Assembly (NCBI GenBank): GCA_964016885.1
Contig: OZ024741.1
Coordinates: 383,098,001 to 383,162,000, forward strand
DNA from: Eledone cirrhosa
Lineage: Eukaryota
Length of the DNA: 64,000 bases
Direction of reading: 5' to 3'
Both the position numbers and the translations under genes were made by a program. The notes beneath the pieces are model-generated. The model was not told the origin of the DNA, ran no database searches, and saw only the letters and a program-made list of their open reading frames with translations. Positions 1-64,000 of this stretch are shown piece by piece. Each line of letters opens with the position of its first letter. Position 1 is the first letter of the stretch.

Positions 1-395
1 TGTGTGTGTGTGTCTGTGTGTGTACGTGTGTGAGTGTATTACACGTAAAAATATATTGTACATATATTAATATATATGAGTTCTATAGGAATGTGAGTGG
101 ATATTATTGAGTGTGTAATCAATAATATATTACGTGAATTGTTAATATATATGATGACAAAAGTCATTTTAAAAATTTATCTTTATATATCTTCAATTTA
201 CTAGTAAATTTGAGTATGTTCGTTAGTTATGTAAATCGGGGCCATCGTATTTTATTAGGTGACTGCTTTTTTTCTTTTCTCTGCGGATCCAGAATCAGAC
301 AGAACCACACAATGATCGTCTCTCGAGCTGTCCGCCGGCGAAACAATTGTAACGCACAATAAATTGAGTTCAGATGCAGCACTGATTTTTCGTTT

Positions 396-439
<44 letters not shown>

Positions 440-571
440 GTGAGGTTTTTTTTACAAAATGAAAAATAACCGAGGTGTCCTACACGAGTGGAAGTATAAA
501 GAAAAAGGGATGAAATCGAAAATGCAACTGAAGTCTTATTTTTTTTTTTAAATATATATATTTATTTGGTT

Positions 572-609
572 CCTATACCGGTTTCGCAGTTCTTCTGCTT
601 TTCAAAAGG
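572..609 (-). ncRNA. Minimal hammerhead ribozyme, U3:A8 variant (one stem I mismatch)
   Basis: Minus strand reads cctt TTGAAAA gcag aagaa ctgc GAAA ccgg TA tagg. Confidence 0.7.
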
Positions 610-681
610 TGAGTTGAGATGGAGGGTCTGTGGTTTTTCTCACATCTGTGAGAAAAAACACAGACCCTCCATCTCAACTCA

Positions 682-719
682 CCTTTTGAAAAGCAGAAGA
701 ACTGCGAAACCGGTAAAGG
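682..719 (+). ncRNA. Minimal type-I hammerhead ribozyme, U3:A8 variant
   Basis: cctt TTGAAAA gcag aagaa ctgc GAAA ccgg TA aagg: stems I, II and III all pair, palindromic ACCGGT. Confidence 0.8.
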
Positions 720-789
720 AACCAAATAAATATATATATTTAAAAAAAAAAATAAGACTTCAGTTGCATTTTCGATTTCATCCCTTTTT

Positions 790-843
<54 letters not shown>

Positions 844-1137
844 GACAGGGTTGAAGACTTTAAAGACGGAAAAAGAAGGTGGAAGCTCTTTCATTCAGGC
901 GGAAACATCTTACTGGAAGTCCCTTTAGTGTCCTGGCTCGTGCACGCAGACAGTATCTCAGATATAGGATGTTCGATACTGCATAGGGACCGCTATCATC
1001 TTCATTTTCCCTATCTAAGGGTCTTTACCCGATTATTATAAGCTATATAAACAATTGCAGTTATAGTCTGTGCCTGAACATTCTAAATCTATAAAATTCT
1101 ACGAAAGTTCGAAAACTCGAGATTTGCAAACGATGTC

Positions 1138-1265
<128 letters not shown>

Positions 1266-1646
1266 GTGTATCTATGTATATATATATATATATATGTAAT
1301 TCAATAAACAATAGAGATGGACACTAATATAAACATGCATGTGTTCGAATTGTAAGGACCAAAGTTTGCTAGGGTGAAAAAATATTAACTACAGCCATAT
1401 AGTTTGTTATCCTTAACTTTAAATATTAAATTAAGAAAAATTAAGAAAAATAACATACCTATATTGGGCAAAAATGCCTGGTAACAACGACATATATATA
1501 TGTATGTATGTATATATATATATGTATATATATATGTATCTATGTATATGTATATATATTTATATATATATATATGATATATATATGTGTGTGTGTGTAT
1601 ATATATATATACATGTGTGTGCGTGGGCATGTATGTGTGTGTGTGC

Positions 1647-1687
<41 letters not shown>

Positions 1688-1701
1688 TTTGTGTTTGTGT
1701 G

Positions 1702-1759
<58 letters not shown>

Positions 1760-2016
1760 TGTGCATATTAGGAAAATATGAAACATAGAAAATGCAAATA
1801 CGATTTTCTAATAGAATAACAGAAAAACCTTTTTTTAATAGCTAATAATATCGTTTTCAGTCGATAAAAATTTCGACTTCTTCATGTCACAGGAAATATG
1901 ATAAAAAAAGTATATAATAAAGTTAAGGTGTCTATTAATTAGAAGAGGGAATTAGAGAACATAGTTTAAATATATATATAAAAGTTCACATTTCCGTTTC
2001 TCTCTCTCTCTCTCTG

Positions 2017-2056
<40 letters not shown>

Positions 2057-2189
2057 TCTCTCTCTCACTCTCTCTCTCTCTCTCACACACACTTGTGGGT
2101 TTGGTGGTAGTAGCAGCTTAAATAGTAGTTGGTTTGTCCCCTGTTACTGTCTGTCTGATTGTTGACTTCAATGGTAGTAGCAGTAGTAG

Positions 2190-2409
2190 CAAGAAGAAGA
2201 AGAAGAAGAAGAAGATGAAGAAGAAGAAGAAGAAGAAGAAGAAGAAGAAGAAGAAGAAGAAGAAGAAGAAGAAGAAGAAGAAGAAGAAGAAGAAGAAGAA
2301 GAAGAAGAAAAAGAAGAAGAAGAAAAAGAAGAAGAAAAAGAAGAAGAAGAAGAAGAAGAAGAAGAAGAAGAAGAAGAAGAAGAAGAAGAAGAAGAAGAAG
2401 AAGAAGAAA
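2190..2409. repeat. (AAG)n microsatellite
   Basis: Direct reading; source of the poly-K and poly-S ORFs. Confidence 0.98.
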
Positions 2410-2514
2410 TAATAGCGATATAGTAAAGGAGGAAGGAAAAGACTATGGAGGAGAAGGAGAAGTAGAAGCAGACGACAGGGAGGTGTGGTATTATGATTAT
2501 TATTATTATTGCTA

Positions 2515-2700
2515 GTGGATTGGCAGTATCGGTAGAGGGTAGGACGCCATGCTTTGAAGCATAGAGTTGCGTCCCTTTATGATCTGAGTTCAAATCTCGC
2601 CGAGGTTAACTTTGCCTTTCATCCTTACGGGGTCGATAAAATAAAATACCAGTAATGTACTGGGTAATTGCTGGCCTTGTGCCTAAAGTAGAAACAATTA
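2515..2700 (+). mobile_element. tRNA-derived SINE with Nin-like central domain
   Basis: A/B-box-like head (gtggattggcag...gagttcaaatc), core gcctttcatccttacggggtcgataaa, flanking duplication ttattattattgctagt; near-identical copies elsewhere in the window. Confidence 0.85.
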
Positions 2701-2819
2701 TTATTATTGCTAGTAATAATTGAAGCTGTCTGTGGGACTGACCTTAGTGGTAGAGTGGCCTAAAATTGACCTGAAGTAGTCATTGCTTCTAGATATACTC
2801 TTTTACTCTTTCTTAGTAT

Positions 2820-3840
2820 GTCCGTAGGAAATATTGTCGTTCTTAATTTGTCCATTGGAGTCAATGTTGGGTGTATGTTGCAGTGTCCTCTTTGGTGGAT
2901 GCATTTAAACGGGTTCGTATTATGTGATGACGTATGACTCTTGGCTAATACGTTGATTGTGAGTAGTGTTATCTTTAAATGTATAGAGGGGGAAATTCTG
3001 AAGTCGGGTTGTTCATTAGAGGCACAGTGCTATTTTTCTATCTTCCCGTATATTAATTTGGGATCTATGAATGGTCATATACTGACGAAGACTGTTGTTA
3101 GATTGTCCTATGTACTTCTCACACAGCCTGAACGAGTTAATACATATATCAGGTTTTCTAATGCATATGTGAGCATACTTTTCACTGGAAAGCTTTGACC
3201 CTGTTTGATATAGAACTCCGATCCCTCTATTAAGTAAACGCATATACAACAGTTGAGGTTGTGTATGGAGATGTATGGTAGGGTTTTCACTTCCGATTTA
3301 TTCTTTAGTTTGTGGTGTCTAAGTTCCTGGATACTGATTTTTGGGGCACGTTGGAATCCATTATTAATTAGGGGTGGTGCGTAATTCTGCTAATGAGTGT
3401 GTCCTTTAGCTCTTGTAGACGTATGTAACAGGTGTTTCTATCAGATACTATTGTACAAATCCTTTTTGCTAGGCTGTAAGGGATATACATTTTAGCGTGT
3501 CTCGGTAGCATGAGTTAAACGGAAGATATTGCTTGGAAGCCGTATATGTTTGTTTTTATTTTGTTGTTAGTTTTCTTATTAAGGATGTCGAGGAAAGGAA
3601 GTTGTTGATGGCTGTATTCCATCGTAAATCGAATGTTTGTGTCAAGTAAATTGAATGTTTGTGTTATTTCCATTTAGTAGTGCTTTAAATTATTTAACCC
3701 TCTGTATACTTTCATGCAAATGAATCAATCATCTAGATATCTCTTCCTGTAATTTTCTATGTGCAGGTAGAAGGAGTTTCTTATTTTTCTAGTACTTTGC
3801 TATAGAGGGTGATTTCCAGAAACCCCATGACTAGGTTTTA
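2820..3840 (-). pseudogene. Degenerate Neptune-type PLE reverse transcriptase fragment
   Basis: Minus strand gives LVMGFLE, RYLDD, FTMEYSHQQLPFLDIL motifs paralleling the 19160 ORF, with stops and frameshifts. Confidence 0.75.
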
Positions 3841-3844
3841 CAGG

Positions 3845-4170
3845 AGATGAAGAAATAGGGGGATTCAATATTACTCCATAAGGCAGTACAGCAGAGAAAA
3901 CAGGACTAGTGGACAATTTAAGGCGGTGCACACCCGAAGTGTCTCAGCTGGAATGACATATAGCATATAGTGCCTTTTAGAATCAGTTCTCCTCAGATCT
4001 GCCTCTGATCTCCTACCCTCGAATACAAATTAGTGAATTGGGGCAACTCAGATAGCCCCGTGCGTCTAATATCTCTGTGCAGAAAAACAGTAGACCACCT
4101 TCTGAGCACATACAGATTAGCACTTATCCATGAGGATACACGTAGAGACACAACTAATTGCTTAAGGAGA
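3845..4170 (+). pseudogene. Degenerate RLE-type (HERO-like) non-LTR retrotransposon fragment
   Basis: Broken translation resembles Q.G.WT...SW.DI...RISF..RS..DLLP...NL.NWG...GRYTWRHN; recognised from memory only. Confidence 0.45.
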
Positions 4171-4366
4171 ACCTACATGTGATATGTAGGGTAAAACTAA
4201 AATCCGAATATTTAAATATCAACAGAAGAGCACCCAGGAGAAATGAGCTGGATGTGGCCTAGCCTCCTTAGAGTGTAAGAAGTTAAGAGCCGAAATACTT
4301 GCTTAACATGGTTTCTTCTTTGTCACTCTTCTTCTTTGTCCTGTTCGCCCAAGAATATTTTACCAC

Positions 4367-4451
<85 letters not shown>

Positions 4452-4453
<2 letters not shown>

Positions 4454-4480
4454 TAGCTGCAGTACCCGGTAAACCCCGGG
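4452..4480 (-). mobile_element. Helitron-like 3' terminus
   Basis: Minus strand cccggggtttaccggg hairpin followed by tactgcagCTAG|t next to (TA)n. Confidence 0.55.
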
Positions 4481-5911
4481 AAAGATGGGGTTATTCGCAG
4501 TTCCCAGAGTGCGCCTGACCCTGCTAGCGACCCTGGGTGCCCATACTCGATGTTCAATAGCAACCTCTGATAGGTGTATTTATGGCAAATCAATTTTTTG
4601 TGTGGATCTATCAATAGCTGTTTAAGTCATAAGTCCTACTTCCATCCAATGGAGACCTTAGGGTTGCTCTCATAATCCCAGGTGAGGTCGTAGCTGAAGG
4701 CAGCCTTGAGCCAGAGAGTGTGTGTGTGTATGTGTAGGTATGGGAGAGGTGTTTGTGTATGTGTGTTTATATTTAAAGAAATGAGAACACAAACACAGGG
4801 ATGCAACAACGCAGTATAATTATTATTAGGCCTAAGAGGAAGCAGTGTATGTGTATGTGTTTATATAGAAGGAAAGAGAGGGAAATGAGAAATGAATGAA
4901 AAGACGATTGAATCTAACTGTACTTCCCATATTTAATCACCCGACGTTATATTAGGAAAATAAGCTACTTTATTAAATATATTAGGTTTTAACCCTTTTA
5001 AACATTAATTAGTGTATATTTGATTTATATTGATTATTGTTTAAGGGCTTCAATCGAAATATTATGAAGTTAGAAAGAAACATCAATTTTTAAATATTGA
5101 ATTAAAATTTGACCAGTGAAAGGGAGCAACTTAATTTGAGTTCAATGAAATTATTTTCTTTTTTGTGTTTAGTATTTTGTTTCAGCACATTATTGAGTGT
5201 AGCATACTATTTATACAAAAACAAAATATGAAATAATGGCAAATTTCCTACAGAATGTAAACGAAGAATATGAAATTATTTTCTGTAATCTCTTTGAATT
5301 ATATTGAACAATATAAAAGAGAAGAGACGCCTTCATTACAGAAGGAAGAAGGCTTTAGAAGTGAATTCTTAATCAATTTTAAAAGTTACACGTTTAATTA
5401 TTAAACATTAATAGCATTGAATGGAACAAAGAAAAATTACGCGTCGTTTCTTCTTTTGAAACAGTGATGTTAACAGGTTATAAGGGTAATGAATGTTATT
5501 TAACTTAATATCATCATTAAACAGACTACACTCAAAATTACTTTTCAATGGCGAAAGGGAATATTATAAAACCGTCTCTAGTTTAATTAAGAAATGTTCA
5601 TATTTCCTATTTTGTTTTTCGGTTCTCAAAGAAATGTTTTCGTTTGGAATTAGCACAAGTTATAACATCTAATATGATTGGAACATGTCCGGTTTTGTCA
5701 ACGTGTCCGACAAAATGGAGATAATATTTCCCTTCAATGATTAATGAAATGTGATTTCAGCGTGACATCGCATTAAAAAAACATTCGTAGAAGTCCAGTT
5801 GTCATCTTTGCTATTGTTTAGTAGATTCCGGGAGTGCTCGACGTTTTCTGTCCTCGAAAGTGATGTAATCTGGATTAATTATAATTATTGCGGTCGTCAC
5901 GTCAATTGCCA

Positions 5912-6101
5912 GGGTCGGCTGAACAGTTCATAGGATGACCAAGATACTCTCATGGAATGACCAAATGAGGTTTATTTCTCAACATATTCCTTGGAAGAAA
6001 CAATGCAGTTATTAATAAGAAGTGTTGAAATTAATGCATACAAGTTTTCACAGCCTAGCATCACCCCATAATATTCAGCCTATGAACGTTTCAGCCGACC
6101 C
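5912..6101. mobile_element. Mariner-type MITE
   Basis: ~27-bp imperfect terminal inverted repeats gggtcggctgaacagttcataggatga / tcagcctatgaacgtttcagccgaccc. Confidence 0.65.
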
Positions 6102-6902
6102 GCATGATACATATTTTATTCATTAATGAATTTTAGAATCACATTACAGGAAGAATTGAAGAGTGAAACTCTAGATAGTGGCTATCCGTTAGAAACAACA
6201 ACCTAATCTACTTCATATACCATCAATCAGTCTTAAACCTAAAGAGGAGGTGTTAGTTATTTAAACGAAGGATGAAATATGTTGTGTAGTAAGCAAAAAA
6301 TAATGTTTAACCAATTGAAATTTAACACTTACTGAGAAGAAATGTAATAATCATTAATTGAAATCATTGTTAATAAAAGCCAGGAAGAGAATGCCTAAAT
6401 TCAATTTTTTTAAATGACATTGCGAAATGCTTGGAGCAGAGTGTACTTTTTATATTTCCTAAGTGCGGTGGCAAATAAGAACTGTATATATATAATCTGA
6501 AGCTCCAGCCGTGTCCTGTTGTTTTTCAGGCTGATTACAAATAAGTTAATTTACAAGGTATATATAGGGTTTGGAGGTACAAGTAATCGAACAAATGACA
6601 TGTATTGTCGAAAACGACGGAGGACCCATCACAACAAATCTAAGATCTAAATAAAGAGAATATAGCTTTTAGCAAGGATTATTCAACGATTGATTTTATT
6701 CATGCAGTGTCATAATCGTCACTGGCATTCGTGTTAACGACGTTCACAGCGGTAAATTTGGTGTTTTAACTTCAACCCTTAAGCGCAACGCCGCAAGCAC
6801 GTGTCTTTTAAGAAACATAGTACTGTATAAATCAAAACTTCAGGTATATATAAATACACACACACACACACACACACACATACACACACTCATTTATATA
6901 TA

Positions 6903-6987
<85 letters not shown>

Positions 6988-7033
6988 AGGATGAATATAA
7001 AATGAAAGTGCTTTTGTTAAAAAAGGAATTTAT

Positions 7034-7157
7034 TAGGTATTGACATATGTTTCTGTAACAGACCGAATACCTATGTATCGCTGCTTGCGTAATCATATAA
7101 TGTTAGCAAGTATTCGATAGCAAATGTATAATCAGTTGTCACTTCTTCAGAGATTTT
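7034..7157 (-). ncRNA. Hammerhead-like motif in the inverted pLTR (atypical stem I)
   Basis: Reverse complement of 9551-9674. Confidence 0.55.
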
Positions 7158-7201
7158 GGATAAACTGGATAAAATCAGAAAAATTGAAGTATTTATATTA
7201 G

Positions 7202-9071
7202 GAAAACTAATGAAGCCACACTTAAAAACATCAACAACTCGGCATGTGATATTGTTAAAAAACTTTGTATTGACGATAGAACGCAACCCTTAACACCAGC
7301 TATACCATCCTTCAACCTGAAGGACCACAAGGTAAACTTCGATACTAACCCTAATATTAGACTTATATGCCCCTCTAAATCTGATATAGGTAAAATTAGC
7401 AAATATATACTAGACAGAATTATCCCCCAAGTTAAGGTTAAAGTAGAGATTAAACTATGGGGTAACACTCATGAAGCAATAAGATGGTTTAACAACATTA
7501 CTGATAAGAAAAAATCAAAATTTATTCAGTTTGATATTGATGAATATTATTCCTCAATTTCACCTGATACTCTACATGAAGCTCTTTCGTTCGCTAAGGA
7601 TAATTCCGACCTTACGGATGCTGAAATTAAAATTATTATGGAAGCGAGAAAAACTATAGTTAAATTCGATGATAGCTACTGGGTTCGCAAAGATAGACCT
7701 TCTAATTTTGATATCACTATGGGTTCTAATGATTCGGCGGAAGTAACAGATCTTGTGGGAATTTATATCACCCACAGATTACAAGGAAAATTCAAGGATC
7801 TCCACGGTGGAATTTACCGTGACGATGCGCTCCTATTAGTTAAGCATATGAATAACCAGAATTTAGAAAGGATGCGTAAAAATATCAGAAAACTTTTTAA
7901 AGAACTAGGATTAAATATTACATTTGAATATAACCTCAAAGAGGTCAATTTCCTTGATGTTACTTTCAATCTCAATACAGATACGATTAAACCGTTCCAT
8001 AAACTAAATGAGAACCTTAAATATGTAAATACGACTTCTAACCATCCACTCTCTATAATTAAATCCATCCCTAGAAATGTTTCTCTTAGAATCTCCCGCC
8101 TATCGTCCAACCAACAAACCTTCAAAGAACATGCCGAGTATTATGATGATGCACTTAGGAAAGCCGGTCACCTAGATAATATAGAGTATATAGTCAATGA
8201 TCACCAAAACACCCAAAATAAATCACATAGGAGTAGAAATAGCACAGAATCACCACCATACATACACTACCGCAAAAGACACAATAATAGTCGCACACCA
8301 CCAAACAGAAGGCGATGTAAGGAGTATATCTAGTACAACCCGGTCTATAACAAATCTATTAAAACCAATCTACCCTCAAAATTCTTTCGATTCGTTAGAA
8401 AACACTTTCCAACATCACATAAATATAATAAAATCTTAAACCCTAACACCATTCGACTTTCATATTCAACCGCCCCTAATATTGAACAACATATAAAAAT
8501 GCTTAACGCAAAACGGTTGTATAAACGCCTTCCAACACATAACAATACACGTAAAACATTAGCTATAACATCACAAAACAACAAACAACATCCTGTCCTA
8601 CATAAGCAACCTCATCAACCCATCCATGGCAATACAACAACGCAAAATTGTAATTGCAACTGTGTCCAACCAGGAATGTGTCCGTTGAACAATCAGTGTC
8701 TTGAACGCAACATCGTATACAAATGTACTATCGAATCGGATAGACAGAAGTGGTACTATGTGGGATCTACAGCCACCTCCTTCAAATCACGCCTTTATAG
8801 ACATCGTTATTCGATAAAACATGAAAACCAGCGTTATGTAACAACACTCGCAGACAAGGCTTGGCAGCTGCGTGAAAATAACCAACAATTTCACCTAAAA
8901 TGGGATATAATAGCGGTGCCCCCCCATATCCAATGGACAGGAATTTTGTAAATTATGTAATGTAGAATTATTTTGTATTATGAAATCCCAAAACATTTTA
9001 TTAAATAACAGAATAGAGCGATCGTTATACTGTAACCATCGCTTAAAATCTACATTTTCATATTATAAATA
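7202..9071 (+). pseudogene. PLE RT + GIY-YIG endonuclease, disrupted
   Basis: LKDHK, QFDIDEYY, FDITMGS, YRDD, FLDVTF motifs; TAG at 8331 in place of an expected Trp; CNC..CPL..C, IVYKC...YYVGST; frameshift near 8920. Confidence 0.88.
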
Positions 9072-9550
9072 CTACCAGGATTGAACGCCTGTCTCTATCC
9101 CCGTTTGATTGTCAAAATAGATATGAACATTCTTTATTAGTCTTAATTCTATCAACTCTTCTATTATTTACCTTTTAATACAAACTGCTATAGATAAAAT
9201 GAGATTTCTGATTTCTTGATTCAATTCCCTAGTGCAAATACCAGCTGACTACTAGCATTGATGTTATTTAGTAGCAATCGAAATCTCCCCCTTCCCCAAT
9301 TGACACTTTATAATTAATACTACTGCACCAAATGATCAGCCCTGTCCACTGTCCAGTTGGTCAAGTAGAGATTAAAATTGGCACTCCCAAAATTCTTATT
9401 TAGATTTACTCATGGTATTCTCATTAAAAACCCATTATATACTTGTTTAGCAGTAAATTATTTTACCATCTGTCATATTCTATCCCCTCTGTTCCTTCCT
9501 CTTTTACTAATATAAATACTTCAATTTTTCTGATTTTATCCAGTTTATCC

Positions 9551-9674
9551 AAAATCTCTGAAGAAGTGACAACTGATTATACATTTGCTATCGAATACTT
9601 GCTAACATTATATGATTACGCAAGCAGCGATACATAGGTATTCGGTCTGTTACAGAAACATATGTCAATACCTA
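9551..9674 (+). ncRNA. Hammerhead-like motif with long loop II and atypical stem I
   Basis: CTGAAGA a gtgaca...tgttac a GAAA catatg TC; palindromic ACATATGT; canonical stem I only 1 bp. Confidence 0.55.
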
Positions 9675-9826
9675 ATAAATTCCTTTTTTAACAAAAGCAC
9701 TTTCATTTTATATCCATCCTTTCTACATTTCTCCGGAATATAATTTATACTCGTTGAGCAAACCTGCACGTACGCTGTTCATCTCTAACGTAACGATATA
9801 TTATCACTACATTATTGATAACCTGA

Positions 9827-9887
<61 letters not shown>

Positions 9888-10429
9888 GCTACACGACTGA
9901 CATATACTGGTTGTTCAGTTTCATTGGGTTGTACACCGCATTCCCCTTTTTATATGAAATATAAATTGCTACTTCGGCAGGTTGATTTGAAGTTTTTTTT
10001 TTTTTAAATACACGACAGTACTTCAAGCGCAACTAATTTCGAATTTAGCTATAAATAAACAAATCTCTTAAAAATGTAAAGGGAGTAACTATAAATAAAA
10101 CTACGAGTGTGGGGAACTTGTGCAATGTTAGTAATTCAAGGAGATTAAAGTCCTTAAAATTAATATAAATTCGTGTACCATATCGCTACTTGTCAGAGTA
10201 TATTCCACATTTTCGAGTTACATAGCTGGCAAAATTTCGTCCCATTAACATAGGGGTGGAACTTTCTAATAAACACCATGTAATGAAAAATGGTATACCA
10301 TTATTTTATAGGTTCCACACACGATCTGCGATCTGGATTGCTTGCTTTTTCTCAGGATGTCTGAAGGTTGATTTATGGTATCGGATTTTGAACCGGCTGG
10401 CAGAAATTCTAACGTAATTCCAGGCTTCT

Positions 10430-10740
10430 GTTTGTTGCTTCTAGTTAGTAGAGTACACTTTTGCTTGATGAAGTGATCCACTGTTGATCTAGTGGGCATG
10501 GCTCTGGCCTTCCATGCAAGCAACTGTAAAGCGGAAGGCTTTTGACTTTGCCGGTGATATGGGCTTTAATATCACTGGCACAAGAGTATCCTATTTTCAC
10601 TATATGGCGATTCACTTTATGTTGGTATTTATGACATAACTGGAATTTTCTACCTACATTGGTCTTCACATTAAGTGTGAATGGTGACGCGAACCTTCTG
10701 ATGTCTTTATGTCTATGTGTTTTGTTTTTCTGTAAAATGA
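10430..10740 (-). pseudogene. Old PLE (Nematis-like) fragment
   Basis: SPFTLNVKTNVGRKF...VKIGYSC..C.PEPCPLDQQ parallels the linker region of the family 1 ORF. Confidence 0.6.
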
Positions 10741-10956
10741 TGTAGACATCAGAAGAAACACCCATTTAATCAATTTTCGGACCTAGTCGGGTTTTCATCG
10801 AAAGGATGATCAGTCACTGTATATTCCAGAAAATGTCATATATATTCACTACCACCGTTCTGTTTATACACTAACAGACGAGCAAGAATGACGGAGTCAT
10901 TCTAATCACATGACTTAGAGAGGCTGTTTCCATTATTGCAAACAAATCGAATATAT

Positions 10957-11145
10957 GCGGTGGATTGGCAGTATCGGTAGAGAGTCGGACGCCATGCTTT
11001 CCAGCATAGTTACGTCCCTTTACGATCTGAGTTCAAATCCCGCCGAGGTTGACTTTGCCTTTCATCCTTACGGGGTCGATAAAATAAAGTACCAGTAATG
11101 AACTGGGTAATTGCTGGCCTTGTGCCTAAAGTAGAAACAATTATT
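10957..11145 (+). mobile_element. tRNA-derived Nin-domain SINE
   Basis: Same family as 2515-2700. Confidence 0.85.
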
Positions 11146-11169
11146 AATATTCGAAAAACTCAGATTTTC

Positions 11170-11204
<35 letters not shown>

Positions 11205-11207
<3 letters not shown>

Positions 11208-11380
11208 CGAAGGAAGTGTGTTAAGGAACCAGGTGGACCACAATGCACCCGAGTACTCGATACTTTGCCTAGTAGAGTGGGTAATAGGAAAAGGTTCAGG
11301 ACCCCGGCGGCAGAGCTCACGCCTTTCAACGGCCATTTCTGGACTCAGAAATAGCCGTGGGGGTCCTCAACCTTTTCCTA
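11205..11380. mobile_element. Family H foldback mini-element (diverged)
   Basis: Tail aacgaaggaa...gagtgggta plus hairpin ending ttcctat, inside (TA)n. Confidence 0.8.
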
Positions 11381-12747
11381 TATATATATATATATATATA
11401 TATTCATATGCATATATATATATAAATATATATTTATTTATATACGTGTGTGTATGTATATATATATATATATATATGTGTGTGGGTGTGTGTTGTGTGT
11501 GATTGTGCGTGTTTGAGACTCCTTTTCAATCGTCCGATGTCGATAGACTAAGAACCAAACAAATCACTAGATTCGATAAAATCTTCTAAAACTTTTCAGA
11601 TAAATGACCTAGGCTGGCTACATTCCAATCGGCAATGAAACCAGTAAAAAAAGGTTTTTACTGGCTGATTTCTCTGGAAGAAGATTGTATATCTGTCAAT
11701 AATATCAATTGAATTTTACAAACATAATCAATTATTGAACGCTATTAAATCATCTGATGTCTGCTATTCAATACAGACAGCCAATGCGGGTGAAACTTCA
11801 TAGAGAAACGTTTCATCTATAATATAGTAATCCATATTTTTAGTTTTAAAATTGTTTTATCACGTTTTCTATATCCAGTGATCAGTTTCAAAGCTGCAAG
11901 TAGTAATACGTGAAAAAAGGTTGCTTTTATTTTTTGTTTGTTTTTCTTCTTGTCCTAGTATGCATGATAAATTACGCAACTGAGCTTATTTTTTAGTTTT
12001 CCTTCCGCTTAGCCAGTTCGTATGTGCATCGTCTACATTTTTTGCAAGATTCTCAAAACGTAGCACACATTTTCCCCTTTAACTACACTCTACAAGTAAG
12101 GATATATTGGATAAGATAATCCTACTTAGATTAAAGAAAAGCCAGGACCTTCCCAATATCTCATAAAAACAGGCTTTACTGTTAATTATAACGTTGAAAT
12201 GTTCATGAATTTTCCGTAGCTATATGTGAAGTACTTGAAGTGAAAGAAGATTCCAGCGAAATTCCTATCAAAATTACTGTTTCAGGGCATCTAGTTCAAT
12301 AGCAAAATATCATACACTCAGAACAACTTATAAACAAAACATACATTTACATCAGTCAATCTGGGAACTGGTATAGTCCAGTATCTATATCTATATCAAT
12401 CAATCTAAGAACTGATATAACCCAGTATTATATGAAATCGCATTAATAACTTCCATTGAAATTACAAAATGTCTTTTTAATTACTATTCTTGAATAGAAA
12501 TCTTCAATTGTTAGATGAATATGCATCTAATTAGAGATTTCCGCTGTTTCGCTTATTCTGTTTCATATATTTCATATTGATAGCAGTAATATTGAGAAGT
12601 TACCACGGTATGCTTTATGTCTTGATGTGTGTCCTTCAATACATGTTAGTATATATATATATTTATATATATGAGTGTGTGTGTGCATACTTATATGTGT
12701 TTGGGTATGTGTATATGCTTATACATTATATATGCATGCGTGTATGT

Positions 12748-12857
<110 letters not shown>

Positions 12858-13217
12858 GTATACATAGATAGATGGGTAGATAGATAGGTAGATAGATAGA
12901 TAGATATATTTCTTTTTTTGCCTCAGGGGCGTACAAAAATGGGACATTTATAGACATTATAAGACGTGACGGCGGAGGTTTTACATAAAATCTTTCACAA
13001 TGATAAATAACAATAAACTATATCAAAATAAAACAAATAAAATCCCCATTAGAGGGCGTGGGGGGGGGGGGGGGTAACGCTACTGCAGGGCTGTTTTACA
13101 TCCCGTGGATAGAACAACCCTCAACACCAGGAACACATTTTGTATGTGTTTCCGTCTTCCCTCTGTTTATCTTCCTCAACCTACAGATTTATATACAGAG
13201 AAGGCGCATAGATAGGT

Positions 13218-13292
<75 letters not shown>

Positions 13293-13529
13293 ATAGACAT
13301 ATAAACAAGCAGATAGATAGGTACATTATTAATTCAGCAACAACCACATGGTAAATAGAGCAACATATTAAAAATTGGCTGATGGTCCGCGAATCATGGG
13401 AGATTTAATCTAATCTAGTAATTAAAATACAGTGATAAGAATCACGGGATATGAAAAATTCAATATCACCATGCTCTACAACAGTTGACTATACTGATTG
13501 CGATAACTAAAGGCATTTTCTCGCCAGGA

Positions 13530-14050
13530 AATTGCAGGAAACATAACTTACTAGACGACAAAATATCATAGAGGGTAACCACACTACCTGAGTCACAGAG
13601 CAATATTTGTCCAGGAAGCTATATTTTTGCCAACAACATTTCTAAGGTAAATGTCAAGAGCAAACCAGTCCTGTTCATCGATTTACATAAATCATTCGAC
13701 ATTGTAAACTGGTATATGTTTTGAGACGTTATGACGAAGGGGGATATATAAGAAAACCGGTGAGTTGGCCACACTTCTACACGAAGGAACAGGCTGAAAC
13801 ACCACCGAGAAACACGGTGTGAAACGTATCCCAGATTAAAAGAGCGCCACATCCTCATGTCCAGACTATTTGTTATTTGTGTACGTGCAGTCTCAGTGAA
13901 GCTTTCAAACATCCCTGCGTCAGCCTGAGCAGTATCTACCGCATTGACAGCGAGAAAGTGAATAATAAATGACTGAAGGATTTGATGAAATGGCATTAAA
14001 ATCAGATTGCGAGATTTGCCCTATATCGTTGGCTATGTAGTCGTCACGTG
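13530..14050 (+). pseudogene. Degenerate RTE (BovB-like) RT fragment
   Basis: LPESQ, LFIDLHKSFDIVN and YRID motifs with stops. Confidence 0.6.
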
Positions 14051-14096
14051 AAAGGTTCATAAACACTGGTACCAAATTATACTAAGCTAACGTCAG

Positions 14097-14952
14097 CTAA
14101 AATCCTAGTCATTTAGAACATTTAGGGTGCATACATAATTGTTGTTAGTGTCATAGGCATCAAGTGGAGAGTCAGGAGTTAAAAAGATGTTCTGCTTGAA
14201 AGAACACAATTACAGGCAGCATTGTTTGAAAGTGTAATAAGTATAAGTAAAAAGTACAAGCAAAAAAATGGAATTTACATTTAACAAACAACGACCTATT
14301 GGCTATAAATGACTCACAATAATCCCATGGTTAATAGTTGTGAGTAACAAACAACATACACATATACATACGAACTACAACATAAAAACACCTCAATGAA
14401 AATCACATATCCAACTCTAACAAGTGCTTTGCATTACACCTTACATAACAAATACCTACATTGTCACCACATGCCTCTCTAACAAATTGCACACTATTTC
14501 AAACATGTATAATAATTATAACATGTATTATCACCCAACACAAAATATGTTTATTTCAACTGCATTATAACTCTTTCCTCATACATGCCTTATTGACTGT
14601 ATTGACTCCTGCATTGTACACCAATTTTGCTTGATTATAACTTTTTAGCCTGTGTTTTTTTTTTGCTTGTGATTTCTTTGCTTGTACTTTTTACTTATAC
14701 CTATTACACTTTCAACCAGTGCTGCCTGTAATTATGTTCTTTCAAGCAGAACATCTTTTTAACTCCCGACTCTCCACATGATGCGTATGACACTAACAAC
14801 AACTATGTACCCTAAATGTTCTAAATGACTAGGATTTTAGTAATATGTTTCGACATTCCTTATGCTCCGATGATACCAGACCTCCCTCTGGAAGAAACAA
14901 TTGTCATCAAGTAAATGTTCTAAAATAAAATGTTGTCGTTTTAACGCTTTGT
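14097..14952. mobile_element. Foldback pLTR-like element with a degenerate hammerhead
   Basis: 14097-14268 inverted against 14670-14841; downstream tgct CCGATGA ta ccaga cctccc tctgg aa GAAA caattg TC at 14861-14910. Confidence 0.65.
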
Positions 14953-14974
14953 ATATATATATACATATATATAA

Positions 14975-15135
14975 AACGAAGGAAATTTGGTAAGGAACCA
15001 GATGGACCGTAACGCACCAAAGTACTCAATACTTAGGGTAGTAGAGTGGGTAATAGGAACAAGTATGACCCCGACGGCAGAGCTCAAGCCGTTTCGAGAG
15101 CTTGAGCTCTGCCGTCGGGGTCATACTTCTTCCTA
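14975..15135. mobile_element. Family H foldback mini-element
   Basis: Tail plus hairpin centred near 15095, (TA)n flanks. Confidence 0.85.
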
Positions 15136-15180
15136 TATATATATTCTATATATATATAAGTATAGGTATATAAGTATAGG

Positions 15181-15244
<64 letters not shown>

Positions 15245-15295
15245 ACGATATATATATATATATATATATATAGGTATATAAGTATAGGTATATAA

Positions 15296-15352
<57 letters not shown>

Positions 15353-15356
15353 TATA

Positions 15357-16170
<814 letters not shown>

Positions 16171-16183
16171 TATATGTATATAA

Positions 16184-16245
<62 letters not shown>

Positions 16246-16367
16246 TACACCTGACGAAGGATTCTCTCTCCTTTCATCTTTTCTCCTCTTGTTCCGTCCT
16301 AGCCACCATCCTAAACCTTGTTTTTCGCAACCACAAAGCTCCTTTCGTATATGTATATATATATATA

Positions 16368-16443
<76 letters not shown>

Positions 16444-16465
16444 TATTATATTATATTTTATATAT

Positions 16466-17392
<927 letters not shown>

Positions 17393-17417
17393 TATATATA
17401 TATACATATATACATAC

Positions 17418-17475
17418 TCCAGAAATAGCCGTCGAAACGGCTTGAGCTCTGCCGTCGGGGTCAAACATTTTCCTA
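17418..17475 (+). mobile_element. Family H single short arm
   Basis: tccagaaatagccgtcgaaacggcttgagctctgccgtcggggtc...ttcctat. Confidence 0.8.
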
Positions 17476-17496
17476 TATATATAGTAATAATAATAA

Positions 17497-17530
<34 letters not shown>

Positions 17531-17620
17531 TATATGTTATATATCATATATATATATATCTTATTATATATATATCTTATTATATATATATATGTGTGTG
17601 TGTGTATATATATATATATA

Positions 17621-17653
<33 letters not shown>

Positions 17654-17799
17654 GTGTGTGCGTGTCTGTGTGTGTGTGTGCATGTGTGTGTGAATATACA
17701 AAAGGTAAACAGAAATAACAAAGTAAACGACACAATACAATGAAATATATCAGTTAAACGTTTGATATATTAGGAATGATAATAATATTTTATTATGAC

Positions 17800-18160
17800 T
17801 GACCTTGCCTACTTCAAACCAGTGCTTCTCCTGTTGAAAGATCGAGACTCCGATATTATGGGCATATGCTTGGACTGTCTCAGCATGGGATTGTTGGATG
17901 GATTTTGCGGGAAAAATCAGTCGGCGGGAGTCACAGGTGCAGACTCCGAGCAGGATTGTTGGATAAAATCCATAAGCTTGGCTGGTCCATGTGGGGATCC
18001 AGCCGGATCACTTGAATACGGTTACTTCTGAGAGGACACACTGGAACGGTTGTTTAAGGACTCTGCTCTCACAATACTCGGGAAGAAGAAGAAGAAGAAG
18101 AAGAAGAAGAAGAAGAAGAAGAAGAAGAAGAAGAAGAAGAAGAAGAAGAAGAAGAAGAAG
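17800..18160 (+). mobile_element. RTE-clade LINE 3' end with (GAA)n tail
   Basis: Frame ERSRLRYYGHM...ILRE...LLDKIHKLGWS resembles an RTE C-terminus, then (gaa)n. Confidence 0.65.
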
Positions 18161-18347
18161 ACCCTGGGACTTCTCGCTTTGTGACTTTGATGTTTCTTCT
18201 GGGTGCTTATGTATTTCTTTTATATATATGTATATATATATATAAATGAAAAGTATAGAAATTGTTGTAGTGAGAAGCAAACAGTATTCCATAACATATA
18301 TGTGACTATAGCGTCAAAATGGGAAAATAGTTAACATAAGATATGGG

Positions 18348-18378
<31 letters not shown>

Positions 18379-19033
18379 TTTATGAAACGAAAGGAGCTGT
18401 GTGGTTACTAAAAACAAGGTTTAGGATGGTGGTTAGGACGGAACAGGAGGAGAAAGGAAGAAAGGAGTTTCCATCGTCAGCTGTAAATGTTTCCCGTACC
18501 AATGTTTCGGTGCTGAATTACAGGACATCGGTGTAGTTCGGGTGCGCCCGAGGCCTTTTATTAATCAAAAGGCCAGGTGGAAAAGGAGAAAGAGAGAAAA
18601 AAGGGGGAGAAAAAGGGAGAGAGAAAAGGAAAGAGAGGGAAAGGAGGAAGAACAGGGGAGGCGGGTGAGGAGAGAGGAAGGAAGGGAAAAATAAGAAAGA
18701 AATTGGAGAAAAAAGTGTACAGATCCCATCGTGGGAAGACACAGGTGAAAGAAACGTGGAAGAAAGTAACCGTGGAAAAATAGGGAAAGTAAGTTGTGGC
18801 TAGCCTGGTAGATTTTAGCCTAGTGGTCAGCTACGACTCAGAGCTGGTATAATCGTGCTGCCTCTCACATAGACAGGAGAAAGTGAGAGAGACACGGGCA
18901 ACCAAAAGTGAGGAGAAGGGAAAGGGAGATAATCCAGAATGTTTTTTTACAACGATGGAGAGAGAGAGAGAGGGGTAGAACACTGGCGGGTAATATCCGT
19001 AGTGGTAGCGCACTCAGTCCATGGGACGACTCT

Positions 19034-19073
19034 CCGAGCTGAAGATCCGCTAATGTAAAACAATTGTTCCCGG
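19034..19073 (+). ncRNA. Degenerate hammerhead
   Basis: ccgag CTGAAGA tccgctaatgt AAAA caattg TT cccgg. Confidence 0.45.
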
Positions 19074-19159
19074 TATGGTGAACTAACTGTTGTGTTAATC
19101 CCTATATATATATACAAAAATCATTTTTTAGACCAAGGCTACAGGACTCACGACACCCG

Positions 19160-21430
19160 GTGGCACAAACCGATTTTGAAAAACCGAAAATAATTAACAT
19201 TTCAAATACAAACCTCTCAGCCCAACAAGTTAATATTCTCTCCAAAGGTCTGAAATTCACACCAACACCACAATACCCTAACCCCAACGAGATAAATGAC
19301 GATATCTCACACTTCTGTAGAAAATTACGTCTCACAGAGGAATTCTTTGACAAGGAGAATAACGACGAATCAATTGTACGGAATAAAAGCAGCTACAACC
19401 CAACAAAAGGTAGAAGCAGAGTTCTGGACAAATTTTGTGACCACATAGCTACCTTCCCATACCATGAACTACCGCAACCTAAACCCAAACCCAACACAAG
19501 TCGAAGGGAATGGGAGATTATCCATGAACTAAAAAACAATACGGACAATATAATTAAGGAAGCGGACAAGGGAAGTACTGTTGTCATTATGGAGGCTGAA
19601 AAATATAAACATTCTATGTTCTCTCTCTTACAAAATACTAATTACTACGAAAGAGTAAAAAACTACCAGCAATCAAAAACAATGACCAATTTAAACACAC
19701 TGATTTATCGATACCAGGAAGACCTAACTAAAAAGGAACGCGATTATTTAACAAATTTTGAATACAAAACCAGCAACCTTTACGGACTTCCGAAGATCCA
19801 CAAGTGTAAAATAATCAACGATGCCTGTAAACAATCCACCTCAGCCTGCGTGAACAGACAATACCCCACAGACCTTAAATTAAGACCAATTGTAGCGGGC
19901 CCACAATGTGAAACACACAGATTGAGCAACTTTATAGACATACTACTGAAACCAATACTGAAACACATACCAAGCCTTGTAAGAGACGATCTGGACCTCT
20001 TAAACCACCTCCCCAAACATGTCAACAACGACACTATTATTGTGTCTTTCGATGTAGTGAATCTCTACACAACGATCCCACACCAATACGGACTAGAAGC
20101 AATAGGATTCTGGCTAGAGAAATATCCCAATGAGATACCTGACAGAATAGAAAAAAGCTTCATCACCGAGGGATTAAAATTTATCCTACAGAACAACTTT
20201 TTTGATTTCGATAGCAATACATACAAGCAAATATCGAGGACTGCGATGGGTACAAAAGCCGCTCCAACTTATGCCAACTTAGTCATGACATACTTAGAAG
20301 TCCAGATATATGAACAGTCCAAATCAAAATACGGATTGAACTTCCACAAATATTTATCAGAGAATTGGAAACGCTACTTGGATGATTGCCTCATTCTTTG
20401 GTCCCACACACTCGACCAACTGAAGGATTTCAAAAACTTAATAAACGGCATCAATAACCACATCCAATTCACAATGGTATACAGCCAAGATCCACTCCCA
20501 TTTCTGGACATCTTAATCTTAAAAAAAGACACAAATATCGAAACTGACATACACTACGAACCAACAGATTCCAAACAATATCTGCTATTCACCTCCAACC
20601 ATCCAAAGCACACGAAGACGAACATTCCTTTTAACCTAGCAAGAAGAATTTGCACAATTGTCTCCAATTATGAAACGCGAAATAAAAGACTTCAAGAATT
20701 AAAGGAAATTCTACCCGGGAGAGAGTACCCACTATTACTAATAAATAATGGAATAGAAAGGGCTAAAGCAATAGGCATTGATGAATTACGGAAACAGAAA
20801 CAAATTCAAGGTACGTCCAATATTCTATCATATATCTCAACTCACAACCCAAGAAATGCGGAAGCTTACAACACTATTCACAAGAACATCCCACTACTAA
20901 AACAAAACCCAAGAATGAAAAAAGCCCTTGAAACACACAAAATAATCAAAAGCAAAAGACAGCCAAAATCACTGAAAACATTACTCACCAATGCCAAATT
21001 ACCTACCACAAACCCACAACCAAGTATCAAAAAATGTGGTCGCTCTAATTGTGGAACCTGCACTCACCTCTTTGAAGGCAACACGTATACATTTAAATCA
21101 GGACAAAATTTTGCTGTAAAAAATCACTTCACTTGCTCATCAAAAAATCTACTTTATGCCATTAAATGTAAAGTATGCAATGAAGATTATATAGGACAAA
21201 CTAAACTCACACTCAGAAACAGAATGACAGTTCATCGCCAACAATTACGAGATTCAACCACGAGACAGATACCACTAAGTGCACATCTAGACATTTGCGC
21301 AAGTAATAAGACACCCAAATTCCAAGTCTTGCCATTTTACCTTTGCGCTAACAATACAACAGAACAAATGCGAATAAATAAGGAAAATATGTTTATTCAA
21401 AAATATAGACCAACATTAAATAAGGTTTAA
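19160..21430 (+). CDS. Neptune-type PLE polyprotein (RT, Cys-rich linker, GIY-YIG endonuclease), 756 aa uninterrupted
   Basis: LSKGLKF, YGLPKIHK, RPIV, FDVVNLYT, TAMGT.AAP.YANL, RYLDD, PFLD, CG..C..C, LYAIKC..C...YIGQT...RNR...HR. Confidence 0.93.
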   Translation: MAQTDFEKPKIINISNTNLSAQQVNILSKGLKFTPTPQYPNPNEINDDISHFCRKLRLTEEFFDKENNDESIVRNKSSYNPTKGRSRVLDKFCDHIATFPYHELPQPKPKPNTSRREWEIIHELKNNTDNIIKEADKGSTVVIMEAEKYKHSMFSLLQNTNYYERVKNYQQSKTMTNLNTLIYRYQEDLTKKERDYLTNFEYKTSNLYGLPKIHKCKIINDACKQSTSACVNRQYPTDLKLRPIVAGPQCETHRLSNFIDILLKPILKHIPSLVRDDLDLLNHLPKHVNNDTIIVSFDVVNLYTTIPHQYGLEAIGFWLEKYPNEIPDRIEKSFITEGLKFILQNNFFDFDSNTYKQISRTAMGTKAAPTYANLVMTYLEVQIYEQSKSKYGLNFHKYLSENWKRYLDDCLILWSHTLDQLKDFKNLINGINNHIQFTMVYSQDPLPFLDILILKKDTNIETDIHYEPTDSKQYLLFTSNHPKHTKTNIPFNLARRICTIVSNYETRNKRLQELKEILPGREYPLLLINNGIERAKAIGIDELRKQKQIQGTSNILSYISTHNPRNAEAYNTIHKNIPLLKQNPRMKKALETHKIIKSKRQPKSLKTLLTNAKLPTTNPQPSIKKCGRSNCGTCTHLFEGNTYTFKSGQNFAVKNHFTCSSKNLLYAIKCKVCNEDYIGQTKLTLRNRMTVHRQQLRDSTTRQIPLSAHLDICASNKTPKFQVLPFYLCANNTTEQMRINKENMFIQKYRPTLNKV

Positions 21431-21898
21431 TATACATTATGTCAACACCATAATATGACATACACACACACACATAACACCTTCTACTTTAGAAAATAAA
21501 AACCCGAACTAAATAAACCTTAACATACGTTTGCACTGACAATACAACAGCAAACACGAATAAGGAAAATATGTTCATTCAAAAATATTCCTACTAAAAT
21601 AATCACTTTCCTACACACACACATACACACACACACAATATATATATATATTCTCTTCATCTTAACATGCTAACCATACTCCCACACACATAACACCCAT
21701 ACACACGCATAACAACCCCCACACCTAAAACTCCCTCCCCATTTCTACTAATAGAACCACTTTCCTAAAAAAATATATATATACACACACACAAAATATT
21801 AACATCTTAACATACTCGCACACACACACACATAACACCCATATACACACACACACAACTCCCTCCCCCATCTCTACTAATAGAATCATCTTCCAATA

Positions 21899-21945
<47 letters not shown>

Positions 21946-22456
21946 ACACACAAGCACACAAATAAACATACATATCTTCACTTCAATAGAAAATCTGAAC
22001 TCTGACACCCCAGCGAACTAACCATATTCACTGAACCAGAACAATTCTCCCAATCCCTTTTCACTTGACCACTAACTTTCCATTGTCTTAACATTCACTG
22101 TAAAGACTACAGAATAGTTTTCCAAATAAGGGCGCAAAAATGTAATGAAAACTTGTTCACGTGACAGCCAAATTTCATTTATAACCAACCAAAAAAAAGC
22201 CTCCGTGAGCCTCCTTTTTTCAAGTAAAAAGAAATTCAAACACTCATATATGAAAAAACAACCTGTGACAACCCCCCTCTTATTTGAAGAACTATTGTAA
22301 CGCGAACTGGCGCGAAATTTATTATAATTATTGACAAACCAATCAAATTACTTCTCGAAAAACCTGGCATTTCGAGCCACTTTTTTCATATAAAACAAGT
22401 AACATTCAGAGACCAACCAGATGGGAGAAAAACCACAGACCCTCCATCTCAACTCA

Positions 22457-22494
22457 CCTTTTGAAAAGCAGAAGAACTGCGAAAACGGTAAAGG
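22457..22494 (+). ncRNA. Minimal hammerhead, U3:A8 variant (loop III point change)
   Basis: cctt TTGAAAA gcag aagaa ctgc GAAA acgg TA aagg. Confidence 0.72.
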
Positions 22495-22719
22495 AACCAA
22501 ATAAATATATATATTTAAAAAAAAAATAAGACTCCAGTTGCATTTTCGATTTTATCTCTTTTTCTTTATACTTTCACTCGTGTAGGACACCTCGGTTATT
22601 TTTCATTTTGTAAAAAAAACCTCACTTTCTAATATATATATATATATATATACATATATATACATATATATATATACATATATTTATATATATATATGTG
22701 TATATGTATATATATGTAT

Positions 22720-23406
22720 ATGGAAGAGAAAGAAACGAAATTTCATTTCTCACTCTTAGTACGGCACTTAATTAAATGTAAGTATGTATGTATGTATACG
22801 TACATACATATATGTATACAGACGTATAGTAGTATGTATATATATACATACATGTACACATATATATATATATATGCACGTATCGGTTTACCGAACACTT
22901 ATTATAATGCTCGGTTTGTTTGTTTGTAAACAAACAAACACCCCGAATTACGCCGTACAGTGTTTAGGCAACCACGTCACCTTTTTTTCAACACTGATAC
23001 AGGAACGATGAACTAGTTTCAAGCCTATCAGCTATCGTCAATATCGTATACCTTCCTGCCAGATGGTTGAACGTCTGAAAGTATATACTTTCCCTATGCA
23101 TATTGACGGCTGAGCAGCCTAATTTGCATATCGAGTAAGTTCAGTCGGCTGGGCACACTGAAAACGATAAATGGAATAGAATGAAACGAAATTTCATTTC
23201 TCACTCTTAGTACGGCACTTACTTAAATGTATGTAAGTATGTATGTATACGTACATACATATATGTATACAGACGTACAGTAGTATGTATATATATACAT
23301 ACATGCACACACATATATATGCACGTATCGGTTTACCGAACACTTATTATAATGCTCGGTTTATTTGTTTGTAAACAAACAAACAGCCCGAATTACGCCG
23401 TACAGT

Positions 23407-23410
<4 letters not shown>
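22720..23410 (-). mobile_element. Family K non-coding ~450-bp unit, about 1.5 tandem copies (retrozyme-like)
   Basis: gaaacgaaatttcatttctcac recurs at 22732 and 23183; degenerate HHR at 23005-23047 (minus). Confidence 0.8.
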
Positions 23411-23502
<92 letters not shown>

Positions 23503-23514
23503 CTGTGTGTGTAT

Positions 23515-24053
23515 GTGAAGAGGCGGATTTTCAGGTCCTTACGAATGTCCGACTTCCACACTGATCTCAAGCTGTGGCACGCTGCCCAGGCTTTGGTCTT
23601 CCTCTCAACCCCACCATCTTCCTTATTGCTGTAGTGGAGTCTGTGCTGCTACACGGGTCTGAGACTTGGACACTGACCAAGAAACTCATTCAGATGGTGG
23701 ATGGGTGTTACACGAGAATGCTGAGGATGGTTCTGAACATTAATCAGTATACACTGAAGATGGGAAACTCAGAGCTGTATGGGATCCTCCCAAAAGTTAG
23801 CTCAAAAGTGACACAGAAGAGATTGAGATTCGTTGGACATGCTCACCGACATCCAGAGTTGACAATGAACTCAGTGCTCCTGTGGGAGCCCCTACATGGA
23901 CAGACTGGAAGAGGAAGACCAAGGTTAACGTATGTTGATGCCCTAAGGACAGACACTGATCTGTTGGAGACGCAGGCCATGGCAGCGATAATGAGGGACA
24001 GAGACTGCTGGAGAGAACTCGTCCATGGATCTCGGGAATTTTACCCTCCCTAG
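23515..24053 (+). mobile_element. RTE-clade LINE 3' fragment with a 5' inversion
   Basis: LLHGSETWTLT...RLRFVGH...RGRPRLTYVD; 23515-23622 is the reverse complement of the upstream part seen at 28765-28860. Confidence 0.85.
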
Positions 24054-24183
24054 AAACAAAATATATATATATAATTATATATTCGTGTACATATATTTTT
24101 GAATACACAATAACAAAATATAAACAAACGTATTTATTTCACGAGGCTCGATAAGGATAAATATATATCAACCCTAGAGCAAA

Positions 24184-24212
24184 TCCGAGCAACGCCGGGC
24201 CATACTGCTAGT
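24184..24212 (+). mobile_element. Helitron-like 3' terminus
   Basis: ccgagcaacgccggg hairpin followed by catactgCTAG|t. Confidence 0.5.
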
Positions 24213-24227
24213 ATATATATATAATAT

Positions 24228-24336
24228 AGAAAAGGTTTCTACAGAACTAGAACGGTTTCATTCGGGAGGAATTTTCAGGAAGCCCTGATGATTTCTTCTG
24301 AATAAAACAATTCTATTCTTGTACAAATCATTTCTA
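24228..24336. mobile_element. Old foldback with two degenerate hammerheads
   Basis: Minus: CTGAAAA ttc ctccc gaa t GAAA ccgt TC; plus: CTGATGA tttc ttct gaat AAAA caat TC; arms imperfectly complementary. Confidence 0.5.
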
Positions 24337-24444
24337 TGTTAAATATTTATACTCTATGTATTGAGTAATTTACTTACTGTGGTTACCTACGATTGAACTC
24401 GGGATAAACTTATATATATATATATATATATATTTATACACACA

Positions 24445-24475
<31 letters not shown>

Positions 24476-24973
24476 GTGTGCGTGTTTTGGGGGTCTCCGC
24501 CTGTGTGTACATGCGCGTGTTTTGGGGTCTCAGCCCGTGTGTACATGCGCATGCGTCTGTGAAAATATCTTATATTATATCACATGCAAGAAACCATACG
24601 AAGAACTCGTTTTAACTAAACAATATATCTTCGCAATAAATTCTTTGAAATGTGCTGGTTACGGGCATTCCCATATGTTTCAACCTGAACAATAAACACG
24701 CGACAGTAAACTGAATTTCAAAGTGAATCTAGTCAATATTTTGATTAATGTTCAGAAACATATATTCTAAGTCTCTATTCCATCTAAACAACAAATATAT
24801 ATTGACTTCAGGATGTAAGATAACATGTTCTAATCCGGCTTTTCTTCAATACCGAGTTTAATCGAAGAAATGCACGCTTCAGCCAACAAGAAACATGTCT
24901 TTAAGTTTAATACAAGTTTTAATATTTTATAATATGCCTTTCTCGTACACACACACGCAGACACACACACAAT

Positions 24974-25005
<32 letters not shown>

Positions 25006-25049
25006 GACACATACACATACACACACATATATATATAAATATATATATA

Positions 25050-25130
<81 letters not shown>

Positions 25131-27989
25131 TTTGTGTGTGTGTGTGTGTGCCTCTAAACATTTCACTATTTCGTAAATTCAGACGAAACTTGCCAAGTCT
25201 CCAAATGCTATAAAGCATAGTCTGATTGACAAAGCAATATAAACAAAGTGTCATTTTAAATGCAATGAAGTTTACTTTGTTTTCTATTATTTTAATAGAT
25301 TATACTGATTAAGAATAATTGTTTCCGAACCCAGAAGCGTATTTTCTTCATTTTTATAGCTCTAATTTCTTTGCAACTTTCTACATTACAGGCGGCATTC
25401 AGAATCAAATTAGAATAATGCTTGATATGTCAATTTCTCTATACTATTTCCTCATCACTCATCGTAAGAATAAGAATTGATCAAAATGACATCGACTGCA
25501 ATTTTGTTTATTTCTGTAATCATTTAAAAACTAGGTATGTAATCAAAGTAAAAAGACTGTAGCAAAGATATTAGTTCATGAAATTATGAGACAGCTTCTA
25601 CGATGTCACTTGACATGCTATTTTTAATAGCCCATTCTTCATCAAATCAAAACTTTAGATTAGTAGTGTTTGAAATGTAGGCAGATTGAAAACAGTGTTA
25701 ACCACCTTCATCGTATCTTTTTATTCAGGACTAACCTTAAATATTATCTCAATTCAATTCAAATATAAAAACGTAATATTAACATTATTCAATGTTGTAG
25801 TTTGTCAGTCTACATTATGCACAATTACAACTTATATGACTACCACCTTTTCAAAGTCAATAAATATTCTTTATGTAATTCTATCTCCAATAATGGTACA
25901 TTTTATTCATCTGATTCAGTTTTAAAAGTTCAGCTTCTAACTGCTCTTACGTTTTACATATAAAAAATAAAAGCCATTTATGCATATATTTTCTGAAGTG
26001 GCAAAATGTTTTGCGGTACTTAGCTACGACTTCCAACATTCTATGATTTGTTTTCCATCGAGATTAACTTTGCTTTCAATAGTTCTGGGGTCGATAGGTG
26101 ATTTTATCTACTTTTCGTTTCCCTCAATCTGCTAGCCTTGTATCTAGATTAGAAACCATATATACATTTTTATAATCTATATTATGTAGATATAACCATC
26201 AACACATTATTTAGATACAATCTGCATGTTATAAGTTCCTCATTTTGTTAAAAGGAGAACTAGTCCGGTTATTTTATTGTCTTATTGATGTTCCCAGGTA
26301 ACTTGTTGCTGGAATAAATGAGAAAATAAATTACAGTATTTTGAGAAGATTTTAGATTAAATAGCAATTTCTCGCACAGATCAAATGTTATAAATTTGTA
26401 GCAGTAATCTATTATTGATTACATGGGAACTAGTACAGATGTATTAAATCTGAGGCTATAATAGATCGATTTGACAGAGACAACCTGGTTGAATTAACCT
26501 AAATCAGGTACAGCTTTCTGTACCTTATGACATCATCCATTTCGCGGCCTTAGAATATTATATATAATACTTATTACATTTACACAAGACCACAGACACT
26601 TGTGCATTAAGGATAGAATCAAAATAAATGATCCTTTAGTAAATTACTGGTTTGGGATTCATTCCAAACCCTCCTATAACGAGTTCAATCCTAGATAAAT
26701 TAGATTCCAATATCATTTGAAGTAAGAACCAAGGAACTGAACCCATTTATCATGACGTCCACTATAAATGTTCAGCCAATCCACTCACTATTTGATTTTG
26801 TTTTAAATAATATTTAGTAATAATGTTCTATTGCAATCGCTAGTTTAGTATGTATATTATATACTTCTCAAGGGAGTGAGTGATGAATGATAAATCTTTC
26901 TTAACTTTTGTCACTTGATCGACTTGGTGAGATATTTACAACATCATTAAGAGGGACACAATTCTTAGATATTATAGATACATGTTTACCATACGATTCC
27001 ATATATTACTTAAAGTTCATTGGTTATTTTGTTTTAGTCAATAGTTGATTTTAAGAAAACAAAAAAGTACATTTTGTTCGAAATAAAATTTCTATCTCTG
27101 GTTTTTAGAATTCCACAAGGAGATGAACATTTCTCGAAATACGGTTAATAACTTATTGTACTTCCCTGCTTTATTTTAGTCTCACTATTCAAAATCTAAA
27201 ACAAAGATAATTACTTCTCTTTGTTGCGTTTTCCAAGATTTCCTAGAAATAATTGCAATCCAAATGCACTTCTTTTTTTATATAATATACGTTTTATTCT
27301 TTCTAAAGAAAACAAAGAGCGTATAAAGATTTTCTTTCTTACTATGAATCTAACACATAACAGGTTAAGATGAATTCGAATTCATTTTATATCCCTTCCA
27401 TTTCTTTTATGCTGACACATTTACAATTATTGTTTTTCTAAATATCTCTAATATTTCAAATAAAGCTTACAGAACTGAAATTGTTTTGTAGCTGATCTTC
27501 TAGTGGCAATATACATTGGAGACACACAATCATCAATATGCACTGTCTACGTAACACTCTATCATTGCATATCTTTTTTTATGAGCCAGGTTTATATTTT
27601 CGAAAATATATTCCGAATCTCTTGTGGAATATGTGAGTAATGACATGTAACTTGAGTGTTCAACTTTCTGACATTTATTTCAAAGTAAGGTACTTTCTAC
27701 TATATTATTTCTCGTTAATTTTGCCCCTTTTTCAGCTCAGTGTCAGTCTTTCATTTTGCTTGTATACATATATGTTAAATTTGTTAATCCGTCGGACGAA
27801 ACTTTTTGTGTTATCTATCCTAAACAATGTAGTATGAGATCTCGGCCAACTACATTTCACCGAAAAAAATTGAAGCATCTACCTGGAACTTCGACCGACA
27901 ATGGAATGTCCAATGGAAACAGTTCCACCCTCTCTCTCTCTCTCGCTCTCTCCCCCCCCCCCCTCTCTCTCTCTCTCTCTTTCTCTCTC

Positions 27990-28028
<39 letters not shown>

Positions 28029-28267
28029 TATGGTCAAGGGTTGTTGAAAAGTCACTGAAGTAAAGTAGTTGATGTTCAATATTTCATTTATTAGTAATTC
28101 TGACACGTGTTTCGATACAACATATCTTTGTCCTGTGAAATCTGAATTGTTGCACAATATAAAGCCAGAGAATATCTTAGTAGCAGCCCTTTAGAGAAGC
28201 CAAAGTTCCCTCCACATACACATAGACATATAAATATATATATATATATATATAGATGTATATCTAT

Positions 28268-29022
28268 CTAGGGCGGGTAAAATTCCCGAGATCCATGGAC
28301 GTGTTCTCTCCAGTGGTCTCTGTCCCTCATTATCGCTGCCATGTCCTGCGTCTCCAGCAGACCAATGTCTGTCCTTAGGGCATCGACATACGTTAACCCT
28401 GGTCTTCCTCTTCCAGTGAATCACTGTAGGGGCTCCCAGAGGAGCATTGAGTGCAATGTAAACTCTGCATGTCGGTGAGCATGTCTAGCTAACCTCAATC
28501 TCCTCTGTGTCACTTTTGAGCTGACTTTTGGACACTGAATTTGCCGACGACATAGTTTTGGTGACAAATACAGTGAAGGAAGTAGAGGATTTGATGCAGG
28601 AGGTTGAGACTGTGTCGATGAGTCTGGCGCTGAGAAGGAATTAGACTAAAACAAAGTACATCTGGTAGAGAATGTTGAGTAGCCACAGGGGATTACTAAT
28701 GTAGGCGGGAAGCCGCTAGAATTGGTTGAGGACTTCCTGTAATTGGGAGCAAAGATTGGCAATACGGAAGGTGATGTGGTTGAGAGGAAGAGCAAAGCCT
28801 GGGAGGCGTGCAACAGCTTGAGATCGGTGTGGAAGTAAAGACCTGAAAATCCGCCTCTTTATTGCTGTAGTGGAGTCTGTGCTGCTGTACGGGTCTGAGA
28901 CTTGGACACTGACCAAGAAACTCACTTAGATGTTGGATGGGTGCTACACAAGTATGACAAGGATGGCTCTGAACATTAATCAGTATACACTGTGGATGAA
29001 AAACTCAGAGCTGTATGGGAGA
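28268..29022. mobile_element. Rearranged RTE copy (3' end on minus 28268-28532, upstream part on plus ~28540-29022)
   Basis: Both parts match 23620-24053 in opposite orientations. Confidence 0.8.
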
Positions 29023-29029
29023 TGTATGT

Positions 29030-29063
<34 letters not shown>

Positions 29064-29068
29064 GTATA

Positions 29069-29113
<45 letters not shown>

Positions 29114-29149
29114 ATATATATCTATATATATACATCTCTATGTACATAT

Positions 29150-30250
29150 ACATGTGTCTCTGCGTGTATCTTCGCCGAGGTGCGCGACCTGCCTTTGCCT
29201 ACCAGGTTGCGTGTTTTGTCGCTAATCTGTTTGCGCGTATTAGCGGGAAGGTGGCGTTCGAGGGCTATATTCACGAATCGGACGCCCTCCCTCATAAATT
29301 CCTCGCCTTTCACCCTCAGGGATTAAATCTCAGCTTCCGACCAACATCCCTTCTCCTTTCGGCGGGATTCGGGTCCTATTAGTTCTCCTGCTCGCACTAC
29401 TCTCTTCCTCTCCAGTTCGCTACTGTAACTGGCAATGCGACTGGCGTTCGAATCTTTCGGATGTCAGTGGCGCATGTGCTGCGATACTCCAGAGGATGTG
29501 GCGATAGGCCGGCTGCAGACGTGCCTTTCGGGACGTGCGGGAGGAGGGGGGGTCGGTGGGGCCGAGGTAGAGAGACGCTCCAGAACAGCAGCCCGCATGT
29601 ACCCTGATCCAGTGGAGGTTTCCGCATTTTCTCTCGCACCAGCGGCACCGGAAGAACGGACGGACCCCATGGTGGTCGTGCTGATGTTGGCCCCAAGCGG
29701 CCGGTGAGGAAAACTGTCTAGGGCAATGGCGGCAGTGCAACAGCGGCTCCCCGTTCGGGATTGGAATTCCCGAATCAATGTTCGCAGGAGCCGCAATTAA
29801 CAGATTAGCGCATTTAGGGGAGTGTATGAACCGAAGTCGAGTACGAAACATTACCCGTTCCGCGAGGTATCAGGATTGATGGTAAGAAAAATGTGTTTTC
29901 AGACGGTCCGGCAACCTTACTACATTGAAGACCCAGGCCAGTGTTTCTACCACGAGGCGATAGCTGCGCGCAATGGCGGATCGAGACGATCCGCAATTGC
30001 TGACCAGGGTCTCTCGCCCCGTTTCCCCTGGCCACGTGTTTAACGGGTCCACGCTCTCGGATGAAGGGTCTATGCTTAATCATTTCATGTTGCGCTCGTT
30101 TCCACATTCTTAGTTTGTTTATGCATGGACTGACCATCCGAGTTTGGTTGGACCTGACGAAACAACTACCGGTACTGGAGCCGTTTCTCTCGTACCGTTC
30201 TATCCAAATGTTAAGCTCTCTTCCCACGACAAGGTGATGTGGCGGCGGTG
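29150..30250 (-). mobile_element. 5' portion of an R2-like site-specific retrotransposon (three zinc fingers + Myb), disrupted
   Basis: CRHC..HQHDHH (CCHH), CRWC..HAGCC (CCHC), HVC...SGVSQHMRH.H (degenerate CCHH), WSEAEI...[20 protein letters not shown] (Myb-like); GC-rich island. Confidence 0.75.
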
Positions 30251-30319
30251 CGAATCATTTCATTAAATACTCTCAGTTTAGTACCATTTATCTGAACACA
30301 AATACTCGAGCCTTCGTTT

Positions 30320-31130
30320 AAAGACATCACGGCAGCAAGAAGATGACCATGGATCTCATACTCCATAACAGGTTACGAGGAATGCAGCCATATACATTTT
30401 CAAAGTCGATAAAACAACAATATACCTCTTGGCAATACTCTCACAATTTCTCGCAAATCTGTCGCAGTGTGAATATTTGGTCGTTTCTGCATCCGGGGCG
30501 AAAACTGCACTGTTCATCAGATAATATGGACTTGACAATTTCCCATCTGTTTGCCAGACACTTACCATAGACTTAACCTGGGAGGCTGAATAAGGAGATC
30601 CCCTGTAATTGAAGAACTCTTTCATGTCCCCCTTTTTGAAAATTGGAATCATCACTTCCAATTGCTTAGGTGCCTTTCCAGTGATTCAGGCAACCTGGCA
30701 CATATGAATCAGCCAGAGAATACTTTCTCTATATAAGGTTTTAACACCTCGGACCGGATTTCATCTTTCCCATCGGCTCAAATACATTTAAGCTCTTTAA
30801 CTGCTCTTCGGACTCCGGCCTTTGAAAGACCAATAAGCGCTCCCATATGCACCTCCTCAGCCTCTGAAGATGCTATTGCGATCAGGATTAAGATATCAGC
30901 AAAGTATTCTCTCCACCTCACAAGGATGCACATCTCTTAAGAAAGGAGTACCCTTGATGCGTTCTTAATAGCAGTTGTGGAGGAAGGCTTCTTATTACAA
31001 AGTCGGCAATGGTCTCCCAGGATACTTAACTTGCTGATATGAAATCGGATTCCAGCTCAAACTGAAAGTGTTGCCAAATGTTAACTTTGGGCGCCTTTAA
31101 CGTCTGTGATTCTCCCTGTCTATTTGTACT
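30320..31130 (-). pseudogene. RTE-type LINE RT N-terminal fragment
   Basis: IPIFKKGDMKEFFNYRG; downstream CFIDFE.VY motif in another frame. Confidence 0.75.
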
Positions 31131-31396
31131 GCAAGTGCAGTGTGTATGTATGTGTATGTATATATATATAGTTGAAAATTGCAAACTTGACTGTCACCAC
31201 ACAATCTGAACCTGGAGATTGCGAAAGCATGAAAGTACTTGTTCAATTAACACTTAACATTTAATATTCTACCATACTATTTCATTCTAATACCATTATA
31301 AATTTTAAAGGATTGTAAATAAAACGAGTAAATCAGACAAAGTTGGAATTCCTTTTATTAATATAATCTTCTAGACACAATGTATATTTATATATA

Positions 31397-31439
<43 letters not shown>

Positions 31440-31490
31440 AGATAACAAGTTATCGTTATAGGTAATCCAGTTAGAGGTTGTGAATACTCC

Positions 31491-31598
31491 GTTTTCTGAT
31501 GACTTGGTTAAGCATACATCGTATTTGAAATTGAGTGACACAACTTCAAGTTATTAGCAATTTTAAGACAACTTAATCAATGAAACAATTGTAAATAC
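31491..31598 (+). ncRNA. Minimal hammerhead with long loop II
   Basis: gtttt CTGATGA c ttggttaag...cttaatcaa t GAAA caattg TA aatac; 9-bp stem II; lies in a ~240-bp island between (TA)n. Confidence 0.78.
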
Positions 31599-31913
31599 TG
31601 TAAATAAACAATTGTAAATACAGTAAATAAAACCCTTCTTGTACTGTTGACCATGTTATTCTTCACTCTTTCACTATATTTATATATATATTTCGTTTCT
31701 GAATTTGTTTAGCAAGATTCTTTATCTGAAATCGTGTGTTGAAACCGATATTGTTATACTTTGGGAGGGTCATGTTGCCAATAAGAAACACACGCACCAG
31801 TTGCTTTCACTTCAATTTATTATATATCTATAAATTTATAAATTTACAAATCTACAAATCTATAAATTTCTGGTTGGTTGGTTGGTTCCACAACCAGATA
31901 GTTGTTTATATAT

Positions 31914-31958
31914 AGTCATAGTCCTTTCGTTACGCACTCTGTGACCTCTTCAGTGACT
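31914..31958 (-). ncRNA. Minimal hammerhead of PLE family 3
   Basis: agtca CTGAAGA g gtcac agagtgc gtaac GAAA ggac TA tgact. Confidence 0.75.
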
Positions 31959-32159
31959 GGGGATTCCTTTCTTTCTGTGCCTTTCCTTTCTTCTGTCCTA
32001 CGCCATTTTGTTTCTGTGTGTGTGTTGTGTGCTCAGTTTGCGCATGCGCCACATCCGGGTGTCTGTGTGTGTTTGTGTTCATTTATCTATTTGTTTATTT
32101 ATTTACATGTTATTGGTTAGTTGTTTGTTCTATGTGTGTGTGTGTTTTCGTTTTGTCCT

Positions 32160-33253
32160 TAATTGTAAGTTGTGATGTTGCTGTTCCACTCATATTTTCT
32201 ATTTAATTTTGGTTGTAATTCTTTTATGTTTATTGCCTCTGTAATTTGTCTAAACATTGCATCTTTTCTGTGTGTAGATTCTATTTTTATTTCTATGTTC
32301 TCTAATTTACCCTTGTGTTCTATCTTAGCATGTTGGTAGAGTACAGGTGATTCTTTATTATCTTGAAGGTCTCACCAGTGTTCATTTATCCGTTCCCCTA
32401 TACTACGAGCTGTCTCACCTATGTGCACTATATTTTTGCTTCTACATTGTCCTTCAGTACATCTTATGCTATACACTACATTTCTAGTTTTACAGTTAAT
32501 ATGGGGGCTTATTTTACAGGTTATACATTTCTTATCTATACATGAGGGTCTTTGGAACGGGTATGTCTTGCTAATAAGTGTTTTTACGGAGGTACCTGGT
32601 CTTTCTACTATCTTAATATTGAGTTTATGTTTATTTAGGGCCCTTCTAAATTTGTAGGCTAGTTCGCCTCTTGGGGTTGTATCGATGAACATTACACTCT
32701 GGTATTTATTGCTATCATACCATGCGTTTATTCTATTGGCCTTGTTCCTAGTTCTTTCTATTCTATTCCAAAATTTGCTCCTATACAAGGGGCAGGTCCC
32801 ATTTATGTCATTATTTACCATTTTTTCCCATTTGGTTCTGGCTCCTCTATACACTCTGATTCTATCTCTCTGATTGTAGCCAGAGAACTGCATACGGTGG
32901 ATGAAGTGTTGTATGTGTCTCTCTAGTTCTTCGGGGTTGCACATGCGGGACACATTTCTCATCACCCGTACCAAATCCGCAATCAGTATGTTGATTTTGG
33001 TATGGTCCGAAATGGCCGAGTTTCGGTGGATCAGATGTTTGGAAGTCATGGGTTTGGCATAATGGGAATGGAGGATTTGTTTTTGGTTGTTAATGGTACC
33101 TAACCAGAGCTCTGTGTCTAGTACAGGTAATCGATGGTTGGGGTGTCTACTTGGGTAGTCTATAGTAACTCTAATGCTCTGGTGGATGGAGTTTGCTATT
33201 TGCTGGATGCTTTCCATTGTGTTTTTCTCTAGTTCCTGACTGTTCTCTAGTGT
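32160..33253 (-). pseudogene. PLE RT thumb + GIY-YIG fragment
   Basis: LPVLDTELW, KPMTS, C..KC..C, VVYSIRC...HIGET.RS..ER..EH; frame broken at ~32372. Confidence 0.85.
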
Positions 33254-33525
33254 ATATTTAAAGAATTACAACCAAAATTAAATAGAAAATATGAGTGGAA
33301 CAGCAACATCACAACTTACAATTAAGGACAAAACGAAAACACACACACACATAGAACAAACAACTAACCAATAACATGTAAATAAATAAACAAATAGATA
33401 AATGAACACAAACACACACAGACACCCGGATGTGGCGCATGCGCAAACTGAGCACACAACACACACACAGAAACAAAATGGCGTAGGACAGAAGAAAGGA
33501 AAGGCACAGAAAGAAAGGAATCCCC

Positions 33526-33570
33526 AGTCACTGAAAAGGTCACAGAGTGTGTGACGAAAGGACTATGACT
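33526..33570 (+). ncRNA. Hammerhead of PLE family 3, G8A mutant
   Basis: agtca CTGAAAA g gtcaca gagtg tgtgac GAAA ggac TA tgact. Confidence 0.6.
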
Positions 33571-36500
33571 ATATATAAACAACTATCTGGTTGTGGAACC
33601 AACCAACCAGAAATTTATAGATTTGTAGATTTGTAAATTTATAAATTTATAGATATATAATAAATTGAAGTGAAAGCAACTGGTGCGTGTGTTTCTTATT
33701 GGCAACATGACCCTCCCAAAGTATAACAATATATATATATTAATATATATATATATATATAAATATAACTTATATTACTGTCACCTTCAAAATTGTCTTT
33801 ACATTTTCAATGGTTCGCTAGAAATATGTAAGCAACGTTACTATATATTAAAGTCTGTGATATATGTTTAATATATTATAAATCAGTAGAACAGGAAAAA
33901 TAATTGACACAGTGTGATGACATGACATTAACAGAAAATTTGTGAGAAGACTATGGTCAATGAATTTAATTGAAATTTCGACTGATTTAATTGGGTTTCA
34001 AATGAGTATGGTGTTATGTTTGTTGTTTATCTAATTGCAGAAATGAGTTTTTTGCCGATGTTTATACAAGTGGACATAAGTGAATTTAGTTGTCAAATGG
34101 AGAGAGACAGATAAATAGTCAACTATGAAATACGAAAAGCGAGAAGGAATAAACACGATACATATTATGAGGTTAATAAATTTGTCAGATAATTCGAATA
34201 GTCTTATTGAGAAAGAAATGTATGTGTAGTTGAAAGCGGCTGTAAGTGGAGTGGTAAATGTGGATGGGTTCTGATGAGAATATCGGTGTTCTGATAAAGA
34301 AATAGAGAAGATTCATTGAAGCGTAGATTAAAGATGATATGGGTACAGGTGAGACGTTTAGTGATAAAACATGAATATTAACAGCGTATTATCGGCGAAT
34401 CGGTTCTATTAGAAAGTAAGGTAAAATTACGCATTGTTTCTGTATCGCTGCGCTTAAAATTCAGATCCGGCCGAGGTCGAAATTGACATTCATACTTTCG
34501 CTTCGATATATAATCGCGCACTCCACCTTCAAGGTCTAGGGATGAACATTCGTGGGGTATTTTTCCTGTCTCTTCACATTCTGAGGTTCTAGAGTAGCCT
34601 AAATGCGTGTCAGACTTAAACGTTCACAAGCTTTAACACCATCATTTAGACGCTGGATACATTTATCAGAGTCCAATCAAACACAATATTGCGGAGCAAA
34701 TTATTTTCATGATAAACTGGGACTTCAAATGGTCCTAATTCACCCTTATAGAATATCAACTCCAAGTTAATACTTTTATGTCCCATAAATCATTGCGAGT
34801 AAATTGACCGGTAAAAAATATATGAAAGTATCTACATCATAGCGAACTGAAACAACTCAATTTGCCTAATGACAAATACATTTCAACTATGCCTTAAAAA
34901 CTGCGTGCATTTCTTCAAAAATATTGATTTCTTATTTAGGCAGAAGGCCAACAAATTTTGGGGTGAGAAAAGTTGACTACCTTTAGATCATTATATTGCT
35001 GGTCCTTTATTTTATCGACCACAGACGTATGAAAGGCAACATTGACTCCAGTAGCATTAGGACCCCAAAACTCAAATCAACTTTGACCTGCAGAAATTCC
35101 AACATTGCACAGTTCATGTCATAAATGTTAATTGCCTGAGCAATATGGAAATATATAGCATCCAAATATTTGTTTCTTTGCCTGTCCAAAAGAAAATTCT
35201 GTCTATATAAACCTTGAACTTGTTTCAATCTCCTTTCGCAGGCATAAAATCCCCCTTCCTTAGCAAAATCTTAAGATATCACCAAAACTCGCACTTCCCG
35301 AATTTACTTACATATATGTTGTAATTTCAGGTGCACATATATGTCAATATATGTGCACCTGAAATTACAACACTTGAACATATTTCGAATCACCTCACCA
35401 ATTCCTGAACATGCAATGTTCCCAATTATATATATAATCCCTATGTACCAATATGCGACAAGTCTGACTTTTTGTAAGCAGGTACAGTCTATCCGATGAG
35501 CTCCAATATCAACCGTCATGCAGGCTATCTGAACGAAACATATTCGAAAACCAAATATTTTTATTATGAACCATTAAATCACTAATCTTTCCTTCATTCG
35601 CTAATAGCCCAGTCATAAACTGCCCTCGTATCTCTATTATTTGTTCTCATTCGAGGTATACGAAGCCAACCTGTCCAATCACCCCATCTTTTCTGCCCTT
35701 TGATATCCACTGCACTTCTCACCAATTATGTGATAAAACCTACCTTCCATTATTGCTACTCTACCTTTTCCTATCAAACGCTATTCACATCCTCAACATT
35801 TTGTTTACATCGTGAACATGAAATCCCTACATAGCAATATCCCCAACAAAGACCGAGTGGTATTTCTTATACATATGAAGCAAATCTCTGAAACCTTTAG
35901 TACTCTACGGCGAATTAATCTATCATTTTGCTTCAACAAATGCCTCACTAAGATCTAAGATAACATTAATATATGAAAAATATGTGAGTGAATTACTTCC
36001 TCAATATTACTACAAACTATACATATTCATTAAATGGATAATAAATATTTAGTATTTAAAAGTTTTATTCTAAAATAGATAAGATTGGAATTAACTCAAT
36101 GTAATCATTCTTTATGGATATTTGGCAAATATTGTCATGGTTAGTTTAGAATAGAGTGTTGTTATGAAAACAAACATCTCGAAGCCCATATTATGTTCAA
36201 CCTGGTGATGCTGTTAGTCATGAACTTATATTTACGTCAGGAAGACATTATATATTGACTAACTGCCAATTTTCAAGAATTTAAATATTTTTAGTCATCC
36301 TTGTAAAATGTTCACTGGTGGAAATCAATATTCTCCGAGTTAGATACAGACAATCATGATTAAAAGCGTTTAATCATTTCGGTGGCATCTTAATCACTTC
36401 TTTGTAAAACTAAAATTGAATAATTGAATATATTAGTTTCATATTTTAATCGAGTTTTGGATTAATTTGCAAAGTTGTCACAGGATTCAACTGATTATCT

Positions 36501-37034
36501 GGAATATAATTTTACAGGGACGTCATATATTTTGTCACACCTTTTATATTATATGAATCTAGTTAATACACTAACATGGAAAACTCCACCAGTGTCAATT
36601 ACAAAGTCCACGACATCAAAAACATATCGCCTCAATTTATCCCTGTACTCTGGGGTTGCATCTTCTGCAAATGATTTACATTGAAATTCCCTTAAGATTT
36701 GGCTCTATACATACCTTCATTGGGGCGTCCACAAATTCTATTTTCAGTTATAATAAACTCTAGATATTTTATAGAGGGACACGTTGAGCGTTTAACGGGA
36801 GCGAACAGTTTAACAGGTCTGTTTACAATTTATTAAAAATTGGCTGATGTGTCATTTCACCTAGATGTTACACATTTACAATCTCATGACATGGATTTGA
36901 AGTTGCTTTTGCAGACAAAGCTACATAAGGTTATTCCCAGAAACAATGTAAATGTTACTTATCTTAGCTTTAATATTTATTAATACTAAAACTAAATAAT
37001 GCTATCAAAATATTAATTAATACTAATACTAAAT

Positions 37035-37209
37035 AATTGTTTCTAATTTTGGCACAAGGCCAGCACTTACCCAGTGCATTACTGGTACTTTATTTTATCG
37101 ACCCCGTAAGGATGAAAGGCAAAGTTAACCTCGGCGGGATTTGAACTCAGAATGGCAAGGGCCGTAACTCTATGCTTCAAAGCATGGCATCCGACCCTCT
37201 ACCGATACT
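37035..37209 (-). mobile_element. Nin-domain SINE
   Basis: Reverse complement of the SINE consensus. Confidence 0.82.
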
Positions 37210-37237
37210 ATCAAAATAACATTATTTAGAACATATA

Positions 37238-37425
37238 GGGCGGTGGATTGGCAGAATTGGTAGAGAGTTGGACATGCTTTCCAGCATAGTTACATCTCTT
37301 TACGATCTGAGTTCAGATCCCGCCAAGGTTAACTTTGCCTTTCATCCTTACGAGGTCGATAAAATAAAGTACCAGTAATGTACTGGGTAATTTGCTGGCC
37401 TTGTGCCGAAAGTAGAAACAATTAT
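37238..37425 (+). mobile_element. Nin-domain SINE
   Basis: SINE consensus; flanking duplication attatttagaacat. Confidence 0.85.
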
Positions 37426-37499
37426 TTAGAACATCTGTTGAGTCAGTGTTTTTATATGGATCAGGTATATAGACCACTGAGAAGAAACTAGATTATACA

Positions 37500-37925
37500 T
37501 ACACTAAAATAGTTAGGACTGTAAAAGTTATTTACTGGTGGGGTCATGTAAGAAATGAAAGTTTATACTGAAACCTGCCCAATAAAACAGCTACAACTGC
37601 ACACTTTGCTGGACATTACTGGAGAAGTAAGCTTGAAGTTATAAACGAGCTACTATGATGGGAACGATCTGACAGGAGTCGCAGTAGCGAAAGACCTGCT
37701 TCAACCTTCATCGATGACTCTCAGACGGTATAAACCTCAGTAGGGAACAGTTGCCAAGAGCAATGGAAAATCGTGAATTGTGGAGAAACTTTCTCAGGAA
37801 TGTTCAACTGTGATTGCAATGCTAGAATGGATTTAGAAGAAGAAGAAGAAGAAGAAGAAGAAGAAGAAGAAGAAGAAGAAGAAGAAGAAGAAGAAGAAGA
37901 AGAAGAAGAAGAAGAAGAAGAAGAA
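37500..37925 (+). mobile_element. Degenerate RTE 3' end with (GAA)n tail
   Basis: LHFAGHYWRSKLEVINELL.WE motif. Confidence 0.6.
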
Positions 37926-39334
37926 ATTAATCAACACGAAATCGGGTGCGATACTTTCAGGGAGCTTATTACACGTTTGCCTTGCCTTTCAAGTTATATA
38001 TAACGCTGTATTCAATTATCAGATCTACACTAAAAAGAAACAGAAAAGAGAAATTGTACTACTTCTCCATCATAATTTCTTGTAGAATTTTAAAAATCAT
38101 TGCTTTTCGTAAAATGAATAATATGAATTATAAGTCCTTTTCTTCACAGTGCAGGAAGATAAAGAATTGTGTAATAATGAGAAACGTACTGAATATAATG
38201 ATGACATCCCGCAGATAATTCAAGAGAGACTTTGAATTGAAGCCAAGTATTCACTGAAGCTAATAGAATTCGATGGATATCACTCTTGTATCGTAAATTG
38301 TGGTGCAGATAAAGAGAAATATTTACACTTTGGAAGTTAAATGAAACTAATATTCATTTTTTTAAACTTTACGTAGGGGTTATTTCACTTTTCTGATAAC
38401 GGTATTAAAAACGACGGTAAATTAAATGAAACTTCTGCTGAAAAATGTCTGTATTGAAATGTGTCTAAATATTTGAATGAGAAAAACGGATTATGCTGAG
38501 AAACCAGTAAAGTTTATTTCAAATATTTACGGACGTTGAAATCATTATAAGTTCATGAACTGTAAACATTTCTAGCGAGAGAATCATGTCAAACACTGTT
38601 AATACAATATATATAAAACTCTTTCTTTAATATACTAAGATAACATGATATTCAAATGTCCGGACTTTTAATGGTTTGTTGACTACTAAATGAGATAAAA
38701 TGAAAAAGATCTAATTTTTACAAAGTCAGACATTTAAATATTACGTGTGTGAATAAAGAAAGGGGTAGAAAAAGGATTAAAGGTAAACAGAAAATGAAGA
38801 AAGTATAAGTCTCCGATTGTAAACTGTTTGCAATGCAAAATTAAAAATTATGGGAAGTGTTTATTGATTGTTGAAAGTAACAGTAAATTTATATGTAATG
38901 AAAAGCAGTATATTTAAAACCTTGCAATTTTTATAGAATATTTCGGCAAATATTTGCAAACATAAATAGATAAAATGCATAAGACAAGTTGAGGGTGGAC
39001 TTACTAAGAAGCCTAATGTGAAAAATAAATATTCTTAAGAAATATGAAAGAAATGAACTCAAATTTAATACACATATGATTATAGATTGAGATTTGTTAT
39101 TAAAAATAAACACACACCTTTAGAGATTCGAATTATATGAATTCAATGGTAGGAATTACGCGCAAAGCGAAATAATTCTTTCATTTGTAATGAAGCTTAG
39201 AGGTAGATGTATTAAATAGTAATAGAGGATTATAGTGAATTAGAAGTCTGCTCTTACAAACGCGTGAGGTGTTAAAAATGGAAACGTGCTTGTAAAGGTT
39301 AATGTAAAAAATACTGAGTAATAAGTATATATAT

Positions 39335-39570
39335 ATGGAAAAAAATGAAACGAAATTTCGTTTCTCACTCTTAGTATGGCTGTTACTTAAATATAAGTAT
39401 GTATACGTACATACACTTATGTATACAGACTACAATAGTATGTATATATACACATACATGCACACATATATATATGTACGTATGGATTCACGGAACATTT
39501 ATTATAATGCTCGGTGTGTTTGTAAATAAACATCCCGATTAAGCCGTACAGTGTCTAGCAACCATAGTTG
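39335..39570 (-). mobile_element. Family K partial unit
   Basis: Matches 53354-53605. Confidence 0.75.
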
Positions 39571-39638
39571 CCCTTTTGTATAAATATATGTAAGTATGTA
39601 TACATATATGTATACATATATGTATGTACGTATACATA

Positions 39639-39754
<116 letters not shown>

Positions 39755-39898
39755 TGTGTGTGTGTGTGTTTGGAAAAGATTGTTTTGGTAAAAACAGGAG
39801 TAAGCAGGAGAAAGCTCTCAACAATCATTGTTTTAGTTACGAACGAGAATTTTTTAAAAATAATAAAATAAGATGCTGAGGTTACATATATCGTTTAA

Positions 39899-39986
39899 TC
39901 ATAATAATTATTTCTACGGTTCTCCATGAAATCCCGATGTCCTTCTTGCATTTGCTGTTGATTATGAGAACGGTTTCCTCAGGTGA
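39899..39986 (-). ncRNA. Hammerhead, left arm
   Basis: tcac CTGAGGA a accgttctc...gagaaccgt a GAAA taatta TT atga. Confidence 0.68.
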
Positions 39987-40124
39987 AAATCGATATAGTT
40001 GATATGTCGCTGGCAGGAAAACACACTTCCTAATACCTGTGCGCCCTCCATGCATATGCATGCAGGGCGCACAATCATTTAGATGTGTGTTTTCCTGCCA
40101 GCGACATATCAACTATATCGATTT

Positions 40125-40212
40125 TCATCTGAGGAAACCGTTCTCATAATCAACAGCAAAAGCAAGAAGGACATCGGGATTTCATAGAGAACCGTAGAAA
40201 TAATTCTTATGA
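40125..40212 (+). ncRNA. Hammerhead, right arm
   Basis: tcat CTGAGGA a accgttctc...gagaaccgt a GAAA taattc TT atga. Confidence 0.7.
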
Positions 40213-40245
40213 TTAAACGATATATGTAACCTCAGCATCTTATTT

Positions 40246-40292
<47 letters not shown>

Positions 40293-40318
40293 TGTGTGTG
40301 TGTGTGTGTGGGTGTGTG

Positions 40319-40349
<31 letters not shown>

Positions 40350-41553
40350 GATGGACTCTCCAGTCGATATCCGACGTATGAGTGTCCAACAAAAGTTCAT
40401 CTTCCTGGATGGCAGTGTCTCATGTGACATTTCAATCCCGCCAGTAACCCACACACCAAGCCACATAAGTCGGAAGAGCAAGTCTTTATGGAGAGTCTTG
40501 TAGGCATCAAGGCCCGTTGCTTCGTCACTGGTCGAGTCAACACGCAATCTCTCTACGCGATTGGATTCAAAGCTCTCGATCGTACTATGGCACCTTTCTC
40601 TTCAGTCCTTTCTGCCAGAAGCAATTTGTTCGGGGAGGGTCATATTGTTATAATATTGCCAGAAATAATAACAAAACACACTCACTGTTTGGTTGGGGTG
40701 GATTTTCGTTTCTGTATCTTTTATATCTCCATAGGTAATTTATCTGGCAATCAATGTTTATCATTGATTGACCAAAGTTTAAAAATACAGATATGAATAT
40801 ATATATATAGTCTATCAAATTTCTTTCGTCATATATCTGTGTTATCATCAGTAAAACTATTATGTTTTCCCCCGTTGTATTGTAATGCCTACGCCATTTT
40901 TTTTTTAATTCTTGTCTCTGTCTATGTTTGCACATGCGGTTGCTTGTGCCTTTCCTGTTTAGTGTGTATGTTCCTGTTTGGTGTGTGTATTCGTATTTGA
41001 GTGTATGTGTTTTTGTTTTTGTATTCTATTTATGAAAACTTGTGTGTTTACATGTGTTTGTTGTTATTGTACTTGTGTATATATATATATATTTATTTAT
41101 TTATATTTATTTATATATATAATTGGAGGCTTAGTAAAATCGAATCTTTGGCGGTGTGCAAGCAAATTCGACCTACGATATGAATGAGTTAGCAAAGCAC
41201 TCGACAAGGTAGATCCTTAGAGTAATAACATACGTTTAAATAGCTTGAAAAATTGAACATTGTGGTAGGCAAAATCTAACACACAATACCAAAGTAACAG
41301 GTTGAGAAAAAATACACCTGGACAAATCAAACGTTATACGTTTAAAGTGTTTCTATGAATCCGAAATCAAATATCAGACTTACGTAACTGGCAAGCTCGT
41401 GGTATTTATGATCGAACAGAGGATTCATTTCATCAACAGGAATTTCGTTCTACCAAAGAACGGGGCGAAATACTAGCAGCAGCGAATCGATCATTTAGTT
41501 GTCACGTGTTATTTCCAACAAGGGAAATAACACCCGGTTTTTGGCGGGTCATT

Positions 41554-41613
<60 letters not shown>

Positions 41614-41618
<5 letters not shown>

Positions 41619-41820
41619 AACGAGTAGGACCCCGACGGCTGAGCTCAAGCCGTTTCGACGGATAATTCTGGACTAAGTAGTCCAGAATTAGCCGTCAAAA
41701 CGGCTTGAGCTCAGCTGTCGGGGTCCTACTCGTTCCTATTACCCACTCTACTGCCCTAAGTATTGAGTACTTTGGTACGTTATGGTCCATCTGGTTCCTT
41801 ACCACGATTCCTTCGTTATA
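41614..41820. mobile_element. Family H foldback mini-element
   Basis: Hairpin centred near 41676, tail on the right, (TA)n flanks. Confidence 0.88.
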
Positions 41821-41915
41821 TATATATATATTAAAGTTGCGACAGTAAATAGAAAACAAAAAAAAAACGTGGAAGCGAAGAGGCAATACAAATGTTATTA
41901 TTAGTTTCACGCTTG

Positions 41916-42103
41916 GGCGGTGGATTGGCAGTATCGGTAGAGAGTCAGACGCCATGCTTTGAAACATAGTGTTACCTCTCTTTATGGTCTGAGTTCAAAT
42001 CCCGCCGAGGTTAACTTTGCCTTTCATCCTTATGGGGTCGATAAAATAACGTACCAGTAATACACTGGAATATTTGCTGGCCTTGTGCCAAAAATAGAAA
42101 CAG
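41916..42103 (+). mobile_element. Nin-domain SINE with 18-bp target-site duplication, inserted in a pLTR-like sequence
   Basis: ttattagtttcacgcttg at 41898-41915 and 42104-42121. Confidence 0.9.
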
Positions 42104-42135
42104 TTATTAGTTTCACGCTTGAGAGTGGGGGTGGC

Positions 42136-42170
42136 GGACGACGTGTCGGGCATAAGCCCTTCATCAGGAG
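42136..42170 (-). ncRNA. Degenerate ultra-minimal hammerhead
   Basis: ctc CTGATGA a gggc ttat gccc GACA cg TC g. Confidence 0.6.
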
Positions 42171-43532
42171 AAAGTGGGCAGCAAGAGGGTTCAGATGTTG
42201 TGTGGGGGTGTGGTGGAAAGTCATAAAAAATTAGTTTAAAAGGGGAGGGGGGAAAAGGAATTTTTTCGGTGAGTAAAAAAGTTAAAATTACAAGAAACAA
42301 GTGGTGAAAGGGCATGAGGTGTGTAGGGGTGGTGGGGAATGGATGGTGGATGGAGAGGAGAGGGCTGAAGGTGGTGTGTGTGTATGTGTGTAGGTGTACG
42401 TGTGTGTGTGTGTGTGTGTGTGCGGATGTGAATGTGAGAGTTGTGGGAAAAACGAGGTTCCATGTTCGAGTAATAGGGAAACCGGTGTGTAGATGGGGTG
42501 GGCTGTGAGTCGGTGTGTGTGTGTGTGTGCGTGTGGATTGAGAGGGGTCAAAGGGGGCGGTGGAGAGGGGGCGTGTTGAGTCCGCAGGTTGAGTGTGTTT
42601 ATGTGGGGATACGCACGTGTGTGTGTGTTTATATGTGGTGTGGGTGTAAGGTAGCGTGGTGCGAAAATAGTGTAAGTATTTGTGTGTGTGTTGCTGGGAT
42701 TATTCCAAGGATTGTGGGATCAGATGTTGGAGATCCTGATTGCGGCAGGATGGATAGCTGGAGCGATGACCCAGTGGTGTAAAATGCTGGTATGGTATTG
42801 AGGAAGTGGAGAGTTGTGGGGTGCGCGCGCATCAGGAAGTGGTCAGAGGGTCAAGGCAGGGCGAAGGAAGTAGGAGGAAGGATATGGGTGTAGGGAGGTG
42901 ATAGCAGGCAGTAGTGTGGTGGCTCAAAGGTATAGAGAGGTCAGTATGTGGTGCGGAATGTGTGTATGTGTGTGCGGAGGTGCGGTGGATAGGGAAGGGG
43001 ATGGGAAGGGTGTGAAAGGTGGAGGGAGAGTTTGGTGAGTGGGGGCTAGAGCGGGGAGAGAGAGAAGGTGTTGAGGACGATGGGAGGGAGTGTGGTGTAA
43101 TGGTGTGTGTGTGCATGTTTGGATATGAGTGTGTGATGGTAGCGTGGGTGTTGTTATTACTGGTGGTGGGGTGAGAGGTTCAATGCGGAGGTGTGAGTGG
43201 GGGTTAGTGGTGGTAGTGTGTGTGTGTGGAGTGGGTGGTGTATCGGTGTGTACGTAGATGTGTGTGAGTGTATGTGTTATGCTGTGTGTTCGTGTGTGTG
43301 TGGTGAGGGGGATTATGTGGGGATTAGTTGTGCCAGTAATATTAGTTGTGGGGTGGTCAAATGTGGATGTGAGGGTGGGGGTTAGTGGTGGTAGTAGGGT
43401 GTGTGAATAGTGTGAGTGCGTGTATACATGTGCAGGTGGGTGTGTGCGTGTTGAGGGTGTGGGTGCGCGGGTGCTAGGGGATGGGGAGATGTTAGTATTA
43501 TTAGTTGTGTGGTGGGCCAGGGGCCGTATAGG

Positions 43533-43565
<33 letters not shown>

Positions 43566-43695
43566 GTGAGGTTTTTTTTACAAAATGAAAAATAACCGAG
43601 GTGTCCTACACGAGTGGAAGTATAAAGAAAAAGGGATGAAATCGAAAATGCAACTGAAGTCTTATTTTTTTAAAAATATATATATTTATTTGATT

Positions 43696-43733
43696 CCTTT
43701 ACCGGTTTCGCAGTTCTTCTGCTTTTCAAAAGG
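43696..43733 (-). ncRNA. Minimal hammerhead, U3:A8 variant
   Basis: Reverse complement of the 682-719 motif. Confidence 0.8.
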
Positions 43734-44248
43734 TGAGTTGAGATGGAGGGTCTGTGGTTTTTCTCACATCTGGTTGGTCTCTAAATGTTACTTGTTTTAT
43801 ATGGAAAAACTGGCTCGAAAACCAAGTTTTTCGAGAAGTAATTTGATTGGTTTGTCAATAATTATAATAAATTTCGCGCCAGTTCGCGTTACAATAGTTC
43901 TTCAAATAAGAGAGGGGGGGGGGGGGGTTGTCACAGGTTGTTTTTTCATATATGAGTGTTTGAATTTCTTTTTACTTGAAAAAATGAGGCTCACGAAGGC
44001 TTTTTTTTGGTTGGTTATAAATGAAATTTGGCTGTCACGTGAACAAGTTTTCATTACATTTTTGCGCCCTTATTTGGAAAACTATTCTGTAGTCTATAGT
44101 GAATGTTATGACGATGGAGAGATAGTGGTCAAGGGAAAAGGGATTGGGAGAAATGTTCTGGTTCAGTGAATATGGCCAGCTGTCAGAGTTCAGGTGTCAG
44201 AGTTCAGATTTTCTATTGAGACTGAAGATATGTGTTTATTTGTGTGCT

Positions 44249-44287
<39 letters not shown>

Positions 44288-44533
44288 ATTGGAAGATGAT
44301 TCTATTAGTAGAGATGGGGGAGGGAGTTGTGTGTGTGTGTATATGGGTGTTATGTGTGTGTGTGCGAGTATGTTAGATAGAGAGAATATATATTTTTTGT
44401 GTGTGTGTATATATATATGTGTGTAGTGGTTCTATTAGTAGAAATGGGGAGGGTGTTGTAGGTGTGGGGTTTTTTTATGTGTGTGTATGGGTGTTATGTG
44501 TGTGGGAGTATGGTTAGCATGTTAAGATGAAGA

Positions 44534-44570
<37 letters not shown>

Positions 44571-45187
44571 GTGTGTGTATGTGTGTGTGTAGGAAAATGA
44601 TTCCTTTAGTAGGAATATTTTTGAATGAACATATTTTCCTGACTTTTTCGTGTTTGCTGTTGTATTGCCAGTGCAAACGTATGTTTAAGGTTTATTTAGT
44701 TCGGGTTTTTATTTTCTAAAGTAGGTGTTATGTGTGTGTGTGTATGTCATATTGTGGTGTTGACATAATGTATATTAAACCTTATTTAATGTTGGTCTAT
44801 ATTTTTGAATAAACATATTTTCCTTATTTATTCGCATTTGTTCTGTTGTATTGTTAGCGCAAAGGTAAAATGGGAAGACTTGGAATTTGGGTGTCTTATT
44901 ACTTGCGCAAATGTCTAGATGTGCACTTAGTGGTATTTGTCTCGTGGTTGGATCTCGTAACTGTTGGCGATGAACTGTCATTCTGTTTCTGAGTGTGAGT
45001 TTAGTTTGTCCTATATAATCTTCATTGCATCCTTTACATTTAATGGCATAAATTAGATTTTTTGATGAGCAAGTGAAGTGATTTTTTACAGTAAAATTTT
45101 GTCCTGATTTAAATGTATACGTGTTGCCTTCAATGAGGTGAGTGCAGGTTCCACAATTAGAGCGACCACATTTTTTGATACTTGGTT

Positions 45188-45796
45188 ATTCTATCATATA
45201 TCTCAACACACAACCCAAGAAATGCGGAAGCTTACAACACTATTCACAATAACATCCCACTACTAAAACAAAACCCAAGAATGAAAAAAGCCCTTGAAAC
45301 ACACAAAATAATTAAAAGCAAAAGACAACCAAAATCACTGAAAACATTACTCACCAATGCCAAATTACCTACCACAAACCCACAACCAAGTATCAAAAAA
45401 TGTGGTCGCTCTAATTGTGGAACCTGCACTCACCTCATTGAAGGCAACACGTATACATTTAAATCAGGACAAAATTTTACTGTAAAAAATCACTTCACTT
45501 GCTCATCAAAAAATCTAATTTATGCCATTAAATGTAAAGGATGCAATGAAGATTATATAGGACAAACTAAACTCACACTCAGAAACAGAATGACAGTTCA
45601 TCGCCAACAGTTACGAGATCCAACCACGAGACAAATACCACTAAGTGCACATCTAGACATTTGCGCAAGTAATAAGACACCCAAATTCCAAGTCTTCCCA
45701 TTTTACCTTTGCGCTAACAATACAACAGAACAAATGCGAATAAATAAGGAAAATATGTTTATTCAAAAATATAGACCAACATTAAATAAGGTTTAA
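45188..45796 (+). pseudogene. PLE linker + GIY-YIG endonuclease fragment
   Basis: Nearly identical to the last ~200 aa of the 19160 ORF. Confidence 0.9.
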
Positions 45797-46000
45797 TATA
45801 CATTATGTCAACACCACAATATGACATACACACACACACATAACACCTACTTTAGAAAATAAAAACCCGAACTAAATAAACCTTAAACATACGTTTGCAC
45901 TGGCAATACAACAGCAAACACGAAAAAGTCAGGAAAATATGTTCATTCAAAAATATTCCTACTAAAGGAATCATTTTCCTACACACACACATACACACAC

Positions 46001-46039
<39 letters not shown>

Positions 46040-46285
46040 TCTTCATCTTAACATGCTAACCATACTCCCACACACATAACACCCATACACACACATAAAA
46101 AAACCCCACACCTACAACACCCTCCCCATTTCTACTAATAGAACCACTACACACATATATATATACACACACACAAAAAATATATATTCTCTCTATCTAA
46201 CATACTCGCACACACACACATAACACCCATATACACACACACACAACTCCCTCCCCCATCTCTACTAATAGAATCATCTTCCAAT

Positions 46286-46320
<35 letters not shown>

Positions 46321-46832
46321 AGCACACAAATAAACACATATCTTCAGTCTCAATAGAAAATCTGAACTCTGACACCTGAACTCTGACAGCTGGCCATATT
46401 CACTGAACCAGAACATTTCTCCCAATCCCTTTTCCCTTGACCACTATCTCTCCATCGTCATAACATTCACTATAGACTACAGAATAGTTTTCCAAATAAG
46501 GGCGCAAAAATGTAATGAAAACTTGTTCACGTGACAGCCAAATTTCATTTATAACCAACCCAAAAAAAGCCTTCGTGAGCCTCATTTTTTCAAGTAAAAA
46601 GAAATTCAAACACTCATATATGAAAAAACAACCTGTGACAACCCCCCCCCCCTCTCTTATTTGAAGAACTATTGTAACGCGAACTGGCGCGAAATTTATT
46701 ATAATTATTGACAAACCAATCAAATTACTTCTCGAAAAACTTGGTTTTCGAGCCAGTTTTTCCATATAAAACAAGTAACATTTAGAGACCAACCAGATGT
46801 GAGAAAAACCACAGACCCTCCATCTCAACTCA

Positions 46833-46870
46833 CCTTTTGAAAAGCAGAAGAACTGCGAAACCGGTAAAGG
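46833..46870 (+). ncRNA. Minimal hammerhead, U3:A8 variant
   Basis: Same sequence as 682-719. Confidence 0.8.
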
Positions 46871-46938
46871 AATCAAATAAATATATATATTTTAAAAAAA
46901 ATAAGACTTCAGTTGCATTTTCGATTTCATCCCTTTTT

Positions 46939-46972
<34 letters not shown>

Positions 46973-47407
46973 CGGTAGTCACTGAATTTATTTAGTGAGT
47001 ACCAGTTATAGTTCAAACGGTCAATGAAATAACAATTGATCGGTTGCTCGTTTTATTACAGAGAGAACACAATTAGTAGTTAGTAGGTTGTATGGAGGTT
47101 ATCAGGTAGTTGTTACACTGATCTCTCTTCTGGACGGAATTCCGTTTCTTTGTAATCATCCGTCTATAACAGTTATTAGAAGCGTTATATGCAGAGGATT
47201 ACGTAACATCTATAAATATCCAACACTAACATGTTCTATAGGTTGTAGACTATTAGCGAATTCAATAGCTTACTGATTCTATCAGTTCTGTAATGTGCTA
47301 TTACGGGACCTCTGAAATTATGGAAGACAGTAATAGAAAGAACACACAACTAGTATTAGCGCCAGCAAAGAAAAGAACTCCACCCTTCATTTTCAAACAA
47401 ATTCAAT

Positions 47408-47481
<74 letters not shown>

Positions 47482-47483
47482 TA

Positions 47484-47628
47484 TGTGAGAAAAACCACAG
47501 ACCCTCCATCTCAACTCTACTTTTGAAAAGCAGAAGAACTGCGAAACCGGTAAAGGAACCAAATAAATATATATATATTTTTTTAAATAAGACTCCAGTT
47601 ACATATTCGATTCATCTTTTTTTCTTTA
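47484..47628 (+). mobile_element. Solo short arm of the Neptune pLTR with hammerhead (47520-47556)
   Basis: Starts tgtgagaaaaaccac as at 647 and ends at the same tttctttata site. Confidence 0.8.
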
Positions 47629-47900
47629 TATATATATATATATATTTGAAACTAATAAACCTTTGTTCGTACTGCCTCTCTGTTTTGTTCCCGTTCAATT
47701 TTTTACTATATATATATATATATGCAAAAGTTTTATTTAAATTGTTTCTCCACGTTTCTCTCCCTCTCTCCATCTTTTTACTTACTCTTAACACTATGAC
47801 TTACTAAAGTAAACAAATCACTATCCTGATGGCCTCCAAAAACACCGGTCAATTTTTAAAGGGGCACGTCAATGTCTATTTATAAAACTGTTATATATTG

Positions 47901-47965
47901 TATGTTGTCTGATGAAGGCATACCATAATGTAACTTGGTATCCTTGAAATATATATAATGAAATA
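47901..47965 (+). ncRNA. Minimal hammerhead (same family as 63808)
   Basis: tatgttgt CTGATGA aggc atacca...tggtat cctt GAAA tatata TA atgaaata. Confidence 0.78.
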
Positions 47966-48004
47966 AATATGGTTTTATAAATATAGTTTCCATTTATTAA
48001 TATC

Positions 48005-48059
<55 letters not shown>

Positions 48060-48065
<6 letters not shown>

Positions 48066-48403
48066 AAGAATGAAGAGTAACATGGTTTGCTTTACAATAA
48101 GGGCTTTATTTAAAGTACTGACAATTGTTTCGTTGATGTCATTGTTTTGATTATACGCTATTTTATTATTGATGTTATTGTTTAGATTATACACTATTTT
48201 TCTATATAAATCTTGTGTCCGAGTGAATTACTATCATATCTACGTACTTTGATGTGTTGACCAGAGGTAAATAATGTATTGGAGATCGAATTACGCAACC
48301 TCAAGCAATTAGCGAACTCTCGACTCACCTGATCAAAGAAACAATTGTCAGTACTTTAAATAAAGCCCGTATTGTACACCCAACAATGTTACTCTTCATC
48401 CTT
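48060..48403. mobile_element. Foldback with degenerate hammerhead (related to the 31491 family)
   Basis: 48064-48135 inverted against 48335-48403; gtact TTGATGT g ttgaccag...ctgatcaa a GAAA caattg TC agtac. Confidence 0.65.
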
Positions 48404-48558
48404 TAACCAAGTATAACCTACATAGAAATTACCGCGAACTCGCTACATAACTATGGAAGCATCTTGTTGAGTCAAACAAAGCCGTACGTTAAAACTATCC
48501 ACTACGCAGAGTACCCACAACCTCTAGCTGGATTACCTATAATGATAACTTGTTATCC

Positions 48559-48701
<143 letters not shown>

Positions 48702-48705
48702 ACTC

Positions 48706-48910
48706 TTATAAAGAACGAGGAATCAGTAATGCATCAAACCACAATTTATTAATATATTACATATGTTTCTCCGTCGATCAGCTCGAGGCAGGATCTGTTA
48801 CAGATCGAACTCGACTCTGCATTCCTGCCTCAAGCTGATTGACGGAGAAACATATATAATATGTTAATAAATTGTGGTTTGATGCATTACTGTTTCCTCG
48901 TTTTTTATAA
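48706..48910. mobile_element. Foldback of hammerhead 3' halves
   Basis: Arms ~48706-48793 and ~48822-48910; each reads gacgga GAAA catat(g/a) TA atat..aataaa. Confidence 0.7.
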
Positions 48911-48985
48911 GACTATACTCTGCTCTGCGCGAGCATCGAGTGCTCAATCGGCATACCGCCTACGGACGCAATTACCTGCAACACT

Positions 48986-49054
<69 letters not shown>

Positions 49055-49421
49055 ATTCATAGATAAATGCAAGTGCTAATATTCAAGTCAAAATCGAACA
49101 ATTAACACACTCATTACATTATTAATATATAAAAAGTGAAAAAAGTTCTAACCTTATACATGAGACAAATACAATTCGTGGATGCGTGTAAATAATATAT
49201 AGATTACGGAAGTGACTACCGGCTATAGTTTACACGGTCAAACGCTCAATGAAATAACAGTTGTGCAGTTGATAGGCTGATTGTTGCATTACAAAGCGAA
49301 CGCAATTAGTAGTGTGTGAGGTTATATCATATTAATATATGTTATATTATATTAAAAATGAATATATATGCACATTAGTGCAGTCTCGTTTATCCATTCT
49401 GTATATACACAGATATAAATG

Positions 49422-49531
<110 letters not shown>

Positions 49532-49559
49532 GGTCAACGCTTGATATAGCAGGAAGAGG

Positions 49560-49596
49560 GTCTTAACGTTTCGGACGCTAGTTGTTGATCAGAAGA
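49560..49596 (-). ncRNA. Degenerate hammerhead (family of 60235)
   Basis: tctt CTGATCA acaactagcgtcc GAAA cg TT aaga. Confidence 0.45.
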
Positions 49597-50291
49597 TAGA
49601 ATGAGAAACGAGATAGATCGAGAGGACGGGTGGGTTGTAATTGGAAAAAAAATATATATATATTGTTTATATTTTTCAAATATTGAGTAATAAATGTTCG
49701 ACTTTGTATTACAAGTCAGCTTTTATATGCGTGTCAGCCTTTATATGCATATATCTTGATATGTATGTAGGCATATATACAATATACTAGTTGAGTTTTA
49801 TTTCCGCGTGAATTCCACAGTGTGGGTTCAAGCACCATATCGCCTGTTTTTGTTAATACATAGGTCTTTCCCTATTTTCATTAGATGTCAAGTTAAGGTC
49901 GGCATGAACTGCTAGATTCATTATCGAAGTGGTAAGCGCTGCAGCAAATAAACCAAAGTATTGATATTGGCCACTTGCTGAAGACGTGCAATTTGCCCGA
50001 CTGTGTAACTATCTACTGATAATATGTAAATTTCTGAACACTGCAAATTTAATATTTGTAGCTGTGAAAGATGTTGCACAGAGGATATATAACGTATCTC
50101 TATCAAAACACATCCACCGTATTTGCTGTTAACTAAAATGTGTGCATGCTGAACTACTGGTACTAATAATATTACTGCAATCTATCAGATTTATTGGGTG
50201 GGTGAGCGGTTGCCTGAGACCTTTGAGTAAATATAACGAATTTCGTGAACATTGTATATATATCTTTGCTCATTTTTCAACTACATATAAT

Positions 50292-50450
50292 ATCAGAAGA
50301 TCCCATTAAGGGTGAAATCAGCGATTCTTTGCTTAAACTTTAATCTGTTATTTTAATAAATATTTGCTCTCCGGTTCTTATATATTTGATATATATTTAA
50401 CCTTATCGAGCCCTCTTTGGATTTTAGTCTTCAAATTTATTATTATTACT
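50292..50450 (+). mobile_element. Family M colinear copy (arm plus tail)
   Basis: Reverse complement of 62605-62760. Confidence 0.75.
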
Positions 50451-50628
50451 ATATATATATATATATATATTTATATATTGTTATACTTTGCGCGGGTCAT
50501 GTTGCCAATAAGAAACACACGCACCACTAGCTTTCACTTCAATTTATTATAATAAATTCATAAATTTAGGAATTTATAAATTTCTGGTTGGTTGGTTGGT
50601 TCCACAAGCAGATAGTTGTTTATATATT

Positions 50629-50671
50629 GTCAAAGTTCTTTCGTCACACATTATGTGACCTCTTCAGTGAC
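50629..50671 (-). ncRNA. Minimal hammerhead of PLE family 3
   Basis: gtca CTGAAGA g gtcaca taatg tgtgac GAAA gaac TT tgac. Confidence 0.77.
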
Positions 50672-51420
50672 TGTGGATTCTTTTCTTTGTTTTTGTGCCT
50701 CTCCTTTGTTCTGTCCTACGCCATTTTGTTTCTGTGTGTGTGTTGTGTGCTCAGTCTGCGCATGCGCCACATCCGGGTGTCTGTGTGTGTTTATATTTGT
50801 TTATTTATTTGTTTATTTATATGTTACCGGTTGGTTGTTTGTTCTATGTGTGTGTGTGTTTTCATTTTGTCCTTAATTGTAAGTTGTGATGTTGCTGTTC
50901 CACTCATATTTTCTATTTAATTTTGGTTGTAATTCTTTTATGTTTATTGCCTCTGTGATTTGTCTAAACATTGCGTCTTTTCTGTGTGTAGATTCTATTT
51001 TTATTCCTATGTTCTCTAATTTACCCTGATGTTCTATTTTAGCATGTTGGTAGAGTACAGATCATTCTTTACTATCTTGAAGGTCTCGCCAGTGTACATT
51101 TATCCGTTCCCCTACACTACGAGCTGTCTCACCTATGTACACTATATTTTTGTCTCTACATTGTCCTTCAGTACATCTTATGCTATACACTATATTTCTA
51201 GTTTTACAGTTAATATGGGGGTTTATTTTACAGGTTATACATTTCTTATCTATACATGGGGGTCTTTGGAAAGGGTATGTCTTGCTAATAAGTGTTTTTA
51301 CGGAGGTACCTGGTCTTTCTACTATCTTAATATTGAGTTTGGAAGAAGCGGGCTCCTATGGTGAGGAGATCCATCTGCTGTCAACACCCTTCGAAAGGAG
51401 GGCTGTGGATGCCGTAGCTA

Positions 51421-52632
51421 ATGATACGTAAACACGCATTAAGGCTACGGCACCTTCAGATATTCCTCTCCGGTCAACCGGTGTGGACCCCGTTTGTGAG
51501 GCGAGCCTTTCCCAGACTCGTCTTACTCACAGAGCTGCAATCCTGGGTCAAGCAAAGACCGAGAAAACTGGGCGCCTGGCACACCGTGTGTGCCCAGGCG
51601 CTCACGGCTCTCTGGCAGGCGGACCCGGCTGTCAGTGGGGCTAACATTGCTAGTAACTACAGACTGTCCTACTTCCTCTCTCTGATGATACGCCCCATCA
51701 TTGAAATGTCCCCAGATGTATGTGACAGCACCGAGGACCTCCTCAGCAGAATCGGCGAGGTTAACCGATCTAGGGACCTAACAAACTGCATAATAGGTAG
51801 TATGGATGTTGTGTCCCTGTATCCATCTATTGACGTGGATTTTGCTGTGGAGAAATGCGTAGAAGTGATCAGTGAGAGCAATGTTGAGTTCCGTGGGATT
51901 GATACCAGTGAGCTGGGACTCCTACTTAAACTTACCTATAGTAATAATTACCTAGACACATATGACCTTAGCAACCTGTGCCCTACAAGACCAGCAAGAG
52001 GCAGACCACCTACCATTACCTCAATGGCCAAGAAAACCCACACAGATAGATGGAACGGGTGGACCAGAGCCATACGGACACCCGAAAACCACGATGAACT
52101 GAAGAAAATGATTGCACATGCGGTAGGGGCCAGCATAAAACTAACCCTTAAGGAACATATGTTCAAATTTAATGGAAAAACATATGCCCAAGAGGAAGGA
52201 GCAGCCATTGGTGTTAGCATTGCAAGCGACATAGATAACTTATTCATGGTATGGTGGGACAGTAGACTTAAACTTAAACTTAAAGAACAATTAGAAGACC
52301 CCTTAACCCTGATAATGTACTCCCGCTACGTTGACGATATAAACATCGTAGTTAAGACACCCCCACTAGAGAACAGTCAGGAACTAGAGAAAAACACAAT
52401 GGAAAGCATCCAGCAAATAGCTAACTCCATCCACCAGAGTATTAGAGTTACTATAGACTACCCAAGTAAACACCCCAACCATCGATCACCTGTACTAGAC
52501 ACAGAGCTCTGGTTAGATACCATTAATAACAAAAAACAAATCCTCCATTCCCATTATGCCAAACCCATGACTTCCAAACATCTGATCCACCGAAGCTCAG
52601 CTGTTCGGACCATACCAAAATCAACATACTGA
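51421..52632 (+). pseudogene. Chimeric ORF: Tx1/L1-like fragment fused in frame to PLE RT core
   Basis: RT motifs GSMDVVSLYPSI, Q.EG.AIG, RYVDD, PVLD; the first ~70 aa are GC-rich and unlike PLE sequence. Confidence 0.75.
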
Positions 52633-53299
52633 TTGCGGATTTTGGTACGGGTGATGAGAAACGTGTCCCGCATGTGCAACCCCGAAGAACTAGAGAGACA
52701 CAGCACTTCATCCACCGTATGCAGTTCTCTGGTTACAATCAGAGAGATAGAATCAGAGTGTATAGAGGAGCCAGAACCAAATGGGAAAAAATGGTAAATA
52801 ATGAAACAAATGGGACCTGCAACATCACAACTTACAATTAAGGACAAAATGAAAACACACACACACATAGAACAAACAACCAACCGGTAACATATAAATA
52901 AACAAATAAATAAACAAATATAAACACACACAGACACACGGATGTGGCGCATGCGCAGACTGAGAACACAACACACACACAGAAACAAAATGGCGTAGGA
53001 CAGAACAAAGGAGAGGCACAAAAACAAAGAAAATAATCCCCAGTCACTAAAGAGGTCACATAATGTGTGACGAAAGAACTTTGACAATATATAATCAACT
53101 ATCTGCTTGTGGAACCAACCAACCAACAAGACATTTATAAATTCCTAAATTTATAAATTTATTATAATAAATTGAAGTGAAAGCTACTGGTGCGTGTGTT
53201 TCTTATTTTCAACATGACCCACCCAAAGTATAACAATATCGGTCAACACACGATTTCAGATAAAGAGTCTTCCTAAACAAATTCAAAAACGAAATATAG

Positions 53300-53353
<54 letters not shown>

Positions 53354-53357
<4 letters not shown>

Positions 53358-54373
53358 GGAATAGAATGAAACGACATTTCATTTCTCACTCTTAGTACGG
53401 CACTTACTTAAATGTAAGTGTGCATGTATGTATACGTACATACATATATGCATACAGACGTACAGTAGTATGTATATATGTATACATACATGCACAGATA
53501 TATATATGCACGTATCGGTTTACCGAACATTTATTATAATGCACGGTTTGCTTGTTTGTAAACAAACAAACAGCCCGAATTACGCCGTACAGTGTTTAGG
53601 CAACCACGTCACCTTTTTGTTCAACACTGACACAGGAACGATGTACTAGTTTCAAGCTTATTAGCTATCGTCAGCATCGTAGACCTTCCTGCCAGATGGT
53701 TCAACGTTTGAAAGTATATATTTTCCTTATGCATATTAACGGCTGAGTAGCCTAATTTGCATATCGAGTGAGTTCAGTCGGCCGGGCACACCGAAAACGA
53801 TAAATGGAATAGAATGAAACGAAATTTCTTTTCTCACTCTTAGTACGGCACTAACTTAAATGTAAGTGTGTATGTATGTATGTATGTATGTATACGTACA
53901 TACATATATGTATACAGACGTACATAGTATGTATATATATACATACATGCACACACATATATACACATATATCAACTCATTCTATCCCATTTATCGTGTT
54001 CGGTGTGCCCGGCCGACTGAACTCACTCGATATGCAAATTAGGCTGCTCAGACGTTGATATGCATAAGGAAAGTATATACTTTCAGATGTTCAACCATCT
54101 GGCAGGAAGGTATACGATGCTGACGGTAGCTAATAAGCTTGAAACGAGTACATCGTTCTTGTGTCAGTGTTGTACAAAAAGGTGACGTGGTTGCCTAAAC
54201 ACTGTACGGCGTAATTCGGGCTGTTTGTTTGTTTACAAACAGACAAACTGCGCATTATAATAAATGTTCGGTAAACTGATACGTGCATATGTATATGTGC
54301 ATGTATGTATATATATACATACTACTGTACGTCTGTATACATATATGTATGTACGTATACATACATACATACT

Positions 54374-54378
<5 letters not shown>
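53354..54378. mobile_element. Family K: ~1.3 tandem units plus an inverted unit
   Basis: aaatggaatagaatg at 53354 and 53802 (448-bp period); ~53979-54378 inverted. Confidence 0.88.
53638..53680 (-). ncRNA. Minimal hammerhead of family K, intact
   Basis: acgatg CTGACGA t agct aata agct t GAAA ctag TA catcgt: 6-bp stem I, palindromic ACTAGT. Confidence 0.85.
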
Positions 54379-54407
<29 letters not shown>

Positions 54408-54621
54408 TAAACGGAATAGAAAATGCTGACAAATTGTTCACAGTTGAAAAATGGTTTAATTAGGAATAAAAGAGTATTAGTGATTGTATGGGTTAGTATT
54501 CAGTTGTGGTTTTAAGTTTTTAAGTTTTTACCGGTTGCGCATTTCTAAATGCTTTTCAAAAATAATTTTGAAATAGAGTGTCCGTGCTGTTTGCTCTGAT
54601 CCTATATATATATATATTTAT

Positions 54622-54806
54622 ATAGGAACGAGTAGGACCCCGACGGCTGAGCTCAAGCCGTTTCGACTGCGTCCAGAATTAGCCGTCGAAACGGCTTGAG
54701 CTCAGCCGTCGAGGTACTACTCGTTCCTATTACCCACTCTACTACCCTAAGTATTGGGTACTTTGGAGCGTTATGGTCCACCTGGTTCCTTACCACATTT
54801 CCTTCG

Positions 54807-54810
<4 letters not shown>
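54622..54810. mobile_element. Family H foldback mini-element
   Basis: Hairpin centred near 54670, tail on the right. Confidence 0.88.
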
Positions 54811-54849
<39 letters not shown>

Positions 54850-55924
54850 GGACAACAAGTTATCGTTTTAGGTAATCAAGTTAGAGGTTGTGAATACTCT
54901 GTATTGAGTTTAGTTTTAGTATTCGGCGTTGTTTGACTCAACAAGAGGTATCCATAGTTAGGTGGCGTGTTCGTGAGAATTCCCATGTTAGTTATTCTTG
55001 GAGTAATAATAGTGAAACTGGTAGCTTAATGATACAAACCGGGAATATGGGATTAGCTGGTTGAAATTATCGGGAGCAAGGGCCTGCAACAATGGAATGT
55101 CCCACCGTGGACTTTGCAATATGGAGCTGTTCCATAATTTAAAGTACGATAAAATGCTGCTTCACAGCAAAATAGAACGATAAGTTTTCTGTAGGCACAA
55201 AGCAACTACCAAGGTCGCAAATTTCAAACCAACATAATTCGATCGAGCAATATCAGAATTCAAGCAGAACCACCCATATTTTAACGCACTGACTACATAC
55301 CACCTCACTTTTATTAGCTGTCAACTGACCACCTGCTCACTAAATCAACATCATAAATCTCCCACCTTTCTTTCACTCTCTCTCTCTAAAGCCACATCAC
55401 CACCTATTAAGATAAATCAATCAGCCTGCCAGGCATTTCCACCCATATATCAACACTACCCATCTCAATTTGTATTCTTTATCTACATATCTACTCCTTC
55501 CCCGTCCTTAGCCCTACCCCTTATGTCTCATATTCGTATCACCACCCCCACTATCTGGTTCCTGTAATTTTTATCTATTATTTTTTATCTTTTATCTGTT
55601 ATTTGTTACTATTTTTTTTATTTCTTACTCTAATCCTCTGAGATTTGACCAGTGCGTATGTATGTATTTAATGTTTCTTTTCATATTAGTTTTATCTCTA
55701 CCTTCATCACGTCTTTACACATTCACTTACTCACCACTGTACGTTAACCACCGCCACCACCACCACCCCTATTATCAGCAATCGTATTCTGTACTTATAA
55801 TTTGTTTACTTATTTTTTACAACTTTATCATATTCATTCTAACTTCTTTATTATTATCTTTTATTATTGATGTCATTGTTTTGATTCTCCGTTGTATCTA
55901 TAAATACCATATGCCAGTATTCCT

Positions 55925-56212
55925 GGTTGATATGTATATCATATAGATCTATATAAAGGTTTTACAAACTATCAGAGCAAATATACCTACCTACACATAT
56001 ATATGCTGTCTTCAGAAATATTATTTCTGAAGACAGCATATATATGTGTAGGTAGGTATATTCCCTCAGATAGTTTGTAAAACCTTTACATAGATCTATA
56101 TGATATACATACCAACACACACATATACATCCTAGAAACGATCGTAAAATGATGAATTTTTTAATATAAGGAACTGTTTCTTTGTTTTTATTCATTGTTT
56201 TTATTAATTTAT
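55925..56212. mobile_element. Foldback of the family 4 pLTR with hammerhead at 56020-56153
   Basis: Centre cagaaatattatttctg near 56021; right arm matches 59948-60140. Confidence 0.82.
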
Positions 56213-56351
56213 CTTGACTCTGTTTTCCTGTGTTTTTCATAAAAAAAAACTTTGAATACATCTCTTTTCATGATATTTGGATTACATTGAGTTCTTCATA
56301 CGGATTGCATACTACCGTGTATTTTGGTAGATTTATCTACATATATATATT

Positions 56352-56432
<81 letters not shown>

Positions 56433-56450
56433 ATGACCCTCCCAAAGTAT

Positions 56451-56516
<66 letters not shown>

Positions 56517-56689
56517 TAGAATGTTACAGTATCGTGAGAGAGAATAAAGAGAAGAAGCGCTATAGAAAGAGACGATACAGATAATTAATTGCCATAAGCA
56601 GGTACATTCGTGTTCGATGGTTGTGCGAACAGGGTTAAATATTAGAAGCGTTAATATTTAGTGTGCGAATTTAAGCAGAGCAATTATAA

Positions 56690-56903
56690 TCGAAGAGATT
56701 GATGAAAGAGAAGCAAGCCGTTAAAATATATTTATAAGAAGCTCTTACACATTTTACGCCCAAGTTGGGCTCTTCAGAGGCTTATAAGAAAATAAAGGAT
56801 TTAATAAAGAACCTTGAATGAGTACGATTTTGCGCGTGACACGTGTAAGAGATTCTTATAAATATATTTTAACGAATTGCTTCTCTTTCATCAATTTCTT
56901 CGA
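56690..56903. mobile_element. Foldback with degenerate hammerhead (56738-56783, minus)
   Basis: aagcct CTGAAGA gccc aactt gggc GTAA aatgtg TA agagctt; opposite arm reads gacacgtg TA agag. Confidence 0.6.
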
Positions 56904-56913
56904 GTATATATAT

Positions 56914-57144
56914 ATAACAAAGGAATTGTAGTAAGGAACTAAAAATGGACCATAACGCACCAGAGTACTCAATACTTAGTGGGAAATAGGAAAATGTATG
57001 ACCCCGACAGCAGAGCTCAAGCCGTTTCGACGGCTAGTTCTGGAGTAAATTAGAATTTTTAGACCAAGCTAAAAATTCTAATTTAATCCAGAAATAGCCG
57101 TCGAAACGGCTTGAGCTCTGCCGTCGGGGTCATACTTTTTCCTA
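56914..57144. mobile_element. Family H foldback mini-element
   Basis: Hairpin centred near 57067, tail on the left. Confidence 0.85.
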
Positions 57145-57282
57145 TATATATATATATATTTCGTTTCTGAATTTGTTTAGCAAGATTATTGGCAACATGA
57201 CCCTCTCAAAGTTTAACAATATATATATATATAGAGAGAGAGAGATATATAAATAGATAGATAGATAGATCGATAGATATGT

Positions 57283-57321
<39 letters not shown>

Positions 57322-57337
57322 CATACATACATACATA

Positions 57338-57722
<385 letters not shown>

Positions 57723-57809
57723 CATATATATATACACATATATATATAAAAGAACATTTTTTAATACATCTTTTCTTCTCATGATATTTGAATGGAAATA
57801 ATATTTTGA

Positions 57810-60140
57810 ATGAAAAGATTATTTGGGGACTATTATATTCTCACTATTACATTTGAAAACACCAGTAAAGTAGTTAATTTCCTTGATATAACTTTAGACT
57901 TATCTACGAGTATCTACCAACCTTACCATAAACCTAACCAAAACATACATTACATACACTTACAATCCAATCACCCTAGATCTATCCTTAAAAACCAGGC
58001 ACATAATATCTCACTCAGAATTTCTAACCTTTCATCTAACCAGGATATATTCGATAAAAATGCGACCTTTTATAACGAAGCTTTAGCTAGAAGCAGCCAC
58101 AAATACAAATTAGTCTATATACCTTGTACCAATAATACTACAAACATACAACCCAATATTACCCACAAACACCAAATGAAAAATGCACACCTAAATGCCA
58201 CTCACACTATACCTAAAAATACCAACTTAATTTTTCTACCTTTACTCACATACAATATAATAACTTTCAAAAAACCATTCATCCTCATATTCCAATCTAT
58301 GTTAATAACATTACTAACAAAATTCCTAATAATCAGCCTAAAACACATAAATCAGTGAATCTAACTAAACATATGTATAATAAATTCACTAATACTAACT
58401 CTCTTAGTAAACATCAGGATACATCGTATAAAAATAAAAATCAGCATCAAAACCGTAATAGACGAGTTACTTGGTATAATGCTCCATTTAATCTACAAAT
58501 TAAAGATAATATACCTAAAAAAATGTTTACTAGCCTAGAGAAAAATTTCCCGCTAAACCATAAATACCATCAAATTTTAAATAGATCAACTGTCAAATTT
58601 TCCTACTCCACTACCAAAAATATACAACAAAATAAAAATGACTACAATGCATATAAATGTAAAAATAATATGAATATACCACCAACACATCAAACTAACC
58701 ATAATACTAAAATAAACCGCAGCAAACCACTATCTCCTTCATATACAACAAGGCGAGTAAATTCCACACCAAATTTGACTAACTCCCTGATATAATATTC
58801 ACGAATGGTTGTAACTGTAGAAACAATGCAAATTGCCCATTAAAAGGAAATTGCCTTATTAATAACATAGTATATAAATGTAAAATTAGCACTAAGGACT
58901 CAACTTATTCATATATAGGAGCTACTTCTAACCAATTTAAAGTAAGATGTAATACCCACAAACACAGTTATAAAAATGCCGCATTAGCTAATACAACATC
59001 CATGGCTGAAATAATTAATAATTATAGAAAAAAGAATATCGATTATAACTTGACCTGGAGTGTGTTCAAAAGGGCCACCCCTTATCAAAATAACAGATAT
59101 GACTGTAGATTATGTTCCCAGGAACTTTTTGAAATAATGAAATCTAAGTTTATCCTATTAAATAAGCGACAAGAATTAATTATATCGTGCAATCATAGAA
59201 TTAGAAGAACTTTCAATTATTATAAACCTAATTAATATACACTTTTATTTTACAAATTATTATAATTAGTTGGGTTTTTTTTAATTTAGTTAACCTATAA
59301 TTACTATTTTACTACTGAGAACTCCATAATTTTATTTCCCTTTTACAGCTATCTTTTCCTAAAATTAATACCTATAAGTATACATATAAACTATTTTAAT
59401 TTCCTGTTATGAATCTAAATTCCTTGTAGTCTATATAAGTTTGTTATTTCTCACTAATACATTTATCCCCCCCAAAATTGTTTTTCCTTCGTTTTTAACA
59501 ACATTCTAACTCTTATTTATCACATATATATGAATTAATATAAATGTATCCCTATAAGTATACCTATCAATTAAATTAATTTAATTTCTTTTTATAGATC
59601 TAAATTTCTTATGTTTTTAATAAGATTGGTATTTCTCACTAACTCATTTATCCTAAAATTGTACTCTCCTTTGATTTTAACATCAGCATTATTCTTTAAT
59701 AACATCAAATGTTCGTGTACCTTTCACCGGCTTGACCTCTTTTCATCCCCAAAGTAATCTTTTCATTCAAAGTATTATTTCCATTCAAAACTGAAGTCTG
59801 CATTCCTCTACCCCTAAATTAAATTTCTACTTCTACTATTCTATCAACTTGACCACTTACTACTCTTCTATTGGTCAATTCAAAACCTGTACCCAAACAG
59901 ACTTATTATATTAAATCTGTGTTGGTGTTTTTCAATAAACAAATATCATTATTTCTGAAGACAGCATATATATATGTGTAGGTATGTATATTCCCTCTGA
60001 GAGTTTGTAAAATGTTTACATAGATCTATATGATATACATACCAATACACATATATATATCCTAGAAACGATCGTAAAATGATGATTTTTTTAATATAAG
60101 GAACTGTTTCTTTGTTTTTATTCATTGTTTTTATTAATTT
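57810..60140 (+). mobile_element. Penelope-like element family 4 (Nematis-like), 5'-truncated and decayed, with 3' pLTR
   Basis: VNFLDITLDL..PYHKPN, SNHP, WYNAPFN, CNC..CPL..C, IVYKC..YIGAT, CRLC..E; HHR at 59945. Confidence 0.85.
59945..60086 (+). ncRNA. Hammerhead with 10-bp stem I and long stem/loop II
   Basis: atcattattt CTGAAGA cagc atatatatatgtgt...acacatatatatat ccta GAAA cgatcg TA aaatgatgat. Confidence 0.82.
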
Positions 60141-60234
60141 ATATATATATATATGAAAAAGTCAAATAGAAATAAAAAACAGAACAATGAAGAAATTTAA
60201 GATTAGTTTCACGTTTGATATAGAAGGAAATTAT

Positions 60235-60270
60235 TCTTAACGTTTCAGAAGCTAGTCCTTCATCAGAAAA
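60235..60270 (-). ncRNA. Ultra-minimal hammerhead
   Basis: tttt CTGATGA agga ctagc ttct GAAA cg TT aaga; palindromic AACGTT. Confidence 0.72.
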
Positions 60271-60402
60271 TAGGATACTAAATTAAAGAAGAAATGGAAC
60301 GATTGAGGAAGGAGACAAGTGCCAGAAATTAAAACAATTTCTTGAACTGAAACACGTCTATTCAATCACCGTCTCTTGCGAAACATACATATGTATGTAT
60401 AT

Positions 60403-60447
<45 letters not shown>

Positions 60448-60959
60448 CCATTCTGTTGAGAACTTAATTCGCTTTGTGATCTTTTGCAATTTTGCAATAT
60501 AATACACATACTGAATTCATCCGCTAAAAATGAGGGTTGCCTCCCTTGTCGAGCCCCACATGGGTATTGGTAACGGTCAATCCTTAGCCTGGCACTTGAA
60601 CTAAAAGCCTGTTGAGAAAGTGACTTCCTTGTTCAATCATCTTACCAAAAGCTTAACATTTTTTATCTAAGCGGACAGTACTTGATTTAGGAGTCGCAGA
60701 ACCAAAATGCTGGATTTTCACCAACCATCCAGGGTTCCGAGTAAATTTTTCAATCATATTTTTTTTATTTATTTTACCCGAATTACTTGGTCGTTTCTAT
60801 GGCTGTTCGGATAATGGTTTAACCATCGTCTCAGTGTGTTTGGCCTTTTAACGTATGTTGTAGATCTGGTTCGTTAGAATCTATTGAGCGCTTGCCACAC
60901 ATCTTGGAAGTTGTTTTTCGCTAATTTCCAATAACCGAAATACGATTCTCGCTAATATA

Positions 60960-61010
<51 letters not shown>

Positions 61011-61124
61011 GCGAAATTTATTATACTTATTCACATAAAATCATCAACCAACTAAATTATTTTCTAAGAACCTAGCATTTCGAGCCACTTTTTTCCATAT
61101 AAAACAGAAGTAACATCCGAATAT

Positions 61125-61770
<646 letters not shown>

Positions 61771-62556
61771 CGGCTAATAATTCTTCTCTCTCTATACAAA
61801 TATTTGTGTTTATATATATATATATATATATATATTTCTTTAAGTCGTTTGGAAACGTCGACAATGCAGATGGGTAAATCTCCGGGTAACACGATCCGGT
61901 GGTGGAGAGAGAGATGTAAGTGCGTGTACGTTGAGATGCGTGGTGTGTATAAGACTGTAACGTGTAGTGGAATCAAGGAAAGAGCGTAAAGGATAAAAAT
62001 AAAATTAACAACACGAGAAAGAGTTACCTTGGGAGAGATTTAATTGTCCCTATATATTTCGGATTCAACTGGGTTTTTCCGGGGGGTGGGGAGGTTGTCC
62101 GTCGGAAAGGTGCGAAACGTGTCCTTCGCTGTTCGTTGTTTTGAAACTAGGGCCACAATTAAACAACCGATCCGAGAGAAGCGAAATGAGATGGTTGGTT
62201 TAAGTTAACAAACGATGCAGCAACACACGCACACACACACAGGCGAGACAGCAACACACGCACACACACACACACAACACAAACTTGTAATAGAAATAAT
62301 AATACTAATAATAGGTTTATAGTGAACATTGTCCAGATCCCAGTGGTGTAAATATCCATGAGTAATCATGGTTACATTGACACGCATGGGCAGTTATTTT
62401 CTAAACAGCGACATAAAAATAGCATTGCTCAACTCATATATATATATATACCATCATATATCCAATGAACTACAGAAAAACTCAGTCTATGCATTGCAAA
62501 TATAAGAACAATATATTGAATAGTTATGATTAACATGATTCAATACATGTATATAA

Positions 62557-62604
<48 letters not shown>

Positions 62605-62608
<4 letters not shown>

Positions 62609-62835
62609 ATAATAATAAATTTGAAGACTAAAATCCAAAGAGGGCTCGATAAGGATAAATATATGTCAAATATATAAGAACCGTAGAGCAAATATTTATT
62701 AAAATAACAGATTAAAGTTTAAGCAAAGAATCGCTGCTTTCACCCTTAACGGGATCTTCTGAATCAGAAGATCCCGTTAAGGGTGAAAGCCGCGATTCTT
62801 TGCTTAAACTTTAATCTGTTATTTTTTAATAAATA
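62605..62835. mobile_element. Family M foldback mini-element
   Basis: Centre cttctgaatcagaag near 62763; arms ~75 bp; tail on the left; (TA)n flanks. Confidence 0.85.
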
Positions 62836-62849
62836 TATATATATATATA

Positions 62850-62933
<84 letters not shown>

Positions 62934-63078
62934 GAGAGTGAGAGAAAGAGGGAGAGATAATAAGAACATGCGAAGTAGTTTCAATGATCTCTTCAGACAG
63001 CTTCTTACATAATAAGGTTACGTTCTCGAGGCAATTAAAACGATGAGGGAACTGACAAAGATGATGTTCTTGAAGCCT

Positions 63079-63429
<351 letters not shown>

Positions 63430-63514
63430 ATGCATATGTATAGACTTGTGTTCTGTGTATGTGTCTATGTGCCTATATGGATGTGTTTTTGAGTAATGAT
63501 ATATATACATATAT

Positions 63515-63561
<47 letters not shown>

Positions 63562-63688
63562 AAAGTTCTATTTAAATTGTTGGGATACAACAAGCAAATA
63601 TTTTTATAACTGATATAAAGCACTCGACAAGTATTTGGAGTAAATATACGATATTAACAAATGGAAACTATATTTATAAAACCATATC

Positions 63689-63753
63689 TATTTTATTATA
63701 CATATTTCAAGGATACCATGTTAACTTATTGTATGCTTTCATCAGACAAAATA
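63689..63753 (-). ncRNA. Minimal hammerhead, left arm
   Basis: Reverse complement of 63808-63872 with one stem II substitution. Confidence 0.8.
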
Positions 63754-63807
63754 CAATATATACCAGTTTTATAAAACAATATTTATTTATAAAACTGGTA
63801 TATATTG

Positions 63808-63872
63808 TATTTTGTCTGATGAAAGCATACCATAAGTTAACATGGTATCCTTGAAATATGTATAATAAAATA
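63808..63872 (+). ncRNA. Minimal hammerhead, right arm
   Basis: tattttgt CTGATGA aagc ataccat aagttaac atggtat cctt GAAA tatgta TA ataaaata; 8-bp stem I. Confidence 0.82.
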
Positions 63873-63911
63873 GATATGGTTTTATAAATATAGTTTCCAT
63901 TTGTTAATATC

Positions 63912-64000
<89 letters not shown>

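What the first reader, a model, noticed from the sequence alone, without database searches (positions are those of the whole stretch)
22720..23410. Family K: non-coding ~450-nt hammerhead unit in partial tandems, a candidate circular-RNA retrozyme
Seen: head-to-tail 1.3-1.5-mers (22720, 53354), a junction-spanning inverted copy (61430-61770) and a partial copy (39335), with no ORF and a clean minimal hammerhead (53638-53680, minus). The unit also has a perfect 16-bp palindrome gaaagtatatactttc and short hairpins. Established: non-LTR retrozymes in other metazoans are tandem HHR repeats yielding circRNA and are probably mobilised by PLEs. Inference: greater-than-unit-length copies reflect rolling reverse transcription of a ~450-nt circle. 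Three of four copies lie next to PLE pLTR sequence.
Basis: partly seen in the sequence, partly recalled or inferred. Interest (0 to 1): 0.75.

Follow-up and report, generated by a model that had tools for sequence, protein, structure and literature searches.

The report
Penelope-driven hammerhead retrozyme, twin-primed ends
This is a 448-base protein-less repeat, present at tens of thousands of places in this animal genome, whose units carry a hammerhead (self-cutting RNA) motif and a small-RNA-gene promoter motif; it is a new member of a known class (animal retrozymes), likely pasted into TA microsatellites by a borrowed Penelope-type enzyme that likely copies one RNA from both cut DNA ends, while the proposed RNA circle is untested.

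Summary
Family K is a 448-449-bp ORF-less unit with a type I hammerhead motif; only 1 of the 4 window copies with hammerhead sequence keeps an intact core, and it is not the flagged one. There are about 40,000 loci (8 clusters in 590 kb of random DNA). The insertions carry Penelope (PLE) marks: (TA)n targets, two fixed 3' ends about 60 nt apart, variable 5' ends and inverted arms. Of 40 inverted insertions with two canonical ends, 38 have one end of each kind. K is not a pLTR: 72 of 75 long arms run into another K unit, not an ORF. Lying next to pLTRs is not enriched (6/98 vs 29/503). The unit holds the upstream motif of the host's U6/MRP/tRNA-Sec genes, but at U1/U2-like spacing from the TATA box. 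A sense-strand A>G excess, shared between arms, points to an edited RNA template. Evidence for a circle is mixed; cleavage and RNA are untested, and the partner PLE is unidentified. The scan noted twin-primed ends and snRNA-type promoters before, in sister families here and in other genomes. Verdict: new member of animal non-LTR retrozymes.

The parts
22717..23411 (-). K copy 1 (the flagged copy): single arm of 1.55 units, 3' end at site B in (TA)n, 5' end at unit position 46
23000..23058 (-). Hammerhead of copy 1, with mutated core (C3U) and GUU site; predicted cut 23011/23010
23077..23092 (.). Perfect 16-bp palindrome holding the TATA box of the internal promoter motif
23119..23130 (-). 12-nt upstream element matching the host U6/MRP/U6atac/tRNA-Sec promoter motif, 42 nt before the TATA box
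22720..22780 (-). PLE-type 'tail' between 3'-end site A (unit ~231-235) and site B (unit 292), with a hairpin
39331..39579 (-). K copy 3: 0.6-unit B-ended arm, about 80% identical, stops short of the hammerhead core
53352..53970 (-). K copy 2, B-ended arm (1.37 units)
53633..53691 (-). Intact type I hammerhead motif with extended stem I; predicted cut 53644/53643
53752..53763 (-). Upstream promoter element of copy 2
53975..54381 (+). K copy 2, inverted A-ended arm (about 0.9 unit) with an A9G hammerhead at 54103-54161
61123..61320 (-). K copy 4, B-ended arm of an older subfamily
61430..61773 (+). K copy 4, inverted junction-spanning arm with degenerate hammerhead and non-canonical 3' end

Best explanation
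Family K is a protein-less 448-bp repeat with a hammerhead motif in each unit, likely copied as RNA into (TA)n microsatellites by the reverse transcriptase/endonuclease of a Penelope-like element, from templates that likely include a unit-length circle. Proposed cycle: (1, inferred) arrays are transcribed from the snRNA-type promoter inside each unit, starting near unit position 400 at the start of the ribozyme. Pol II is somewhat more likely than Pol III, given the U1/U2-like spacing and the T4-T5 runs that templates read through. (2, inferred) The weak, probably dimer-dependent hammerhead cuts only part of the time, leaving multimers and some monomers that a host ligase closes. (3, inferred from shown scars) The RNA is partly A-to-I edited. 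(4, pattern shown, chemistry inferred) The PLE enzyme nicks both DNA strands up to 13 bp apart; one end primes at site A and the other at site B on the same RNA. The cDNAs run through the ribozyme junction and are joined head to head by microhomology. Most products, including all four window copies, are dead ends with at most one ribozyme per arm; arrays with two or more are the likely sources.
For: Copy number: 8 clusters in 59 random 10-kb stretches, about 40,600 loci (95% CI 17,500-80,000), 0.9% of DNA. Ends: 138 of 155 arms end at A or B, and 116 of those 138 are followed by (TA)4. Of 54 two-armed clusters, 38 are A+B, 2 A+A, 0 B+B, 12 have one odd end and 2 touch a locus edge (38/40, p=7e-10). 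In sister family K2, 12 of 13 are A+B and 1 has an odd end; duplications of up to 13 bp flank its 2 non-TA sites. Two coding PLE families in the window show the same long/short end pairs. Closed unit: 72 of 75 arms reaching unit 293 continue into K tail. Ribozyme: core intact in 93 of 108 copies; K versus K2 (69% identical) shows compensatory changes at 3 of 5 stem Ia pairs and 2 of 4 stem II pairs. The circular unit folds at z -4.5 (K2 -8.9) with stems I and II formed. Promoter motif: present in 7 of 7 Pol III type-3 genes, 0 of 8 U1/U2 genes and not in RNase P; once outside K/K2 in 590 kb; 12/13 conserved K vs K2; also in two further hammerhead families. RNA template: A>G 61 vs T>C 41 events on the sense strand (p=0.029), other pairs symmetric; A>G is shared between units or arms in 9 of 35 cases vs 10 of 254 for other changes (p=8e-5). 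One haplotype runs through both arms and all units of K2 loci L199, L201, L203, L204, L211, L213; L131 repeats three rare A>G changes in two successive units.
Against: No RNA data: expression, cleavage and circles are untested. Mixed unit types in K2 loci L208 and L209, and an extra A>G cluster in only one of the two L131 units, do not fit a monomer circle for those insertions. 5' ends are about twofold enriched just downstream of the cut site (27 of 133 in unit 1-50, p=0.003), which hints at some linear cut templates; none falls on the cut itself, and downstream versus upstream is not significant (p=0.23). The motif-to-TATA spacing (41-43) differs from the Pol III genes (46-48), and the 3' half of the element scores below zero on both host profiles for K and K2, so the promoter and polymerase are unproven. 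No homology was found to four window pLTRs or to a fifth PLE family, so the partner is not identified. The A>G excess is modest. 11 of 53 inverted joints are over-aligned in the simple-repeat part, which blurs arm lengths. Most loci were the best hits of three queries, not a random sample.
Confidence: 0.55

Rival explanations
1. Same PLE-mobilised element and same twin priming, but the templates are uncut or partly cut linear multimers from source arrays. No circle is needed, and arrays regrow by template jumping or DNA-level duplication.
For: The ribozyme is of a weak type (U.U in stem II, 1-bp stem III). In the anole PLE, uncleaved RNA is the dominant substrate in vitro (PMC11167929). Mixed-unit arrays L208 and L209, the latter with a 4-unit period; unit-specific edits in L131; 5' stops enriched after the cut site.
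Against: 5' truncation would shorten arrays every generation unless something regenerates them (inference). Locus-private changes run through all units that cover the site in both arms (K2 L201, L212). Related retrozymes in coral, mussel and axolotl make circles (PMC7229834).
Confidence: 0.35
2. K is the pLTR of a coding PLE that was not sampled, and the copies are its truncated products.
For: PLE-type ends. One K 5' end joins directly to a Neptune-like RT ORF (L148). Not all ~40,000 loci were seen.
Against: 72 of 75 long arms continue into K, not into an ORF. The L148 family has its own, different pLTR and ribozyme in 19 other copies. 5' flanks of 48 single arms are heterogeneous.
Confidence: 0.05
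3. K is a DNA-level repeat (minisatellite, MITE or Helitron-like) with an incidental hammerhead motif.
For: Palindromes and hairpins; the 4-unit periodic variants in K2 L209 could be unequal exchange.
Against: Fixed 3' and variable 5' ends, A+B pairing, strand-specific A>G excess and compensatory changes in the ribozyme.
Confidence: 0.03

Closest known systems
Animal non-LTR retrozymes (coral, mussel, axolotl; Cervera and de la Pena 2020, PMC7229834, parts 2-4 of 6 read; Li, Clavereau and Pollet 2026 preprint 10.64898/2026.07.22.740005, parts 1-3 of 5 read)
   Same: 150-450-bp ORF-less tandem units with a type I hammerhead, GC under 50% (38%), alongside PLEs. The U.U at the base of stem II and the 1-bp stem III with a palindromic tetraloop are each described for axolotl ribozymes.
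   Different: Mostly dispersed 0.1-1.6-unit arms in inverted pairs rather than long tandems. No pLTR relative was found, unlike 24 of 57 Xenopus families with Repbase homologues. The parts read describe neither fixed paired 3' ends nor a promoter. Circles are shown there, not here.
EN+ Penelope-like elements (Craig et al. 2021, PMC8557442, passages; Arkhipova et al. 2013, PMC3846280, passages; Frangieh et al. 2024, PMC11167929, parts 1-2 of 4)
   Same: Partial tandems, an inverted 5'-truncated copy, a tail at one end only, (TA)n or AT-rich targets, 8-10-bp duplications there versus up to 13 here, and two internal RT start sites.
   Different: No RT/GIY-YIG ORF. The tail is about 60 nt (K2 about 70) rather than 30-40. 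The strict one-A-one-B pairing is counted here, whereas the anole study saw no start-site difference between strands in vitro.
Newt satellite 2 and Schistosoma Sm-alpha (Coats et al. 1994 not held; seen only as cited in PMC2220036 and PMC6765202 passages)
   Same: Hammerhead repeat with an internal promoter just upstream of the ribozyme. The newt repeat uses an snRNA-type promoter and Pol II; tandem copies let one unit's promoter drive the next.
   Different: K's element matches the host Pol III-type upstream motif but has Pol II snRNA-like spacing; transcription is untested. Sm-alpha is Pol III transcribed.

Membership tests
Animal non-LTR retrozyme | Short (150-450 bp) tandemly repeated unit | tested here: met
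   Period 448-449; arms up to 4.3 units
Animal non-LTR retrozyme | Type I hammerhead motif in each unit | tested here: met
   Core intact in 93 of 108 copies; stems covary with K2; Rfam only sub-threshold
Animal non-LTR retrozyme | No protein-coding capacity, no LTR structure | tested here: met
   no tRNA gene; PBS/PPT not searched
Animal non-LTR retrozyme | At least two consecutive complete ribozymes ('active' in Li et al.) | tested here: met
   12 of 155 arms genome-wide, 0 in the window
Animal non-LTR retrozyme | Target duplication longer than 4 bp when present | tested here: inconclusive
   Up to 13 bp at 2 non-TA sites of sister K2; not readable inside (TA)n for K
Animal non-LTR retrozyme | Self-cleavage of the transcript | not testable with these tools
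   Needs in vitro transcription
Animal non-LTR retrozyme | Monomer-length circular RNA in tissues | not testable with these tools
   Needs RNA from the organism
Autonomous EN+ PLE or its pLTR | RT plus GIY-YIG ORF joined to the repeat | tested here: not met
   72 of 75 long arms close on K; no homology to five PLE families' pLTRs
PLE-type insertion (works like) | Partial tandem, inverted 5'-truncated copy, tail at one end, microsatellite target | tested here: met
Type 3 Pol III (U6-type) promoter | Host upstream element at about -77 | tested here: met
   5' half scores 19.6 bits, as the host Pol III genes do (17-20)
Type 3 Pol III (U6-type) promoter | Element-to-TATA spacing of the host Pol III genes (46-48) | tested here: not met
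   41-43 in K, K2, K3, K4
Pol II snRNA (U1/U2-type) promoter | TCAGT core 26-27 nt before the TATA-like box | tested here: inconclusive
   Position matches; sequence exact in K3, one mismatch in K and K4, two in K2; profile score negative for K and K2

The most novel reading that the evidence does not exclude
K and its sister families are self-promoted RNA circles with a hybrid snRNA promoter (Pol III-type upstream motif at Pol II spacing). A dimeric Penelope enzyme copies one edited circle from two fixed sites at once, one per DNA strand. This would explain the PLE tail and inverted ends, and tie animal retrozymes to a specific PLE partner, possibly the Neptune-like family joined directly to K at L021 and L148.
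Probability: 0.3. Interest if true: 0.7.

Novelty: new member of a known kind. Interest (0 to 1): 0.5.

Why it matters
How animal retrozymes are transcribed and which enzyme moves them is proposed but not shown in the papers read, and the PLE 'tail' and inverted ends have only partial explanations. K and the very young K2 give sharp predictions: two priming sites paired one per strand, a stagger of up to 13 bp, a start site near the ribozyme and a defined promoter. These can be tested in an existing in vitro PLE assay. K alone makes up about 0.9% of the genome. The class itself is known, so the value lies in the mechanism, not the element.

Tried and rejected
No RNA holder listed. Four contig runs of unrecorded kind were laid and say nothing on expression or circles. 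The whole-window Rfam scan listed no hammerhead among the 150 of 193 rows shown; the miRNA hits are simple repeats and palindromes. Adjacency to pLTRs as evidence of partnership: rejected. Homology of K or K2 to four window pLTRs: none beat shuffles. L148's Neptune-like family as K's parent: rejected, it has its own pLTR. A K-K2 chimera at L206: rejected, it is K2 inserted into the TA tract of an older K. Pol III terminators as the 3' ends: rejected, because the B junctions at non-TA sites include bases beyond K2's T5 run and site A is not at a T run. A pile-up of 5' ends exactly at the cut site: not seen. A114G as an editing hotspot: a query artefact (1 of 108 outside the loci found with that query); query-derived sites were dropped before the final count. 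Within-array versus between-locus divergence in K (4.2% vs 5.6%, star-like) does not separate circle from multimer. No A box was found on either strand; one B-box-like 9-mer on the antisense strand was set aside as chance. Literature searches listed no paper on retrozymes in cephalopods or on paired A/B priming; subscription papers are mostly not held, and no supplements were read.

Full report
Observation. The unit is real and lies on the minus strand of the flagged stretch. Numbering from the base after the predicted cut (unit position 1 = window 53643), the window has four clusters: 22717-23411, 39331-39579, 53352-54381 and 61123-61773. The hammerhead is type I: stem I of 5 bp plus 6 bp beyond an internal loop, core CUGACGA, a U.U pair then a 4-bp stem II, GAAA, and a 1-bp stem III with a palindromic CUAG loop. 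It is intact only at 53633-53691. The flagged copy has C3U and a GUU site. There is no real ORF and no tRNA gene. The window also holds several coding PLE families (clade names are my recall, not tested). The genome is 3.0 Gb; 'octopus-like' is my recall and the wording of earlier scan notes.

Abundance and architecture. Fifty-nine evenly spaced 10-kb stretches held 8 clusters, i.e. about 40,600 loci (17,500-80,000) and 0.9% of DNA. With the loci of three own-genome searches (8 duplicate or window-derived loci dropped), 102 clusters and 155 arms were mapped. 138 arms end at site A (unit ~231-235) or site B (292), and 116 of these run into (TA)n; 5' ends vary. Of 54 inverted insertions, 38 are A+B, 2 A+A, none B+B, 12 have one odd end and 2 touch an edge (p=7e-10 for 38/40). 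86 of 138 arms cross the ribozyme junction; 12 of 155 arms carry two or more complete ribozymes. The young copies lie about 2% from the family majority, in a star-like pattern.

Sister family K2. A 466-bp unit, 69% identical and colinear with K, was found in a random stretch. Its best copies are 100% identical across chromosomes. In 17 stretches, 12 of 13 inverted insertions are A+B at homologous sites, with arrays up to about 11 units. Two insertions outside (TA)n have duplications of up to 13 bp, with 1-2 nt of microhomology at each primed end. This is the geometry expected if both nicks prime cDNA. A tail at one end of inverted PLE insertions is known (PMC8557442, PMC3846280 passages), and two internal RT start sites define it in vitro (PMC11167929). 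Two coding PLE families in the window show the same long/short pairs.

Not a pLTR. 72 of 75 arms that reach unit 293 continue into the K tail. There is no homology to four window pLTRs or to a fifth, Neptune-like family. Three of four window clusters do adjoin pLTRs, but 6 of 98 clusters elsewhere do, against 29 of 503 random (TA)8+ tracts. Shared targets explain the adjacency. Two direct, TA-free junctions link K to the Neptune-like family (L148, L021). They could be template switches or insertion-linked deletions, and L148 was how the family was chosen, so this is a weak lead.

Promoter. K and K2 share a 12-nt motif (12/13 positions conserved against 69% overall) followed by a TATA box inside the palindrome. 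The same motif lies at -76 to -79 of all 7 Pol III type-3 genes examined (3 U6, MRP, U6atac, 2 tRNA-Sec) and in none of 8 U1/U2 genes or RNase P. Other fetched U6 and U6atac hits lacked it: two interrupted by an insertion and five likely pseudogenes. It occurs once outside K/K2 in 590 kb. Two more hammerhead families carry it. All four families space it 41-43 nt from TATA, against 46-48 in Pol III genes; this puts a TCAG-like word where U1/U2 have TCAGT. In insects the 3' half of the element helps set the polymerase (PMC1761439, abstract and passages), and newt satellite 2 is reported as Pol II with an snRNA promoter (cited). I therefore lean to Pol II, which also fits read-through of T4-T5 runs, but the 3'-half scores for K and K2 fit neither profile. 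TATA at -30 puts the start near unit 400, at stem I of the ribozyme (inference).

RNA template. Following an earlier scan note on editing scars, I counted substitutions in 88 young insertions after removing old-subfamily loci, CpG sites and sites where the query copies differ. A>G exceeds T>C on the ribozyme-sense strand (61 vs 41, p=0.029); the five other pairs are symmetric. A>G is shared between units or arms far more often than other changes (9/35 vs 10/254). L104, L124 and L134 share such changes across both arms. This supports an edited RNA template and one template for both arms, although inheritance from a source locus is not excluded.

Circle or multimer. For a circle: uniform haplotypes through whole K2 arrays, locus-private changes in all units, three rare edits repeated in two rounds of L131, a stable circular fold, and precedent in PMC7229834. 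For multimers: mixed units in L208 and L209, a further edit cluster in one L131 unit only, a twofold excess of 5' stops just after the cut site, and a weak ribozyme. Both probably occur. I put 0.55 on circles contributing and 0.35 on linear multimers alone. Eleven of 53 joints are over-aligned, so arm lengths are approximate.

Verdict. K is a new member of the animal non-LTR retrozymes. It works like a non-autonomous PLE but is not a PLE or a pLTR. My searches found no paper on this family or on paired priming sites. Those notes are not independent support. Interest 0.5.

Noticed in passing
L037:725-1254; L199-L214: Very young sister family K2 (466 bp, 100%-identical dispersed arrays up to about 11 units), implying a recently active partner PLE. 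A variant that breaks a T5 run is present in 6 of 17 stretches.
   Followed up: yes
L064, L212, L023 (K3); L004:440-580 (K4): Two further hammerhead families with the same upstream motif and 41-43-nt TATA spacing.
   Followed up: partly
L034:9150-10000: 310-bp tandem hammerhead repeat with a U.U in stem II and no such promoter motif found.
   Followed up: no
all loci: 63 non-K hammerhead motifs of many families among the loci scanned, often as inverted pairs (also window 63687-63874); the genome is very rich in them.
   Followed up: partly
window 19082-22629, 43562-46941, 436-792: Poseidon-like PLE with a 782-aa open frame (RT + GIY-YIG); its inverted copies pair a long and a short end about 63 nt apart.
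   Followed up: partly
window 31687-33732, 50475-53298: A second PLE family with inverted insertions pairing ends about 60 nt apart.
   Followed up: partly
L021:2385-2480; L148:1852-2494; L240-L258; window 60228-60276: Neptune-like coding PLE joined directly to K twice; a hammerhead similar to its pLTR ribozyme also lies in the window. Weak partner candidate.
   Followed up: partly
L229-L236, L162-L164, L222: The host's U1 and U2 genes have a TATA-like box near -30 and a TCAGT core near -57; RNase P RNA has the TCAGT word and lacks the U6-type motif.
   Followed up: partly
L209: K2 array with a 4-unit higher-order period of variants, some hitting the promoter motif.
   Followed up: partly
runs X4, X6: Contigs from runs labelled organisms B and C carry K-like pieces (about 235 nt with 21 differences and 20 gaps in X6) at low depth; K may occur in related species.
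   Followed up: no
window 23518-24054, 28267-28972: Fragments of another repeat with an ORF that looks like a LINE C-terminal region (recalled; no Pfam hit), directly beside K copy 1.
   Followed up: no
L156, L161: Some U6 tandem copies have a SINE-like insertion between the promoter and the gene.
   Followed up: no
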